The notes beneath the pieces are model-generated. The model saw only the letters and a list, made by a program, of their open reading frames with translations. It searched no databases and had not been told where the DNA came from. Made by a program: the position numbers and the translations under genes. Of a DNA stretch of 64,000 nucleotides, positions 1 to 64,000 are shown one piece after another (the first letter of the stretch is position 1; every line of letters begins with the position of its first letter). This DNA comes from Alphaproteobacteria bacterium. Lineage in GTDB: Bacteria > Pseudomonadota > Alphaproteobacteria > UBA828. The stretch is from assembly GCA_965237415.1 (NCBI GenBank), contig CBDEFM010000002.1, positions 1,984,001 to 2,048,000 of the forward strand, written 5' to 3'.

Positions 1-61
1 GGGCCGACATGTGTAGGGTGAACGGGGACTGCTGCATCCTGCTCTGGGCGCGCCCTCTGGG

Positions 62-712
62 GTGGACGCGGTCGTGACGGCGGTCGACGCACGCGCGGTC
101 TATAGACGAATCGCGCCCTATTACGACTTTCTCGATGGGTCTTTCGAGCGGAAGCGCTATGCGCCGATCCGCGGCACGCTGTTCGCCGGGCTCAGCGGGC
201 GAATACTGGATGCCGGCATCGGGACGGGGTGCAACATCCCCTACTATCCCGCCGGCGCTGAGGTGGTCGGGATCGACCTTTCGCAGGCGATGCTGGCGCA
301 AGCGCGTGCCCGGCGCGACGGGCTCGGCAGCGCCGTCCCGTTCGCGGCAATGGATGTACTGAGAACCGCCTTCCCCGATTCGAGCTTCGATGCCGTGGTT
401 GCGAGCTTCGTCTTCTGCGTGCTCAGGCCCGACCAGCAGCAGGCGGCGCTCACCGAGCTCGGGCGGATTCTGAAGCCCGGCGGCGAAATTCGCCTGCTCG
501 ACTACACGTGGTCCAAACGGCCGTGGCGGCGCTTCGTCATGGGCCTGTGGGCGCCCTGGGTGCGGTGGGCCTATGGCGCGGGCTTCGACCGCGAGCCCCA
601 CCGCCATGTCGAGCCCGCCGGCCTCGCGCTCGCCGAAGACCGCTTCCTGATCGACGATGTCGTCCGGTATGTGGTCGCGCGCCGGCCGCCCGCGCCCGAG
701 CCTCCGACCTAA
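62..712 (+). CDS. Class I SAM-dependent methyltransferase (PmtA/UbiE-like)
   Basis: Motif I ILDAGIGTG, FPDSSFDAVV and LKPGG; start codon uncertain (GTG). Confidence 0.8.
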   Translation: MDAVVTAVDARAVYRRIAPYYDFLDGSFERKRYAPIRGTLFAGLSGRILDAGIGTGCNIPYYPAGAEVVGIDLSQAMLAQARARRDGLGSAVPFAAMDVLRTAFPDSSFDAVVASFVFCVLRPDQQQAALTELGRILKPGGEIRLLDYTWSKRPWRRFVMGLWAPWVRWAYGAGFDREPHRHVEPAGLALAEDRFLIDDVVRYVVARRPPAPEPPT

Positions 713-2613
713 TTCTGCTGGCTGAACAGGGCGGAGAGCGTGCCTTCGTTGACCGAGATTTCGTGCCGGCCGTAGAGCGCAACCCGGTAGGCTTCCGTGA
801 GGTCGCCGCGCCACGCGCGTGCGAGCTGATCGCGTATCCGGTCGCGCTCCTCGCCCGTGGCGCCCCGGCCGGCATCGTTGACCCCGGTGAGCACCGCGAC
901 TCCCCAGCCGCCCGCCGTCTGCGCGACGATCGGCTCGCGGTCGCCTTCGTCCGTCGCGAATAGCGCCTGGATCAGCGCGAAAGATGCATCCGGCCCGGCA
1001 CCCCGCCCATCGCGCCGCACATTGTCGAGCGTCGTCACGGCGAGGCCCGCATCGCGGGCGGCGGCAGCGAGGTCTTCGCCCACCCTTACCCGATCGGCCA
1101 GCGCGCTCGCCACGCGCTCGGCCGCCTCCCTCTCCGCCTCGCGCGTGAGCGCCGCACGCACCTCGCCCCGGACCTCCTCCAGGGGCCGCGGCGCGGATAC
1201 GGCCACCTCGTCCACCCGCAAGATGGCGAAGCTCCCGTCGTTGAGCTCGGTGAGGTTCGATTCCCGCCCCTCCCCCGTCTCGAACAGGAGCGAGACTATG
1301 TCGTCCCGCTCGCTCAAGTCGCTCAGGACGAGGGACCCACTGCGGTCGAGACCGTTTCGGGTGACGCCGTTGAGGATGATCGGCTCGACGCCCACGACCG
1401 CGGCACCTTGCTCCAGCGCGGCGCCGCCGCCGAGCTCGTCCTCAAGCACGGTGGAGAGGCGGAATAGGCCCGCTCCGGCCAAATCGAGCGCCATTTCGTC
1501 GTGCAGCTCCTGCTTCACTTCCTCGAATCTCTGGCGCCGCGCGGGCACCACCTTGTCGACCTTGAAGAGATGCCAGCCGAACGGGGTCTCGAGCGGGTCG
1601 CTGACCGAGCCCTCGGAGAGTCTGAAGACCGCCTCGCTCACGCCCCTCAGCGGGCCGTCGGCCCTGAATTCCGGGAGCGAGAGCACGCCCGCGCCGCGCC
1701 TCTCGAGGTCGTCTGCCACGACGTCGAATGGCTCGCCCTCCGCGAGCCTCTGCGCGCCCTCGCGGATCAGCGCCTCGTCCTGGGCATTGATCTGGACGAC
1801 CGCGCGTTGCTCGGGCAGATCGAACTCGTCGATCCGCGCTTCGTACTCGGCATAGACATCTTCGTCGCTCAGCTCGATCTCCGACACCATGGCCTCGGCG
1901 GTGAGCTGCACGACCACCGCGCTGCGCCGCTCGGGCGCCATGAACGACGCCGTGTTCGCCTCGTAATAGGCCGTGAGGGCGGCTTCGTCCGGTACGGCAA
2001 GGCCCCTCATGCCGCGGGCGGGGATCAGCGCGAGCCCAGCGCTGCGCTCCTCGGCGCGGAAGCGATGGAGGGCTTCGATCAGTGACTCGGGGACCTTGCG
2101 CTCGCCGCCGATGGCGTTCAGGAGCTGGCTGCGGAGCAGGTCGACGCGGATCAGATCCTCGTACTCGGTCCGGGTCATGTTGTTGCGCTCGAGAACGAGA
2201 TCGTAAAGCTCGGGATCGAACGCGCCCTGCTCGTTGCTGAAGGCCGGCGAGTCCTCGAGCTCCCGTCTCACGCTGTCGTCCGCCGCCCGCATCCCGAGTT
2301 TGCTGGTTTCGGCATCCAGCAGATATTCGCGGACGAGGAGGTTGAGCACCTGGCCTGTAAGGCCGGCCCGGTGGGCCTCGTCACGAGTCAGATCGGGGCG
2401 GCCGGAGCGTTCCCTCTCCCGCTGCAGGGCGCGCTGGAACTGGCGGTCGAACAGGACCGTCGGCACCTCGACGTCGCCCACCGTCGCCACCGCTGTGCGG
2501 CTCCCGCCGGTGAACACGTCGTTGATGCCGAAGGCTCCGAAGCTCAGCGCCAGGATGATGATGACGCCGCGGGCCGCCCACGACTTGGTGGCCTGGCGCA
2601 TGGATTGCAGCAT
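709..2613 (-). CDS. ppiD: PpiD-type SurA N-terminal domain peptidylprolyl isomerase/chaperone
   Basis: MLQSMRQ start, N-terminal TM helix, parvulin motif SDPLETPFGWHLFKV; divergent from tpiA as usual in Alphaproteobacteria. Confidence 0.85.
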   Translation of the reverse strand: MLQSMRQATKSWAARGVIIILALSFGAFGINDVFTGGSRTAVATVGDVEVPTVLFDRQFQRALQRERERSGRPDLTRDEAHRAGLTGQVLNLLVREYLLDAETSKLGMRAADDSVRRELEDSPAFSNEQGAFDPELYDLVLERNNMTRTEYEDLIRVDLLRSQLLNAIGGERKVPESLIEALHRFRAEERSAGLALIPARGMRGLAVPDEAALTAYYEANTASFMAPERRSAVVVQLTAEAMVSEIELSDEDVYAEYEARIDEFDLPEQRAVVQINAQDEALIREGAQRLAEGEPFDVVADDLERRGAGVLSLPEFRADGPLRGVSEAVFRLSEGSVSDPLETPFGWHLFKVDKVVPARRQRFEEVKQELHDEMALDLAGAGLFRLSTVLEDELGGGAALEQGAAVVGVEPIILNGVTRNGLDRSGSLVLSDLSERDDIVSLLFETGEGRESNLTELNDGSFAILRVDEVAVSAPRPLEEVRGEVRAALTREAEREAAERVASALADRVRVGEDLAAAARDAGLAVTTLDNVRRDGRGAGPDASFALIQALFATDEGDREPIVAQTAGGWGVAVLTGVNDAGRGATGEERDRIRDQLARAWRGDLTEAYRVALYGRHEISVNEGTLSALFSQQN

Positions 2614-2885
2614 TGCGGGACCTGCTGAATGGTGGAGACGCGCCCAGGCCGCTCCGGGACGGGCGTTGCGGCGGATAATAGGAGCGGCCGTGTACGCCGG
2701 GCAACACGCAACCTGTCATTTGGTTTGTGACCACGTAGCCCGTCGCCGTTTGCCTGCCAACTCGGTGCGACTGGCCCACGGTCGCGGGCCGTGATAGAGC
2801 ATGGCGGCCCGCCCGTAGCGCGTACCCGCGCGTAAGGGCCGGGACATGACCGCCCACAACCCACACCTGCTCCCATGGCGCCTAA

Positions 2886-3148
2886 CCCGCATTTCTCACC
2901 ACGGTCACGGCCTGCGTCGCGCCCAGGCGTTCGGTCCGCTAGGAGCGGGCCGAAAAGCGTATCGGTGCATACGGTTGAGGCCCGCGACGAAGCGGGCGGG
3001 CGCCTGGGCGCGACCCGAAGGGCGGCGCTGTCCGGCCGACAGTGTGCGTCACGCCGCTTGCCCGATGCACCACATCGCGCTGTGCGCCGTTCCTACCCTG
3101 TCGACCGGACAGCGCCGCGCAGACCATGACCGTGGTGAGAAATGCGGG
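2886..3148. mobile_element. 263-bp MITE with terminal inverted repeats and a CTAA target duplication
   Basis: Ends cccgcatttctcaccacggtca / tgaccgtggtgagaaatgcggg form a perfect 22-bp IR, extending to about 31 bp with 2 mismatches; CTAA at 2882-2885 and 3149-3152. Confidence 0.85.
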
Positions 3149-3924
3149 CTAAGTTCCCTCCCCGCCGGCCGCTCCTGGTCGCAAACTGGAAGATGAACGG
3201 CTTGCATGGCGATGGGCTAGCCCGCGCTAGCGCGCTGGCGGACCACGCGGCTGCCGGCGATTGCGGAGGCGACATCGTCGTGTGTCCGCCGGTGACGCTT
3301 CTCTTCGCGCTCCGGGCCGTGTTCGCCGGCACGCAGATCGCGCTCGGCGGGCAGGACTGCCACGTCTCGGCGGAGGGCGCACACACCGGCGACGTGAGCG
3401 CTCTGATGCTCGCCGATGCCGGCTGCGCCTACGTCATCGTCGGCCATTCCGAACGCCGCGCGAGCCACGGTGAGAATAACGAATGGGTCGCGGGCAAGGC
3501 CGCCGCGGCCCATGCGGCGGGGCTCACCGCCATCGTCTGCGTCGGCGAAAGCGCGGCCGACCGGGATGCCGGGCGCGCACTCGCCGCGATCGGCCGCCAG
3601 ATCGAGGGATCGCTGCCAGCAACTGCCACGCCCGACAACACCGCGATCGCCTACGAGCCGGTCTGGGCCATCGGTAGCGGCCGCACACCGGGCCCGGCCG
3701 ATATCGAGGCAGCGCACGCGAAAGTGCGGGCCGGGTGGGACCAGAGATTTTCGGGAAGCGGCGCGGCGCTCCGCGTGCTATATGGCGGCTCCGTCACGGC
3801 GCGTAACGCAGGCGACATCCTGGCCGCGCCGGGGGTTGACGGCGTGCTGGTCGGCGGAGCCAGCCTCTCTGCGGACGCGTTCTGGCAGATTTGCCAAGCG
3901 TGCCGCCGAGCCCGTCCAGGCTAG
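3142..3924 (+). CDS. tpiA: Triosephosphate isomerase; present ATG lies within the MITE right end
   Basis: NWKMN, GHSERR, AYEPVWAIG, YGGSV and LVGGASL motifs. Confidence 0.97.
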   Translation: MRAKFPPRRPLLVANWKMNGLHGDGLARASALADHAAAGDCGGDIVVCPPVTLLFALRAVFAGTQIALGGQDCHVSAEGAHTGDVSALMLADAGCAYVIVGHSERRASHGENNEWVAGKAAAAHAAGLTAIVCVGESAADRDAGRALAAIGRQIEGSLPATATPDNTAIAYEPVWAIGSGRTPGPADIEAAHAKVRAGWDQRFSGSGAALRVLYGGSVTARNAGDILAAPGVDGVLVGGASLSADAFWQICQACRRARPG

Positions 3925-3939
3925 TGGCAAGGAGCGGCA

Positions 3940-4314
3940 GTGGAAACGATCCTGCTCGTGGTCCTGATCGTCATCGTCATCACGATGATCGGTCTCGTGC
4001 TGCTCCAGCGCAGCGAGGGCGGCGCGCTCGGTATCGGCGGCCCCGGTGCGATGTTCTCGGCGCGCGGCACGGCCAATCTGCTTACCCGCGCCACGGCGGG
4101 GCTGGCGGCGGCCTTCATGATCATGAGTCTGGTCCTCGCCATCCTTTCCGGCAGCTGGACCGATCGGGAGTCGGTGCTGGATACCGCAGAGGAGGATCCG
4201 CTGGCCATCGAGGCCGAGCCGCTCGTGCTGCCGGGCGAGCTCGACTTCCCCACCGATATCGAGCCGCTGGATCTCCCCGGCGACGACGGGCCTGCAGTCC
4301 CCCGCGCCGAGTGA
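3940..4314 (+). CDS. secG: Preprotein translocase subunit SecG
   Basis: VLLQRSEGGALG...NLLTRAT, two TM helices; tpiA-secG-pyrG synteny. Confidence 0.95.
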   Translation: METILLVVLIVIVITMIGLVLLQRSEGGALGIGGPGAMFSARGTANLLTRATAGLAAAFMIMSLVLAILSGSWTDRESVLDTAEEDPLAIEAEPLVLPGELDFPTDIEPLDLPGDDGPAVPRAE

Positions 4315-4453
4315 GGCATCGCGCCGTTCCGACGGTGCCCTCGGTTAGAACGCCGCGGCTGCCAGCACGACACGTAGGGACCACCCGAATTTATGGGTTG
4401 CCCAAATAATTTACCGATGGGTGGTGGCGACTCGGGTGCGTTTGATAAGGTAG

Positions 4454-6088
<1,635 letters not shown>

Positions 6089-6106
6089 GGACACTGTGAG
6101 GCCGAT

Positions 6107-6946
6107 GTGAGCGAAACGCCCGCCCCAGGCCGGGTGACGATCGGCGCCTTCGAGGTGGGCAACGCGCTGCCGCTTGCGCTCATCGCCGGCCCCTGCGCGA
6201 TCGAAGGACGCGATCACGCGCTCAGGGTCTCGGAGACGCTCGTCGCGATGACGGCGGCTCGCGGTATGCCGTTCGTCTACAAGAGCTCCTTCGACAAGGC
6301 CAACCGCACCTCCGCCGGCAGCCCGCGCGGCATCGGCATGGACGAGGGACTCGCGATCCTGGAGGCGGTGCGCGATGCCCACGGCTGCCCGGTGCTGACC
6401 GACGTGCACCTGCCGGAGCAGTGCGCGGCGGTGGCACAGGCGGTGGACGTGCTTCAGATTCCGGCGTTCCTCTGCCGCCAGACCGACCTGCTGCTGGCGG
6501 CGGCAGCGACCGATAAGCCGATCAATGTGAAGAAGGGCCAGTTTCTCGCGCCGTGGGACATGCGCCACGTGGTCGCGAAGATCGTTGGCGCCGGCAACAG
6601 CCGGGTGCTGGTGTGCGAGCGCGGCGCGAGCTTCGGCTACAATACGCTGGTCTCGGACATGCGGAGCCTGCCGCAGCTGGCGGAGACCGGCTGCCCCGTG
6701 GTGTTCGATGCGACCCATTCGGTGCAGCAGCCGGGGGGACAGGGTGCGGCGAGCGGCGGGCAGCGGGAGTTCGTGCCCGTGCTGGCGCGGGCCGCGGTGG
6801 CGGTGGGCGTCGCCGCGGTCTTCATGGAGACCCATCCGGCGCCGGACGAGGCGCCTTCCGACGGCCCCAACATGGTGCCGCTGGATACGCTACCGGAACT
6901 TCTCGACCGCCTGCGCGCGTTCGACGCGCTGGCTAAAAAACCGTGA
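6107..6946 (+). CDS. kdsA: KDO 8-phosphate synthase
   Basis: [33 protein letters not shown]. Confidence 0.98.
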
Positions 6947-6957
6947 GGGAGAGAGCG

Positions 6958-7857
6958 ATGAGCGAGGGATGCGTGTTCATCGGCGGCGAGTACGTCTCGC
7001 CCGAGGACGCCAAGATGTCGATCTTCGATGCCGGCTTCGTCTGGGGAGACACCGTCTACGACGTGACCTCCACCTGGGCCGGCTGGTTCTTCATGCTCGA
7101 CGAGCATCTCGAGCGCTTCGCGCGCTCCTGCGCGGGCTTCCGGCTGGAGAATCCCTACAGTGCCGACGACATGCACCGAATTCTTGCCGAATGCGTGGCG
7201 CGGACGGGGCACGACAACTGCTACGTGAAGATCCAGCTCACCCGCGGCGTCATCAACAGCGAGACCCGCGACCCCCGCCTCGGCGCGCCCGAATTCGTGG
7301 CCTACGCCACGCCCTACGCCTGGATCTGGGGCGAGGAGAAGTGCCGCAACGGCGTCGCGCTCTATCTCAGCGGCGTCGAGCGTGTCTCGTCGAAGGCGAT
7401 CGACGCCCGCTACAAGAACTACAACCGGGCGGACTTTGTGCAGGCCCGCTTCGAGGCCTACGACCACGGCTGCGACGACGCGCTGCTGGTGGGCGGCGAC
7501 GGCTCGCTCACCGAAGGGCCGGGTTACAACATCTTCGTGATCCGCGACGGCGCGGTCGCGACGCCTGACGCCAACGTTCTGGAGGGCATCACGCGGCGCG
7601 CGGTGGCAGAGCTCTGCGACGAGGAAGGCATCCCCTTCTCATACCGCAGGGTGGAGCCGGCGGAGCTCGGTGCCGCAGACGAGCTCTTCGCAAGCACCAC
7701 GGCCGGCGGCGTCATGCCGGTGGTGCGGCTCGGCGACAAGCCCATCGGCAACGGCCACGCCGGCCTCGTCACCAGCCGCATCCAGTCCCGCTACTGGCGC
7801 AAGCGCGAGGAAGGCTGGCACGGCACGCGAGTGGACGACCTCCACGACGCAGCCTAG
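6958..7857 (+). CDS. PLP fold-type IV aminotransferase (BCAT/D-amino acid/(R)-amine transaminase-like)
   Basis: DAGFVWGDTVYD, catalytic Lys in YKNYN, EGPGYN, LEGITR, TTAGG. Confidence 0.88.
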   Translation: MSEGCVFIGGEYVSPEDAKMSIFDAGFVWGDTVYDVTSTWAGWFFMLDEHLERFARSCAGFRLENPYSADDMHRILAECVARTGHDNCYVKIQLTRGVINSETRDPRLGAPEFVAYATPYAWIWGEEKCRNGVALYLSGVERVSSKAIDARYKNYNRADFVQARFEAYDHGCDDALLVGGDGSLTEGPGYNIFVIRDGAVATPDANVLEGITRRAVAELCDEEGIPFSYRRVEPAELGAADELFASTTAGGVMPVVRLGDKPIGNGHAGLVTSRIQSRYWRKREEGWHGTRVDDLHDAA

Positions 7858-7869
7858 GCGAACCGGAGG

Positions 7870-7942
7870 CTCTTCCCTCCCGATTCGCCGGACCATGGTG
7901 CGCTGCCCGGCGCAGGGTGTCGGTGTCAGCATCGCACCGTGC
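7870..7942. repeat. Dispersed repeat; inverted homologue at about 25523-25600
   Basis: cccgattc(g/t)ccggaccatggtgcg(c/a)tgc...tcag(c/g)atcgc(a/g)cc(g/a)tgc shared between the two loci. Confidence 0.6.
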
Positions 7943-7961
7943 GCTGTGAGAAAGAAGACAC

Positions 7962-8168
7962 CCCCACCTCACCCCGGCCCTCTCCGCCCCCAGGGGCGGA
8001 GAGGGAGAACGGGCAGCGCCGTCTGCGTCTCCCCTCCGCCCCACCGGGCCGTCAGGCCCGGACGGCGCGACTGCGCCGCGCGCGAATGCGCGTAAGCCAA
8101 GCGAGCGGAGCGAGCGCCCGGCGACTGAGGGATACGAACAAGTTGGGAGGGGGACAGGGGGAGGTGGG
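7962..8168. repeat. Alphaproteobacterial REP/MITE-like palindromic element with an internal module shared with 29379-29476
   Basis: Hairpin ccctctccgcccc-cag-gggcggagaggg; identical 23-mer caagcgagcggagcgagcgcccg at 8098-8120 and 29436-29458. Confidence 0.7.
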
Positions 8169-8175
8169 TGCGGGC

Positions 8176-8725
8176 GGTACAGACCGGATAGATAGGTAAC
8201 AGAATGGACCGGATAGATGGGTGACAGGTTATGGCAGGGCCAGGAGGTGGCCGATGCCGTGGAAGGAGACCTGTCGCATGGAGGAGAAGTTGGTTTTTGT
8301 CGCAGACTGTCTGCGTGGCGAGTTGCCGATGACAGCGCTTTGCGAGGACTACGGCATCAGCCGCAAGACGGGCTACAAATGGCTCGGTCGCTATCGCGAG
8401 CACGGCCCGGAGGGCCTGGTGGAGCGCTCTCGTGCGCCGCACCGTCATGGTCGGTCGATGGCGCCGGAGATGGCCGAAGCGATTGTTGCTCTGCGCAGGC
8501 AGCGTCCCCATTGGGGTCCGCGCAAGCTGCGCGCAGTGCTGATGGGAGAGCGCCCCGAGGCGGTGTGGCCTGCGGCCAGCACGATGGGCGATCTGCTGCG
8601 TGCGGAAGGGCTGGTGAGCGACGGCGAACACTGTTACCCATGTAACCGGTCCATAGCGTTACCGAACACTGTTACCCATGTATGCTTCCGGTTGCACAGG
8701 CGGTACCCATGCTTCCGGTTGCACA
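8176..8725 (+). mobile_element. Internally deleted IS481-family element (transposase N-terminus only)
   Basis: ORF from 8254 MPWKETCRMEEKLVFV...GISRKTGYKWL...HWGPRKL lacks the integrase core; left end has repeated gaccggatagat(a/g)ggt(a/g)acag, right end repeated tgttacccatg...ccggttgcaca. Confidence 0.8.
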
Positions 8726-8754
8726 GTCGCCTGCGAGGCACACTGCTATCGCGC

Positions 8755-8861
8755 ACACGACCTCATATGCCGCGCGCGAGACGTTTCGGGCTCACGCGAC
8801 TCGGGCGTGCGCGACATCCCACTTATCCCACTTAATCCCACTTAATCCCGGCTAAGAAATG
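8755..8861. repeat. Gene-less mini-copy of the DUF3486 module ends (hairpin plus AATCCCACTT tandem repeats)
   Basis: 8769-8800 matches the reverse complement of 30209-30240 (28/32); 8817-8854 matches the reverse complement of about 29509-29547 with 2 mismatches. Confidence 0.8.
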
Positions 8862-8942
8862 TTCATCTGTCTCGATACACCGGGCAGCCACTGCGAATGG
8901 CGGACGGCGGAGCCGGAGTGCGACAGCGGCGGGAAGAGCGGG

Positions 8943-9932
8943 TTAATGGTCCACGTAGTCCTCGATGTACTGGCGCACCACCTCGTCCAAAGGCGGGTTC
9001 TGGGGCAGGCCGAGGGCCGCGGCCCGTTCGGCCTTCGCGTAGGCTGGCCAGGAGCCGACGAGACGCTGCACCGCCCCATCGGGCGCATCGATGACCGCGC
9101 CGAGCTTGCGGCCGGCACCCACCCGCTCCAGCGCCGCCACCATCTCCCCCGCCGTCGCCGAGAAGGAGGGCAGGTTGATGGTGCGGTCGTCGCCGAGCGC
9201 CGTGCTCGGCGCCTCGTGAAGGGCGACCAGGCTGTCCACGATCGTGCGGTAGCCGCCGAGGACGATGCGCGTGTCCCGGCTGACCGGGAGCGCGTGGTCC
9301 ACACCGGCGAGCGGCTCGCGGAAGAGCCCGCTGGCGAAGCCGGAGGCCGCCTTGTTGGGCTTGCCCGGCCGCACGATGACGGTGGGTGGCCTGCCGCCGC
9401 GGCCATCCAGGTAGCCCTTACGGGTGTAGTCGGCCACGAGGTGCTCGTTGATCACCTTGGTCACGCCATAGGTGCCCTGCGGGGTGATCTTGGTCTCGTC
9501 GGAGATGGTCTCCGGCAGCGCACTGCCGCCATAGACCGCGATGCTGCTGGTGAAGACGAGCCGGGGGAGCCCCGGCGCGGCGCGGCAGGCGTCGAGCACA
9601 TTGAGGCCGCCGGTGAGGTTGACCGCCAACGCGAGGTCGAAGTCCTGCTCGGCGCCGGCGCTGACCACCGAGGCGAAGTGAAAGACCGAGAGCGAATCGC
9701 CCGCGATGAGCGCGCGCACCGTCTCCCCATCGGCGACATCGCCCGCGGCGAACGAGACCCGCTCGTCCTCGAGGCCCGCAGGCGGCTGGTCCGGCACGAC
9801 GGCATCGAAGAGGACCATCTCGTCGATCCGCTCCTGCTCGCCCGATGCGCCGGTCAGCGTATCCCTGTCGAGCAGCGCCCGCGCGAGTCTCTGCCCGAGA
9901 AAGCCCAGTCCTCCCGTAATCACCACCTTCAT
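8943..9932 (-). CDS. NAD-dependent epimerase/dehydratase, D-erythronate dehydrogenase DenD-like
   Basis: ITGGLGFLG, YGVTK catalytic motif, VRPGKPNKAASGFASGLFREPLAG. Confidence 0.8.
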   Translation of the reverse strand: MKVVITGGLGFLGQRLARALLDRDTLTGASGEQERIDEMVLFDAVVPDQPPAGLEDERVSFAAGDVADGETVRALIAGDSLSVFHFASVVSAGAEQDFDLALAVNLTGGLNVLDACRAAPGLPRLVFTSSIAVYGGSALPETISDETKITPQGTYGVTKVINEHLVADYTRKGYLDGRGGRPPTVIVRPGKPNKAASGFASGLFREPLAGVDHALPVSRDTRIVLGGYRTIVDSLVALHEAPSTALGDDRTINLPSFSATAGEMVAALERVGAGRKLGAVIDAPDGAVQRLVGSWPAYAKAERAAALGLPQNPPLDEVVRQYIEDYVDH

Positions 9933-10100
9933 GCGTGCCCTCCGTCCGCTCGGTCTCGTTCGTGCTCAACATATCCTATTGGCATGTCGCGCCGGTATGC
10001 GGATGATACCGGCGCGCATCCGTTACCCGCTTCCGCTCATCCGCATGGCGGAGGACGCTGGCGGTTGCGGGGCACCGCGGGGCAATTTTGGGGGGCGAGG

Positions 10101-11249
10101 ATGACGACATCGGCGGCGCTTGGGCCGAACCAATCTCTGATCGATGAGCGCGAATCGCGGGCCCGCCTGATCACGCCCGCTTTGGTGCTCGATCTCGACG
10201 CGATGGAGCGCAACATCGCCACGATGGCGGCGTACGCGGCAGAGCAGGGTGTCGCCTTCCGCCCCCACGCGAAGACCCACAAGAGCGTGCAGATCGCGCG
10301 CCGCCAGCTGGACGCCGGCGCGCTCGGCATCTGCTGCGCCACCTTGGGCGAGGCGGAGGCGTTGGCGGCGGGGGGGATCGACGGGCTGCTCGTCACCTCG
10401 CCGATCGTGGCACCCGCCAAGATCAACCGCCTCATGGCGCTCCGCCGCGACAATGAGTCGCTCATGGTGACGGCCGATGACATGGACAATCTGCGCGCCC
10501 TCGAGTCCGCCGCCGCAGCGTCCGGGTTCGTGCTCGATGTGGTGATCGATGTCGACGTCGGGCTGCATCGCACCGGCACCCGCGATGCGGAGACCGCGGT
10601 GGCCCTCGCGGAAGCCGCGGACGAAAGCGTCAGCCTGCGCTTCTGCGGGCTTCAGGGCTATGCCGGGCACGTCCAGCACATCGAGGATTTCGGCAACCGC
10701 CGCGCGGCCTCTCACGGCGATCTGACGCCGCTTCGGGACGCCCGCGACCGGCTCGTCGAGCGCGGCATCGAGGTGCCCATCGTCACGGGTGCCGGCACAG
10801 GCACCCACGACATCGACACGGAGATCGGCCTGATGACCGAGCTCCAGGTCGGCTCCTACGTGGTCATGGACGTGGAGTATCTCGATGTGCAGGCGCGGGA
10901 CGGCGGCGATTGGCGCTTCGAGCCGGCGCTCTTCGTCCGCTCGACCGTGGTCTCGGCGAGCCACGACGGAAGTGCCACCATGGATGCCGGCCTCAAGTGC
11001 TTCGCCACCGACGGGCCGTTGCCGCGCTTCCACACCGGCGTGCCCATCGGCGCTTACTACCAGCATTTCGGCGACGAGCACGGGCGCATCGTCTTCGCCG
11101 GCGCCAATGAGCGGCTCGCCATCGGCGCGGCCCTCGAATGCATCGTGCCGCACTGCGACCCCACCGTGAACCTCTACGACCACTACCACTGCGTGCGCGG
11201 CGAGACTCTGGTCGACATCTGGCCGATCGAGGGCCGCGGCCGCCACTAG
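10101..11249 (+). CDS. DSD1/D-threonine aldolase-family PLP enzyme
   Basis: TPALVLDLD, RPHAKTHKS, TELQVGSYVVMD, GDEHG, PHCDPTVNLYD. Confidence 0.9.
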   Translation: MTTSAALGPNQSLIDERESRARLITPALVLDLDAMERNIATMAAYAAEQGVAFRPHAKTHKSVQIARRQLDAGALGICCATLGEAEALAAGGIDGLLVTSPIVAPAKINRLMALRRDNESLMVTADDMDNLRALESAAAASGFVLDVVIDVDVGLHRTGTRDAETAVALAEAADESVSLRFCGLQGYAGHVQHIEDFGNRRAASHGDLTPLRDARDRLVERGIEVPIVTGAGTGTHDIDTEIGLMTELQVGSYVVMDVEYLDVQARDGGDWRFEPALFVRSTVVSASHDGSATMDAGLKCFATDGPLPRFHTGVPIGAYYQHFGDEHGRIVFAGANERLAIGAALECIVPHCDPTVNLYDHYHCVRGETLVDIWPIEGRGRH

Positions 11250-11258
11250 AGTGAAGCC

Positions 11259-12362
11259 ATGGCGTCAATCTCGCTCGCGGGCCTGACCAAGCGCTTCGGC
11301 GACTTGACCGCGGTCGCATCGCTCGATCTTGAGATCGGGGACAAGGAGTTCGTCGCGCTGCTGGGGCCATCGGGCTGCGGCAAGACCACGACGATGAACA
11401 TGATCGCCGGCATCGAGACGCCGTCGGAAGGGCAGATTCTCTTTGACGGCCGCGACATGCGCCAGGTGCCGGCCAACCGGCGCAAGGTCGGGTTCGTGTT
11501 TCAGAATTACGCCATCTTCACCCACCTCTCGGTGCGCAAGAACCTGGCGTTCGGCCTGCAGGTTCGCGGCCTTCCCAAGGCAGATGTCGAGCGTCGCGTC
11601 GCCGCCATGGCTGCGCTCATGCGCCTCGAAGACCGGCTCGACTGGCCCACCGCGAAGCTCAGCGTCAACGAGCTTCAGAAGGTCGCGATCGGCCGCTCGG
11701 CCATCACCGAGCCGGAGATCTTTCTCCTTGACGAGCCGCTGAGCAATCTCGACGCCGCCTTCCGCGCCTTCATGCGCACCGAGCTCAAGCATCTGCAGCA
11801 CCAGTTCCAGCAAACCATGGTCTACGTCACCCACGACCAGATCGAGGCGATGAGCCTAGCCGACAGGATCGCGGTGATGGACCTCGGCGTGCTGCAGCAG
11901 TACGGCTCGCCCATCGAGGTCTACAACGAGCCGTGCAACGTCTTCGTCGCCAACTTCATGGGCAGCCCCAGCATGAACCTGGTACCGTGCGCGCTCACCG
12001 GCGGGGACGGAAGCTACGCGCTCGATTTCGGCGAAGGCGGCACGGCGGCCGTGGAGGACGACGCGCTCAAGCGGCGCTGCAAGACGGCGCGCGACGCGGC
12101 GCTCATCTTCGGCGCCCGGCCCGAGGACCTGGACATCGAGCCGCCGGGCCACACCGGCCCCGGCATCGAGGCGGCCGTCACCTTCGTCGAGCCCATCGGC
12201 CCGCGCACCATCGTTCACCTGGCCGCCGGCGAGCGCCGGATCAAGATCGCCAAGGGCAAGCAGTACGGCATCGAGCTGGGCGCCCGGGTCAAGGCGGTGC
12301 TGCCGCCCGGCAAGTGCCACCTGTTCGACGCCGAAACCGGCGTGGCGCTCGGCGTCGCTTAG
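11259..12362 (+). CDS. MalK-type ABC transporter ATP-binding protein
   Basis: GPSGCGKTT, LLDEPLSNLD, VTHDQIEA, TOBE-like tail; signature degenerate (LSVNELQ). Confidence 0.92.
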   Translation: MASISLAGLTKRFGDLTAVASLDLEIGDKEFVALLGPSGCGKTTTMNMIAGIETPSEGQILFDGRDMRQVPANRRKVGFVFQNYAIFTHLSVRKNLAFGLQVRGLPKADVERRVAAMAALMRLEDRLDWPTAKLSVNELQKVAIGRSAITEPEIFLLDEPLSNLDAAFRAFMRTELKHLQHQFQQTMVYVTHDQIEAMSLADRIAVMDLGVLQQYGSPIEVYNEPCNVFVANFMGSPSMNLVPCALTGGDGSYALDFGEGGTAAVEDDALKRRCKTARDAALIFGARPEDLDIEPPGHTGPGIEAAVTFVEPIGPRTIVHLAAGERRIKIAKGKQYGIELGARVKAVLPPGKCHLFDAETGVALGVA

Positions 12363-12378
12363 CCCGGAATTCTCACCA

Positions 12379-13452
12379 ATGGCACGGCTCGAACTCAGGA
12401 ACGCGAGCAAGTCTTACGGCAAGACCGTCGCCGTGAAGGACATCGACCTCGTCGTCGAGGACAACGAGTTCTTTTGCATCTTCGGCCCGCCGAGCTCGGG
12501 CAAGACGACGATCCTCCGCCTGCTGCTGGGGCTGGTGGCGCCGGACGAGGGCGAGATCACCATCGGCGGCGTGGCCGTGGGCGATCAGGGGCCGAAGGAG
12601 CGCAACCTCGCCATGGTGTTTCAGAACCTGGCGCTCTTCCCGCATATGACCGCCGGCCAGAACCTCGCCTTCCCGCTGGTGGAACGGAAGCTCGAGAAGG
12701 CCGCAGTGATGGAGCGGGTGGCCCAGGTGGCGGAGACCCTGCACATCACGCCGCTGCTCGACAAGCTGCCGGCGCATCTGAGCGGGGGCGAGCGCCAGCG
12801 TGTCGCCATCGGCCGGGCACTGGTGCGCGACCCGGCAGCCTTCCTCATGGACGAGCCGATCGCCGCGCTCGATGCCAGGCTCCGCGAAGAGATGAGGGTC
12901 GAGCTCAAGCGCCTCCAGCGTGAGCTTCACCACACGATCATCTACGTGACCCACGACCAGGAAGAAGCGATGTCGATCGCCGATCGCATTGCCGTGATGG
13001 AGGCGGGTGAAATTCGCCAGATCGGCACGCCGGCCGAAATCTATAACCTGCCCAACAGCCGCTATGTCGCAGAGTTGATCGGCTCCCCGCCCATGAACTT
13101 CATCGATGGCACCCTCGCGGACGGCGGCCGTTTCGAGGGAAGCGACGTGCCGCTCTCGATGTCGCTTGACGGCGCCGAAGGGGCGGGCCCAGCGGCGCTG
13201 GCCGTGCGGCCCGAGGACATCGGGATCGATTCCTCGGGAGCCAATGGCGGGGTCGAGGCTGCCATCTACGAGGTCGAGCCGCTCGGTGCCTTCACCATTG
13301 TGGATGTCAGCGCGGGCGAGCGGATCCTCAAGGTGCAGGCGCCGGGGCAGCCGCACTTCACTCTCGGGGAGCAGGTGCGGCTCGCGCTCGATCCCAACCG
13401 CTGCCACCTGTTCCACGGCGAGACCGGGGCGCTGATCCGCTCAGCCCGCTGA
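12379..13452 (+). CDS. MalK-type ABC transporter ATP-binding protein
   Basis: GPPSSGKTT, LSGGERQRVAIGRA, MDEPIAALD. Confidence 0.92.
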   Translation: MARLELRNASKSYGKTVAVKDIDLVVEDNEFFCIFGPPSSGKTTILRLLLGLVAPDEGEITIGGVAVGDQGPKERNLAMVFQNLALFPHMTAGQNLAFPLVERKLEKAAVMERVAQVAETLHITPLLDKLPAHLSGGERQRVAIGRALVRDPAAFLMDEPIAALDARLREEMRVELKRLQRELHHTIIYVTHDQEEAMSIADRIAVMEAGEIRQIGTPAEIYNLPNSRYVAELIGSPPMNFIDGTLADGGRFEGSDVPLSMSLDGAEGAGPAALAVRPEDIGIDSSGANGGVEAAIYEVEPLGAFTIVDVSAGERILKVQAPGQPHFTLGEQVRLALDPNRCHLFHGETGALIRSAR

Positions 13453-13491
13453 GAGGGGCACCGCCGTTGCGCACGACGGGGCAGCCGCGTT

Positions 13492-13522
13492 AGGGTAGAA
13501 AGCGCAGCTTCGTTTCTACCCT
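13492..13522. promoter_or_regulatory. Putative vapBC operator (10-bp inverted repeat)
   Basis: agggtagaaa-N11-tttctaccct just upstream of the antitoxin RBS/ATG. Confidence 0.6.
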
Positions 13523-13532
13523 TGAGGATACG

Positions 13533-13790
13533 ATGAGCCTCAATATCAAGAACGACGAGACCTGCCGGCTGGCCCGCGAGCTCGCGCAGCTCACCGGCGA
13601 GAGCATGACAGGCGCGATCACCACCGCGCTCCGAGAGCGGCTGGAGCGCGAGAGGCACGCCCGCAGCGTCGAGGCGCGCGCGAAGAAGATACGCGCCATC
13701 GCGGAGCGTTGCGCTCGCAATCTGAAGCCCGGGCCCTCGGCGGTGGAGCACGGCGACCTGCTCTACGACGAGCGGGGCCTGCCGAAGTGA
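13533..13790 (+). CDS. vapB: VapB antitoxin (Rv0623-like)
   Basis: MSLNIKNDETCRLARELAQLTGESMTGAI...LYDERGLPK. Confidence 0.9.
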   Translation: MSLNIKNDETCRLARELAQLTGESMTGAITTALRERLERERHARSVEARAKKIRAIAERCARNLKPGPSAVEHGDLLYDERGLPK

Positions 13791-14173
13791 TCGTCGACAG
13801 TTCGGCTCTCCTAGCCGTTCTCTTTCGCGAGCCAGACGCCGAACGCTACGTGACGGCGCTTGCCGCGGCCCCTGCGTGCCACATGTCGCTGGCCAACGTC
13901 TTCGAGACATCCATCGTGTGGGAAGGTCGCGGCGGCCCGGCGGCGGGCCATGAACTCGACCTTTTCATGGAGCAGGTCGGGATCGAGATGGTTCCGGTGA
14001 CGGCCGACCAGGTCGCCGCCGCTCGCCAGGCCTGGCGACGCTTCGGCAAGGGCAATCATCCGGCGGCGTTAAACTTTGGGGATTGCTTCGCCTATGCCCT
14101 CGCCGCCGTGACCGGCGAGCCGCTTCTGTTCAAGGGCGATGACTTCGGCCTCACCGATATCGAGGCGGTGTAG
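13787..14173 (+). CDS. vapC: VapC PIN-domain toxin
   Basis: VIVDSSALLAVL, HPAALNFGDCFAYALA, LLFKGDDF; GTGA overlap with vapB. Confidence 0.92.
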   Translation: MIVDSSALLAVLFREPDAERYVTALAAAPACHMSLANVFETSIVWEGRGGPAAGHELDLFMEQVGIEMVPVTADQVAAARQAWRRFGKGNHPAALNFGDCFAYALAAVTGEPLLFKGDDFGLTDIEAV

Positions 14174-14182
14174 CCGGAACGC

Positions 14183-15064
14183 CTACATGTTCTGCAACAG
14201 GTGGATCAGGCTGGAGGTATCCCAGCGGTTGCCGCCGCGTTGCTGGACGTGGGCGTAGAACTGATCGACCAGCATCGACATCGGCAGGAGGGCGCCGTTC
14301 TTCTTGCCCTCCTCGAAACACAAGCTCAGGTCCTTGCGCATCCAGTCGACGGCGAAGCCGAACTCGAACTCGCCCCGGAGCATCGTCGAGCCGCGGTTCT
14401 CCATCTGCCAGGACTGCGCTGCGCCCTTGGAGATGACCTCGAGCACGGTCTTGCCGTCGAGCCCGGCGCGCTGAGCGAAATTGAGGGCTTCGGCGAGGCC
14501 CTGAACCACGCCCGCAATGCAGATCTGGTTGACCATCTTGGTGAGCTGGCCGTTCCCCGCCGGCCCCATGTGGGTCACGTTGCGCGCGAACGCATCGATG
14601 ACCGGCTGGGCGCGGCTGTAATCGGCTTCGTCGCCGCCCACCATGACCGTCAACACGCCATTCTCGGCTCCAGCCTGCCCGCCGGAGACCGGCGCGTCGA
14701 GGAAGCCCACGCTGCGTTCCTTGGCTGCGGCATAGACTTCGCGGGCAACAACGGCGGAATCGGTGGTGTGGTCGATGAAAATCGTGCCTTCCGCCATGCC
14801 GGCGAGCGCGCCGTCCTCGCCATAGACCACCGCACGCAGATCGTCGTCGGCGCCGACGCAGGCGAAGACCATCTCCGCGCCTTGGGCGGCGGCGGCAGGG
14901 GTCGCAGCGGCGCGGCCCTGGTTGACCTCATTCCATTGCGCGGCCTTCGCCTCGGTCCGGTTGTAGACGGTGACCTCATGGCCCGCCTTCGCGAGATGGC
15001 CCGCCATCGGGAACCCCATCACGCCGAGCCCGAGAAACGCCACCTTGGTGCCGCCATTACCCAT
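14183..15064 (-). CDS. 3-hydroxyisobutyrate dehydrogenase-family oxidoreductase
   Basis: FLGLGVMGFPMA, DAPVSGG, GQLTKMVNQ. Confidence 0.92.
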   Translation of the reverse strand: MGNGGTKVAFLGLGVMGFPMAGHLAKAGHEVTVYNRTEAKAAQWNEVNQGRAAATPAAAAQGAEMVFACVGADDDLRAVVYGEDGALAGMAEGTIFIDHTTDSAVVAREVYAAAKERSVGFLDAPVSGGQAGAENGVLTVMVGGDEADYSRAQPVIDAFARNVTHMGPAGNGQLTKMVNQICIAGVVQGLAEALNFAQRAGLDGKTVLEVISKGAAQSWQMENRGSTMLRGEFEFGFAVDWMRKDLSLCFEEGKKNGALLPMSMLVDQFYAHVQQRGGNRWDTSSLIHLLQNM

Positions 15065-15155
15065 ACTTGTGTCCTCCCCGCCGGCTTCCTGCGCCGTGGC
15101 GCGGCATCCTAGCGGCGGCTTAGGGGGCGAGCAACGAGACCGCGCAACCCGCCGA

Positions 15156-15169
15156 TTGACGCAGATCAA
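15156..15169. promoter_or_regulatory. FNR/DNR/NnrR-type box upstream of nosR
   Basis: TTGAC-GCAG-ATCAA against consensus TTGAT-N4-ATCAA. Confidence 0.8.
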
Positions 15170-15262
15170 GGCGCTGGCGTATGCGCGCTTCAGACTGGCA
15201 GTGCTCGAGTCTGTCGGCGATTTCATGGGGGCCGCGCGCTCACTCGTCATGACGCCTGTGCC

Positions 15263-17521
15263 ATGACAGCGGTTTCCTTCCCGGGAGCTGCCCGCCCCAG
15301 TGTGGCGGTGCGCCCTATCCGTATCGGCATTGCCGGCGCGGCGGCGCTGCTGTTCCTGCTGCTCCTCGCAGGCGTCGCGCACAACGCCCGCGCCGCCGTC
15401 GATCTCGGAAGCGCACTCGCCACAATCCAGCCCAGCGACCTGGTGCCCGGCGCCGATCGCTTCGGCCCGGTCGAAGGCGCCCCACCCCGCGCGCAGGCGC
15501 TCGAAGGCTCCACGCTTAGGGGCTACGTGTTCCTGAATACCGACGTCGTGGGCGCGGTGGGCTATTCGGGCAAGCCCATCCACCTCCTCATCGGGCTCGA
15601 CACCGAGGGCACGATCGCCGGCGTCGTGCTGCACGAGCACCACGAGCCGATCGTCTTGATCGGCATTCCCGAGCGCAAGGTGAAGAGCTTCATCGCCGGC
15701 TACGTCGGGCGCAACGTCCGCGAGTTTCTCGAGGAGCGGGACGCCGACGATCGTTCGCTCGACATCATCGCCGGCGCCACGGTCACAATCCTGGTGATCG
15801 ACGATGCGATCCGCCGTGCGTCGGTCAGGATGGCTCGCGCGCTGGGCCTCGCCGGGCTCGGCACGGAGCAGGCGTCCCGCGCGCAGCCACGGGGCGAGGT
15901 CGACACCGCGCAAGAGGGCGTGGACGACTGGATGACTCTGATCGGCGATGGCTCGGTGCGCCGACTCAGCCTCAGCGTCGGCGACGTGACCGGCGACTTC
16001 GCGGCTGCGGGCAAGGAGAAAGCCGCTGCCCGGCCCGAGAGCGACGTCCCGGAAGAGCGCTTCATCGATCTCTACGCGGCGCTGGTCAGCGTCCCCGTCA
16101 TCGGTCGCAGCCTGCTCGGCGATGCCGAGTACGAGAGCCTCCGCGCCCGCCTGGAGCCCGGCCAGCATGCATTGCTGATCGCCGCCAATGGCCTCTATTC
16201 GTTCAAGGGCTCGGGCTTCGTCCGCGGCGGCATCTTCGACCGCATCCAGCTCGCCCAGGGCGAAGGCAGCGTTCGCTTCCGCGACCGCCACTACAAGCAC
16301 TTGGGCGAGGTGGCGGCAGACCTCGCGCAGCCCTTTGCCGAGATCGGTCTCTTCGTCGTGCCGGGCGATGCCGGGTTCGACCCTGCCGCGCCTTGGACGC
16401 TCCAGCTCCTGGTGCAACGCGCGATCGGCGCGCTCGACAAGGATTTCCTGCTCTACGAGATCTCCTACACCCTGCCTGAACGGTATCTGAAGCCGCTGCC
16501 CGCGCCGCCGGTGGCGGCCGGGGCCGCCGGCGCAGGCTTTGCAGAACCGGAGGCGGCGCCGGAACTCTGGCCGCGGATCTGGGAAGACCGGATCGTCGAC
16601 GTGGCGGTGCTGGGCGCGGCCTTGATCGCGCTCACCCTGATCTTCTTCTTCCAGGACTGGTTCGCACGCCGGCCGAAGCTCGCGACGGCCGTGCGGGTGG
16701 GCTTTCTGCTCTTCATCGTGGCCTGGCTCGGCGGCTTCGCCCAAGCGCAGCTCTCGGTGGTCAACGTGCTGACCTTCGGCAACGCGCTGATCACCGATTT
16801 CCGCTGGAGCTACTTCCTGATGGACCCGCTGATCTTCCTGCTCTGGTGCAGCACCGCGATCGCGCTGATCTTCTGGGGCCGGGGTGTGTTCTGCGGCTGG
16901 CTCTGCCCCTTCGGCGCGCTTCAGGAGCTGCTCAACAAGGCGGCGCGGCTCGCGCGCGTGCCGCAGGTGACCCTGCCCTGGGGCCTGCACGAGCGGCTCT
17001 GGCCGGTCAAATATGTGATCTTCATCGGCATCTTCGGGGTCTCGTTTCACGACCTCGCCTTTGCCGAGCGGCTGGCAGAGGTCGAACCCTTCAAGACCAC
17101 GGTGATCCTGCGCTTCGCCCACGATTGGCCGTTCGTGGCCTGGGCCGGCGTGATGCTCGGCACCGGGCTCTTCATCGAGCGCTTCTTCTGCCGCTACATC
17201 TGCCCGTTGGGAGCAGCACTCGCGATCCCCGGCAAGATCAGGATCATGGAGTGGCTGCGCCGCCACAAGGAGTGCGGCGCGCCCTGCCATCGCTGCGCCC
17301 AGGAATGCATGGTGCAGGCGATCCATCCGGACGGGCACATCAACCCGAACGAGTGCCTCTACTGCCTGCATTGCCAGCAGGTCTACCACGACGAGCACCG
17401 CTGCCCGCCGATGATCCAGCGCCGCCTCAGGCGCGAGCGCCGCCGGACGCGGGCGTCGGCGAACATCACGATCCCACCTGCCGCTCCCGCAGGCCCATCC
17501 GGCACAGCAACGAGTCCCTGA
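15263..17521 (+). CDS. nosR: NosR FMN/Fe-S membrane protein
   Basis: GYSGKPI, FMN site [23 protein letters not shown]-terminal ferredoxin cysteines. Confidence 0.96.
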
Positions 17522-17544
17522 TGCCAAGCAATGAGGAGAAAGCC

Positions 17545-19476
17545 ATGTCGAAGAAGAAGCACGATGCACCGGAGCAAACCGGCGTCACCCGCCGCGAGCT
17601 GATCGGCAACACGGCGAAGATCGCCACCGTCGGCGGGGTGGTCGCCGCCGGAGTCGCCGGGGTAACTCCCGCCGACCCGCCGCGCGAGGCGCACGCCGCG
17701 ACTGAGGCTGGCTCCGCCCACGTGGGGCCCGGCCAGCTCGACGAATATTACGGTTTCTGGTCGAGCGGCCAGGCCGGCGAGGTGCGCGTCTTTGGCGTGC
17801 CCTCCATGCGTGAGCTCCTCCGCATCCCGGTGTTCAACCGCTGCAGCGCCACGGGCTGGGGGCTCACCAACGAGAGCCGCAAGATCATGACCGAAGGGCT
17901 CACACCAGAGACCCGAAAGTTTCTCGAATCCCGCGGGGGCATCTACACCAATGGCGACGCGCACCACCCGCATATGTCGTTCACCGACGGCACGTACGAC
18001 GGGCGCTATCTCTGGATCAACGACAAGGCAAACACGCGCGTCGCCCGGATTCGCTGCGACGTGATGAAGGTCGACAAGATCGTGGAGATCCCCAACGCCA
18101 ATGACATCCACGGCTTGAGACCGCAGAAATATCCGCGCACCGGCTACGTGTTCTGCAACGGCGAGCACGAGATTCCGCTCCCCAACGACGGCTCCGTGCT
18201 CAATGACCCGTCGCAGTACATCGCGATCTTCACGGCGCTCGACGGCGACACGATGGAGGTAGCCTGGCAGGTGATCGTCGACGGCAACCTCGACAACGTC
18301 GATGCCGACTATCAGGGCAAGTACGCGGTCTCCACCTGCTACAACTCCGAGATGGGCATGAACCTGGAGGAGATGACCGCGTCCGAGCAGGACTGGGCCG
18401 TCGTCTTCAACATCGCCCGCATCGAGCAGGGGGTGAAGGACGGCGACTACACGATGCACGGCGGCGTCAAGGTGCTCGACGGCCGCAAGGGCTCGCCCTA
18501 CACCCGCTACATCCCGATCTCCACCAGCCCGCACGGCGTCAACTCGGCACCCGACGGCAACCACATCGTCATCAACGGCAAGCTCTCGCCGACCGTCTCG
18601 GTCATCGACGTGCGTCGCCTCGATGACCTGTTCGCAGACAAGATCGCGCCGCGCGACGTGATCGTCGCCGAGCCCGAGCTCGGCCTCGGGCCGCTCCACA
18701 CCGCCTTCGACGGGCGTGGCAACTGCTTCACCACGCTCTTCCTCGACAGCCAGATCTGCAAGTGGAGCCTTGACGACGCCATCCGTCAGTACAACGGCGA
18801 GCAGGTGGACCCGATCATCGATAAGATCGACGTCCACTACCAGCCGGGGCACAACCATACCTCCATGGGCGAGACCAAGGAGGCGGACGGCAAGTGGCTG
18901 GTCTCGCTCAACAAGTTCTCGAAGGACCGGTTCATCAATGTGGGCCCGCTCAAGCCCGAATGCGAGCAGCTCATCGACATTTCGGGTGACAAGATGCAGC
19001 TGGTCCATGACGGCCCCGCCTTCTCCGAGCCCCACGACTGCATCATCGTTCATCGGACCAAGGTGAACCCGAAGCAGATCTGGGACCGCGAAGACCCGAC
19101 CTGGGAAGAGGCGCGCCAATGGGCGGCGAAAGACGGCGTCGATCTCGACTGGGGCGAGGACGTGATCCGCGACGGCAACAAGGTGCGCGTCTACATGTAC
19201 TCGATCGCGCCCGCCTTCAGCCTCGAGAGCTTTGAGGTGAACGAGGGCGACGAGGTCACCGTCTTCATCACCAACCAGGACGATATCGACGACCTCACCC
19301 ACGGCTGGTCCCTTTCCAACTACGGGGTGGCGATGGAGGTGTCGCCGCAGGCGACAGCTTCGGTAACCTTCACCGCCGACCGGCCGGGCGTCCACTGGTT
19401 CTATTGCCAGTGGTTCTGCCATGCGCTTCACATGGAGATGCGGGGGCGCATGTTCGTGAAGCCGAAGACCGCCTGA
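17545..19476 (+). CDS. nosZ: Nitrous-oxide reductase, clade I (Tat-exported)
   Basis: Tat motif TRRELIG; CuZ histidines DAHHPH, DIHG, PHG, GPLH, EPHD; CuA motif [12 protein letters not shown]; RBS gaggag. Confidence 0.99.
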
Positions 19477-20743
19477 TGCGGCTGCGGCGCGCGGCGATTG
19501 CCCTCGGCGCGGCGGTGGCGTTGCTCGCCGCCGCAGGCGAGGTGCGCGCCGCGCCTGCCGCCGTCATCGCGGTCGCTCCCGGCGAGGGGACGCTGCAGGC
19601 AGCGCTGGATACGGCTCCGCCCGGCGCGGTGCTCAGGCTGGCGCCGGGGATCTATCCGGGGTCGGTTACCATCGACCGGCCCCTCACGCTGGAGGGTGCG
19701 CCCGGCGCCATCCTCGACGGCGGCGGGCGGGGCCGGGTGCTCAGCGTCGCCGCGCCCGACGTGGTGGTGCGCGGGCTCATCGTCCGCAACTCGGGCCTCA
19801 GCCTCGCCGAGACCGACGCCGGTATCTTTCTCGACAAGCCTGCACGAGGCGCGCTGATCGAAGGCAATCGGCTGGAGAACAACCTGTTCGGCATCTATCT
19901 GCATGGCGCCAGGAACGCGCTGGTGCGGGGCAACGAGGTAATCGGGAACCGCAGCTTGCGCATGAGCGAGCGGGGCAACGGCATTCATCTGTGGGCGGCC
20001 AAGGGCTCGGTGGTCGAGGGCAACACCGTGCGCTACGGCCGCGACGGCATTTTCGTCACCACCAGCCGGAACAACGCATTTCGCAACAACAGCTTCAGCG
20101 ATCTCCGCTTCGCCATTCACTACATGTACACACACGACAGCGAGGTCAGCGGCAACGTCTCCCGCGACAACCACGTGGGCTACGCGCTGATGTATTCGGA
20201 TCGCCTGCGCGTGCTCGCTAACCGCTCCACAGGCGACCGCGACCACGGGTTTCTCTTCAACTTCACCAACAAGTCGCGCATCGAGGGCAACCTCGTGCGC
20301 GCCGGCCGCACAAAGTGCGTCTTCCTCTACAACGCGAACCGCAATGCGATCAGCGGCAACCTCTTCGAGGGCTGCGCCATCGGCATCCACTTCACCGCCG
20401 GTTCCGAAGGCAACGTCATCGCGGGCAACGGCTTCATCGGCAACGCGACGCAGGTGAAGTATGTCGGCACCCGCCACGTCGAGTGGTCCGACGACGGCGT
20501 CGGCAATTACTGGAGCGACAATCCCGGCTTCGACCTCGATGGCGACGGCATCGGCGACGTGCCCTACAGGCCCAACGACCTCGTGGATCAGGTGGTCTGG
20601 CGCCACCCGCTGGCCAAGCTGCTGCTCACCAGCCCGTCCGTGCGCATCTTGCGCTGGGCCCATGACCGCTTCCCCTCCGTCTATCCGGGCGGCGTGATCG
20701 ATTCCGCACCGCTCATGCGCCCGCCTGACCTCGGGGCCGGGTA

Positions 20744-20744
<1 letters not shown>
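19476..20744 (+). CDS. nosD: NosD copper-maturation protein
   Basis: RGNGIHLW, RFAIHYMY, GNYWSD, DGDGIGDVPYRPN. Confidence 0.96.
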
Positions 20745-21666
<922 letters not shown>

Positions 21667-21670
<4 letters not shown>

Positions 21671-22494
21671 CGGCGGTCGCCGCCATCGCCGGACGCGAGG
21701 TCCTGGCCGGCATCCGCAACCGCTGGATGCTCGCCGCCTCCCTGCTGCTCGGCGTGCTGGCGCTGACGCTGGCGTTTGTCGGCAGTACCCCGGCCGGGCC
21801 GGTCGCGGCGTCGCGTCTCGCGATCACCGTGGTGAGCCTTTCGAGCCTTTCGATCTTTCTTGTGCCGCTCATCGGGCTGCTGGTGAGCTACGACGCGCTT
21901 GTGGGTGAGATCGAGCGCGGCACGATGCCGCTCCTGATGACGTACCCGGTCACCCGCTGGCGGATCGTGCTTGGCAAGTTCGCTGGCCAGGTGGCCATCC
22001 TCGCCATCGCCACCGTGATCGGCTTCGGCGTCGCCGCGCTCATCACGGGCCTTGGCGAAGGCGGCGATGCCGAGGCCTGGCGTGCCTTCGGGGTCATGGT
22101 GGGCGGCTCGATCCTGCTGGGCGCCGCCTTCATCGCGCTCGGCACGCTTTTCAGCGCCGTGGTGGCGGAGCGCGGCACGGCGGCCGGGATCTCGGTGGCG
22201 GCATGGCTGGTCTTCGTGGTGCTCTTCGACATGGCGCTGCTCGCTATTCTCGTCGCGGACGAGGGACAGGTCGTCTCCGGCGATCTCTTCCGCGTGCTGC
22301 TTCTGCTCAACCCGACCGACGTCTACCGCATGCTGACGCTTTCCGGCTCCGAGACTGTGGGGGCGCTCTCAGGCATGGCAGGGGTGAGCGCCGAGGCCGC
22401 ATTCGGCCATGCGCTGCTGCTGCCGGTCATGGTGCTCTGGATCGCGGCGCCCCTCGCCCTCGCGGGCCTTCTGTTCGGGAGGAAGGAACTGTGA
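21667..22494 (+). CDS. nosY: NosY ABC permease
   Basis: IRNRW, GEIERGT, LLNPTDVYR; multiple TM helices. Confidence 0.94.
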
Positions 22495-23039
22495 GGCGCG
22501 CACTCGCCCTGCTGGCGGTCGCTCTCTTCGCGCTGTCGGGCGCTGCCGGCTGCGGCGGGGAGGACGAGGTGGTGGCCAAGCCGGCGCCGGTGGAGCCCAC
22601 CCGCGAGGCCTCCGGCCGCTACTGCGGTATGATCCTGCTCGATCACAGCGGGCCCAAGGCCCAGGTTCATCTGCCCGACGAGCCCGAGCCGGTGTGGTTC
22701 TCCTCGGTGCGCGATGCCATCGCCTTCAACATGCTGCCCGAGGAGCCGCGGAACTTCACAGCCATGTACGTCAACGACATGGGCGTGGCTCAGTGGGACG
22801 TGCCCGAGCCTGGCACCTGGATCGATGCGGCGGGGGCCCTTTACGTGATCGGGAGCGACCGGATGGGCGGCATGGGCGTGCCCGAGGCGGTGCCGTTCGC
22901 GGCGCGCGATGCGGCCGAGCGTTTCGTGACAGAGCACGGCGGGCGCATCGTCGCGCTGACGGATGTGCCGGAGAGCTATATCTTCGCCTACGCAGACGAG
23001 GCCGACGCGACGATGCCGGAGCACGGGGACAATCAATGA
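22491..23039 (+). CDS. nosL: NosL copper chaperone lipoprotein
   Basis: Lipobox AAGC, YCGM...HSGPKAQ, GGMGVPEAVPF. Confidence 0.94.
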   Translation: MRRALALLAVALFALSGAAGCGGEDEVVAKPAPVEPTREASGRYCGMILLDHSGPKAQVHLPDEPEPVWFSSVRDAIAFNMLPEEPRNFTAMYVNDMGVAQWDVPEPGTWIDAAGALYVIGSDRMGGMGVPEAVPFAARDAAERFVTEHGGRIVALTDVPESYIFAYADEADATMPEHGDNQ

Positions 23040-24061
23040 ATCGGTGGCCCGGTGCCGCGCCGACGCGGCGGCGCTTCATCGCCATTGCGGCAGCGGCGGC
23101 CGGCCTGCCGCTCGCGGCGGTCGGGGCGGCCGGGGCGGAGACGGCGCATCTACACCGCTGGTCCGGCATCGCGTTGGGAGCGGCGGCCCAGATCGTCCTG
23201 CACGACCCGGACGGTGCCCGCGCGCGCCGGCTGATCGCGCGCTGCGTCGCCGAGATCGACCGGATGGAGGACGTGTTCAGCCTGTACCGGCCCGAGAGCG
23301 CGATCTGCCGGCTCAACCGGCACGGACGGCTTGCGGCGCCGCCTCTGGAACTGGTCGCGTTGCTGGCGGAGGCCCGCTCCTACTCGGAGCGGACGGAGGG
23401 CGCCTTCGACGTGACCGTGCAACCGCTCTGGCGCCTCTATGCCGCGCATTTTTCCCGTCCCGGTGCCGATCCGCGCGGGCCGGCCGAGGCCGATCTCGCA
23501 CAGGCGCAGGCGCTTGTTGACTACAGGGCCGTGGAGATTGAGCCTTCGGAGGTCCGCTTCGCCCGGCCGCACATGGCGATCACCCTCAACGGCATCGCCC
23601 AGGGCTACATTACCGACCGCGTGGCGGCCCTCCTCGAAGGCGCCGGCATGGGCGACGTACTGCTCGACATCGGCGAATGCCGGGCGCTCGGCCGTCATCC
23701 CGATGGGCGCCCCTGGCGGGTCGGCCTCCGCCGGGCGGCGGAGCCGGAGACGATCGCCCGCACCATCGCCCTTGCCGACCGTGCCGTCGCCACCTCGGCC
23801 GGCATCGCCAGCCCGTTCGAGCCGAGCGGCCGCCACCACCACCTGTTCGACCCCGCGACCGGCAGGCCGGCACCGGGCGCCGGGCAGGTCTCGGTGATCG
23901 CGCCCCGCGCCACTATGGCCGACGCGCTCTCCACAGCGTTCGCCGTGTCCCCGCCCGCGCGCGCCGCCGCGTATGCGGCCCGCTTCCCAGATATAACCGT
24001 GCTGACCGACACGGCGAGCCAACCGTCGTGGCGGCTCCCCTCCGTCGCACAGCTTGGTTAG
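23036..24061 (+). CDS. nosX: NosX/ApbE FAD:protein FMN transferase
   Basis: Tat motif [37 protein letters not shown]. Confidence 0.93.
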
Positions 24062-24100
24062 GATGCGCCCCGACTCCTCTTGCCGTTGAGCGGGCGCCCG

Positions 24101-25072
24101 ATGGCCGTCTACACCGAAGTCTCCGACGACGAGCTTGCCGCGTTCATCGCGGAGTACGACATCGGCACGGCGCTCTCCTGCAAGGGCATCGCCGAGGGGG
24201 TCGAGAACACCAACTATCTGCTGCTGACCGAGGGCGGCCCCTACATCCTCACGCTCTACGAGAAGCGGGTCGACGCCAAGGACCTGCCGTTCTTCCTCGG
24301 GCTGATAGAGCATCTGGCGGACCGCGGCGTGCCCTGCCCGGTGCCGGTTCATGGCAGGGATGGCGCAGTGCTCCGCACGCTCTGCGAGCGCCCGGCGGCG
24401 ATCACGAGCTTCCTCGCCGGCGTCTGGCCGAGGCGCCCGCGGCCCGGCCACTGCGCGGAGCTGGGCGAGGCGCTCGCGCGGATGCACCTCGCGGGCCTCG
24501 ACTACGCCCAACGCCGCGCCAACGCGCTCTCGGTCGAGAGCTGGCGGCCGCTCTTCGAGAAGTGCCGCGCCGGCGCCGACGGCGTGGTGCCCGGCCTCTC
24601 GGCCGAGGTCGCGGCGACGCTCGACCGCATCGAGGCGGAATGGCCCCGCGATCTGCCGCGCGGCGTGGTCCACGCCGATCTCTTCCCCGACAACGTCTTC
24701 TTCAACCGCGAGAAGCTCAGCGGCCTGATCGATTTCTACTTCGCGTGCAACGACGCGCTCGTCTACGACCTGGCCGTCTGCCTCAATGCCTGGTGCTTCG
24801 AGCCCGACCTCAGCTTCAACGTCACCAAGGCGCGCCACATGATCGCGCGCTACCGCGCGGTGCGCCGCTGCTCGGAGGCCGAGATCGCAGCGCTCCCGCG
24901 GCTCGCCGAGGGCGCCGCGCTGCGCTTCCTGCTGACCCGCCTCTACGACTGGATCAACCAGGTGGACGGCGCCCTGGTGCGCCCCAAGGACCCGCGCGAG
25001 TATCTGCACAAGCTCCGCTTCCACCGCGGCGTCTCGGACCCGCGCGCCTACGGGATCGACATCGACGCATGA
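24101..25072 (+). CDS. thrB: Homoserine kinase type II
   Basis: [30 protein letters not shown]. Confidence 0.96.
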
Positions 25073-25503
25073 GGGTCACGATCTTTACCGACGGCGCGTG
25101 TCGCGGCAATCCGGGGCCGGGCGGCTGGGGCGCGGTGATGAGCTGCGACGGCCACTACCGCGAGTTGAGCGGCGCGCACCCGCAAACCACCAACAACCGC
25201 ATGGAGCTCACCGCCGCGATCCGGGCGCTGGAGGCGCTCAACCGCCCCTCCGAGGTCACGCTCTACACCGACAGCACCTACGTGAAGGACGGGATCACCC
25301 AGTGGCTGCCCAACTGGAAAGCCAGAGGCTGGCGCACCGCGGCCAAGGCGCCGGTCAAGAACCGCGACCTGTGGGAGGCCCTCGACGCGCTTGCCAACCG
25401 CCACGACGTGACCTGGCACTGGGTGCGGGGCCATGCCGGCAATCCCGCGAACGAGCGCGCCGACACACTCGCGCGGGCGGCGCTGAAGGCGGAGGCGACG
25501 TAG
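25069..25503 (+). CDS. rnhA: Ribonuclease HI
   Basis: [33 protein letters not shown]. Confidence 0.98.
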
Positions 25504-25522
25504 GCGGACGCGCTCGCTCTTG

Positions 25523-25630
25523 CTCTGCATGGCGCGATCCTGATGCAGAAGCCGCGCATCCTGCATCGCACCATGGTCCGGAGAATCGGGCGGGGGGAGA
25601 GGCCCAGGCCCTAATGAGAATTTCGGGCCT
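25523..25630. repeat. Dispersed repeat/MITE remnant (homologue of 7870-7942) with a gcccgaaattctca-type end
   Basis: Reverse complement reads gcccgaaattctcattaggg...cccgattctccggaccatggtgcgatgc. Confidence 0.55.
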
Positions 25631-25656
25631 GAAACCTGCCGCCAGCCGCGGGACTG

Positions 25657-28600
25657 TTACTCCGCAGCGCTGACCTGCGGCGCGGGTGCACGGAAGGCGG
25701 CGAGGAGCTCGGCCTCGCGCTCCTTCGCGCAGGCGATGTTGGCCTCCTTCACATGGCCGAAGCCGCGCATGGCGAGCGGCACCTCGGCGATCTCCACGGC
25801 GAGCGCATGGTTGTCCGAATCGAGGCCGGCGATCAGCGCCTCCACCGTGGCCTCGTACTCGCCGATCAGCGCGCGCTCCCGCCGCCGCTCGGCGGTGTAG
25901 CCGAAGGGGTCGAGCGGAGTCCCGCGCAGGCCCTTGAATGCCGCGAGCAACCGAAAGGCCGTGAGCATCCAGGGGCCGAAGAGGCGCTTCTTCAGGTGGC
26001 CGGTCGCCGGGTCGCGCCCGGCGATGAGCGGCGGCGCCATGCTGAAGCGGAGGCCGACCGCTCCCTCGAACTGCGCCTCCACCTGGGCCCGGAAGCGGCC
26101 GTCGGTATAGAGCCGGGCGACCTCGTATTCGTCCTTGTAGGCGAGCAGCTTGTGATAGGCGCGGGCGACCGCCTCGCCGAACCCCTTGCGGCCCGGCGCC
26201 CGCGCCCGCTCGGCCTCGCGCGCGCGGCCCACCAGCGCGCGGTAGCGGGCGGCGTAGGCCGTGTCCTGATAGGCCCTGAGGTCGGAAGCGCGGCGCTCGA
26301 TCAGCGCGTCGAGTCCCTCTGGCCGAGGAGGCTGGGGCACGGTACCCGTCTCGGCCGCCGCTGCGGCAACGGCCTCAGGATCGTTCGCGGCAGCGCGGCC
26401 CCAGCGGAAGGCACGCAGGTTGGCCTCGACGGCGACGCCGTTGAGCGCGATCGCCCGCTCCAGGGCCTCGGCGCCCAGCGGGATCTGGCCGCGCTGGTAG
26501 GCGAAGCCCAAGAGGAAGAGGTTGGCGTAGACGGCATCGCCGATCAGTGCCGTCGCCATGCGGGTCGCGTCGACGACGTCGAGCGCGCGTGCCGCCGCTC
26601 CGACCACCCGCTCCAGCTGATCGGCGGGGAAGTCGAGGTCGGGCGCGCGGGTGAAATCGCCAGTCGTGATCGGGCCGCCGTTGACCACGGCGTGGGAGGT
26701 GCTGCGGTCGAGCCGGGCCACCGCCTCGCGGCTCGCCGCCACAACCAGGTCGACGCCCAGCAGCAGCCTGGCGCCGCCTGTGGCGATCCGCACCGCATGG
26801 AGATCCTCTGCCCGCTCGGCAATACGGATGTGGCTGGTGACGGCGCCGTACTTCTGGGCGAGGCCCGCCTTGTCGAGGACCGTGGCCCCCTTGCCCTCGA
26901 GCCGTGCCGCCGTACCCAGCAGCGCGCCGAGGGTGACGATCCCGGTGCCCCCGACTCCTGCAAGCAGGATGCCGTAGGGCTCGGCGCAGGAGGGGCGAGC
27001 GGGCTCCGGCAGCGCGGCGATCGGCTGCTCGGAGACGCCGGACGATGCGCCAGAGCGCCTGCGCCCCCCCTTGACCAGCACGAAGCTCGGGCAGAAACCC
27101 TTGATGCAGGAAAAATCCTTGTTGCAGGCGGATTGGTCGATCGCTCGCTTGCGGCCGAACTCGGTCTCCAGCGGCACGACCGAGAGGCAGTTCGACTGCA
27201 CGCCGCAATCGCCGCAGCCCTCGCACACGTCCGGGTTGATGATGACGCGCCAGTCGGGGTCCTCCAGCAGGCCGCGCTTGCGCCTGCGCCGCTTCTCGGT
27301 CGCGCACATCTGGTCGTAGACGATGGCCGAGACCCCCTCCCACTCGCGCAGCTCGCGCTGCACCTGGTCGAGCGCGTCCCGGTGATGGATCGTCACGCCG
27401 TCGGCGAACTGCCCGTCGAAGGGGTATTTCTCGGGCTGGTCGGTGACCACGGCGATGCGGCCGACGCCTTCCGCCTGAATCTGGCGGGTCACGCGCTGGA
27501 CCGAGAGCGGCCCGTCCATCGGCTGGCCGCCGGTCATCGCCACGGCGTCGTTGTAGAGAATCTTGTAGGTCATGTTGACGTCGGCGGAGACCGCAGCCCG
27601 GATCGCCAGAATGCCGGAGTGAAAATAAGTGCCGTCGCCGATGTTCTGGAAGACGTGCGGGGTCTCGGTGAAGGGCGCCTGCCCGATCCAGCTCGCGCCC
27701 TCGCCCCCCATGTGGGTGAAGGTCGCGGTCTCCCGGTCCATCCACTGCGCCATGTAGTGGCAGCCGATGCCGGCGAGCGCGCGGCTCCCCTCCGGCACCT
27801 TCGTCGAGCTGTTGTGGGGGCAGCCCGAGCAGAAGTAGGGCACGCGCTCCATCGCCGCAGGCTCGGCGGCTTCGCTCTCCGCCCACCGGGCCCGCAGAAG
27901 GGCTACACGAGCCTCGATGCGCTCGTCCGTACCGAAGCGCTGGAGGCGGGCGGCCAGCGTCTGCGCAACCCCGCCGGGGTCGAGTTCGCCCGAGGCGCGG
28001 AGCAGCGGCCGTCCCTCCTCGTCGCACTTGCCGATGACGCGGGGGCGCGCGCTCGCGGGCAGGTTGTAGAGCAGCTCCTTGATCTGGTTCTCGATGAAGC
28101 CGCGCTTCTCCTCGACGACGAGAATCTCGTCGAGCCCGCCGGCGAAGCGCCTGATGCCGTCGGGCTCCAGCGGCCAGCTCATGCCGACCTTGTAGAGGGC
28201 GAGGCCTAAGCGCCGTGCCGTCCCCTCGTCGATATCGAGGTCGTCGAGCGCCTGGCGCACGTCGAGGTAGGACTTGCCGGTGGTCACGATGCCGAGCCGG
28301 CGCCCCGGCCCGTCGATCACGGTGCGGTCGAGCCTGTTCGCCCGGCCGTAGGCGCGCGCGGCGTCGAGCTTGTATTCGAGAAGGCGCTCCTCCTGATCGA
28401 GCGGCGTGTCGGGCAGGCGGATGTTGAGCCCGCCGGCGGGCAGCACGTGGTCTTCCGGCCTGACGATGGCGACGCGGTGCGGGTCCACCGAGACGATGGC
28501 CGAGCTGTCCACCGTCTCGGCGATGCAGATGAAGCCGACCCAGAGGCCGGCGTAGCGCGAGAGCCCCCAGCCGTGGAGCCCATAGTCCAGAAACTCCTGG

Positions 28601-29127
28601 ACGCCCGCCGGGTTGATCACCGGCATGGCCGCGCTCATGAAGTCGAACTCGCTCTGATGCGCCGTCGTCGACGAGGCGCAGACGTGGTCGTCGCCGGCCA
28701 GCGCGAGTACGCCGCCGTGGGGCGCCGTGCCGGCGTTGTTGGCATGCTTGAAGACGTCCATCGTGCGGTCGACACCCGGCCCCTTGCCGTACCAGATGGC
28801 GAAGACGCCGTCGTGCTTGGCACCGGGGAAGAGCCCCACCTGCTGCGTGCCCCAGAGCGCGGTGGCTGCCGTGTCCTCGTTGACGCCGGGTTGGAAGTGC
28901 ACGCCGTGCTTCTCCAGGAACGGCCGCGCCTGCCAGAGCGCCCGGTCGAAATTGCCGAGCGGCGAGCCCCGGTAGCCCGAGATCATGCAGGCCGTCTCGA
29001 GCCCGGCCGCCTGGTCCCGCAAGTACTGGATCATCGGCAGCCTGACCAGCGCCTGGGTGCCGGTCATGTAGACGTCCCCCGACGGGGCGGCGTACTTGTC
29101 GTCGAGAGTGACCGCGGCGAGCGTCAT
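25657..29127 (-). CDS. Indolepyruvate:ferredoxin oxidoreductase-family protein (fused alpha/beta)
   Basis: SGYRGSPLG, PYFCSGCPHN, GDGTYFHSG, CEGCGDC, GVGGTG, AYKDEYEVARL; RBS aggag. Confidence 0.95.
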   Translation of the reverse strand: MTLAAVTLDDKYAAPSGDVYMTGTQALVRLPMIQYLRDQAAGLETACMISGYRGSPLGNFDRALWQARPFLEKHGVHFQPGVNEDTAATALWGTQQVGLFPGAKHDGVFAIWYGKGPGVDRTMDVFKHANNAGTAPHGGVLALAGDDHVCASSTTAHQSEFDFMSAAMPVINPAGVQEFLDYGLHGWGLSRYAGLWVGFICIAETVDSSAIVSVDPHRVAIVRPEDHVLPAGGLNIRLPDTPLDQEERLLEYKLDAARAYGRANRLDRTVIDGPGRRLGIVTTGKSYLDVRQALDDLDIDEGTARRLGLALYKVGMSWPLEPDGIRRFAGGLDEILVVEEKRGFIENQIKELLYNLPASARPRVIGKCDEEGRPLLRASGELDPGGVAQTLAARLQRFGTDERIEARVALLRARWAESEAAEPAAMERVPYFCSGCPHNSSTKVPEGSRALAGIGCHYMAQWMDRETATFTHMGGEGASWIGQAPFTETPHVFQNIGDGTYFHSGILAIRAAVSADVNMTYKILYNDAVAMTGGQPMDGPLSVQRVTRQIQAEGVGRIAVVTDQPEKYPFDGQFADGVTIHHRDALDQVQRELREWEGVSAIVYDQMCATEKRRRRKRGLLEDPDWRVIINPDVCEGCGDCGVQSNCLSVVPLETEFGRKRAIDQSACNKDFSCIKGFCPSFVLVKGGRRRSGASSGVSEQPIAALPEPARPSCAEPYGILLAGVGGTGIVTLGALLGTAARLEGKGATVLDKAGLAQKYGAVTSHIRIAERAEDLHAVRIATGGARLLLGVDLVVAASREAVARLDRSTSHAVVNGGPITTGDFTRAPDLDFPADQLERVVGAAARALDVVDATRMATALIGDAVYANLFLLGFAYQRGQIPLGAEALERAIALNGVAVEANLRAFRWGRAAANDPEAVAAAAAETGTVPQPPRPEGLDALIERRASDLRAYQDTAYAARYRALVGRAREAERARAPGRKGFGEAVARAYHKLLAYKDEYEVARLYTDGRFRAQVEAQFEGAVGLRFSMAPPLIAGRDPATGHLKKRLFGPWMLTAFRLLAAFKGLRGTPLDPFGYTAERRRERALIGEYEATVEALIAGLDSDNHALAVEIAEVPLAMRGFGHVKEANIACAKEREAELLAAFRAPAPQVSAAE

Positions 29128-29208
29128 CGCTACTCCTGTCCTCAGCGTCCGGCTCTTCTTGGAGCGAGGCCGCAAGCGGCCGCCGCCCGGTGCGCGGCCG
29201 CAGCGCCA

Positions 29209-30159
29209 TCATACCCCATGGTGCCGTCCCGGCGCGAAGGGGCGGCGTGCGATGGGACGTGCCAAGCGATTTTCTGCGAGATTTGCCAGGATCGGGCCGC
29301 AGAAGGCGTGACGCGCCGGCGCCACCTGCGTCCCCTCTCCGCCGCGCGCGGCAACCGACGATGCGTCGACCATAAGGAGGGCCGGACCGCAGGTCCGGAG
29401 CGCGCGACCGCGCGCCGCGCCGAATGGCGCGTAGGCAAGCGAGCGGAGCGAGCGCCCGCCGTTGAGGGATTTGAAAGAAGACACGCCCGACACATTTTCT
29501 GGGCGGGATTCGCCGGGATTAAGTGGGATTAACTGGGATAAGTGGGAGTCCGCAGGATTCCACGGGTCGACCGGGGCCGATGCGACGGCGCGCGCAGGCC
29601 GACGGGGCCTCCCCTCGACGACCTCGCGGATGGCGGCGACGGCCTCGGGCGAGAGGCCCTTCCTGACCGGCGCCTGGCCCGCGCCGGGCGCGGCCCTGGC
29701 CGCCTTCGCCGCCGCCCGCTCCCGCTCGAGGCGGAGCTTGTCGGTGCCTTCGATGCGCCTGAGGACCAGCGCCAGGCGGGCGAGCTCTTCCGTCGACACG
29801 GGCTCCTCGCGACGGCTGAGATCGGCCAGGGCGGAGAGCGTCAGCGTCCGCAGGGTCTCGATCAGGATGAGCCCCGCGCTGCCCTCGGTGCGCTCGCCGA
29901 GCGCACGCACCCACGCCTCGTTGGCGCGGTCGGCCTCCTGCTGCTGGCGGATCAGGTCGCGCACGTTCTTGACGTAGCGGCCGACGGCCGAGCGCGAGCA
30001 CGCGCCGCCCTCCGCCCGGATGCGGGCCGTGATTTCGTCGATGGTGGCGCCGTCTGCGATGGCCGCATCGACGGCCTCACGCAGGGTGGGCGGCAGCCGC
30101 GCGATCAAGGAGCGCCCGAACGTCGCGGCTGTCGTAGTCTGTCGGGTTTCGTTTTGCAT
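29209..30159 (-). CDS. Phage Mu gp27-like (DUF3486) protein with a repeat-derived C-terminal extension
   Basis: RSLIARLPPTLREAVDAAIADGATIDEI...SRSAVGRY...GLSPEAVAAIRE resembles DUF3486; the tail runs through tandem and REP-like repeats. Confidence 0.75.
   Translation of the reverse strand: MQNETRQTTTAATFGRSLIARLPPTLREAVDAAIADGATIDEITARIRAEGGACSRSAVGRYVKNVRDLIRQQQEADRANEAWVRALGERTEGSAGLILIETLRTLTLSALADLSRREEPVSTEELARLALVLRRIEGTDKLRLERERAAAKAARAAPGAGQAPVRKGLSPEAVAAIREVVEGRPRRPARAVASAPVDPWNPADSHLSQLIPLNPGESRPENVSGVSSFKSLNGGRSLRSLAYAPFGAARGRALRTCGPALLMVDASSVAARGGEGTQVAPARHAFCGPILANLAENRLARPIARRPFAPGRHHGV
29379..29476. repeat. REP/MITE-like module homologous to 8046-8138
   Basis: gcgcgac...cgaatg...caagcgagcggagcgagcgcccg...tgagggat shared. 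Confidence 0.7.
29502..29547 (-). repeat. Tandem 9-10-bp repeats (A)ATCCCAC/GTT
   Basis: Reverse complement: tcccacttatcccagttaatcccacttaatcccggcgaatcccgcc. Confidence 0.85.
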
Positions 30160-30364
30160 GAGGCGATGCTGGCGCGCCGAGCCCCCGCCCTCCACCGCAC
30201 CATGGTGCGTCGCGCGAGCCTGAAAGGTCTCGCGCGCGACAGATAGGGTTGTGAGTGTAGCCGACGGAGCGTCGCATGAATCGGCAATGGAAAGTCGGAT
30301 GAAACCCTGGAATATCGGCTGGAAATCCGGGCCGGGCTCGCGGTCGAATTGGCCTGGAAATTTA

Positions 30365-30460
30365 GGCCGCACTTCTCACCAAGGTCATGGCCTGCGTCGC
30401 GCGGGACGCGCGCGGAGCGCACGATGCGTCCAGGCGTTCGATCCGCCAGGAGCGGGCCGA
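30365..30460 (+). mobile_element. Partial copy of the tpiA-MITE family (one end)
   Basis: ttag-gccgcacttctcaccaaggtcatggcctgcgtcgcgc...ccaggcgttcgatccgccaggagcgggccga matches 2886-2953. Confidence 0.75.
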
Positions 30461-30599
30461 GAACTTGAATCACGTCGTCTGTCATATGACCCTCACCCAC
30501 ACCAGCCCGCTCAAGAGCGATAACCGGCGTCCGGTCTCCAGGAAATTGGCGCGACCGTCGAACGCGAGCCGCGGGCGGTATTCAGCCAGCACCTCCAGC

Positions 30600-31244
30600 C
30601 GCACCGCCTGAGCGGCGGATGCATGGCGTGCTCGCGCATCAGGCGCTTGATCTTCTTGTGGTTGACGATCCAGCCCCGATGCCTGCACGCCGCCTGCATG
30701 CGTCTCCAGCCGTAGGCTTCGAACTCGTCCTTGATCGCGTGCTTGGCCTCGACCAGGGCGGTGTCGTCGACCGATGCCCTTGGTTCGTCGTAGTAGGTGG
30801 AGCGTGCGATCCCCATCAGCCGGCATCCTTGGGCGATGGAGAGGCCTCTGGGCCGGTGATGACGGACATGGGCGCGCTTCTCGGCCGTGTCGTCCTTGCT
30901 GCAGCGCCCCCCTTAGGAACTCGAGCTCGAGGGCCTGCTTGCCCACCAGGCGTTCGAGGGCCGCGATCCGGGCCTCGTACTCCTGGATCGTGCTGGCCGC
31001 CTCGGCGTCCTCGTCGAAGGCGCCGGCCTCGTACTTCTCCACCCAGATCCGATGGGGTGCGGGAGAGCTCGTGGCGGCGTGCCAGGCTGTGGAGGGTCTC
31101 GCCGGCGAGATACTCCTGAACGACCTGGCGCTTGAAGGCGATGCTGTGGGTGCGGTGCTTTGCCATGGGCGTCGATCCCTCGAATGCCCGACGCACCGGT
31201 CAAATCATTTCAATCCGCCTGTCCGACCCAAGGGGCCCACTCCA
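30600..31244 (-). mobile_element. Degenerate IS3-family element (frameshifted orfA, truncated orfB)
   Basis: End TGGAGTGGGCCCC at 31244; orfA MAKHRTHSIAFKRQVV with LERLVGKQALELEFL in another frame; orfB MGIARSTYY..YGWRR..VNHKKIKRLMRE stops before the DDE core. Confidence 0.85.
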
Positions 31245-31502
31245 GAGCGGCGTTGAACTTATGTGGCATTTAAACCGACCCCAGCGGTGAAAGAAGCCAA
31301 TGATAAGACTTGTTCGCGATGATCCATGCAAAAAGGTGGGACCGAAGTGTCTCAAGCGGCACACTATGCCGGAATGTCCGCCTGGGCTCAGCTGCCACGA
31401 AACTGACTCAATCGCCGACGTCAAAATTCGTTGAAGTTACGAAAATTCCGCCCCCCGTGGTTGACAAGGGGCGGTTGGCGCCAAGAGCCGGTCGTGATCG
31501 GC

Positions 31503-31892
31503 CTATTTGATTTCGAGGGACGTGTCGAGCAATTTGGCACAGGCCTCGGCCACATCGTTGTTCGGCTCCGCCCCGCCGGGGAAAGTTGCCCAGCCGGCTT
31601 CTATCAGATGGTTGTCGCGTTGCCACGACTTGACCGCGGCGAAACTAGCTACCAAGCCATTATCGGCATTGGCCGCCTCCTCGAATTTCGCGGCACAAAT
31701 CGGGGCCAGAGCCTGGACCATTGCTGTTTGGGCCGCTACTTCGGCGTTTTTAGTGGCAGTGCTACCGAGAAGCAATATGCCCGTAGAAAAGCCGATGACC
31801 ACGGTGGCAACCACACCCACCACTAACCCTTGAATGAGACGTGTCGGAGATTTTCCATCAACATATGGAGATAAGAAAGCAGGTGTTCGCAT
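31503..31892 (-). CDS. Conserved hypothetical membrane-anchored protein with two cysteines
   Basis: TM helix followed by ALAPICAAKF...GWATFPG...AEACA; lower-GC DNA. Confidence 0.7.
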   Translation of the reverse strand: MRTPAFLSPYVDGKSPTRLIQGLVVGVVATVVIGFSTGILLLGSTATKNAEVAAQTAMVQALAPICAAKFEEAANADNGLVASFAAVKSWQRDNHLIEAGWATFPGGAEPNNDVAEACAKLLDTSLEIK

Positions 31893-32045
31893 GGGATGCC
31901 CTCTCCCATACCGAGAGCGGAGTGTTCCACCCTACCACGCCCACGGTAGCACGCTCATCCCATTCTTGCTAGGCGGTGTCCTCGTTCAGCACATCTGAGA
32001 CGAAAGGCCACGTCTCACCTCCATCTGAGGTAGCCTGATATCCCG

Positions 32046-32360
32046 TCACAGCTCCAGTTCCAGTTCGATCGACATCTCGCGGACCGCGTCAGCGCCGTCC
32101 CGTTCCACCTCAGGAGCCGTCCGTGTTTCTCGTTCCGGCGTTGTCCGGGTCGTGTCGCCGACCACGTCGTCGCCCTTTGCCGGCGCCTCCCGCGGCGGCG
32201 GAGCGATCCCTTCCAGGGCCGATATCCGCTCGCCGGTGGCCGTTTCGATCCGCTCCCGCAGCCGCTCCGCATCGTCCGTCACCAGTTCGGCGCAGTCACG
32301 GGCACGGCTGATCTCAACGTAAAGACTTTTCTGCGTCGTCAAATGCGGGTGGGTCCGGCT
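32046..32360 (-). pseudogene. C-terminal fragment of a MobF/TrwC-type conjugative relaxase-helicase
   Basis: HPHLTTQKSLYVEISRARDCAELVTDD (helicase motif VI region) with an acidic ...IELELEL tail; N-terminus absent. Confidence 0.75.
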
Positions 32361-32615
32361 CGTAAACCCGCAATATCTGTTACCTGATCTTCTGCTTGAT
32401 CTTCTGCCTGATCGCCGGCTCCATGACGTGGGCGCCCGTCATGTTGCCGACGGCACCGAAGGTGGCCGCTGCAATGGTGGGGGCGATGCAAGGAGGGGGA
32501 GATGACCCGGATTCCCACCGCGATCACGGCCTGCGGCGCGCCGTTGCGATAGCCGGGGCGGGCGGGGGAGTGCTATAACGGCGCGCCCTCGATCCTCGCG
32601 CGGCGGGACAGCCCC

Positions 32616-33785
32616 ATGAACCTCCACGAATATCAGGCCAAGCAGGTGCTGGCGGGGTTCGGGGTGCCGGTCCCGCGCGGCGTTCCGGTGCTGGAGCCTG
32701 AGGGTGTCGAGGCCGCGGTCGACGAGCTCGGCGGCCCGGTCTGGGTGGTCAAGGCGCAGATTCATGCCGGCGGGCGCGGCAAGGCAGGCGGCGTGAAGGT
32801 CTGCAGCGGGCGCGATGAGGCGATAGCGGCGGCGCGTGCGATGTTCGGCAGGGTGCTCGTCACCAATCAGACCGGGCCGGGCGGGCGCGAGGTGCGCCGC
32901 GTCTATCTGGAGGAAGGCGCCGACATCGCGCACGAATACTATCTCGGCGCCGTTGTGGATCGCGAAAGCGGGCGCGTCGCCCTGATCGCCTCAGCTGAGG
33001 GCGGCGTCGAGATCGAGGCGGTCGCGGCCCAAAACCCGGAGGCAATCGTGACCGTGCCGGTCGATCCGGCGAGCGGCTTCCAGCCTCACCACGGGCGAAG
33101 CCTCGCCTTCGGCCTCGGGCTTTCCGGCGAGCCGGCCAAGGCAGCCGGCAAGCTGGGGCGCGCGGTCTACGACGCGGTGCTCGGCACCGATGCGAGCCTG
33201 GTCGAGATCAACCCCCTGATCGAGACGACGGAGGGCGCGCTCATCGCCCTCGATGCCAAGGTGAGCATCGACGACAACGCGCTCTACCGGCGCCGCGAGA
33301 TTGCCGCGCTGCGCGATGCGGACGAGGAAGACCCGGCCGAGCGCGCCGCCGGCGAGCACGGGCTCAGCTACGTCAAGCTCGACGGCAGCATCGGCTGCAT
33401 GGTCAACGGCGCGGGCCTCGCCATGGCGACGATGGACATCATCAAGCTGCACGGCGCAGAGCCTGCCAACTTCCTCGATGTCGGCGGCGGCGCCACCCGG
33501 GAGCGGGTGACCGAGGCCTTCAAGATCATCCTCTCGGACGCCAATGTGCGCGGCATCCTGGTCAACATCTTCGGCGGCATCATGCGCTGCGACGTGATCG
33601 CCGAGGGCATCGTTGCCGCCGCGCGCGAAGTATCGCTCACTCTCCCGCTTGTCGTTCGCCTCGAGGGCACCAATGTGGAGAAGGGCAAGGCGATCCTGGC
33701 GGGCGCCGGCATCGACCTGATCGCTGCCGACGATCTCGGCGATGCCGCGGCGAAGGTGGTTCGGGCAATCGGGCGGGCAGGCTGA
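32616..33785 (+). CDS. sucC: Succinyl-CoA synthetase beta subunit
   Basis: [34 protein letters not shown]. Confidence 0.99.
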
Positions 33786-34684
33786 TGGCTGTCCTTGTCG
33801 ATCGAGATACGCGGGTGATTTGCCAGGGCTTCACGGGCGCCCAGGGCACCTTCCACTCGGAGCAGGCGATTGCCTACGGAACACGCATGGTGGGCGGCGT
33901 CACCCCAGGCAAGGGCGGCGGCACCCATCTCGGCCTGCCGGTGTTCGACACCGTGGCCGAGGCCCGCGCCGTAACCGGCGCCGACGCCTCCGTGATCTAC
34001 GTGCCGGCGCCCTTCGCGGCGGACGCCATCCTTGAGGCCATCGACGCCGGGATCGGCCTCGTGGTTTGCATTACCGAGGGCATCCCGGTGCTCGACATGG
34101 TGCGGGTCAAGCGCGCGCTGAGCGGCAGCCGCACCCGCCTCGTCGGCCCCAACTGCCCCGGTGTGATCACGCCGGACGAATGCAAGATCGGCATCATGCC
34201 GGGCCACATCCACCGGCGCGGCCGGGTCGGCATCGTCTCGCGCTCGGGCACGCTCACCTACGAAGCGGTGGGGCAGACCACGGCTGCCGGGCTCGGGCAA
34301 TCCACCTGCATCGGCATCGGCGGCGATCCGGTCGCCGGCACCGACTTCATCGACTGCCTCGCCCTCTTCGCCCGCGACGACGAGACCGAGGCCATCGTGA
34401 TGATCGGCGAGATCGGAGGCACGGCGGAGGAGAAAGCCGCCGACTTCGTCCGCAGCGAGAAGCTGGTCAAGCCCATCGTGGGCTTCATCGCGGGGCTGAC
34501 GGCGCCGCCCGGCCGGCGCATGGGCCATGCCGGCGCCATCATCTCGGGCGGCAAGGGCGGCGCCCAGGACAAGATCGAGGCCATGCGGAGTGCCGGCATC
34601 GCCGTGACGGAATCGCCGGCGGCCATCGGCACCACCGTGCTGGACGTGCTGGCGCGCCGGCGCACGGCGGGGCGAGCGGCGTGA
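33785..34684 (+). CDS. sucD: Succinyl-CoA synthetase alpha subunit
   Basis: QGFTG, GPNCPG, RMGHAGA. Confidence 0.99.
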
Positions 34685-37554
34685 GCAGCGACCTCGACGG
34701 CGCATCCGCCTTTCTCGGCGGGGCCGACCCCGCCGTCATCGAGCAGATCTACGCGCAGTACCTGAAGGACCCCGCCGCCGTCGATCCGAGCTGGCGCCGC
34801 ATTTTCGAGGAAGAAGAGGGCTTCGGCGACGGCGACGGCGCGGTAGAGAGAGCGGTGGAGGCGCCCGCGCAAGAGGACCGGGCGATGGGGCTGCCGGAGC
34901 CCCGCCCGCCTTCTGCTCCGGCCGCGGCCGATGTCGATCCGGACGCCCCGGTCCAGGCGGAGACCATCGATTCGATCCGTGCCCTCATGATGATCCGCGC
35001 CTACCGGGTGCGCGGCCATCTCATCGCCTCCCTCGACCCCCTCTGCCTCGACGGCGAGCGGCATCACCCGGAGCTCGATCCCAAGAGCTATGGCTTCTCC
35101 GAGGTGGACTACGACCGGCCGATCTATGTCGACGGCGTGCTCGGGCTCAAGCGCGCCACGCTGCGCGAGGTGCTGGCGATCCTCAAGCAGACCTATTGCG
35201 CGCGTGTGGGCGTCGAGTTCATGCACATCCAGTACCCGGAGCGGAAGGCCTGGGTGCAGCGGATGATGGAGGGCGAGCGCAACCGGCAGTCGCTCTCGCC
35301 CGGCGAGAAGACGGAGATCCTGCGCCATCTGCACGAGGCGGAGGGGTTCGAGCGCTTCCTCGACGTGAAATATGCCGGCGCCAAGCGCTTCTCGCTCGAA
35401 GGGTCGGAGAGCGTCATCCCCGCGCTCGAAGCGACCATCGCCCAGGCCGCGCAGCAGGGCGTGGAGGAAATCGTCATCGGCATGGCCCATCGCGGGCGGC
35501 TCAACGTGCTGACCAGCATCCTGGGCAAGTCCTATGCCGCGGTCTTCTCCGAGTTCCAGGGGGGCGTCACCAGCGCTGGCGACGTGCAGGGCTCAGGCGA
35601 CGTCAAGTATCACCTGGGTGCCTCGGCGGACCGCGCCCTCGGCAATGGCAAGACGCTCCACATCTCGCTCACGCCCAACCCCTCGCACCTTGAGGCCGTC
35701 AACCCGGTGGTGCTGGGCAAGGTGCGGGCCAAGCAGGCGATGCGCGGCGACAAGGCCCGCGAGCGGGTCATGGGCCTGCTGATTCACGGCGACGCGTCGC
35801 TCGCCGGCCAGGGAACGTGCTCCGAGGTCTTCGAGCTTTCGGAGCTGCGCGGTTACCGCACCGGCGGCACGGTCCATATCGTCATCAACAACCAGATCGG
35901 CTTCACCACCAGCCCGAGCCAGGCGCGCACCTCGCCCTATCCGTCGGAAGTCGCGAAGATCATCCAGGCGCCGGTCTTCCACGTGAACGGGGACGATCCC
36001 GAGGCAGTCGTGCGCGTCTGCCAGATTGCCGCCGACTACCGCCAGCAGTTCAAGGCGGATGTCGTGGTGGATATCTTCTGCTACCGCCGCCACGGCCACA
36101 ACGAAGGCGACGAGCCGGCCTTCACCCAACCCGCGATGTATCGGGCGATCCGCGAGCGGCCGACGACCCGCCAGATCTATACCGAGCGGCTGGTGGCCGA
36201 GGGCGTGCTTACGGTCAAGGACGCCGACCGCATGATGGAGGTCTTCCGCGCCCGGCTGGAGACCGAGCTCGAAGCCTCCAAGAGCTACCGCCCCAACAAG
36301 GCGGACTGGCTCGAAGGCGACTGGGCGGACATCCAGGCCGCACCCCGCGACGAGCGGCCCGGCGACACCGCCGTGGCGCACGAGGTGCTGGCCGAGATCG
36401 GCCAGGCCATCGCCCGCGTGCCGGACGACTTCGCCGTGCACCCGCGCATCGGCCGCCAGTTGGAGGAAAAGCGGCGCGCCATCGAGGCGGGCGGCCCCAT
36501 CGACTGGGCGACGGCGGAAGCACTGGCCTTGGGCTCGCTGCTGCTGGAGGGGAAGCCGGTCAGGCTCTCCGGCCAGGACTGCTCGCGCGGCACCTTCTCC
36601 CAGCGCCATGCAGGCCTGGTGGATCAGGCAAACGAGAAGCGCTTCATCCCGCTCAACAACATCAGGCCCGGCCAGGCCCGGCTCAAGCTCGCGGACAGTC
36701 TCCTCTCCGAGGCCGGCGTGCTGGGTTTCGAGTATGGCCATTCGATCGCGGACCCGAACGCGCTCGCGATCTGGGAGGCCCAGTTCGGCGACTTTGCCAA
36801 CGGCGCCCAGGCCATCATCGACCAGTTCGTCATCGCCGGCGAGACGAAGTGGCTGCGCATGTCGGGCTTGGTGATGCTGCTGCCGCACGGCTTCGAGGGG
36901 CAGGGGCCGGAGCACAGCTCGGCGCGGCTGGAGCGCTATCTGCAGCTCTACGCCGACGGCAACATCCAGGTCGTGAACTGCTCGACGCCGGCCTCCTACT
37001 TCCACGTGCTGCGCCGCCAGCTCCGCCGCAGCTTCCGCAAGCCGCTGATCGTGATGTCGCCCAAGTCGCTGCTGCGCCACCGGCGCTGCGTCTCCGCCCT
37101 CGACGAGATGAGCGGCGGCACCCGCTTCCACCGGGTGATCGGGGAGGCTGACGCCGAGATCGCGCCCGAGCGCGTCCGCCGCGTCGTCTTCTGCTCCGGC
37201 AAGGTCTACTACGACCTGGTCGCGGCGCGGGAGGAGCGCGGGATCGAGGGCGTGGCGTTGCTGAGGCTGGAGCAGATCGCGCCCTTCCCCAGCCGGAGCT
37301 TCATGGTGGAGGTCGCGAAATACCGCGAGGCCGAGGTGGTGTGGTGCCAGGAGGAACCCGAAAACATGGGCGCCTGGACCTTCGTGACGCCCCGTATCGA
37401 AGCGGTATTGGCCGATCTTGACGGGGCGTCGCGCCGGGCGCGCTATGTCGGGCGCACAGCCGCGGCCTCGCCCGCCAGCGGCTTCCTCGTCGTGCATCAG
37501 CGCGAGCAGCGGGCGCTGATCGACGACGCGCTCGACGGGAAGGCCGGGTCGTGA
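34681..37554 (+). CDS. sucA: 2-oxoglutarate dehydrogenase E1
   Basis: [43 protein letters not shown]. Confidence 0.98.
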
Positions 37555-38861
37555 CGGTCGACATCACCGTCCCCGCCCTCGGCGAATCGGTCACCGAGGC
37601 GACGGTCATGCGCTGGAACAAGGCACCCGGCGATGCGGTCGTGCTCGACGAGACGCTGGTGGAGCTGGAGACCGACAAGATCGCCGTCGAGGTCAAGGCC
37701 GAAGCCGCCGGTACCCTCGCCGAGATCGCCGCCGTCGAGGGCACGGACGTGGAGGTGGGCGCGCTGCTCGGCCGGCTTGCGCCGGGAGAAGCGGCTGCTG
37801 TCGTCCCCGAACTCGAGCCGCAGGCCTCGCGAATGCTACTCAATGTTTCGCCTCCGCCGTCCCCGGCGGTGCGTCGTCTGCTCGACGAGCACGGCCTCGA
37901 TCCAACGGAGATCGAGGGGACCGGCAAGGGCGGGCGACTGCTGAAGAGCGATATACTCGCCGCTGTGGTGGCACGCGCCGCATCGGCCGCAAGGCCGGCA
38001 AGCGAGCCGCCTCCGCCCGAGCCCACCCCCGAGCCCTCACCGTCGCCGGAGCCCGTGCCGTCCGGTGACCCGTCGCCCGCCGCTTCCCCGCCGGATCCCG
38101 CTCCGGCTCGGCCGGTACCCGCAGCGGTGCAGCCCGAATCTGCCCCGTCTGCCGCTGCGCATAGGCGCGAAGAGCGGGTGCCCATGAGCCGCCTGCGTCG
38201 CCGCGCCGGCGAGCGGCTGAAGCTCGCGCAGGACACGGCGGCGATGCTCACCACCTTCAACGAGGTGGACATGACCGCCGTGACGGCGCTCCGCGCGGCG
38301 CACGGCGAGGCGTTCGAGCAGAAGCACGGCGTCCGCCTCGGCCTCATGTCCTTCTTCGTGCACGCGACCGTGGCCGCGCTCGTCGAATACCCGACGGTCA
38401 ACGCGCAGATCGACGGCGACGAGATCGTCTACAAGCGCTACCAGGACATTGGCGTCGCGGTGAGCGCCCCCCAGGGCCTCGTGGTGCCGGTGCTCAGGGA
38501 CGCCGGACGCATGAGCTTCGCCGAGGTCGAGCAGGCGATCCGCGCCTTCGCCCTCAAGGCCCGCGATGGCAAGCTTGCGCTGGACGACCTGCTCGGCGGC
38601 ACCTTCACCATCTCCAACGGCGGGGTCTTCGGCTCGCTCATGTCCACGCCGATCATCAACCCGCCGCAGTCCGCGATCCTCGGCATGCACAAGGTGCAGG
38701 AACGCCCGGTCGCGGTCGCCGGCGCGGTGGAAATCCGCCCCATGATGTATCTTGCGCTGAGCTACGATCACCGTCTCATCGACGGCCGCGAGGCGGTGAG
38801 CTTCCTGGTCCGCATCAAAGATTGCATCGAGGACCCGCAACGCATCCTGCTTGATCTTTAG
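37551..38861 (+). CDS. sucB: Dihydrolipoamide succinyltransferase E2
   Basis: Lipoyl motif ETDKI, E3-binding GTGKGGR, DHRLIDG. Confidence 0.98.
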
Positions 38862-38886
38862 TCCCACATGGCCAGCCGGAGCAGCC

Positions 38887-40290
<1,404 letters not shown>

Positions 40291-40308
40291 TCGGGACGAG
40301 GCTGAACC

Positions 40309-42648
40309 ATGAATACCGGCGCAGAGGCCACCACGATGCGGCGCATCAGCGAGATGACCGAGACCCGTTTCGACGGCGTGAACCACCCCTACGTGCCGCC
40401 GCGCGAGCTTTCCATCTCCGAGACCCTGAAGCTCCATCGCGACTGGGAGACGGAGATCGACCCGGTCACCTACGAGGTGATCCGCCACAACCTCTGGAAC
40501 ATCAACGAGGAGCACGGCGCCACCATCCAGCGCATCTCCGGCTCGCCGGTGGCGATCTACGCGCTCGACCTCAACCCTTCGATCCTCACCGAGGACGCCG
40601 AGTTCGTCTATTTCGGCCCCTACATGCAGTACATGTCGGGCGTCACCGACACGCAGGTGAAGTGGATCCTGGAGAACCGCAGCGACAATCCGGGCATCCG
40701 CGAAGGCGACATGTTCCTCGCCAACGACCCCTGGGTCGGTGCCGCGCACCAGATGGACGTGATGTTGATCTGCCCGGTGTTCTGGGAGGGCGAGCTCTTC
40801 TGCTGGATCACCAACTGCCTGCATCAGTACGACATCGGCGGTATCACGCCGGGGAGCTTCTGCCCTGCGGCGGAGAGCGCCTTCGACGAGGGCATCCTCA
40901 TTCCGCCGGTGAAGATCGTCGAGAACGACGTGGTGCGCCGCGATATCGAGGAGCTCTACCTGCGCTCCTCCCGCAAGCCCGAGATGGTGGCGCTCGATTT
41001 CCGCGCGCAGCTCGCCGGCGACATGAGCGCACGCGAGCGTCTGCTGCAGCTCATCCGCCGCTACGGGCCGCGCACCGTCAAGGGCGTGATGAAGCGGATC
41101 ATCGACAATGCCGAAACCGCCTTCCTCGCCAAGCTGGAGCGTTTGCCCGACGGCGCCTGGAGGGACCGCACCTATGTCGAGGCCTGCCGGCCGGGGGACC
41201 GGCGCACCCACCGCGTGCAGATCACCGTCACCAAGGAGGGCAACCGGTTGATCTTCGACAATGACGGCACGGCACCCCAGGACGGCGCCATGAACGCCAC
41301 CTATTCGGGCTGGCGCGGCTCGGTCATGGTGGCGATCAACGAGCTCCTCGCGTGGGACCAGTATTTCGCGGTGGGCGGTGCGCTGCGGCATATCGACTTC
41401 GACCCCACCGCCGGCACGCTGAATTGCGCCGACTTTCCGGCCAGCGTGTCCACCGCGCCCACCCAGTCGATGGAGATATCGCTCTACCCCGCCTACAACG
41501 CGATCTCCAAGATGATCTTCTCGGATGAGACGCTGCGGGGCGACATCATGGGCATCGGCGGCACCAGCCAGTGGCCGGCGACGCTCTTTCGCGGCATCGA
41601 CCAGTGGGGCGAGCGCTACGGCTATCTCTTGATCGACCCCATCGGCGGCTCCATCGGCGCCTTCGCCCATGCCGATGGCATCAACACCGGCGGCCAGGCG
41701 CGGACGCCGATCTGCCAGCTCCCCAACGTGGAGCACAATGAGCAGAACTTCCCGCTGCTCGTGCTCTACCGCAAGGAGCTGCCGGATTCGGGCGGCGCCG
41801 GCAGGTACCGCGGCGGGCTTTCCGCCGAGACCTGCTTCATCCCCCACAACACCGACCGCATCACCCAGGACACGCTCTCGTCAGGCAACGCGACGCCGAC
41901 GTCGACCGGCATGATGGGGGGCTTCCCGTCCACCACCAACGCCTACCAGTTCATCCGCGATAGCGACATTCTGGAGCGCATGGCGGAGCGCCGCCTGATC
42001 GACGACTACTCGCAGGTCTCAGGCCGGCCCGAGCACCTGGAGCTGCGGCAGGAGAGCTTCGACCAGAACCCGGCGGATGTCTATGCGGTGCGCTGGTCCG
42101 GCGGCGGCGGCTTCGGCGACCCCATGCGGCGCGACCCCGCCAAGATCCAACACGACCTGCTGCATCGAAACGTCACACCAGAAGCCGCGAGGACGATCTT
42201 CGGCGCCGTGCTGAGCGAGGACGGCACCACCGTCGATGCCGAGGCGACCGCGCGCAACCGCGCCGCGATCAAGGCCGACCGGCTTGCCCGGCTCACCAAC
42301 GGCGCGCCGTCGCCCGCCGTGCGCGACGGCGATCTCCGCCTGCGCGCGACCGATGCGCTCGATTTGCGCGAGGATGAGATCGGCGCCTATTGGGCCTGTG
42401 GCGCGTGCGCGGCGTCGCTCGGCGCCCTCGACGAGAACTACAAGCTGGCTTGTTTGCAGGACGTGCGGCCGGTCTCGGACTCCAACCCGCTGATCGGGGA
42501 CCCCTCACTCTTCGTGGACGATGCGGTCGAGTTCCGGCTCTTCTGTTGCCCCGGCTGCGGCACTCTGATCGAGAACGAGATCGCCGTCGCCACCGATCCG
42601 ATCCTGCGGGATATGTTCATCGCACTTCCGGCGACGCGCGATGGCTGA
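40309..42648 (+). CDS. Hydantoinase B/oxoprolinase-family protein with a C-terminal Cys4 acetone-carboxylase-gamma-like domain
   Basis: GDMFLANDPWVGAAHQMD, DSGGAGRYRGG, GGGGFGDP; tail WACGAC...FCCPGCGTLIENE. Confidence 0.85.
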   Translation: MNTGAEATTMRRISEMTETRFDGVNHPYVPPRELSISETLKLHRDWETEIDPVTYEVIRHNLWNINEEHGATIQRISGSPVAIYALDLNPSILTEDAEFVYFGPYMQYMSGVTDTQVKWILENRSDNPGIREGDMFLANDPWVGAAHQMDVMLICPVFWEGELFCWITNCLHQYDIGGITPGSFCPAAESAFDEGILIPPVKIVENDVVRRDIEELYLRSSRKPEMVALDFRAQLAGDMSARERLLQLIRRYGPRTVKGVMKRIIDNAETAFLAKLERLPDGAWRDRTYVEACRPGDRRTHRVQITVTKEGNRLIFDNDGTAPQDGAMNATYSGWRGSVMVAINELLAWDQYFAVGGALRHIDFDPTAGTLNCADFPASVSTAPTQSMEISLYPAYNAISKMIFSDETLRGDIMGIGGTSQWPATLFRGIDQWGERYGYLLIDPIGGSIGAFAHADGINTGGQARTPICQLPNVEHNEQNFPLLVLYRKELPDSGGAGRYRGGLSAETCFIPHNTDRITQDTLSSGNATPTSTGMMGGFPSTTNAYQFIRDSDILERMAERRLIDDYSQVSGRPEHLELRQESFDQNPADVYAVRWSGGGGFGDPMRRDPAKIQHDLLHRNVTPEAARTIFGAVLSEDGTTVDAEATARNRAAIKADRLARLTNGAPSPAVRDGDLRLRATDALDLREDEIGAYWACGACAASLGALDENYKLACLQDVRPVSDSNPLIGDPSLFVDDAVEFRLFCCPGCGTLIENEIAVATDPILRDMFIALPATRDG

Positions 42649-44032
42649 CACCGTTCCCTCCCACGCGCCCTCGAATGCCCACGCCGACCTGATGGCGCGG
42701 GACGCAGACCGTGTCTACGGCTGGCGCTACCAGCCGGCGATCCAGTTCGAGCGGGGCGAGGGGATCTGGCTCTTCGATGTCGACGGCAAGCGCTACTACG
42801 ACCTCACCGCCGGCATGATGTGCAACGTGCTGGGCCACTGCCACCCCGAGCTGGTGGAGGTCATGCGCGCTGAGGCCGGCAAGTTCTGGCACGAAAACTC
42901 GTGGTACTCGAACCCCCATCTGGTGCGCTTCGCCGAGCGCATCGCGAGCACCCTGCCGGACGGTCTGGAGATCGTGAACTTCGCCGTCACGGGCTCGGAA
43001 GCCAACGAGATCGCCATGCGCATGGCGCTCGCGGTCACCGGCAAGTACGACATCCTCTCGGTGATCCGCGGCCTCCACGGCGGCAGCCTCGCGGTCGAAT
43101 CGGTGACCACCATCGGCGGCGCCAGGCGGCGTCATCTAGGCCCGCTGCTCGCGCCCGCCAATGCGCCCGCGATCTACGCGCCCTTCTGCTACCGCTGCCC
43201 GATCAACCTCGAATACCCGGCCTGCGACGTGGCCTGCCTCGCGCAGTCGCGCGAGTTGATCGACCATGTGACCTCAGGCGATATCGCGGCGGTGATGGCG
43301 GAGACCATGCTGGTCGCGGGCGGCATGGTGGTGCCGCCACCGGAATGGTTGCCCCGCCTCAAGCAGCTGGCCGAGACGGAAGGCGCGCTGCTGGTGCTGG
43401 ACGAGGCGCAGCTCGCACCGGCCCGCACGGGCAAGCTCTGGGGCTTCCAGCACTACGACGTGACGCCCGATATCGTCACCTTCGCCAAGGGCATGAGCGC
43501 GGGCCTCGCGATCTGCGGCGCGGTGACGACGCGGGAGATTGCGGAGCAGGCGCGCGGCAAGGCGGGGCTCCCCTGGGCCGGCACTTATTCCGGCGATCCG
43601 CTGCCGGCGGCGGTCGCCGACAGGCAGCTGGAGATCGTGCTGCGCGACAAGCTGGACGAGCGCGCAGCCGCCGTGGGCCAGGTGCTCAGGGACGCGCTGG
43701 AGCGCCTGCGCGACTCCCACGCCGTGATCGGCGACGTGCGGGGCCGGGGCCTCTACCAGATGCTCGATATCGTGAGCGATCCGGAGGCCCGCACGCCGGA
43801 CCCCGCCATGGCCGAGCGCATCCGCCTCAACGCGGCGCTCGGCGGCGTGATCGTGATCTGCGTCAAGAATTTTCTCCGCATCTGCCCGCCGCTCACCGTG
43901 ACCGAGGCGGAAATCGCCGCCTTCACCGAGCGCCTGGACCGCGCCATCCGGCGTGCCCTCGACGGCCATCCGAAGGACGTGGATTTCCGCGCCTCCAGCT
44001 CGCTCGCCATGGGAGGCGCCACCTCGGGCTAA
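42641..44032 (+). CDS. Class III PLP aminotransferase
   Basis: TGSEANE, LVLDEAQ, PDIVTFAKG, GDVRGRGL. Confidence 0.92.
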   Translation: MADTVPSHAPSNAHADLMARDADRVYGWRYQPAIQFERGEGIWLFDVDGKRYYDLTAGMMCNVLGHCHPELVEVMRAEAGKFWHENSWYSNPHLVRFAERIASTLPDGLEIVNFAVTGSEANEIAMRMALAVTGKYDILSVIRGLHGGSLAVESVTTIGGARRRHLGPLLAPANAPAIYAPFCYRCPINLEYPACDVACLAQSRELIDHVTSGDIAAVMAETMLVAGGMVVPPPEWLPRLKQLAETEGALLVLDEAQLAPARTGKLWGFQHYDVTPDIVTFAKGMSAGLAICGAVTTREIAEQARGKAGLPWAGTYSGDPLPAAVADRQLEIVLRDKLDERAAAVGQVLRDALERLRDSHAVIGDVRGRGLYQMLDIVSDPEARTPDPAMAERIRLNAALGGVIVICVKNFLRICPPLTVTEAEIAAFTERLDRAIRRALDGHPKDVDFRASSSLAMGGATSG

Positions 44033-44075
44033 TGTCCGGTTCGCGGAGTTCCGAGCGCTTCCGCAGTCCCCTCCA

Positions 44076-44170
44076 CGTCATGGCCGGACTCGTTCCGGCC
44101 ATCCACACGTTTGCCCAAACTTTGAGGGAGCTGGCTCAAGGAGATGCCCGGAACGAGTCCGGGCATGACG
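44076..44170. repeat. Alphaproteobacterial palindromic (RPE/REP-like) element
   Basis: cgtcatggccggactcgttccggccatc...gatgcccggaacgagtccgggcatgacg; nested inverted repeats. Confidence 0.85.
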
Positions 44171-44195
44171 GCGGGAGGGAGTGATCGCGTCGCGA

Positions 44196-44230
44196 CGCAA
44201 ACCATGACCCTGGCGCGAAATCCGGGCTAA
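44196..44230 (-). repeat. Solo end of the tpiA-MITE family
   Basis: Reverse complement: ttag-cccggatttcgcgccagggtcatggtttgcg. Confidence 0.7.
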
Positions 44231-44273
44231 GCTTCGCTACGAGACCGAACGACAGAGTTGAGGGACTGCCGTC

Positions 44274-45680
44274 ATGCGGCCGCTTCGGCTTGCCAGGGCG
44301 CTGCTGTGGTTTTGTGTATGGCTGTGCCTTGCCGGCGCAGCCACCATGCACGCGCAGGCGGCCGGGGACGAGCTGGACCGCGCGCTCGAGCGCGTCATCG
44401 CTTCGCGCGGGCTCGAGCCCCTGGAGGCGCCGCCGCTGGTAACGTCGCCCAAGTTCCGGCTCGGCCAGATGCTGTTCTTCGACCCCATCCTCAGCGGCAC
44501 GCGGGATGTGGCCTGCGCCACCTGCCACCTGCTGGGCCGCGGCACGTCGGATGGAGTGGCGCTTTCCGTCGGGGTCGACGCGGCCGGCCTTGCGGAGGAG
44601 CGCCGCCCGCTGGGTGCGCCGCGGGTGCATCCGCGCAACTCCATGGACCTCTGGAACCGCGGCCACCCGAGCGTGCGCAACATGTTCTGGGACGGCCGGG
44701 TGAGCGAGACCGATGCGCCGGTCAGCCGCTTCCAGACCCCGATGGGGGACTATCTGCCGGACGGGATCGAGAGCGTGCTCGCCGCCCAGGCGCTCTTCCC
44801 GCTCGCGGGCGAGGAGGAGATGCTGGGCCTCCCCAGCGACCGCTCGGCACCCAATCTCCCCGGCGATCACGGGGATCGGCCCAACGAGATCGCCTTGGCG
44901 GCGGCGGGCCTGGACGAGGACGAGCCGGCGTTGTTCGTGGCGGTCCATGACGCGCTCATGCGCCGGCTCTTAGGTCAGGCGGGCACACCGCTCGCCGACT
45001 GGCAGATCGCCTACCGCCGGCTCATCGCCGCGGCCTATCCCGAGACGCTGCTCGGCGCCGTCACCATCGGCGATCTCGCGAACGCCATCGGTCGCTTCCA
45101 GGAACTGGCCTTCGTGACGCGCGACACGCCCTGGGACCGTTACCTGGCGGGCGACAAAGGCGCGATCGACCCGGCGGCGAAGGAGGGCGCGCTCCTTTTC
45201 TACGGCAAGGCCCGTTGCGTCGCCTGCCACAGTGGCCCGCTCTTCAGCGACTTCCAGTTTCACTCCCTCGCCGTGGCCCAGATCGGCCCCGGCATCGACG
45301 AGAGCGGCGACGATCGCGGCCGCTACGAGGCGACGCGCATCCCCCGCAACCTCTATCAGTTCCGCACGCCGCCGCTCCGCAACGTCACCTTGACTGCGCC
45401 CTACTTCCACAGCGGGGCCGTGGCGAGCCTCGAGGAGGCAATCGCCCTGCACCTCGCGCCGCCCGCCCCGTCGCCCTACGAGTCCGAGGCCGAGGCGCGG
45501 CGGAGGGCGAGCTTCACGCCAATGCTCAGGCGCGGCCTCGCCCTCGGCGCGGCGGAGCGCGCGAGCCTACTCGCCTTCCTGCAGAGCCTGGAGGACGACC
45601 AGGCCGGGAGCCGAGCGCTGATCGTTCCCGACAACGTGCCGAGCGGGCTGCCCGTGCCGGCGCTCGCCGCCGGGAGCTGA
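44274..45680 (+). CDS. Di-heme cytochrome c peroxidase/MauG-family protein
   Basis: Signal peptide, LFFDPILSG, CATCH, FWDGR, CVACH, FRTPPLRNV..APYFHSG. Confidence 0.9.
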   Translation: MRPLRLARALLWFCVWLCLAGAATMHAQAAGDELDRALERVIASRGLEPLEAPPLVTSPKFRLGQMLFFDPILSGTRDVACATCHLLGRGTSDGVALSVGVDAAGLAEERRPLGAPRVHPRNSMDLWNRGHPSVRNMFWDGRVSETDAPVSRFQTPMGDYLPDGIESVLAAQALFPLAGEEEMLGLPSDRSAPNLPGDHGDRPNEIALAAAGLDEDEPALFVAVHDALMRRLLGQAGTPLADWQIAYRRLIAAAYPETLLGAVTIGDLANAIGRFQELAFVTRDTPWDRYLAGDKGAIDPAAKEGALLFYGKARCVACHSGPLFSDFQFHSLAVAQIGPGIDESGDDRGRYEATRIPRNLYQFRTPPLRNVTLTAPYFHSGAVASLEEAIALHLAPPAPSPYESEAEARRRASFTPMLRRGLALGAAERASLLAFLQSLEDDQAGSRALIVPDNVPSGLPVPALAAGS

Positions 45681-45794
45681 GCGCCGTGCCAGCCTCGACA
45701 TCCGACCCTATCAGAAAGTGCTATCCTTCCCGGGGGCGGATCGATACCGTCGCCACCGGCGTTGAGCGGAACGGGCTGATATTGAGGGAATCGC

Positions 45795-46580
45795 GTGTTC
45801 ACCAGTAATCCCTTCGCCGCACTTTCGACGACCATACCGACCGCCGCGATACAGACATACGTCATCGTCATGATTGGCTTGGTCGTGGCGGGCACCCTGT
45901 TCGACATCTGGCATAAGAGGAGCGCCACCTATTTCTTCGACAGCTGGCGGACCTCAAGGGACAAGGGGACGCGGCACGTCGGCGGCGGGAAAATGGCGAC
46001 GCTCGCGATCCGGACCGCGTTGGCGGAGGGCCTGACGTCCGCTGAATTCGGCTACGGGCGCCGCCGGGTTGCCCACCTGCTGACGATGTACGGTTTCCTG
46101 TTATACGTCGTGACCACCGTCATCATGGTGTTCTGCTACCCGGCGCCCGCCACGCCGACGCCCGCCGTCCTGCCCCAGCTGTGGATCGCCGGGGCCTTGC
46201 TGGTCTGCGTCGGCGGTTACTGGTTCTGGTTCTTCATTCGGGTCGACGTGGCAGCCGAGGGCCATACGCCGTTCCGCGTAATGCGCGCCGACCTGTTCAT
46301 CCTCTCGCTTCTCGCCAGCGTGACGCTGGGACTGATCTGGGCCGGCCTGCAGTCGATGGAGAGCGCGGGGACGAACGTGCTCCTGGGCCTCTACCTCATC
46401 GCCACGACGGTGCTGTTCGGATCCGTTCCGTGGTCCAAGTTCTCGCACATGTTCTTCAAGCCCGCGGCGGCCTTCGAGAAGCGGGTGTCCGAGGCGACGG
46501 GTTCGAGGAGCAACCTGCCGGCCCCCGCCGACAAACCCGAAACGTTCGGCAGCGCCCGCGAAAGGCCCCGCCACTACTGA
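45795..46580 (+). CDS. aprM: APS reductase membrane anchor AprM
   Basis: Multi-TM protein with HLLTMYG, GGYWFWFFIRVDV, WSKFSHMFFKP; directly upstream of aprB. Confidence 0.9.
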   Translation: MFTSNPFAALSTTIPTAAIQTYVIVMIGLVVAGTLFDIWHKRSATYFFDSWRTSRDKGTRHVGGGKMATLAIRTALAEGLTSAEFGYGRRRVAHLLTMYGFLLYVVTTVIMVFCYPAPATPTPAVLPQLWIAGALLVCVGGYWFWFFIRVDVAAEGHTPFRVMRADLFILSLLASVTLGLIWAGLQSMESAGTNVLLGLYLIATTVLFGSVPWSKFSHMFFKPAAAFEKRVSEATGSRSNLPAPADKPETFGSARERPRHY

Positions 46581-46623
46581 TCGCCTCATCGTCGATCTTC
46601 CATAGAGGAGATAACGGAACCAC

Positions 46624-47085
46624 ATGCCGACATTCGTTTATATGACCCGGTGCGACGGCTGCGGATACTGCGTCGATATCTGTCCGTCCGACATCATGCA
46701 CATCGATAAGACCAATCGGCGCGCCTACAACATCGAGCCCAACATGTGCTGGGAGTGCTATGCCTGCGTGAAGGCCTGTCCGCAGAATGCCATCGACTGC
46801 CGCGGCTACGCCGACTTCGCACCCATGGGTCACAGCGTTCGAGTGCTGAGGGAAGAGGCGAAGGGCACCATCTCCTGGAAGATCAAGTTCCGGGACGGCA
46901 GGGAAAAGGATTTCGTTTCCCCGATCCGGACCACGCCTTGGGGATCGATCAAATCGCCGGCCGACTACGAGGCACCCGCCGCGCAAGCGATGAAATCCCA
47001 GGAACTCGCGCACGAACCGGATGCGCTCCACATCGAGGCGTTGCCCGCGTTGACGCCGGATCGATTCAAGGTGGGAGCCCTCTAG
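46624..47085 (+). CDS. aprB: Adenylylsulfate reductase beta subunit
   Basis: MPTFVYMTRCDGCG.CVDICPSDIM, CWECYACVKACP. Confidence 0.97.
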   Translation: MPTFVYMTRCDGCGYCVDICPSDIMHIDKTNRRAYNIEPNMCWECYACVKACPQNAIDCRGYADFAPMGHSVRVLREEAKGTISWKIKFRDGREKDFVSPIRTTPWGSIKSPADYEAPAAQAMKSQELAHEPDALHIEALPALTPDRFKVGAL

Positions 47086-48929
47086 TGGGTTTGTTCTCGC
47101 GCCGGAAAACGGTTTTCGTGGACGCGGATGTCCTGGTCGTCGGCGGTGGCATGGCCGGCTGCGGGGCGACCTACGAAGCCGGGTACTGGGGACGCGACCT
47201 GAAAGTGGTCTGCGTCGAGAAGGCGAACATCGAGCGCAGCGGCGCCGTGGCCCAGGGCCTCTATGCGATCAACTGCTACATGGGCATGCAGTGGAACGAG
47301 AACCAGCCCGAGGACCATGTCCGCTACGCCCGGAACGACCTCATGGGTCTGGTGCGGGAGGACCTGGGCTACGACATCGCACGCCACGTCGACTCCACGG
47401 TGCACAAGTTCGAGGAGTGGGGCCTTCCTATGATGAAGGACCCGGAAACCGGGCGCTATCAGCGCGAAGGCAAGTGGCAGATCATGATCCACGGCGAGAG
47501 CTACAAGCCGATCGTCGCCGAGGCCGCCCGCAAGGCCGCCACCGAAGTCTACAACCGGATCATGGTGACCCACCTGCTGATGGACCGGACGAAGCCCAAC
47601 CGCGTCGCAGGCGCCGTCGGGTTCAACGTCCGTAGCGGGGATTTCCACGTCTTCCGCGCAAAGGCCGTCATCGTGTCCGCCGGCGGCGCGTCGCACATCT
47701 TCAAGCCCCGTGCGGTGGGCGAAGGCATGGGGCGAACCTGGTATGCCCCCTGGAGCAGCGCGTCGGCCTATGCGCTGCCGATCCTCGTCGGCGCCAAGAT
47801 GACCCAGATGGAGAACCGGATCGTCCTCACCCGCTTCAAGGACGGCTATGGTCCCGTCGGCGCCTATTTCCTCCATCTCAAGACGTACACCGAGAACGCC
47901 TATGGGGAGGAGTACGAGTCCAAATGGTACGACCAGACCAAGGCGCTGGTCGGGGACTACGTCGACCGGCATCCGGTGCCTACCTGCCTGCGTAACCACG
48001 CCCTCCTGGAGGAGGTCAAGGCCGGCCGGGGGCCCATCCGCATGGTGACGAAGGAGGCCTTCGCCGATCCCCACAAGGAGCAGGTCGGCTGGGAGAATTT
48101 TTTGGGCATGACGATCGGACAGGCGGTCGTCTGGGCGTCTCAAAACATCGATCCCAAGCACACCAATCCGGAGCTGACCACGTCCGAACCCTACGTCATG
48201 GGGTCGCATGCCACGTGCTCGGGCGCCTGGGCGAGCGGTCCGGAAGACTGCGCGCCGGCGGACTACCAGTGGGGATACAACCGGATGATGTCGGTGGACG
48301 GGCTATTCGGCGCCGGCGACACCATCGGCGGCTCCGCCCACAAGTTCTCGTCGGGGTCCTTCACGGAAGGCCGGATCGCCGGAAAGGCGGCGGTCAACTA
48401 CGTCAACGACCTGAAGAGCGAGCAGCCTCAGGTAAGCGAGAAAGAGTACGACGATCTCAAGAAGGTCATCTTCCAGCCCCTGGAGACCTACCGGGTCGGC
48501 CGCAACGAGATCGTCGCGGGAACGGTCTCGCCGAGCTATATGCTGCCGCTTCACGGTCTCCAGCGTCTCGAGAAGATCATGGACGAATATGTCGGCGGTA
48601 TCGGCGCCCATTACACGACGAACGAACCCATGCTCACCCGCGGGCTGGAGCTGCTGGCCATGCTGAAGGAAGACCTCGACTATCTCGGGGCCGAAGACCT
48701 TCACCAGCTTCAGCGGGCGTGGGAGCTGCACCACCGGGTCCTGGCCTCGGAGGCCGTGACGCATCACACGATGTTCAGGACGGAGACGCGGTGGCCGGGA
48801 TACTACTATCGGGCCGATCATCCGACACTGGATGACGCCGATTGGCATTGCTTCACCTTGTCTCGCTACGATCGTGACTCCGGGGAATGGGCTATGGAGA
48901 AGGCCCCCGTCTACCACATCGTCGATTAG
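47085..48929 (+). CDS. aprA: Adenylylsulfate reductase alpha subunit
   Basis: RSGAVAQGL, GKWQIMIHGESYKP, HKFSSGSFTEG; start codon (GTG) uncertain. Confidence 0.97.
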   Translation: MGLFSRRKTVFVDADVLVVGGGMAGCGATYEAGYWGRDLKVVCVEKANIERSGAVAQGLYAINCYMGMQWNENQPEDHVRYARNDLMGLVREDLGYDIARHVDSTVHKFEEWGLPMMKDPETGRYQREGKWQIMIHGESYKPIVAEAARKAATEVYNRIMVTHLLMDRTKPNRVAGAVGFNVRSGDFHVFRAKAVIVSAGGASHIFKPRAVGEGMGRTWYAPWSSASAYALPILVGAKMTQMENRIVLTRFKDGYGPVGAYFLHLKTYTENAYGEEYESKWYDQTKALVGDYVDRHPVPTCLRNHALLEEVKAGRGPIRMVTKEAFADPHKEQVGWENFLGMTIGQAVVWASQNIDPKHTNPELTTSEPYVMGSHATCSGAWASGPEDCAPADYQWGYNRMMSVDGLFGAGDTIGGSAHKFSSGSFTEGRIAGKAAVNYVNDLKSEQPQVSEKEYDDLKKVIFQPLETYRVGRNEIVAGTVSPSYMLPLHGLQRLEKIMDEYVGGIGAHYTTNEPMLTRGLELLAMLKEDLDYLGAEDLHQLQRAWELHHRVLASEAVTHHTMFRTETRWPGYYYRADHPTLDDADWHCFTLSRYDRDSGEWAMEKAPVYHIVD

Positions 48930-48960
48930 CCCGGATTTCTCGCCAGGGTCACGGCCTGCG
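48930..48960 (+). repeat. Solo end of the tpiA-MITE family abutting the aprA stop codon
   Basis: TAG-cccggatttctcgccagggtcacggcctgcg. Confidence 0.75.
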
Positions 48961-48988
48961 CGACGCTGTCCAGCGACGGTGACGCCCC

Positions 48989-50248
48989 ATGTCGACGTTG
49001 ATCGCCCCGCACGGCAACGCCACCCTGAGGCCCCTGCTGCTGCCCGAAGAGGAGCGGGACGAGGCGCTGAAGAGGGCGCGCACCCTGAGAAAGCTGCCGC
49101 TCTCGAGCCGCGAGGTCTCGGACCTCTTCATGCTCGCCATGGGCGCCTACACGCCGCTTGCGGGCTTCATGGGCGCGGCCGACTGGCGCGGCGCGTGCCG
49201 CGAGATGCGCCTGGAGAACGGGCTTTTTTGGCCCCTCCCCGTCACCCTCTCCTGCGGCGAGGACTTCGCCGCCGTCGTCGGCGACGAGGTGGCGTTGACG
49301 GGCGAAGGCGGGGAGATCCTGGGTGTCCTCGCGGTCAGCGAGACATACGCCATCGACAAGGACCTCGAATACCGTGAGGTCTACCGCACCGCCGACGAGG
49401 CCCACCCGGGTGTCGCCAAGGTCATGGCGCAGGGCTCCGTCAACCTGGCGGGCCCGGTCTCGGTCCTCTCCGAGGGCCACTTTCCCGAGACCTACCAGGG
49501 GCTTTACCTGCGCCCCGCCGAAACCCGGGCGCTGTTCGCCAAGAAGGGCTGGTCCACGGTCGCCGCCTTCCAGACCCGCAACCCCATGCACCGCAGTCAC
49601 GAGTTTCTCGCCAAGGTCGCCATCGAGGTGTGCGACGGGGTGCTCATTCACCAGGTCCTGGGCGCGCTCAAGCAAGGCGACATCCCGGCCGATGTCCGGG
49701 TCCGCGCCATCGACTGGCTGGTCGCCAACCACTTCGCGGAAGGACGGGTGATCCAGGCCGGCTACCCCATCGAGATGCGCTATGCCGGCCCGCGGGAGGC
49801 GCTGTTGCACGCCCTCTTCCGCCAGAATTTTGGGTGCTCGCACCTGGTGGTGGGGCGCGACCATGCCGGGCTCGGCGACTACTACGGGCCCTACGACGCC
49901 CACCGCATATTCGACGAGATCGGCGCCGACAGCCTTGCCATCCGGCCGCTCAAGATCGACGACACGTTCTATTGCTTCGACTGCCGGGGCATGGCGACGG
50001 GGAACGTGTGCTTCGCCGCCGACGGCGGGAAGGGGCGGCCCGGCGAGGAGGAGCGCTATCGCATGGTGGCAGCGGTGGCGACGGGCAGCGCCGAGGGCCG
50101 GCCCTGCCGCCACGACGACGATGGGAAGCTCCGCATCTCGGGCACCCGGCTGCGCGAGATGTTCGCGGGCGGCGAGGCGATCCCGCCCGAATTCAGCCGC
50201 GATGGCGTGCTCGCCATCCTCCAGGCCTATTACGACGGCACCCCGTGA
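48989..50248 (+). CDS. sat: Sulfate adenylyltransferase (ATP sulfurylase)
   Basis: FQTRNPMHRSHE, MRYAGPREA, VGRDHAG, ISGTRLR. Confidence 0.97.
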   Translation: MSTLIAPHGNATLRPLLLPEEERDEALKRARTLRKLPLSSREVSDLFMLAMGAYTPLAGFMGAADWRGACREMRLENGLFWPLPVTLSCGEDFAAVVGDEVALTGEGGEILGVLAVSETYAIDKDLEYREVYRTADEAHPGVAKVMAQGSVNLAGPVSVLSEGHFPETYQGLYLRPAETRALFAKKGWSTVAAFQTRNPMHRSHEFLAKVAIEVCDGVLIHQVLGALKQGDIPADVRVRAIDWLVANHFAEGRVIQAGYPIEMRYAGPREALLHALFRQNFGCSHLVVGRDHAGLGDYYGPYDAHRIFDEIGADSLAIRPLKIDDTFYCFDCRGMATGNVCFAADGGKGRPGEEERYRMVAAVATGSAEGRPCRHDDDGKLRISGTRLREMFAGGEAIPPEFSRDGVLAILQAYYDGTP

Positions 50249-50323
50249 CGCTCTATTATGAATGGCGATGAAAACGGGTACGCGCGCGGCTGACACGCGC
50301 TGCGGGGCAAGCGGAGGAACATC

Positions 50324-51232
50324 ATGGCGGATACATCTTCAGGCGGGCGCGATCTCGTGGGTTACGGCGCCAACCCACCGGCAGTCCCCTGGCCTAATGG
50401 GGCGCGCTTGGCCGTCTCGGTGGTCGTCAACTACGAGGAAGGCTCGGAATACTCGCAGGCCATGGGCGATGCGACCCAAGAGGGACTGACCGAGTTCGGC
50501 AACTATCCGTTGCCCGAGGGCTACCGCAACCTCGCCATGGAATCGATGTTCGAGTACGGCTCCCGCGCCGGCGTCTGGCGCATCCTGCGGCTGTTCGACG
50601 AGACCGGGATCAGGTCCACCTTCTACGCCTGCGCCGTGGCGTTCGAGCAGAACCCGGAGGTCGCCCGTGCGGTCGTCGCCGGCGGGCACGAGGTGTGCAG
50701 CCACGGCTACCGCTGGGAGGAGGTGTTCCGCCTCTCGCGGGAGGAAGAGCGCGAGCACATCCGGCTTGCGGTCGAATCCTTCGAGCGCACCTGCGGCAAG
50801 CGGCCGGTGGGCTGGTACTGCCGCTTCGGCCCCTCGGTCCACACCCGCGAGCTGGTCGTGGAGGAAGGCGGCTTCCTCTACGATTCGGACGCCTACAACG
50901 ACGACCTGCCCTACTTCGTGGAGGTCTCTGGCAAGCGCCACCTAATCGTGCCCTACACGCCCGATGCCAACGACTTCTGCTTCTGGACGGCGCCAGGCTT
51001 CATCACCGCCGATCACTTCCACCAGTATCTCAGGGACAGCTTCGATACGCTCTACGCGGAATCGGCGACCACGCCGAAGATGATGTCCATCGGGCTGCAC
51101 GCCCGCATGATCGGCCGCCCCGGCCGGATAGCGGGGCTCGCCCGCTTCATCGAGCACGCCCAAGCGCACGAGGGCGTCTGGTTCGCAACCCGCGAAGAAA
51201 TCGCCCGCCACTGGCTCGCGGTAGCGGGATAA
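50324..51232 (+). CDS. PuuE allantoinase/polysaccharide deacetylase-family protein
   Basis: VNYEEG, EYGSRAGVWR, SHGYRW, SIGLHAR..GRPGR. Confidence 0.88.
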   Translation: MADTSSGGRDLVGYGANPPAVPWPNGARLAVSVVVNYEEGSEYSQAMGDATQEGLTEFGNYPLPEGYRNLAMESMFEYGSRAGVWRILRLFDETGIRSTFYACAVAFEQNPEVARAVVAGGHEVCSHGYRWEEVFRLSREEEREHIRLAVESFERTCGKRPVGWYCRFGPSVHTRELVVEEGGFLYDSDAYNDDLPYFVEVSGKRHLIVPYTPDANDFCFWTAPGFITADHFHQYLRDSFDTLYAESATTPKMMSIGLHARMIGRPGRIAGLARFIEHAQAHEGVWFATREEIARHWLAVAG

Positions 51233-51243
51233 GGGGGTCAGGC

Positions 51244-51420
51244 GGTAGTGACTCAGTTTGAAATCCATATGCCGGAACGGCATCCGGCGCGAGGCCAGCC
51301 CAGGATTGGGTTGACAAGGCCGTCACGATGAGGATGCTGCGCGCCTTCGCCGAGCGCACAATGGCGTGAGGCTGCTTGAGCGCGCTGAAGAGGCGGAATA
51401 CCATTACCATGTACGACATA
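51244..51420 (-). mobile_element. Remnant of an IS1-like element (terminus plus decayed, internally deleted transposase)
   Basis: GGTAGTGACTCAGTTTGAAAT terminus encoding ...ISN*; degenerate N-terminal-like CALGEGA segment. Confidence 0.55.
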
Positions 51421-51537
51421 GGAGGTGAGGGGCTGCAACCCCACGCCTCGGGATCAGAGACAGGGCAAGGAAGGGAGTATGCACATGGCCATCATCGATG
51501 GGAGCGGATGACTGCCCAGCACGGAACGACACTAGTC

Positions 51538-51767
51538 GTGCCGAAAGGGCAAAGAGGTGAGCGGCGCTCGGGCGACGTGATCGGGTGTGCCGTGAATGTC
51601 GCTAAGGTTGCTACCGGCGAAGTCGAAGACACACGCTACGTTCAGCCTAACAAGGTGCGAGCCGGCCGGGCCGGCGCGCGCGCGCATGCGCATCGTCAAC
51701 TACGCCAGATGAGCGCAGCGCGATCTCGCGCGCCCCGTCGGCAGCACGCTGGGGAGACGCGAAATGA
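51538..51767 (+). pseudogene. Frameshifted small basic protein of the type found beside IS1-like transposases
   Basis: PKGQRGERRSGDVIGCAVNVAKVATGEVED, then ...TPDERSAISRAPSAARWGDAK* in a shifted frame. Confidence 0.65.
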
Positions 51768-52090
51768 GAGGCACGCAGGACGCGACAAACGGGGACGCGC
51801 AAAAGCTGCGCGTTGTCGTGTTCCAGGAAGATGGCTACTGGCTGGCACAATGCATCGAGCATGACATAGGCGCGCAAGGGAAGACCTTTCGTGACATGGC
51901 CATGCACTTTGCGTTGACAGCGGCCCTCGATCTTGAAGAGAGCGTGAATCGGCATGGGGAGCCCTTTGCGGGCATCGATCCTGCTCCCGCCTATTTCGAG
52001 AAGATGTGGGAGCAGCGCGCAAGCACACTCGAACCGATCCTAGAGACTGAGGCGGCGTCGCCTGATTATGAAATGGCTCTCGTGGCCTAG
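51764..52090 (+). CDS. HicB-like antitoxin
   Basis: LRVVVFQEDGYWLAQCIEHDIGAQGKT resembles the HicB N-terminal fold. Confidence 0.6.
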   Translation: MRGTQDATNGDAQKLRVVVFQEDGYWLAQCIEHDIGAQGKTFRDMAMHFALTAALDLEESVNRHGEPFAGIDPAPAYFEKMWEQRASTLEPILETEAASPDYEMALVA

Positions 52091-52162
52091 GGGACGAGGG
52101 CATGGCTTTTCCATTCGTGATTATCCCCTTGACATAAGAACGCCGCCGAGCATACTTACTGA

Positions 52163-52705
52163 ATGGGAAAATGGATCAGGCCTGTCATCGGTTTGGTTGG
52201 GCTTATTGAAGCCCTTGGGGCAGGTTACGAGTATGTACGGCTTATCGCCACGGGCGGTGTGTCGATGATCGGGTCTACTATCACAATCGGACCGGCTGTT
52301 TGGTTTGCTTTGGCTGGCGGAGGTATAGCGATCGTGTCTTGGGCCAGTTGGCACACTATAAGGTGGGCGATGAAATGGGCTACAGACTTATTCTCACCAA
52401 GTCGACAACTTGCCAATTTGCATAATGAAATCGAAAACGAGCTTAAGGCGTCTACAGGAATGCACAGAGGCGCCCCTTCTAGGATTGCTCAATCAAGAGC
52501 AGTGCGTGAAGCCTTAGCGTTCAAACTCTATGCGCTCAACATACCGGCGCCTCAGCCAGCTACAACAGACAATAATTGGTGCCGCTATTTGTCCTTGCTG
52601 TTAGGCTTTGCCAAAACTGGCAGAATCGAAGCAGCAAGACGGATAGGAGTTAGGGGGCAGAAGTGGTCACTTAATAACGACCAGGAAACAACCAATGATA
52701 ACTGA
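52163..52705 (+). CDS. Hypothetical membrane protein, IS1595 passenger
   Basis: Low-GC ORF with two hydrophobic segments inside the IS ends; TTGACA-N16-CATACT upstream. Confidence 0.65.
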   Translation: MGKWIRPVIGLVGLIEALGAGYEYVRLIATGGVSMIGSTITIGPAVWFALAGGGIAIVSWASWHTIRWAMKWATDLFSPSRQLANLHNEIENELKASTGMHRGAPSRIAQSRAVREALAFKLYALNIPAPQPATTDNNWCRYLSLLLGFAKTGRIEAARRIGVRGQKWSLNNDQETTNDN

Positions 52706-52913
52706 CAGTACAAAACGCTTCGACGCCCTACTCCGTGCGATGGTGATTAAAGGTTCGCCACCAGATCGCCGAAAATCGCGGCGGGTCGCTTCCGCCGGTT
52801 GTAGCGATACTCAAACTCCTTCACGTACTTTGACAGGTGCTTCCCCGAAACGTGAACGTGAGTCCCACGAATCGACAACTTCAGACGCGCCCAAAAGCCC
52901 TCAAGGCCGTTGA
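52695..52913 (+). CDS. Small hypothetical protein overlapping the transposase 3' end
   Basis: RBS aggaaa; KRFDALLRAMV-type peptide; mostly antisense to the transposase. Confidence 0.35.
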   Translation: MITDSTKRFDALLRAMVIKGSPPDRRKSRRVASAGCSDTQTPSRTLTGASPKRERESHESTTSDAPKSPQGR

Positions 52914-53601
52914 CGTGACTATCGCCACTCACGTACTCACCCAGCCCATGATTGACCGTCTCATGCCTGTAGCCGGCCCGGTCGAGACCGCTGTAGGAAC
53001 CAAGCTCGTCGGTGTGGACGATGCTGCCCGGCTCGACATTCTCTTCGATGATGGGATGCAGTGTCCGCTTGCGGACGTTGGGAACGACGTTCGCCATAAT
53101 GTCGCCGCCGCGCTCCAACATCCCGAAGACGATGGTTTTGTTCGGGGCGCCGCGTCCACGCTTGCCGCCGGAGCGCTTACCACCGACATAGGTTTCGTCG
53201 GCTTCAACGGCGCCGCCCAGCGGGGTCTCGCCATCTACTTTGGCCATGAACTTGCGAATTTCGTGCGCCATACGCCACGCGCACTTGTAAGTAACGCCAA
53301 GCTCCCGCTGAAGTTCTTTGGCGGGCACGCCGTGTCGAGAATTGGCGAACAGATGCATGGCGTAGAACCACTTGTGAAGCGGCGTCCGCGAGCGCTCCAT
53401 AGGCGTGCCAACGGTAGGATGCAGATGGTGCCCGCAGTGCTGGCATACATACCCGCGCTCCTTGGTCATGCGGTAGAACTTCCCGTACTCGTCGCACTTC
53501 GGGCAATCAAGCTCGGTGCCGCCGTAGCGCTCGACCATGATGCGCCGTAGGCACGCTTCGTCGTCCGGGAACTGACGTTGGAACTCGTAGAATGTTGTCA
53601 T
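52747..53601 (-). CDS. IS1595 transposase
   Basis: Zn ribbon CPKC...CQHC, HTH, VEADETYVGG, VHTDE, HVNGLEGFW, EFEYRYN. Confidence 0.96.
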   Translation of the reverse strand: MTTFYEFQRQFPDDEACLRRIMVERYGGTELDCPKCDEYGKFYRMTKERGYVCQHCGHHLHPTVGTPMERSRTPLHKWFYAMHLFANSRHGVPAKELQRELGVTYKCAWRMAHEIRKFMAKVDGETPLGGAVEADETYVGGKRSGGKRGRGAPNKTIVFGMLERGGDIMANVVPNVRKRTLHPIIEENVEPGSIVHTDELGSYSGLDRAGYRHETVNHGLGEYVSGDSHVNGLEGFWARLKLSIRGTHVHVSGKHLSKYVKEFEYRYNRRKRPAAIFGDLVANL

Positions 53602-53620
53602 GGCGACCTCCTATGCTCTG

Positions 53621-53649
53621 AATATAGGGAGTCGCGCCCCTTATGTCAA
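53621..53649 (-). promoter_or_regulatory. Sigma70-like transposase promoter with its -35 in the terminal IR
   Basis: TTGACA-N17-TATATT on the minus strand. Confidence 0.65.
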
Positions 53650-53950
53650 GGGGATAATCGCGTTTCCATTTGGTGGACATCCAACGTTTGGTCAATACAT
53701 CGAATGGGCACGCAGCTGTGGATGCAGCATTGAGCAAGGCTATACGAATGGTCCCGAGGGAGAGCCATATAGTGTGACAAAGATAACGTCGCCAGATGGA
53801 AGTCGCTGGCTGCACGACGTGGGAACACAGCACAGCGACTTTTTGGTTCCAACAACGATATCAAGGTTTGATCGTCGGCTCGGCCTTACTTCGCCATTTT
53901 TTGCCATCAACCCAGATACGGGAGAGACGACAGGCTCATAGTGATAGAGC

Positions 53951-55721
<1,771 letters not shown>

Positions 55722-55744
55722 GGACTGACCTTGCCGGCCGGGCT

Positions 55745-57538
55745 CTAGTAAACCCGGGCCTTGAGAGGAATGGTCTCGACCTCGTTGCTCAGCGTCTGCA
55801 TGTGCACCGGGCGGTAGTCGAGCCGGGGCGTGCCGTCGTCGTCGAGCCAGACGACGGTGTGCTTCAGCCACTTGTCGTCGTCGCGGTCAGGAAAGTCCTC
55901 GCGCGCATGGGCGCCGCGGCTTTCCTCGCGCTTGAGCGCCGAGTGCAGCGTGACGCTCGCCTGGCGCATCAGATTGTCGAGCTCGATGGTCTCGGCGAGG
56001 TCGGAGTTCCAGATGAGCGAGCGATCGGCGACGCCGATGTCGTTGCGGAACCCGTCCCAGACGCCGGCCAGCTTGCGCGCGCCCTCCTCCATGATCTCCT
56101 GGGTGCGGAAGACCCCTGCGTGCTCCTGCATGGTCCGCTGCATGTCGAGGCGGATGGCGGCCGTGGGCGTCGCGCCCTTGGCGTGGCGCAGCCCATCGAA
56201 CCAGGCGAGGCTCTTGTCGAGCACGCCGTTCCGCATCGGCTTGTGCGGCGCGCCGGCCTCGACGATCTCGGCGCAGCGCTGCGCCGCCGCATGGCCGAAG
56301 ACGACGAGGTCGAGCAGCGAGTTCGACCCCAGCCGGTTGGCGCCGTGCACCGAGACGCACGCTGCCTCCCCCACCGTCATCAGGCCGGGAACCACGGAAT
56401 TCGGGTCGCCGTCCCTCAGCGTCACCGTCTCGCCGGTGTAAACGCAGGGAATGCCGCCCATGTTGTAGTGGACGGTCGGGATCACCGGGATCGGCTCCTT
56501 GGAGGCATCGACCCCGGCGAAGATACGGGCTGTCTCGGTAATGCCCGGCAGCCGCTCGTTCAGGACCTCGGCGCTGAGATGGTCCATCTTCAGGTGCATA
56601 TGGTCCTTCTCAGGCCCGACACCGCGGCCTTCGCGGATCTCCATGGTGATCGCGCGGCTCACCACGTCGCGCGAGGCAAGGTCCTTGGCGTTGGGCGCAT
56701 AGCGCTCCATGAAGCGCTCGCCCTCGGAATTGATCAGGTAGCCGCCTTCGCCCCGCGCACCTTCGCTCATCAGGCAGCCGGAGCCGTAGATGCCGGTCGG
56801 GTGGAACTGCACGAACTCCATGTCCTGCAGCGGCAGCCCGGCCCGCAGCACCATGGCGTTGCCGTCGCCCGTGCAGGTGTGGGCCGAAGTCGCGGAGAAA
56901 AAAGCGCGCCCGTAGCCGCCTGTCGCCAGGATCACCATGTGTGCGCGGAAGAGGTGCAGCGTGCCGTCGTCGAGGTTCCAGGCGAGCACGCCCTGGCAGG
57001 CGCCCTCCTCGTCCATCACCAGGTCGAGGGCGAAATACTCGATGAAGAACGCCGCCTTGTGGCGGAGCGACTGCTGGTAAAGCGTGTGCAGGATGGCATG
57101 GCCGGTGCGGTCGGCGGCGGCGCAGGTGCGGTGCGCCTGCTTCTCGCCGTAGTTGAGGGACATACCGCCGAAGGCGCGCTGGTAGATCTTGCCGTCGGGC
57201 GTGCGCGAGAAGGGCACGCCGTAGTGCTCGAGCTCGATGACCGCCCTGGGTCCCTCCTTGCAGAGGTACTCGATCGCGTCCTGATCGCCGAGCCAGTCCG
57301 ACCCCTTGACGGTGTCGTACATGTGCCAGCGCCAGTCGTCCTCCTCCATGTTGCCGAGCGCCGCCGAAATGCCGCCCTGGGCGGCCACCGTATGGCTGCG
57401 GGTGGGGAAGAGCTTGCTGATGCAAGCGGTCTGCAGCCCGGCCTCGGCGAGGCCCAGAGTCGCGCGCAGGCCGGCGCCGCCGGCGCCCACCACCACCACG
57501 TCGTCGTGGTGCTCGGCAATCGGGTAGGCAACGGTCAT
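55745..57538 (-). CDS. sdhA: Succinate dehydrogenase flavoprotein
   Basis: [33 protein letters not shown]. Confidence 0.99.
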
Positions 57539-57542
57539 GCGC

Positions 57543-57926
57543 TCACCCTCCCACCGCGATCACGATCACGGAATAGAGCGCGGTGAGGCCGAGCAGGAGG
57601 CACAGCAGCGTGTTGAGGATCAGCAGCACCCACTTGCACTTGCCGTGCACATAGTCCTCGATCACCACCTGAAGGCCGAGCTTCAGGTGATAGAAGGTGG
57701 CGCCGAGGAAGAGCAGCATCAGCACAGCCGCGACCGGGCCGGAGAGCCAGTCGACGAAGGCGTCGCGATCCGCGCCGCCCGCCACGATCGACCAGAGCGA
57801 GCCCACGAACCAGAGCGAGAGCGGCACCAGCAGGATCGCCGTCAGCCGCTGCCACCACCAGTGGTTGACCCCCTCTTTCGCGGAGCCCAGATGGCGCACC
57901 TTGGCGAGCGGTGTCTGCAATGCCAT
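57543..57926 (-). CDS. sdhD: Succinate dehydrogenase membrane anchor
   Basis: [23 protein letters not shown]. Confidence 0.95.
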
Positions 57927-57934
57927 GGCGCCCC

Positions 57935-58351
57935 TCAGCCGGCGAGGTTGCAGGCGAGGCCGAGGCCCCAGGAGAGCCCGGTCAGAACGAACGAGGCCAC
58001 GACCACAGCGGTGCCCGAGGCGTAGGTCTGGCGGAGCGAGAGGCACAGGCCGGCATCCCAGAACAGGTGCCGGATGCCGTTGCACAGGTGATAGAAGAGG
58101 CACCAGGACCAGGCCGCCAGCAGCGCGTAGCCGAGCCACGACGTCAGGAACCACTCGGTCCAGGCGTAGTAGCGCTCGCCTGCGGCGGCGGTCAGCAGCC
58201 AGGCGCACAGCATCGCCGCGCCGGACGCCAGAATCACGCCGGTCATGCGGTGCAGGATGGAGAGCACCGAGGTGAGCTGCGGGCGATAGATGGTGAGGTG
58301 GGGCGAGATCGGTCGCGCGCGAACGCCGCTGCCGCTCGATTGCTCTGCCAC
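57935..58351 (-). CDS. sdhC: Succinate dehydrogenase cytochrome b556 subunit
   Basis: RPISPHLTIY, SILHRMTG, HLCNGIRHLFWD. Confidence 0.95.
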   Translation of the reverse strand: MAEQSSGSGVRARPISPHLTIYRPQLTSVLSILHRMTGVILASGAAMLCAWLLTAAAGERYYAWTEWFLTSWLGYALLAAWSWCLFYHLCNGIRHLFWDAGLCLSLRQTYASGTAVVVASFVLTGLSWGLGLACNLAG

Positions 58352-58508
58352 GAATTCACCTCTGAGATCCGGCCCTTGGACGGGCCGCGCCACCATCCGC
58401 GATTTAGCCCCGGAGGCGGAACCGAGTCAACATGGGCGCGCGACGCTGCCGGCCAGCGACCCCCCTGCTCCTTGCGTAGGCGGTCCGACGGGATACTCTG
58501 CAGGGCCC

Positions 58509-59192
58509 ATGAAGAAGGCCCAGGTCACCGAGTTCTTCGAGCGGCTTGCTGCGCATATCGAAGCGCCGACCACCGAGCTCGACTACCGCAACCCCTATAC
58601 GCTTCTGGTCGCCGTGGTCCTCTCCGCGCAGGCGACCGACAAGGGCGTCAACAAGGCGACCAAGGCGCTCTTCGCCGAGGTCGAGACGCCGGCCGCAATG
58701 CTCACGCTCGGCGAGGCGCGGCTCAAGGAGCACATCAAGACCATCGGTCTCTTCAATACGAAGGCCAAGAACGTGATCGCGCTCAGCCGGGCGCTGGTCG
58801 AGGAGCATGGCGGCGAGGTGCCGAACGATCGGGCGGCGCTCGAGGCGCTTCCCGGAGTCGGCCGCAAGACCGCGAACGTGGTGCTCAACACGGTCTTCGG
58901 CGAGCCTACCATCGCCGTCGACACCCACATCTTCCGGCTCGCGAACCGCAGCGGCCTCGCGCCCGGAAAGACGCCCCGCGCAGTCGAAGACGGCCTCAAC
59001 CGCATCGTGCCCGAGCGCTTCAAGCAGCACGCGCATCATTGGTTGATCCTGCACGGCCGCTATGTCTGCAAGGCAAGGACGCCGGATTGCCCGGCCTGTG
59101 CCGTCCGCGATCTATGCCGCTACAAGGCCAAGACGACCGCGGAGGCCGCCCCGCCGTCACGGGGCGGAAGAAAGAAAGCGAAACCGGGCTAA
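58509..59192 (+). CDS. nth: Endonuclease III
   Basis: LSAQATD, LPGVGRKTAN, VDTH, C-terminal 4Fe-4S cysteines. Confidence 0.97.
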   Translation: MKKAQVTEFFERLAAHIEAPTTELDYRNPYTLLVAVVLSAQATDKGVNKATKALFAEVETPAAMLTLGEARLKEHIKTIGLFNTKAKNVIALSRALVEEHGGEVPNDRAALEALPGVGRKTANVVLNTVFGEPTIAVDTHIFRLANRSGLAPGKTPRAVEDGLNRIVPERFKQHAHHWLILHGRYVCKARTPDCPACAVRDLCRYKAKTTAEAAPPSRGGRKKAKPG

Positions 59193-59221
59193 CTGGTGCC
59201 GGAGCGGCCGCGGCGGGCGGT

Positions 59222-59815
59222 TTAGTCCCCCTGCGACGCCGCCTGCGCTTCTTCTGCAGGAGGCAGCGCGACCGGCTGCAGATCGGCTTCCCGATCCGCC
59301 GGATCGTACTCGGACTTCCCTTCGATGCGCCCGCCCCGCTCGACCTCGAGTTGGCCGTAGCGGATGATCCCGGAAACGCGGCCCGACGCCCTGATGAAGA
59401 GCCGCTTCTTCACCTTGAGCTCGCCCTCGAACGACCCGGCGATGTCGGCATTGTCCACCGTCCCGGTGCCCTTGAAGGTGCCGCCCTTCACGATCTCGAG
59501 CAGGCGCCCGTCCGGCATCGAGGCTTCGACCGTTCCCTCGACAGTCAGACGCTCGCAATCGAGGACAGTGCCGCCGCTGATGGTCGTTTCCCGCCCGACA
59601 GTGAGCCGCTTGGGGTCGCTCTCAACGCGCCCAGGCGCATCGGCCGGCATGGGGTCGGGGGGCGCGCCGCGAGGAACATCCGGGTGGAAGACGACGGTCT
59701 TGTTCGGCACCCCGCGCCGCGTCGATTCGACGACAACGGACGGCGCGCCGCGTTCCTCCCCGCCGTCCAGACTCCGACCTTCCTCTTCCTGGTCCCCGCT
59801 CTTGCGCCGGAACAT
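59222..59815 (-). CDS. Bactofilin (polymer-forming cytoskeletal protein)
   Basis: Beta-helix repeats LTVGRETTISG...GRVSGIIRYGQLEVERGGRIEG. Confidence 0.88.
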   Translation of the reverse strand: MFRRKSGDQEEEGRSLDGGEERGAPSVVVESTRRGVPNKTVVFHPDVPRGAPPDPMPADAPGRVESDPKRLTVGRETTISGGTVLDCERLTVEGTVEASMPDGRLLEIVKGGTFKGTGTVDNADIAGSFEGELKVKKRLFIRASGRVSGIIRYGQLEVERGGRIEGKSEYDPADREADLQPVALPPAEEAQAASQGD

Positions 59816-60107
59816 ATCTTCCTCCGCCGTTTGATCGCGGCAGCGCTGCCGGACCGCTCCGCTCTTCTGGCGCGCCGTCCTCGCCGGCCGTGGCGGCCGC
59901 TCTGGCGGACACGGCGGGCGGTGCTGGCTGGTCCGGGGCCGGTCCCCGACAGTAAAGCGAGACCCACGCCTAAGCAAACAAATTGGGCCCCCTCCTGCTG
60001 GAACACCGGCACGCCCCGTGCCACCATGCGCGGCCCTTGAGCGCCGGTTTCCGCCAGGACGGGCGCAGGGCACAGCACGAACTGCTCTCTACGTTTGGAA
60101 TGACGGC

Positions 60108-60887
60108 ATGGCAGCTAAGCGCCAGCAATCCAGCACGGCCCAGCCCGGCGAGCGCATTGCCAAGCGGATCGCGCGGGCCGGGCTCTGCTCACGCCGCGAC
60201 GCCGAGCGTCTGATCGCCGCCGGCCGGGTGGCCTTGGGCGGCAAGATCGTGCGGGATCCGGCAATCAACGTCGATGACGCGAGCATCGTCACCGTGGATG
60301 GCGCGCCGCTCCCGGCCGAGGCCCCGACCCGGCTCTGGCGCTATCACAAGCCGCCGGGTCTCATCACCAGCCATCGGGATCCGCAAGGGCGGCCCACTGT
60401 GTTCGAAAAGGTGGCGGAGCGCCTCGGCTATGTCGTCTCGGCGGGGCGGCTTGACTTCAACTCCGAGGGGCTGCTGCTGCTGACCAACGACGGGGCGCTC
60501 GCGCGCGAGCTCGAGCACCCGTCGCGCGGCTGGCGGCGGCGCTATCGGGTCCGGGTGCACGGCGCGCCCGACGAGGGTGCGCTCTCCGCCCTTGGGCAGG
60601 GCATCACTGTGGACGGTGTCCGCTACGGGCCGATCCAGGCGGAGCTCGATCGGCAAAACCGGCAGAATGCCTGGCTTACCCTCTCGCTCACCGAGGGCCG
60701 CTACCGGGAGATCCGCATCATTCTGGCGCATCTCGGCCTCTCCGTGAACCGTTTGATCCGCACGGCCTACGGGCCCTTCCAGCTCGGCGGACTGCCGCGC
60801 GGGGAGATCGCCGAAATACCGCCGCGCGTGCTGCGCGAGCAGCTCGGCGGCAAGGAGCGCCGGGCACGTGCGAATCGTCGGCGGTAG
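60108..60887 (+). CDS. rRNA pseudouridine synthase (RluB/RsuA family)
   Basis: S4 domain ERIAKRIARAGLCSRR, HKPPG, GRLDFNSEGLLLLTNDG. Confidence 0.93.
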   Translation: MAAKRQQSSTAQPGERIAKRIARAGLCSRRDAERLIAAGRVALGGKIVRDPAINVDDASIVTVDGAPLPAEAPTRLWRYHKPPGLITSHRDPQGRPTVFEKVAERLGYVVSAGRLDFNSEGLLLLTNDGALARELEHPSRGWRRRYRVRVHGAPDEGALSALGQGITVDGVRYGPIQAELDRQNRQNAWLTLSLTEGRYREIRIILAHLGLSVNRLIRTAYGPFQLGGLPRGEIAEIPPRVLREQLGGKERRARANRRR

Positions 60888-61431
60888 CCTGCGCGGCCGG
60901 CGCCTGCGCCCGCCCGCAGGCGCGCGCGTGCGACCCACCGCTGAGCGAGCGCGGGAGGCCCTGTTCGACATCCTCATCCATGGCGGCATGTCGGCGCCCC
61001 TGGAAGGTGCCCTGGTCGTCGATCTGTTCGCCGGCACCGGCGCCCTCGGCCTGGAGGCGCTCTCCCGCCGTGCGGCACACCTCACCGCCGTCGAGAGCGA
61101 AGCCGACGTGCGCGGGGTGCTCCGCGCCAATATCGAGGCCCTGGGCTGCACCGACCGGGCGACGGTCATCGCCGCCGACGCGACCCGCTTACCGCCTGCG
61201 CTCGGGGTTTGCGATCTGGCGCTGCTGGACCCGCCCTACCGTGCCGGCCTCACGACATTGGCGCTCGACGCCCTCGTGGACGGCGGTTGGCTGACCGATG
61301 CGGCGACCGTCGTGGTCGAGCACGCGATGGACGACCCCTTCGAGCCACCGGCGGCACTCACGGTGCGGGACCGCCGCCGCTACGGAAAGACCGGCCTCAC
61401 CTTCCTCTCGTGCGGGCCAACTCCGGGCTAG
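60868..61431 (+). CDS. rsmD: 16S rRNA m2G966 methyltransferase
   Basis: RIVGG, RPT, DLFAGTGALG, DPPY, YGKT. Confidence 0.93.
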   Translation: MRIVGGSLRGRRLRPPAGARVRPTAERAREALFDILIHGGMSAPLEGALVVDLFAGTGALGLEALSRRAAHLTAVESEADVRGVLRANIEALGCTDRATVIAADATRLPPALGVCDLALLDPPYRAGLTTLALDALVDGGWLTDAATVVVEHAMDDPFEPPAALTVRDRRRYGKTGLTFLSCGPTPG

Positions 61432-63308
61432 CCCGGCCCGGCTCGTTCGAGCGCCTCGGCCGCGGCGAGCCAATCGCCCTCGGCCGCCGCCTCCTCCCGT
61501 TTCGCCTCCGCCAGTTCCTTGCCCAAGGCGGCGATCTGCGGGGCGTCGTTCTCGCGGGCGGCGGAGGCAAGAGCCGTCTGGAGGGCCTGCTGCGCTTCCT
61601 GGGCGCGTGCGAGCCGTTGCTCTGCCGCGGCGACGGCATCCTTGAGGGGTTTGCGCTCGGCACGCGCCGCTGCCGCCGCCTGCCGCGCGGCCTTGCGCTT
61701 AGGCGACGGGCGGGTCTCGCGGGTGTCGCCGTTCTCGCGCCGCGCACCGACGCTGCCAAGGATCTCGGCGCGATAATCGGCGAGATCGCCGTCGTAGGGC
61801 CGCACCGTGCCGCCCTGCACGAGCCACAATCGATCGGCCACAAGCTGAACGAGATGCATGTCGTGCGTGATCAGGACGACCGCGCCGTCGTAAACATCGA
61901 GCGCCTCGACCAGCGCGCGCCGGCTCTGGATGTCGAGATGGTTGGTCGGCTCGTCGAGCACCAGCAACTGCGGCGCTTGGCTGGAGATGAGCGCAAAGTT
62001 GAGCCGCGCCTTCTCCCCGCCCGAAAGCGCTGCAACCGCCACATCCGCCTTCTCCCCGCCGAAGCCGAAGGCGCCGAGGCGCGCGCGGATGCGATCGGGT
62101 GCGGCGTTGGGCATGAGGCGCGCCAGGTGGCTGAACGCCGTGCCCGCCGGCTCCAGCATGTCGATCTGATGCTGCGCGAAATAGCCGACCGCGAGCTTGG
62201 GCACCCGTGTCACGGTGCCCCGCTCCAGCGGCAGCAGGTCCGCCAACAGCTTGGCGAAGGTGGACTTGCCGTTGCCGTTTGCGCCGAGGAGCGCAACCCG
62301 TTCGCCTGGGTCGATCCGCAGGTCTAAGCCGCGCAGCACAGGACGGCCCGGCTCATAGCCGACGGCGACGTCCGCAAGGCTCATCAACGGCGGCGCGAGT
62401 GTGGCGGGTTCGGGGAACGTCAGGTCGGGCGTCCGCTCATCGGCCGCAACCGGCTCGTCGGCGAGCTTCGCGAGTGCCTTGATGCGGCTCTGGGCCTGAC
62501 GGGCCTTGCTCGCGTTGTAGCGGAAGCGGTCGACGAAGCCCTGGAGCTGGCGCCGCTTCGCGTCGATGCGTGCCTGGCGCGCCTTTGCCGCGGCGACGCT
62601 CTCGGCATGGGCTTTCGCGAAGCGCGTGTAGTTGCCGGGGTAGAGGGTGAGGCCCCCGCCCGCCATATGCAGGATGCCGTCCGGCACGGCATCGAGCAGG
62701 GTGCGGTCATGGCTCACGACGACGAGCGACCGGGGATAGCGCTTCAGATGCGATTCCAGCCATGCGGCCGCCTCGAGATCGAGGTGGTTGGTCGGCTCGT
62801 CCAGCAGCAGCAGGTCGGGCTCGACGAAGAGCGCGGCAGCGAGCGCGACCCGCATGCGCCAACCGCCGGAGAGATCCGCGAGCGGCACCTGTTGCATCGC
62901 CTCGTCGATGCCGAGGCCGGCGAGAAGGCGCGCGGCGCGCGCCGGTGCTGCGTGCGCGCCGATCTCCGCGAGACGGACCTCGATCTCGGCGCGGCGCGCG
63001 CCACAGGCGCCCTCCGTCTCGGCGATCAGGCCTGCGCGTTCCTCGTGCGCGACGAGCACGGCGGCGCGCGGCGTCATCGGGCCGCCGGGCACCTCTTGGT
63101 CGACCAACCTGACGGATAGGCCGCGGGCGCGGACGATCGCGCCTTCATCGGGGTCGAGCCGGCTTGCAATGAGGCGAAGCAGGGTCGTCTTGCCGCAGCC
63201 ATTGCGCCCCACCAGCCCGCGCCTCTGGCGTGCGCCGATTTGCGCGGTCACGCCCTCGAACAGAAGGCGCCCCTCAACGCGGTAAGCGATGTTCTGAATG
63301 GTCAGCAT
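61428..63308 (-). CDS. ABC-F family ATP-binding protein
   Basis: Two NBDs (GRNGCGKTT/LSGGWRMR; GANGNGKST/LSGGEKAR), DEPTNHLD twice, no TM segments. Confidence 0.95.
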   Translation of the reverse strand: MLTIQNIAYRVEGRLLFEGVTAQIGARQRRGLVGRNGCGKTTLLRLIASRLDPDEGAIVRARGLSVRLVDQEVPGGPMTPRAAVLVAHEERAGLIAETEGACGARRAEIEVRLAEIGAHAAPARAARLLAGLGIDEAMQQVPLADLSGGWRMRVALAAALFVEPDLLLLDEPTNHLDLEAAAWLESHLKRYPRSLVVVSHDRTLLDAVPDGILHMAGGGLTLYPGNYTRFAKAHAESVAAAKARQARIDAKRRQLQGFVDRFRYNASKARQAQSRIKALAKLADEPVAADERTPDLTFPEPATLAPPLMSLADVAVGYEPGRPVLRGLDLRIDPGERVALLGANGNGKSTFAKLLADLLPLERGTVTRVPKLAVGYFAQHQIDMLEPAGTAFSHLARLMPNAAPDRIRARLGAFGFGGEKADVAVAALSGGEKARLNFALISSQAPQLLVLDEPTNHLDIQSRRALVEALDVYDGAVVLITHDMHLVQLVADRLWLVQGGTVRPYDGDLADYRAEILGSVGARRENGDTRETRPSPKRKAARQAAAAARAERKPLKDAVAAAEQRLARAQEAQQALQTALASAARENDAPQIAALGKELAEAKREEAAAEGDWLAAAEALERAGPG

Positions 63309-63444
63309 GGGTGCCCAGATATCTGCGTCGTCAGTGCCCGCGACGCAAGGCCCGACGGGGCATCGCGCGCCTGCGCGCGTAGACGCGCGACGCCGCCCGA
63401 TGTGCGACAATGGCAGCCGACACAGGGATGAGGGGGAACGCTAC

Positions 63445-63777
63445 ATGCTGATTGTCGCTGTCGTTTTCGAGTTCGTGCCCGGCGGGTTCGACCGCATCAA
63501 GGCGGAGGTTCTCGATGCCATCGAGAATTCGCGCAAGGAACCGGGCGCCCAAATTTATGACTGGGCCATCGACGTCACCGCGCCCAACCGGGCCATCATC
63601 TTCGAGGTGTGGGACGATCAGGCCGCCCTCGATGCGCATTTCACCCATCCCTACATGGATACCCTCGTCGCGGCGCTCAGCGCGGCCAACATCCGCGGCG
63701 ATATCACCCATTACTCGGCGGAGATTTATGATGTGAGCGGCAAGCGCGACATGGGCTTCCGGCTGCCGACCGAATAG
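63445..63777 (+). CDS. Antibiotic biosynthesis monooxygenase (ABM)-family protein
   Basis: SRKEPG...FEVWDDQAALDAHF. Confidence 0.85.
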   Translation: MLIVAVVFEFVPGGFDRIKAEVLDAIENSRKEPGAQIYDWAIDVTAPNRAIIFEVWDDQAALDAHFTHPYMDTLVAALSAANIRGDITHYSAEIYDVSGKRDMGFRLPTE

Positions 63778-63809
63778 GACCGAATAGGCCTCGTCGAAGG
63801 CAGATCGCC

Positions 63810-64000
63810 ATGAGTGCCGGCCCCATCGCGCCGCCCTTCGACGAGGGCGATGCCCGCGCCATCGTCCAGGCGTTCGAGGAAGCGTGGAACCGCAGGGTCG
63901 CGGAAGAGATTCCCGAGACCTGCACGCCGGATACGCGCTGGCGCTATCGCGATGCGTTCGTCGAAGGACGGGACAATATCGTGCCGTTCCTGCGCGCGCG
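63810..64000 (+). CDS. DUF1348/SnoaL-like NTF2-fold protein (cut by the window edge)
   Basis: MSAGPIAPPFDEGDARAIVQAFEEAWN...TPDTRWRYRDAFVEGRDNIVPFL. Confidence 0.7.
   Translation, partial: MSAGPIAPPFDEGDARAIVQAFEEAWNRRVAEEIPETCTPDTRWRYRDAFVEGRDNIVPFLRA

What the first reader, a model, noticed from the sequence alone, without database searches (positions are those of the whole stretch)
29209..30262. Orphan Mu gp27/DUF3486-like gene framed by a hairpin and AATCCCACTT repeats: candidate new mobile or domesticated module
Seen: an intact DUF3486-like ORF with no terminase, portal, capsid or Mu transposase gene in the window; an upstream imperfect hairpin gtcgcgcgagcctgaaaggtctcgcgcgcgac (30209-30240); an array of 4-5 (A)ATCCC-core units just after the domain, read in frame as SHLSQLIPLNPGES; and a gene-less copy of both motifs at 8755-8861. 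Known: Mu gp27 lies just upstream of the large terminase and is thought to be a small-terminase-like DNA-binding protein. Inference: the protein may bind its own flanking repeats, acting as a one-gene packaging parasite (redirecting a Mu-like helper or GTA terminase to pac-like sites), a dominant-negative anti-phage decoy, or a domesticated DNA-binding factor. The family call is by eye.
Basis: partly seen in the sequence, partly recalled or inferred. Interest (0 to 1): 0.8.

Follow-up and report, generated by a model that had tools for sequence, protein, structure and literature searches.

The report
Dispersed small-terminase and repeat-array cassettes
The supposedly orphan phage gene is one of about ten copies of a small-terminase-like gene, each followed by a matching array of 10-base repeats, scattered round the chromosome of one bacterial genus that also keeps conserved phage head and DNA-packaging genes, so it looks like part of a built-in system for loading DNA into phage-like heads.

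Summary
The ORF is Mu gp27/DUF3486 (PF11985, E 4e-23). The genome has 10 PF11985 genes. Each has the same palindromic "L" motif upstream and an (A)ATCCC array downstream. About 54 gene-less L-stub-array miniatures also exist. The hairpin is a generic REP-like repeat.

The family is confined to one genus: 17 of 20 other genomes, 1-14 copies each. Array units differ between protein clades: ATCCC, GGGCC, TGTGCC, TCTC. Empty sites exist in relatives.

In this genome the L motif also precedes a solitary Mu-type portal gene and a protease-scaffold-capsid operon. An L-like motif precedes an intact large terminase. These genes are conserved across the genus, with the capsid protein 92-98% identical. 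No tail gene was found with three families.

A fold model places the protein's conserved C-terminal motif on the resident terminase: score 0.62, best control 0.00.

Best reading (0.5): terminase-small-subunit plus pac-like-site cassettes of a dispersed, GTA-like or satellite-like Mu-type packaging system. DNA binding and packaging are inferred, not shown.

The parts
30209..30240 (-). REP-like hairpin, one member of a genome-wide dispersed hairpin family. It is not specific to this gene.
   Evidence: Fold -15.1 kcal/mol, z -3.98. A strict pattern finds 67 hairpins of this kind in the genome. Variable numbers occur upstream of L and inside the gene-less copies.
30191..30208 (-). L motif GCACCATGGTGCGGTGGA, with the palindromic core ACCATGGT. 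It is the conserved upstream element shared by all DUF3486 cassettes and by the portal and head-operon genes, and in L-like form by the terminase gene.
   Evidence: 101 hits with up to 3 mismatches in the genome. 101 of 106 array hits have an L motif within 2.5 kb upstream. It precedes the portal gene in G000 and in 4 of 4 other solitary portal loci checked. It precedes the head operon in G000 and in 5 of 6 other loci. Across the genus there are 12-79 copies in 18 genomes, against 0-2 in the three genomes that lack the system.
30157..30190 (-). Conserved leader ending in ..CAGCATCGCCTCATG, including the probable start codon at 30157-30159.
   Evidence: The same GATCGCGCCATGCAG-type leader follows L in both gene-bearing and gene-less copies. 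A similar CGCGCCATGAA leader follows L at the head operon.
29503..30159 (-). Conserved coding part of the small-terminase-like gene (219 codons, type A). The PF11985 domain maps to about 29611-30105.
   Evidence: The alignment of 24 homologues has 17 invariant columns. The AF2 model has pLDDT about 88-94 over residues 21-70 followed by long helices. dN/dS among A copies is 0.18-0.70.
29501..29560 (-). Array of six 9/10-bp units with an (A/C)TCC(C/T) core (GAATCCTGCG ... AATCCCGCCC). It overlaps the 3' end of the ORF and is the proposed cognate binding (pac-like) site.
   Evidence: The same array follows all A and B paralogues. Other protein clades carry other unit types.
29491..29500 (-). A-rich run (AGAAAATGTG) that closes the array.
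   Evidence: An AT-rich run (AAATTAA, ATAAAA, AAAAAAA) follows the arrays of every type.
29209..29502 (-). Non-conserved read-through tail of the ORF. It includes the unrelated dispersed repeat 'X' at about 29343-29478.
   Evidence: The tails differ in all four A copies. The X repeat has 23 hits in the genome and blastn matches at other loci.
30363..30463 (-). Copy of an unrelated, more abundant miniature repeat ending in ..GGTGAGAAGTGCGGCCTAA (the 'R' end). It lies just upstream of the cassette.
   Evidence: Blastn finds about 40 matches. The R end has 245 hits, and a 269-bp family carries it inverted at both ends.
7890..7907 (+). L motif of the gene-less copy. It is separated from its array by nested insertions (X repeat, IS481 fragment).
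   Evidence: and for the IS481 domains.
8770..8852 (+). Gene-less copy: hairpin remnant at 8770-8800 plus array ATCCCACTTATCCCACTTAATCCCACTTAATCCCGGC at 8816-8852.
25562..25579 (-). A third L motif in the window, with a leader stub but no array, just downstream of the ior gene.
   Evidence: C2:2009562, minus strand.

Best explanation
The gene is one of about ten paralogous small-terminase-like (Mu gp27/DUF3486) genes. Each sits in a 0.75-1.3 kb cassette with three parts: a conserved palindromic L motif and leader, the gene, and an array of 9/10-bp units whose sequence is typical of the protein's clade.

Shown here. (1) The cassettes and about 54 gene-less L-stub-array miniatures are scattered in intergenic DNA. 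(2) They are confined to one genus. (3) They are polymorphic between species. (4) In that genus the L motif also precedes a solitary Mu-type portal gene and a protease-scaffold-major-capsid operon. An L-like motif precedes an intact large-terminase gene in G000 and in one other genome. (5) These head and packaging genes are conserved across the genus. (6) No tail gene was found with the three families tried.

Inferred. L is the common promoter/operator of this dispersed phage-derived regulon. When it fires, the small-terminase-like protein oligomerises on its cognate array, whose 10-bp phasing puts all sites on one face of the helix. Through its conserved C-terminal GLSPEAVAAIRxxVEG motif it recruits the resident large terminase and portal/procapsid. 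Headful packaging of chromosomal DNA then starts at many cassette and miniature sites.

The system would therefore behave like a gene transfer agent, or like a capsid-forming satellite that borrows tails. The cassettes would be its packaging-initiation modules, multiplied and diversified into several specificities.
For: Family and copy number. PF11985 and phrog_426 matches. 10 PF11985 matches in G000. tblastn finds 4 type-A and about 7 type-B copies, each with the array downstream in the same orientation.

Coupling of L and array. 101 of 106 array hits have an L motif upstream, at 106-423 bp (gene-less), 662-684 bp (type A) or about 1166-1244 bp (type B).

Taxonomic range. 17 of 20 other genomes of the genus carry PF11985. 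Elsewhere in the order it occurs in 1 of 28 genomes, spread over 13 other genera.

Array type follows protein clade. In a tree of 61 proteins, clade I (13 rows) has GRGCC, TGTGCC or TCTC arrays and no ATCCC array. Clade II (48 rows) has 37 ATCCC arrays. The labels need 12 changes against a shuffled mean of 22.2, matched by 0 of 200 shuffles (sequences). TTGGGCCAC arrays occur in 8 of 21 genomes, and every one of those 8 yielded a clade-I protein.

Shared L motif on head and packaging genes. Portal: G000 plus 4 of 4 other solitary loci, and 0 of 2 prophage portals. Head operon: phrog_976 protease, phrog_673, phrog_1005 major head protein, in G000 plus 5 of 6 other loci. Terminase: an L-like motif upstream in G000 and G021.

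Conservation. The capsid gene is found in 17 of 21 genomes. In the 16 others its best copy is 92-98% identical. Portal is in 19 of 21 and Terminase_6C in 18 of 21. The G000 terminase has an open 454-codon frame and a phrog_2 match.

Co-occurrence. The three genomes without PF11985 (G025, G028, G012) also lack the capsid gene, have 0-2 L motifs and have no intact portal gene.

Predicted binding to the resident terminase. Score 0.62 with best control 0.00. That mark was reached by 58 of 80 solved complexes and 2 of 110 mismatched pairs. The runs agree in at least 78% of contacts, and the partner pLDDT is at least 62. The interface uses protein residues 166-184 and terminase residues 8-107.

Selection. 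dN/dS is 0.18-0.70. About 116 of the 120 PF11985 matches listed across the order have no internal stop.

Canonical context. In a Mu-like phage the homologue lies directly upstream of the terminase and DUF935 portal genes.
Against: No DNA binding, packaging or particle has been shown. Gene and array are physically linked, so clade-specific arrays could reflect co-inheritance rather than recognition.

Type B proteins are only about 50% identical to type A. They have a diverged helix-turn-helix and C-terminal motif and weaker PF11985 scores (23-41 bits), yet they sit next to the same ATCCC arrays.

No tail, Mu F or TerL_ATPase family hit was found in G000, so a complete particle is not accounted for.

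Foldseek found no significant structural match. A small terminase (G20C) ranked only 31st, at E 7.

The complex prediction can pass through family likeness alone. Only 1 of 3 other terminase upstream regions fetched showed an L-like motif.

G022 has 32 L motifs, a portal gene and a terminase gene, but no capsid match.

How the cassettes reach new sites is unknown. No terminal inverted repeats or clear target duplication were found for the L...array unit.

The gene-less copies are mostly unique in their internal layout: 40 singletons among 46 clusters of 54 elements. There is therefore no sign of a recent burst.
Confidence: 0.5

Rival explanations
1. A selfish, non-autonomous repeat family (MITE-like or mosaic). 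Its full-length members happen to carry a phage-derived DNA-binding gene that binds the element's subterminal array. The gene's role is in the element's own maintenance, transposition or regulation, not in packaging by the resident head genes.
For: There are dozens of gene-less derivatives that keep both ends. Insertion polymorphism exists, with precise empty sites between convergent genes. The cassettes sit in a mosaic with REP-like hairpins and with an abundant miniature repeat whose R end is a terminal inverted repeat. Copies lie at synteny breakpoints, and cassettes are swapped at one site between species. Copy number ranges from 0 to 14 among species.
Against: The protein has no catalytic domain: only PF11985 matched. 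No transposase is linked to it, since the flanks of 35 loci share no gene other than DUF3486. No inverted repeats or clear target duplication exist for the L...array unit. This reading does not explain why L also heads conserved portal and capsid genes, and in L-like form the terminase gene. Nor does it explain the predicted docking on the terminase.
Confidence: 0.2
2. A minimal satellite or anti-phage decoy aimed at infecting Mu-like phages. The cassette protein captures the invader's large terminase and diverts packaging to chromosomal arrays. This either spreads host DNA in the phage's particles or aborts phage production.
For: Genuine Mu-like prophages with contiguous gp27-terminase-portal genes exist in the genus, for example in G002, G006, G010 and G024. 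G000 itself has no detectable tail genes. Diversified protein/array specificities are what an arms race would give.
Against: The prophage gp27 genes are too distant to hit types A, B or C by tblastn at 1e-5 (9 loci without a hit), and 0 of 10 carry the L motif. The cassette protein is predicted to fit the conserved resident terminase. No test against a prophage terminase was possible. The resident head genes are conserved, which argues for a self-contained system.
Confidence: 0.15
3. A domesticated DNA-binding factor (regulator, nucleoid-associated or centromere-like protein) whose binding arrays have been spread round the chromosome. It would have no role in packaging.
For: The fold is a helix-turn-helix followed by long helices. 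The weak best fold hits include proteins that bind direct-repeat arrays (ArdK, StbA) and sigma region 4. Arrays lie upstream of the same housekeeping gene (ior) in many species, in different types.
Against: Three complete genomes of the genus lack the family altogether. Copies include pseudogenes, and dN/dS is up to 0.70. Arrays show no strand or position bias by eye (list). Many arrays abut gene 3' ends. The fold hits are not significant.
Confidence: 0.1
4. An ordinary decaying prophage remnant with chance repeats.
For: The gene is phage-derived. IS3 and IS481 fragments lie nearby.
Against: There are ten paralogues and a genus-wide family with intact frames. All copies share L and array architecture. 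Even distant members are flanked by housekeeping genes. Selection is below neutrality. The repeats exceed chance.
Confidence: 0.03

Closest known systems
Small terminase (TerS) with its pac/cos recognition repeats in pac-type and cos-type tailed phages. The examples lambda gpNu1/cosB R sites, SPP1 G1P/pacL-pacR and P22 gp3/pac are recalled, not tested here.
   Same: Homology to Mu gp27 and phrog_426 'terminase small subunit'. An N-terminal helix-turn-helix followed by long helices. Repeated short sites next to the gene. A predicted C-terminal contact with the N-terminal part of a large terminase.
   Different: The gene is not next to a terminase gene, unlike the canonical order seen. It is present in about 10 diverged copies per genome, with about 54 extra site-only copies, all in host intergenic DNA. 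It has its own conserved upstream motif.
Gene transfer agents (RcGTA type; knowledge recalled)
   Same: Phage-derived head and packaging genes are conserved across a whole lineage, split over several loci and apparently co-regulated.
   Different: The head genes are Mu-type, not HK97/RcGTA-type. No tail genes were detected with three families. The small-terminase gene is multicopy and has sequence-specific-looking arrays, whereas RcGTA packaging is described as essentially random (recalled).
Phage satellites that carry their own TerS or capsid genes (SaPI/PICI, cf-PICI, PLE). Only search listings and abstract openings were seen.
   Same: A TerS homologue with its own packaging site redirects a terminase. 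cf-PICIs encode head and packaging proteins but no tails.
   Different: There is no contiguous island, no integrase or att site was identified, and the genes are dispersed over at least 3 loci and conserved genus-wide. The cassette is a single gene of under 1 kb.
Mosaic intergenic repeats and MITEs (BOX, RIME/BIME, Correia elements; recalled)
   Same: Modular short repeats with variable numbers of hairpin modules. They are intergenic, often at convergent gene ends, polymorphic between relatives, and lie at rearrangement breakpoints.
   Different: Some members contain an intact, selected protein-coding gene. The ends are a promoter-like palindrome and a phased direct-repeat array, not inverted repeats.
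Centromere-like or regulator proteins that bind arrays of direct repeats (StbA/stbDR and ArdK of plasmid R388; ParR/parC recalled)
   Same: A helix-turn-helix protein encoded beside an array of roughly 10-bp direct repeats. StbA and ArdK appear among the weak fold hits.
   Different: The fold hits are not significant (E above 1). The arrays are scattered over a chromosome rather than sitting at one plasmid locus. The sequence family is a phage terminase subunit.

Membership tests
Pfam PF11985 Phage_Mu_Gp27 (DUF3486) | Full-length profile match above the gathering score. | tested here: met
   83 bits against a cut-off of 28, profile positions 1-171 of 173. Type C scores 69.7 bits. Type B scores 26.8 bits, just under the cut-off.
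Small terminase subunit (TerS) | N-terminal helix-turn-helix DNA-binding domain followed by an oligomerisation helix or helices. | tested here: inconclusive
   The AF2 model has helices at 24-35, 40-49, 56-88, 93-115 and 123-156, with pLDDT about 88-94 over residues 21-70. Foldseek found no hit at E of 0.001 or better. Sigma region 4 HTH domains were the best hits and G20C TerS ranked 31st. The PDB sequence profile search found nothing relevant.
Small terminase subunit (TerS) | Gene lies immediately upstream of the large terminase gene. | tested here: not met
   Housekeeping and IS-fragment ORFs flank it. The only Terminase_6C hit is about 790 kb away. The feature is met in phage YPCBV-1 and, judged from sequence read by eye, in several of the genus's prophage-type loci.
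Small terminase subunit (TerS) | Binds the large terminase through its C-terminal region. | tested here: met
   In silico only. Score 0.62 with best control 0.00. The mark was reached by 58 of 80 solved and 2 of 110 mismatched pairs. Contact agreement is at least 78% and partner pLDDT at least 62. The interface residues are 166-184. The model supports binding but does not show it.
Small terminase subunit (TerS) | Sequence-specific recognition of a pac/cos site and initiation of packaging. | not testable with these tools
   Only indirect evidence exists: array type follows protein clade.
MITE | Short, non-coding, many dispersed copies. | tested here: met
   54 gene-less L...array units with 83-391 bp between L and the array.
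MITE | Terminal inverted repeats. | tested here: not met
   The ends are L (palindrome) and a direct-repeat array. Only about 7 clusters have an inverted R module on the left. The R end belongs to a separate 245-hit repeat family.
MITE | Target-site duplication. | tested here: inconclusive
   The empty site GGGTTAG compared with the filled site shows GGGTT on both sides, but that sequence overlaps the conserved R end.
MITE | Presence/absence polymorphism at orthologous sites. | tested here: met
   The A1 site is empty in G002. The short element at C2:1079243 is absent in G007, G027 and G002, and the alignments indicate it is present in at least 8 genomes, one of which (G026) was read. The ior site is empty in G002.
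Gene transfer agent | Phage structural genes conserved and vertically kept across a lineage. | tested here: met
   Capsid gene in 17 of 21 genomes at 92-98% identity, portal in 19 of 21, terminase in 18 of 21.
Gene transfer agent | Complete head-plus-tail gene set. | tested here: not met
   No Phage_sheath_1, Baseplate_J, PhageMin_Tail or Phage_Mu_F hit in G000. Only these families were tried, and the genome is 96% complete.
Gene transfer agent | Particles carry host DNA. | not testable with these tools
   No particle data were available.
PICI / cf-PICI satellite | One contiguous excisable island. | tested here: not met
   The head operon is at C2:24.6 kb, terminase and portal are at C2:1.227-1.231 Mb, and the cassettes are at 10 other loci. 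Integrase and att sites were not searched for.
REP/BIME-type hairpin repeats (for the hairpin only) | Dispersed imperfect palindromes in intergenic DNA. | tested here: met
   67 strict-pattern hits and a stable fold. An associated RAYT transposase was not searched for.

The most novel reading that the evidence does not exclude
The genus runs a domesticated, tail-less Mu-type capsid and packaging machine. Its small-terminase gene has been multiplied and diversified into several protein/array specificities, and dozens of site-only copies are sown between genes. The result would be a chromosome-wide network of packaging start sites under one palindromic control motif. That amounts to a gene transfer agent (or tail-borrowing satellite system) with distributed, sequence-addressed initiation, instead of random or single-site packaging.
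Probability: 0.3. Interest if true: 0.9.

Novelty: new variant of a known kind. Interest (0 to 1): 0.75.

Why it matters
If the arrays are packaging start sites served by cognate small-terminase paralogues, this would be the first case in which a cell's chromosome is seeded with many dedicated pac-like sites for a resident phage-derived head.

It would bear on three things. First, how gene transfer agents and lateral or generalised transduction choose DNA. Second, how terminase specificity evolves, because several natural protein/site pairs are available for swapping. Third, how miniature repeats can spread a functional protein-binding site.

Even if the function is different, the family is a rare example of a MITE-like repeat whose long form carries an intact, selected phage gene.

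My searches found no description of it: DUF3486; gp27 / small terminase / pac; small terminase with miniature inverted-repeat; satellite / TerS; GTA / Mu-like; multiple pac sites. I saw only listings and the openings of abstracts.

Tried and rejected
Simple prophage decay: rejected (see rivals).

My own early reading that the G000 large terminase is only a C-terminal fragment was wrong. The frame is open for 454 codons from an ATG with a typical LLPYQ N-terminus, and it matches phrog_2 over residues 98-523 of the 551-codon piece tested.

Fold comparison. Foldseek against the PDB gave nothing at E of 0.001 or better. The wider VIA library was not on the machine. The PDB profile search gave only a designed helical protein at E 0.5.

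Rfam. No family matched window 29200-30600 at E of 1 or better.

Autonomous partner for the R-end repeats. Pairs of inverted R ends are 71-454 bp apart. Four pairs are 2.1-3.6 kb apart and were not examined further. No obvious IS was seen.

Recent amplification of the gene-less copies is not supported. End-to-end clustering of 54 internal regions gave 46 clusters, 40 of them singletons.

Conserved neighbour genes. The flanks of 35 related loci share only the DUF3486 gene. One set of 5 loci is a single orthologous site.

G003. A DUF3486 remnant lies near that genome's terminase gene, but it has no array and no L motif.

Sequencing runs. Only Logan contigs were available. RNA-library contigs from 3 runs of 2 studies overlap parts of the gene (29895-30057, 30024-30184, 29622-29746) at low depth. 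This does not show transcription. One RNA-library contig and one DNA contig join 29552 to 30209, skipping 656 bases. They have only 19-25 letters on the shorter side and most likely come from gene-less copies elsewhere, so I do not read this as excision. Stretches without cover and small-share runs are not interpreted. No habitat is claimed.

Motif readings by eye against recalled consensus sequences. I considered the DnaA box, the CtrA TTAA-N7-TTAA site, the sigma-54 -24/-12 promoter and a dif/Xer site for L or the array. I dropped each because spacing or bases do not fit. These consensus sequences are recalled, not tested. GANTC sites flank the array (seen). Reading them as CcrM methylation sites is from recall, and I did not follow it up.

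Supplementary files of papers were not consulted.
Full report
1. What is at the coordinates.

The minus-strand ORF at window 29209-30372 matches Pfam PF11985 (Phage_Mu_Gp27/DUF3486) over the whole profile, at E 4.2e-23. It also matches phrog_426, annotated as terminase small subunit, at E 8.7e-26.

The likely start is the ATG at 30159. The first 219 codons (29503-30159) are conserved among relatives. The rest of the open frame runs into an unrelated dispersed repeat and differs in every paralogue.

The hairpin at 30209-30240 is real (z -3.98). The array at 29501-29560 has six 9/10-bp units with an (A/C)TCC(C/T) core and closes with an A-rich run. The unit is enriched in the window: 5 hits against 1.22 expected, with 0 of 100 shuffles as high. 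The gene-less copy at 8770-8852 aligns to both flanks of the gene.

It lies between the hairpin and the start codon. I call it L.

2. It is not an orphan.

The window is C2:1984001-2048000 of a 4.75-Mb, 67% G+C genome in two contigs.

The array string CCCACTTAATCCCGGC, with up to 2 mismatches, occurs 64 times. L occurs 101 times with up to 3 mismatches. Of 106 array hits, 101 have an L motif upstream on the same strand. The distances fall in three classes: 106-423 bp, 662-684 bp, and about 1166-1244 bp.

The two longer classes contain DUF3486 genes. Type A has four copies, 71-91% identical to the window protein. Type B has about seven copies, about 50% identical, two of them partial. A profile search finds 10 PF11985 matches in the genome.

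The short class has 54 units. They keep L, the leader, the first few tens of bases of the gene, a variable number of hairpins, and the array.

In 39 of 106 array hits, a third module follows 74-180 bp after the array (most often 81-82 bp). This "R" module..GACCGTGGCGAGAAATGCGGGCTA, is the terminal repeat of a separate and more abundant miniature-repeat superfamily: 245 hits, including a 269-bp family with R inverted at both ends. The hairpin belongs to yet another dispersed family, with at least 67 hits. The locus is therefore a mosaic of repeats. Only the L-gene-array unit is specific to this finding.

3. Distribution and dynamics.

Related genes with in-frame arrays occur several times per genome in Alphaproteobacteria / Rhodospirillales / Defluviicoccus-labelled MAGs (35 loci).

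Among 49 genomes of the order, PF11985 is found in G000, in 17 of 20 other genomes of the same genus (1-14 matches each), and in 1 of 28 genomes of 13 other genera. The flanks of the 35 loci share no gene other than DUF3486. Even the most distant members sit between housekeeping genes.

Insertion polymorphism is clear at three sites.

- The site of paralogue A1 is empty in G002. There, two convergent genes are about 12 bp apart. G000 has 1135 bp at that site, made of an X repeat, the cassette and another miniature repeat.
- The short unit at C2:1079243-1079464 is absent in G007, G027 and G002. Their empty site, GGGTTAG, is the overlapping stop codons of two convergent genes. The alignments indicate that the unit is present in at least eight other genomes, one of which (G026) was read.
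- The site upstream of the ior gene, which is the window locus, varies by species. It holds a type-A gene in G000, G004 and G008; gene-less units with a different array in G001, G006 and G011; gene-bearing units of yet another type in two further genomes; a lone L in G005; and nothing in G002.

Copies also lie at inversion breakpoints between G000 and its closest relative G004. One G000 gene copy corresponds to two gene-less copies there. Chimeric A/B genes exist.

I found no inverted terminal repeats and no unambiguous target duplication for the L...array unit. The gene-less copies are mostly unique in their internal layout. Movement is therefore shown by polymorphism, but the mechanism is unknown. 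Recombination between copies clearly contributes.

4. The protein.

dN/dS among the four A copies and two G004 orthologues is 0.18-0.70. One G004 orthologue has a premature stop.

The alignment of 24 homologues shows a strongly conserved N-terminal segment (GRSSIxRLPxxLREAVDxAIADGATIDEIT...CSRSAVGRY) and a conserved C-terminal motif (GLSPEAVAxIRxxVEG).

The AlphaFold2 model has mean pLDDT 70, with about 88-94 over residues 21-70. It is a small helical DNA-binding-type domain followed by long helices. Foldseek gives no significant PDB match. The weak top hits are sigma region 4, ArdK and StbA, and a small terminase ranks 31st.

In a Mu-like phage record, the homologue lies directly upstream of the genes for a 518-residue protein and the DUF935 portal. 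This matches the canonical gp27 - terminase - portal order.

5. Arrays differ with protein clade.

A second array type, units CTTGGGCCAC, occurs in 8 of 21 genomes of the genus and not in G000. In 3 of 12 such loci fetched, a DUF3486 gene 48-52% identical to type A sits between an L motif and the array. Its stop codon lies in the first unit. Further types were read: CTTGAGCCAC, TTGTGCCGGG/TTGTCCCGGG, CTTATCTCGG/TTTGTCTCRC and AGTTTGTGCC.

In a maximum-likelihood tree of 61 proteins, a 100/100-supported split separates two clades. Clade I has 13 rows with GRGCC, TGTGCC or TCTC arrays and none with ATCCC. Clade II has 48 rows, 37 of them with ATCCC. A sub-clade of two has TGTGCC-type arrays by eye. 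The labels need 12 changes against a shuffled mean of 22.2.

All types share the same L motif and the closing AT-rich run.

Caveat: gene and array are linked, so this pattern is expected from co-inheritance as well as from recognition. Also, type B shares arrays with type A despite about 50% identity.

6. The L motif links the cassettes to conserved head and packaging genes.

The genome's only Portal_Mu gene (C2:1229842-1230816) is preceded by hairpins and L. So are 4 of 4 solitary portal genes checked in other genomes, but 0 of 2 prophage portals.

Upstream of the portal gene lies a large-terminase gene with an open 454-codon frame, and an RTX-repeat gene sits between the two. An L-like motif precedes this terminase gene in G000 and G021. 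It was not seen in 2 other upstream regions fetched.

Two further L copies (C2:24626 and C2:1133165) precede a head maturation protease gene (phrog_976). At the first of these the protease gene is followed by a scaffold/decoration gene (phrog_673) and a major head protein gene (phrog_1005). The second is a 1.8-kb, 99.9% identical partial duplicate. L is found upstream of this operon in 5 of 6 other genomes checked.

The capsid gene is present in 17 of 21 genomes of the genus. In the 16 others its best copy is 92-98% identical, and it is single-copy in 13 of them. Portal is in 19 of 21 and Terminase_6C in 18 of 21.

L occurs 12-79 times in 18 genomes. It occurs 0, 1 and 2 times in G025, G028 and G012. 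These are the three genomes that also lack PF11985, the capsid gene and an intact portal gene.

Genuine Mu-like prophages in the genus have contiguous gp27-terminase-portal genes. They lack the L motif in all 10 prophage-type loci checked, show no arrays by eye, and their gp27 is too distant to hit types A, B or C.

In G000 no Phage_sheath_1, Baseplate_J, PhageMin_Tail, Phage_Mu_F or TerL_ATPase family hit was found.

7. Predicted contact with the resident terminase.

I folded the window protein (with its alignment) together with the G000 large terminase. The score was 0.62, with a best control of 0.00. That mark was reached by 58 of 80 solved complexes and 2 of 110 mismatched pairs. The runs agree in at least 78% of contacts, and the partner pLDDT is at least 62. 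The interface uses protein residues 166-184, which is the conserved C-terminal motif, and terminase residues 8-107.

This supports binding but does not show it. It could also reflect general TerS-TerL likeness.

8. Reading.

Shown: the anatomy, copy numbers, genus-restricted distribution, polymorphism, clade-specific arrays, the sharing of L with conserved head and packaging genes, and their co-occurrence.

Inferred: L is a common promoter/operator. The protein binds its array. It recruits the resident terminase, so that packaging starts at cassette and miniature sites. On this reading the system is GTA-like, or a tail-borrowing satellite-like system.

The rivals cannot be excluded with these tools. 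They are: a purely selfish repeat with a DNA-binding passenger gene; a decoy or satellite aimed at Mu-like phages; and a domesticated regulator.

Literature searches (only listings and abstract openings were seen) turned up no description of dispersed small-terminase/array cassettes. Evidence from RNA libraries is too weak to use.

Noticed in passing
G000 C2:24626-27323 (outside the window; locus L130 627-3327): An L motif followed by genes for a head maturation protease, a scaffold/decoration protein and a major head protein. The capsid protein is 92-98% identical in 16 of 20 other genomes of the genus, which points to a domesticated Mu-type head module.
   Followed up: partly
G000 C2:1226498-1230969 (locus L044 4499-8970): An intact large-terminase gene (454 codons) and a Mu-type portal gene (442 codons). 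They are separated by an inserted RTX-repeat gene, hairpins and an L motif. In G009 and G021 the terminase gene's 3' end and the portal gene are separated only by the L region.
   Followed up: partly
G000 C2:1745943-1746101 (locus L045 15944-16102): A 159-bp miniature element with GGCTTATCCCCTTG...CAAGGGGATAAGCC inverted ends. It is absent from the orthologous G004 site, where the flanking alignments overlap by 8 bp (a likely 8-bp target duplication). A 100% identical copy lies elsewhere in G004.
   Followed up: no
window 30363-30463 and genome-wide: A superfamily of miniature repeats shares the end ..GACCGTGGYGAGAAATGCGGGCTA. It has 245 hits, including a 269-bp family with the end inverted on both sides. 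The ends often overlap the stop codons of flanking convergent genes (TA-containing targets). No autonomous partner was seen.
   Followed up: partly
window 8221-8620 and 30482-31196: A truncated IS481-family transposase N-terminus (HTH_32, LZ_Tnp_IS481), and frameshifted IS3-like OrfA/OrfB remnants next to the cassette.
   Followed up: partly
window 29343-29478; also beside paralogues A1 and A4: Another dispersed repeat ('X', ..TCCCTCAACGGCGGGCGCTCGCTCCGCTCGCTTGCCTACGCGCC..) with 23 hits. It lies next to several cassettes on either side.
   Followed up: no
locus L023 (record OZ253557.1), about 2860-3520: A chimeric gene with a type-B N-terminus, an internal deletion and a type-A C-terminus. It shows recombination between cassette types.
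   Followed up: no
locus L114 (G009:C6:509100-510600): The array has expanded into four tandem copies of a 30-bp super-unit (CCGATCCCGG CGAATCCCAC TTTGTCCCGC).
   Followed up: no
window 25657-29175 and orthologous loci: The intergenic site upstream of the indolepyruvate-ferredoxin-oxidoreductase-like gene holds a cassette or miniature of a different type in most species examined. It is either a recurrent landing site or a very old occupied site.
   Followed up: partly
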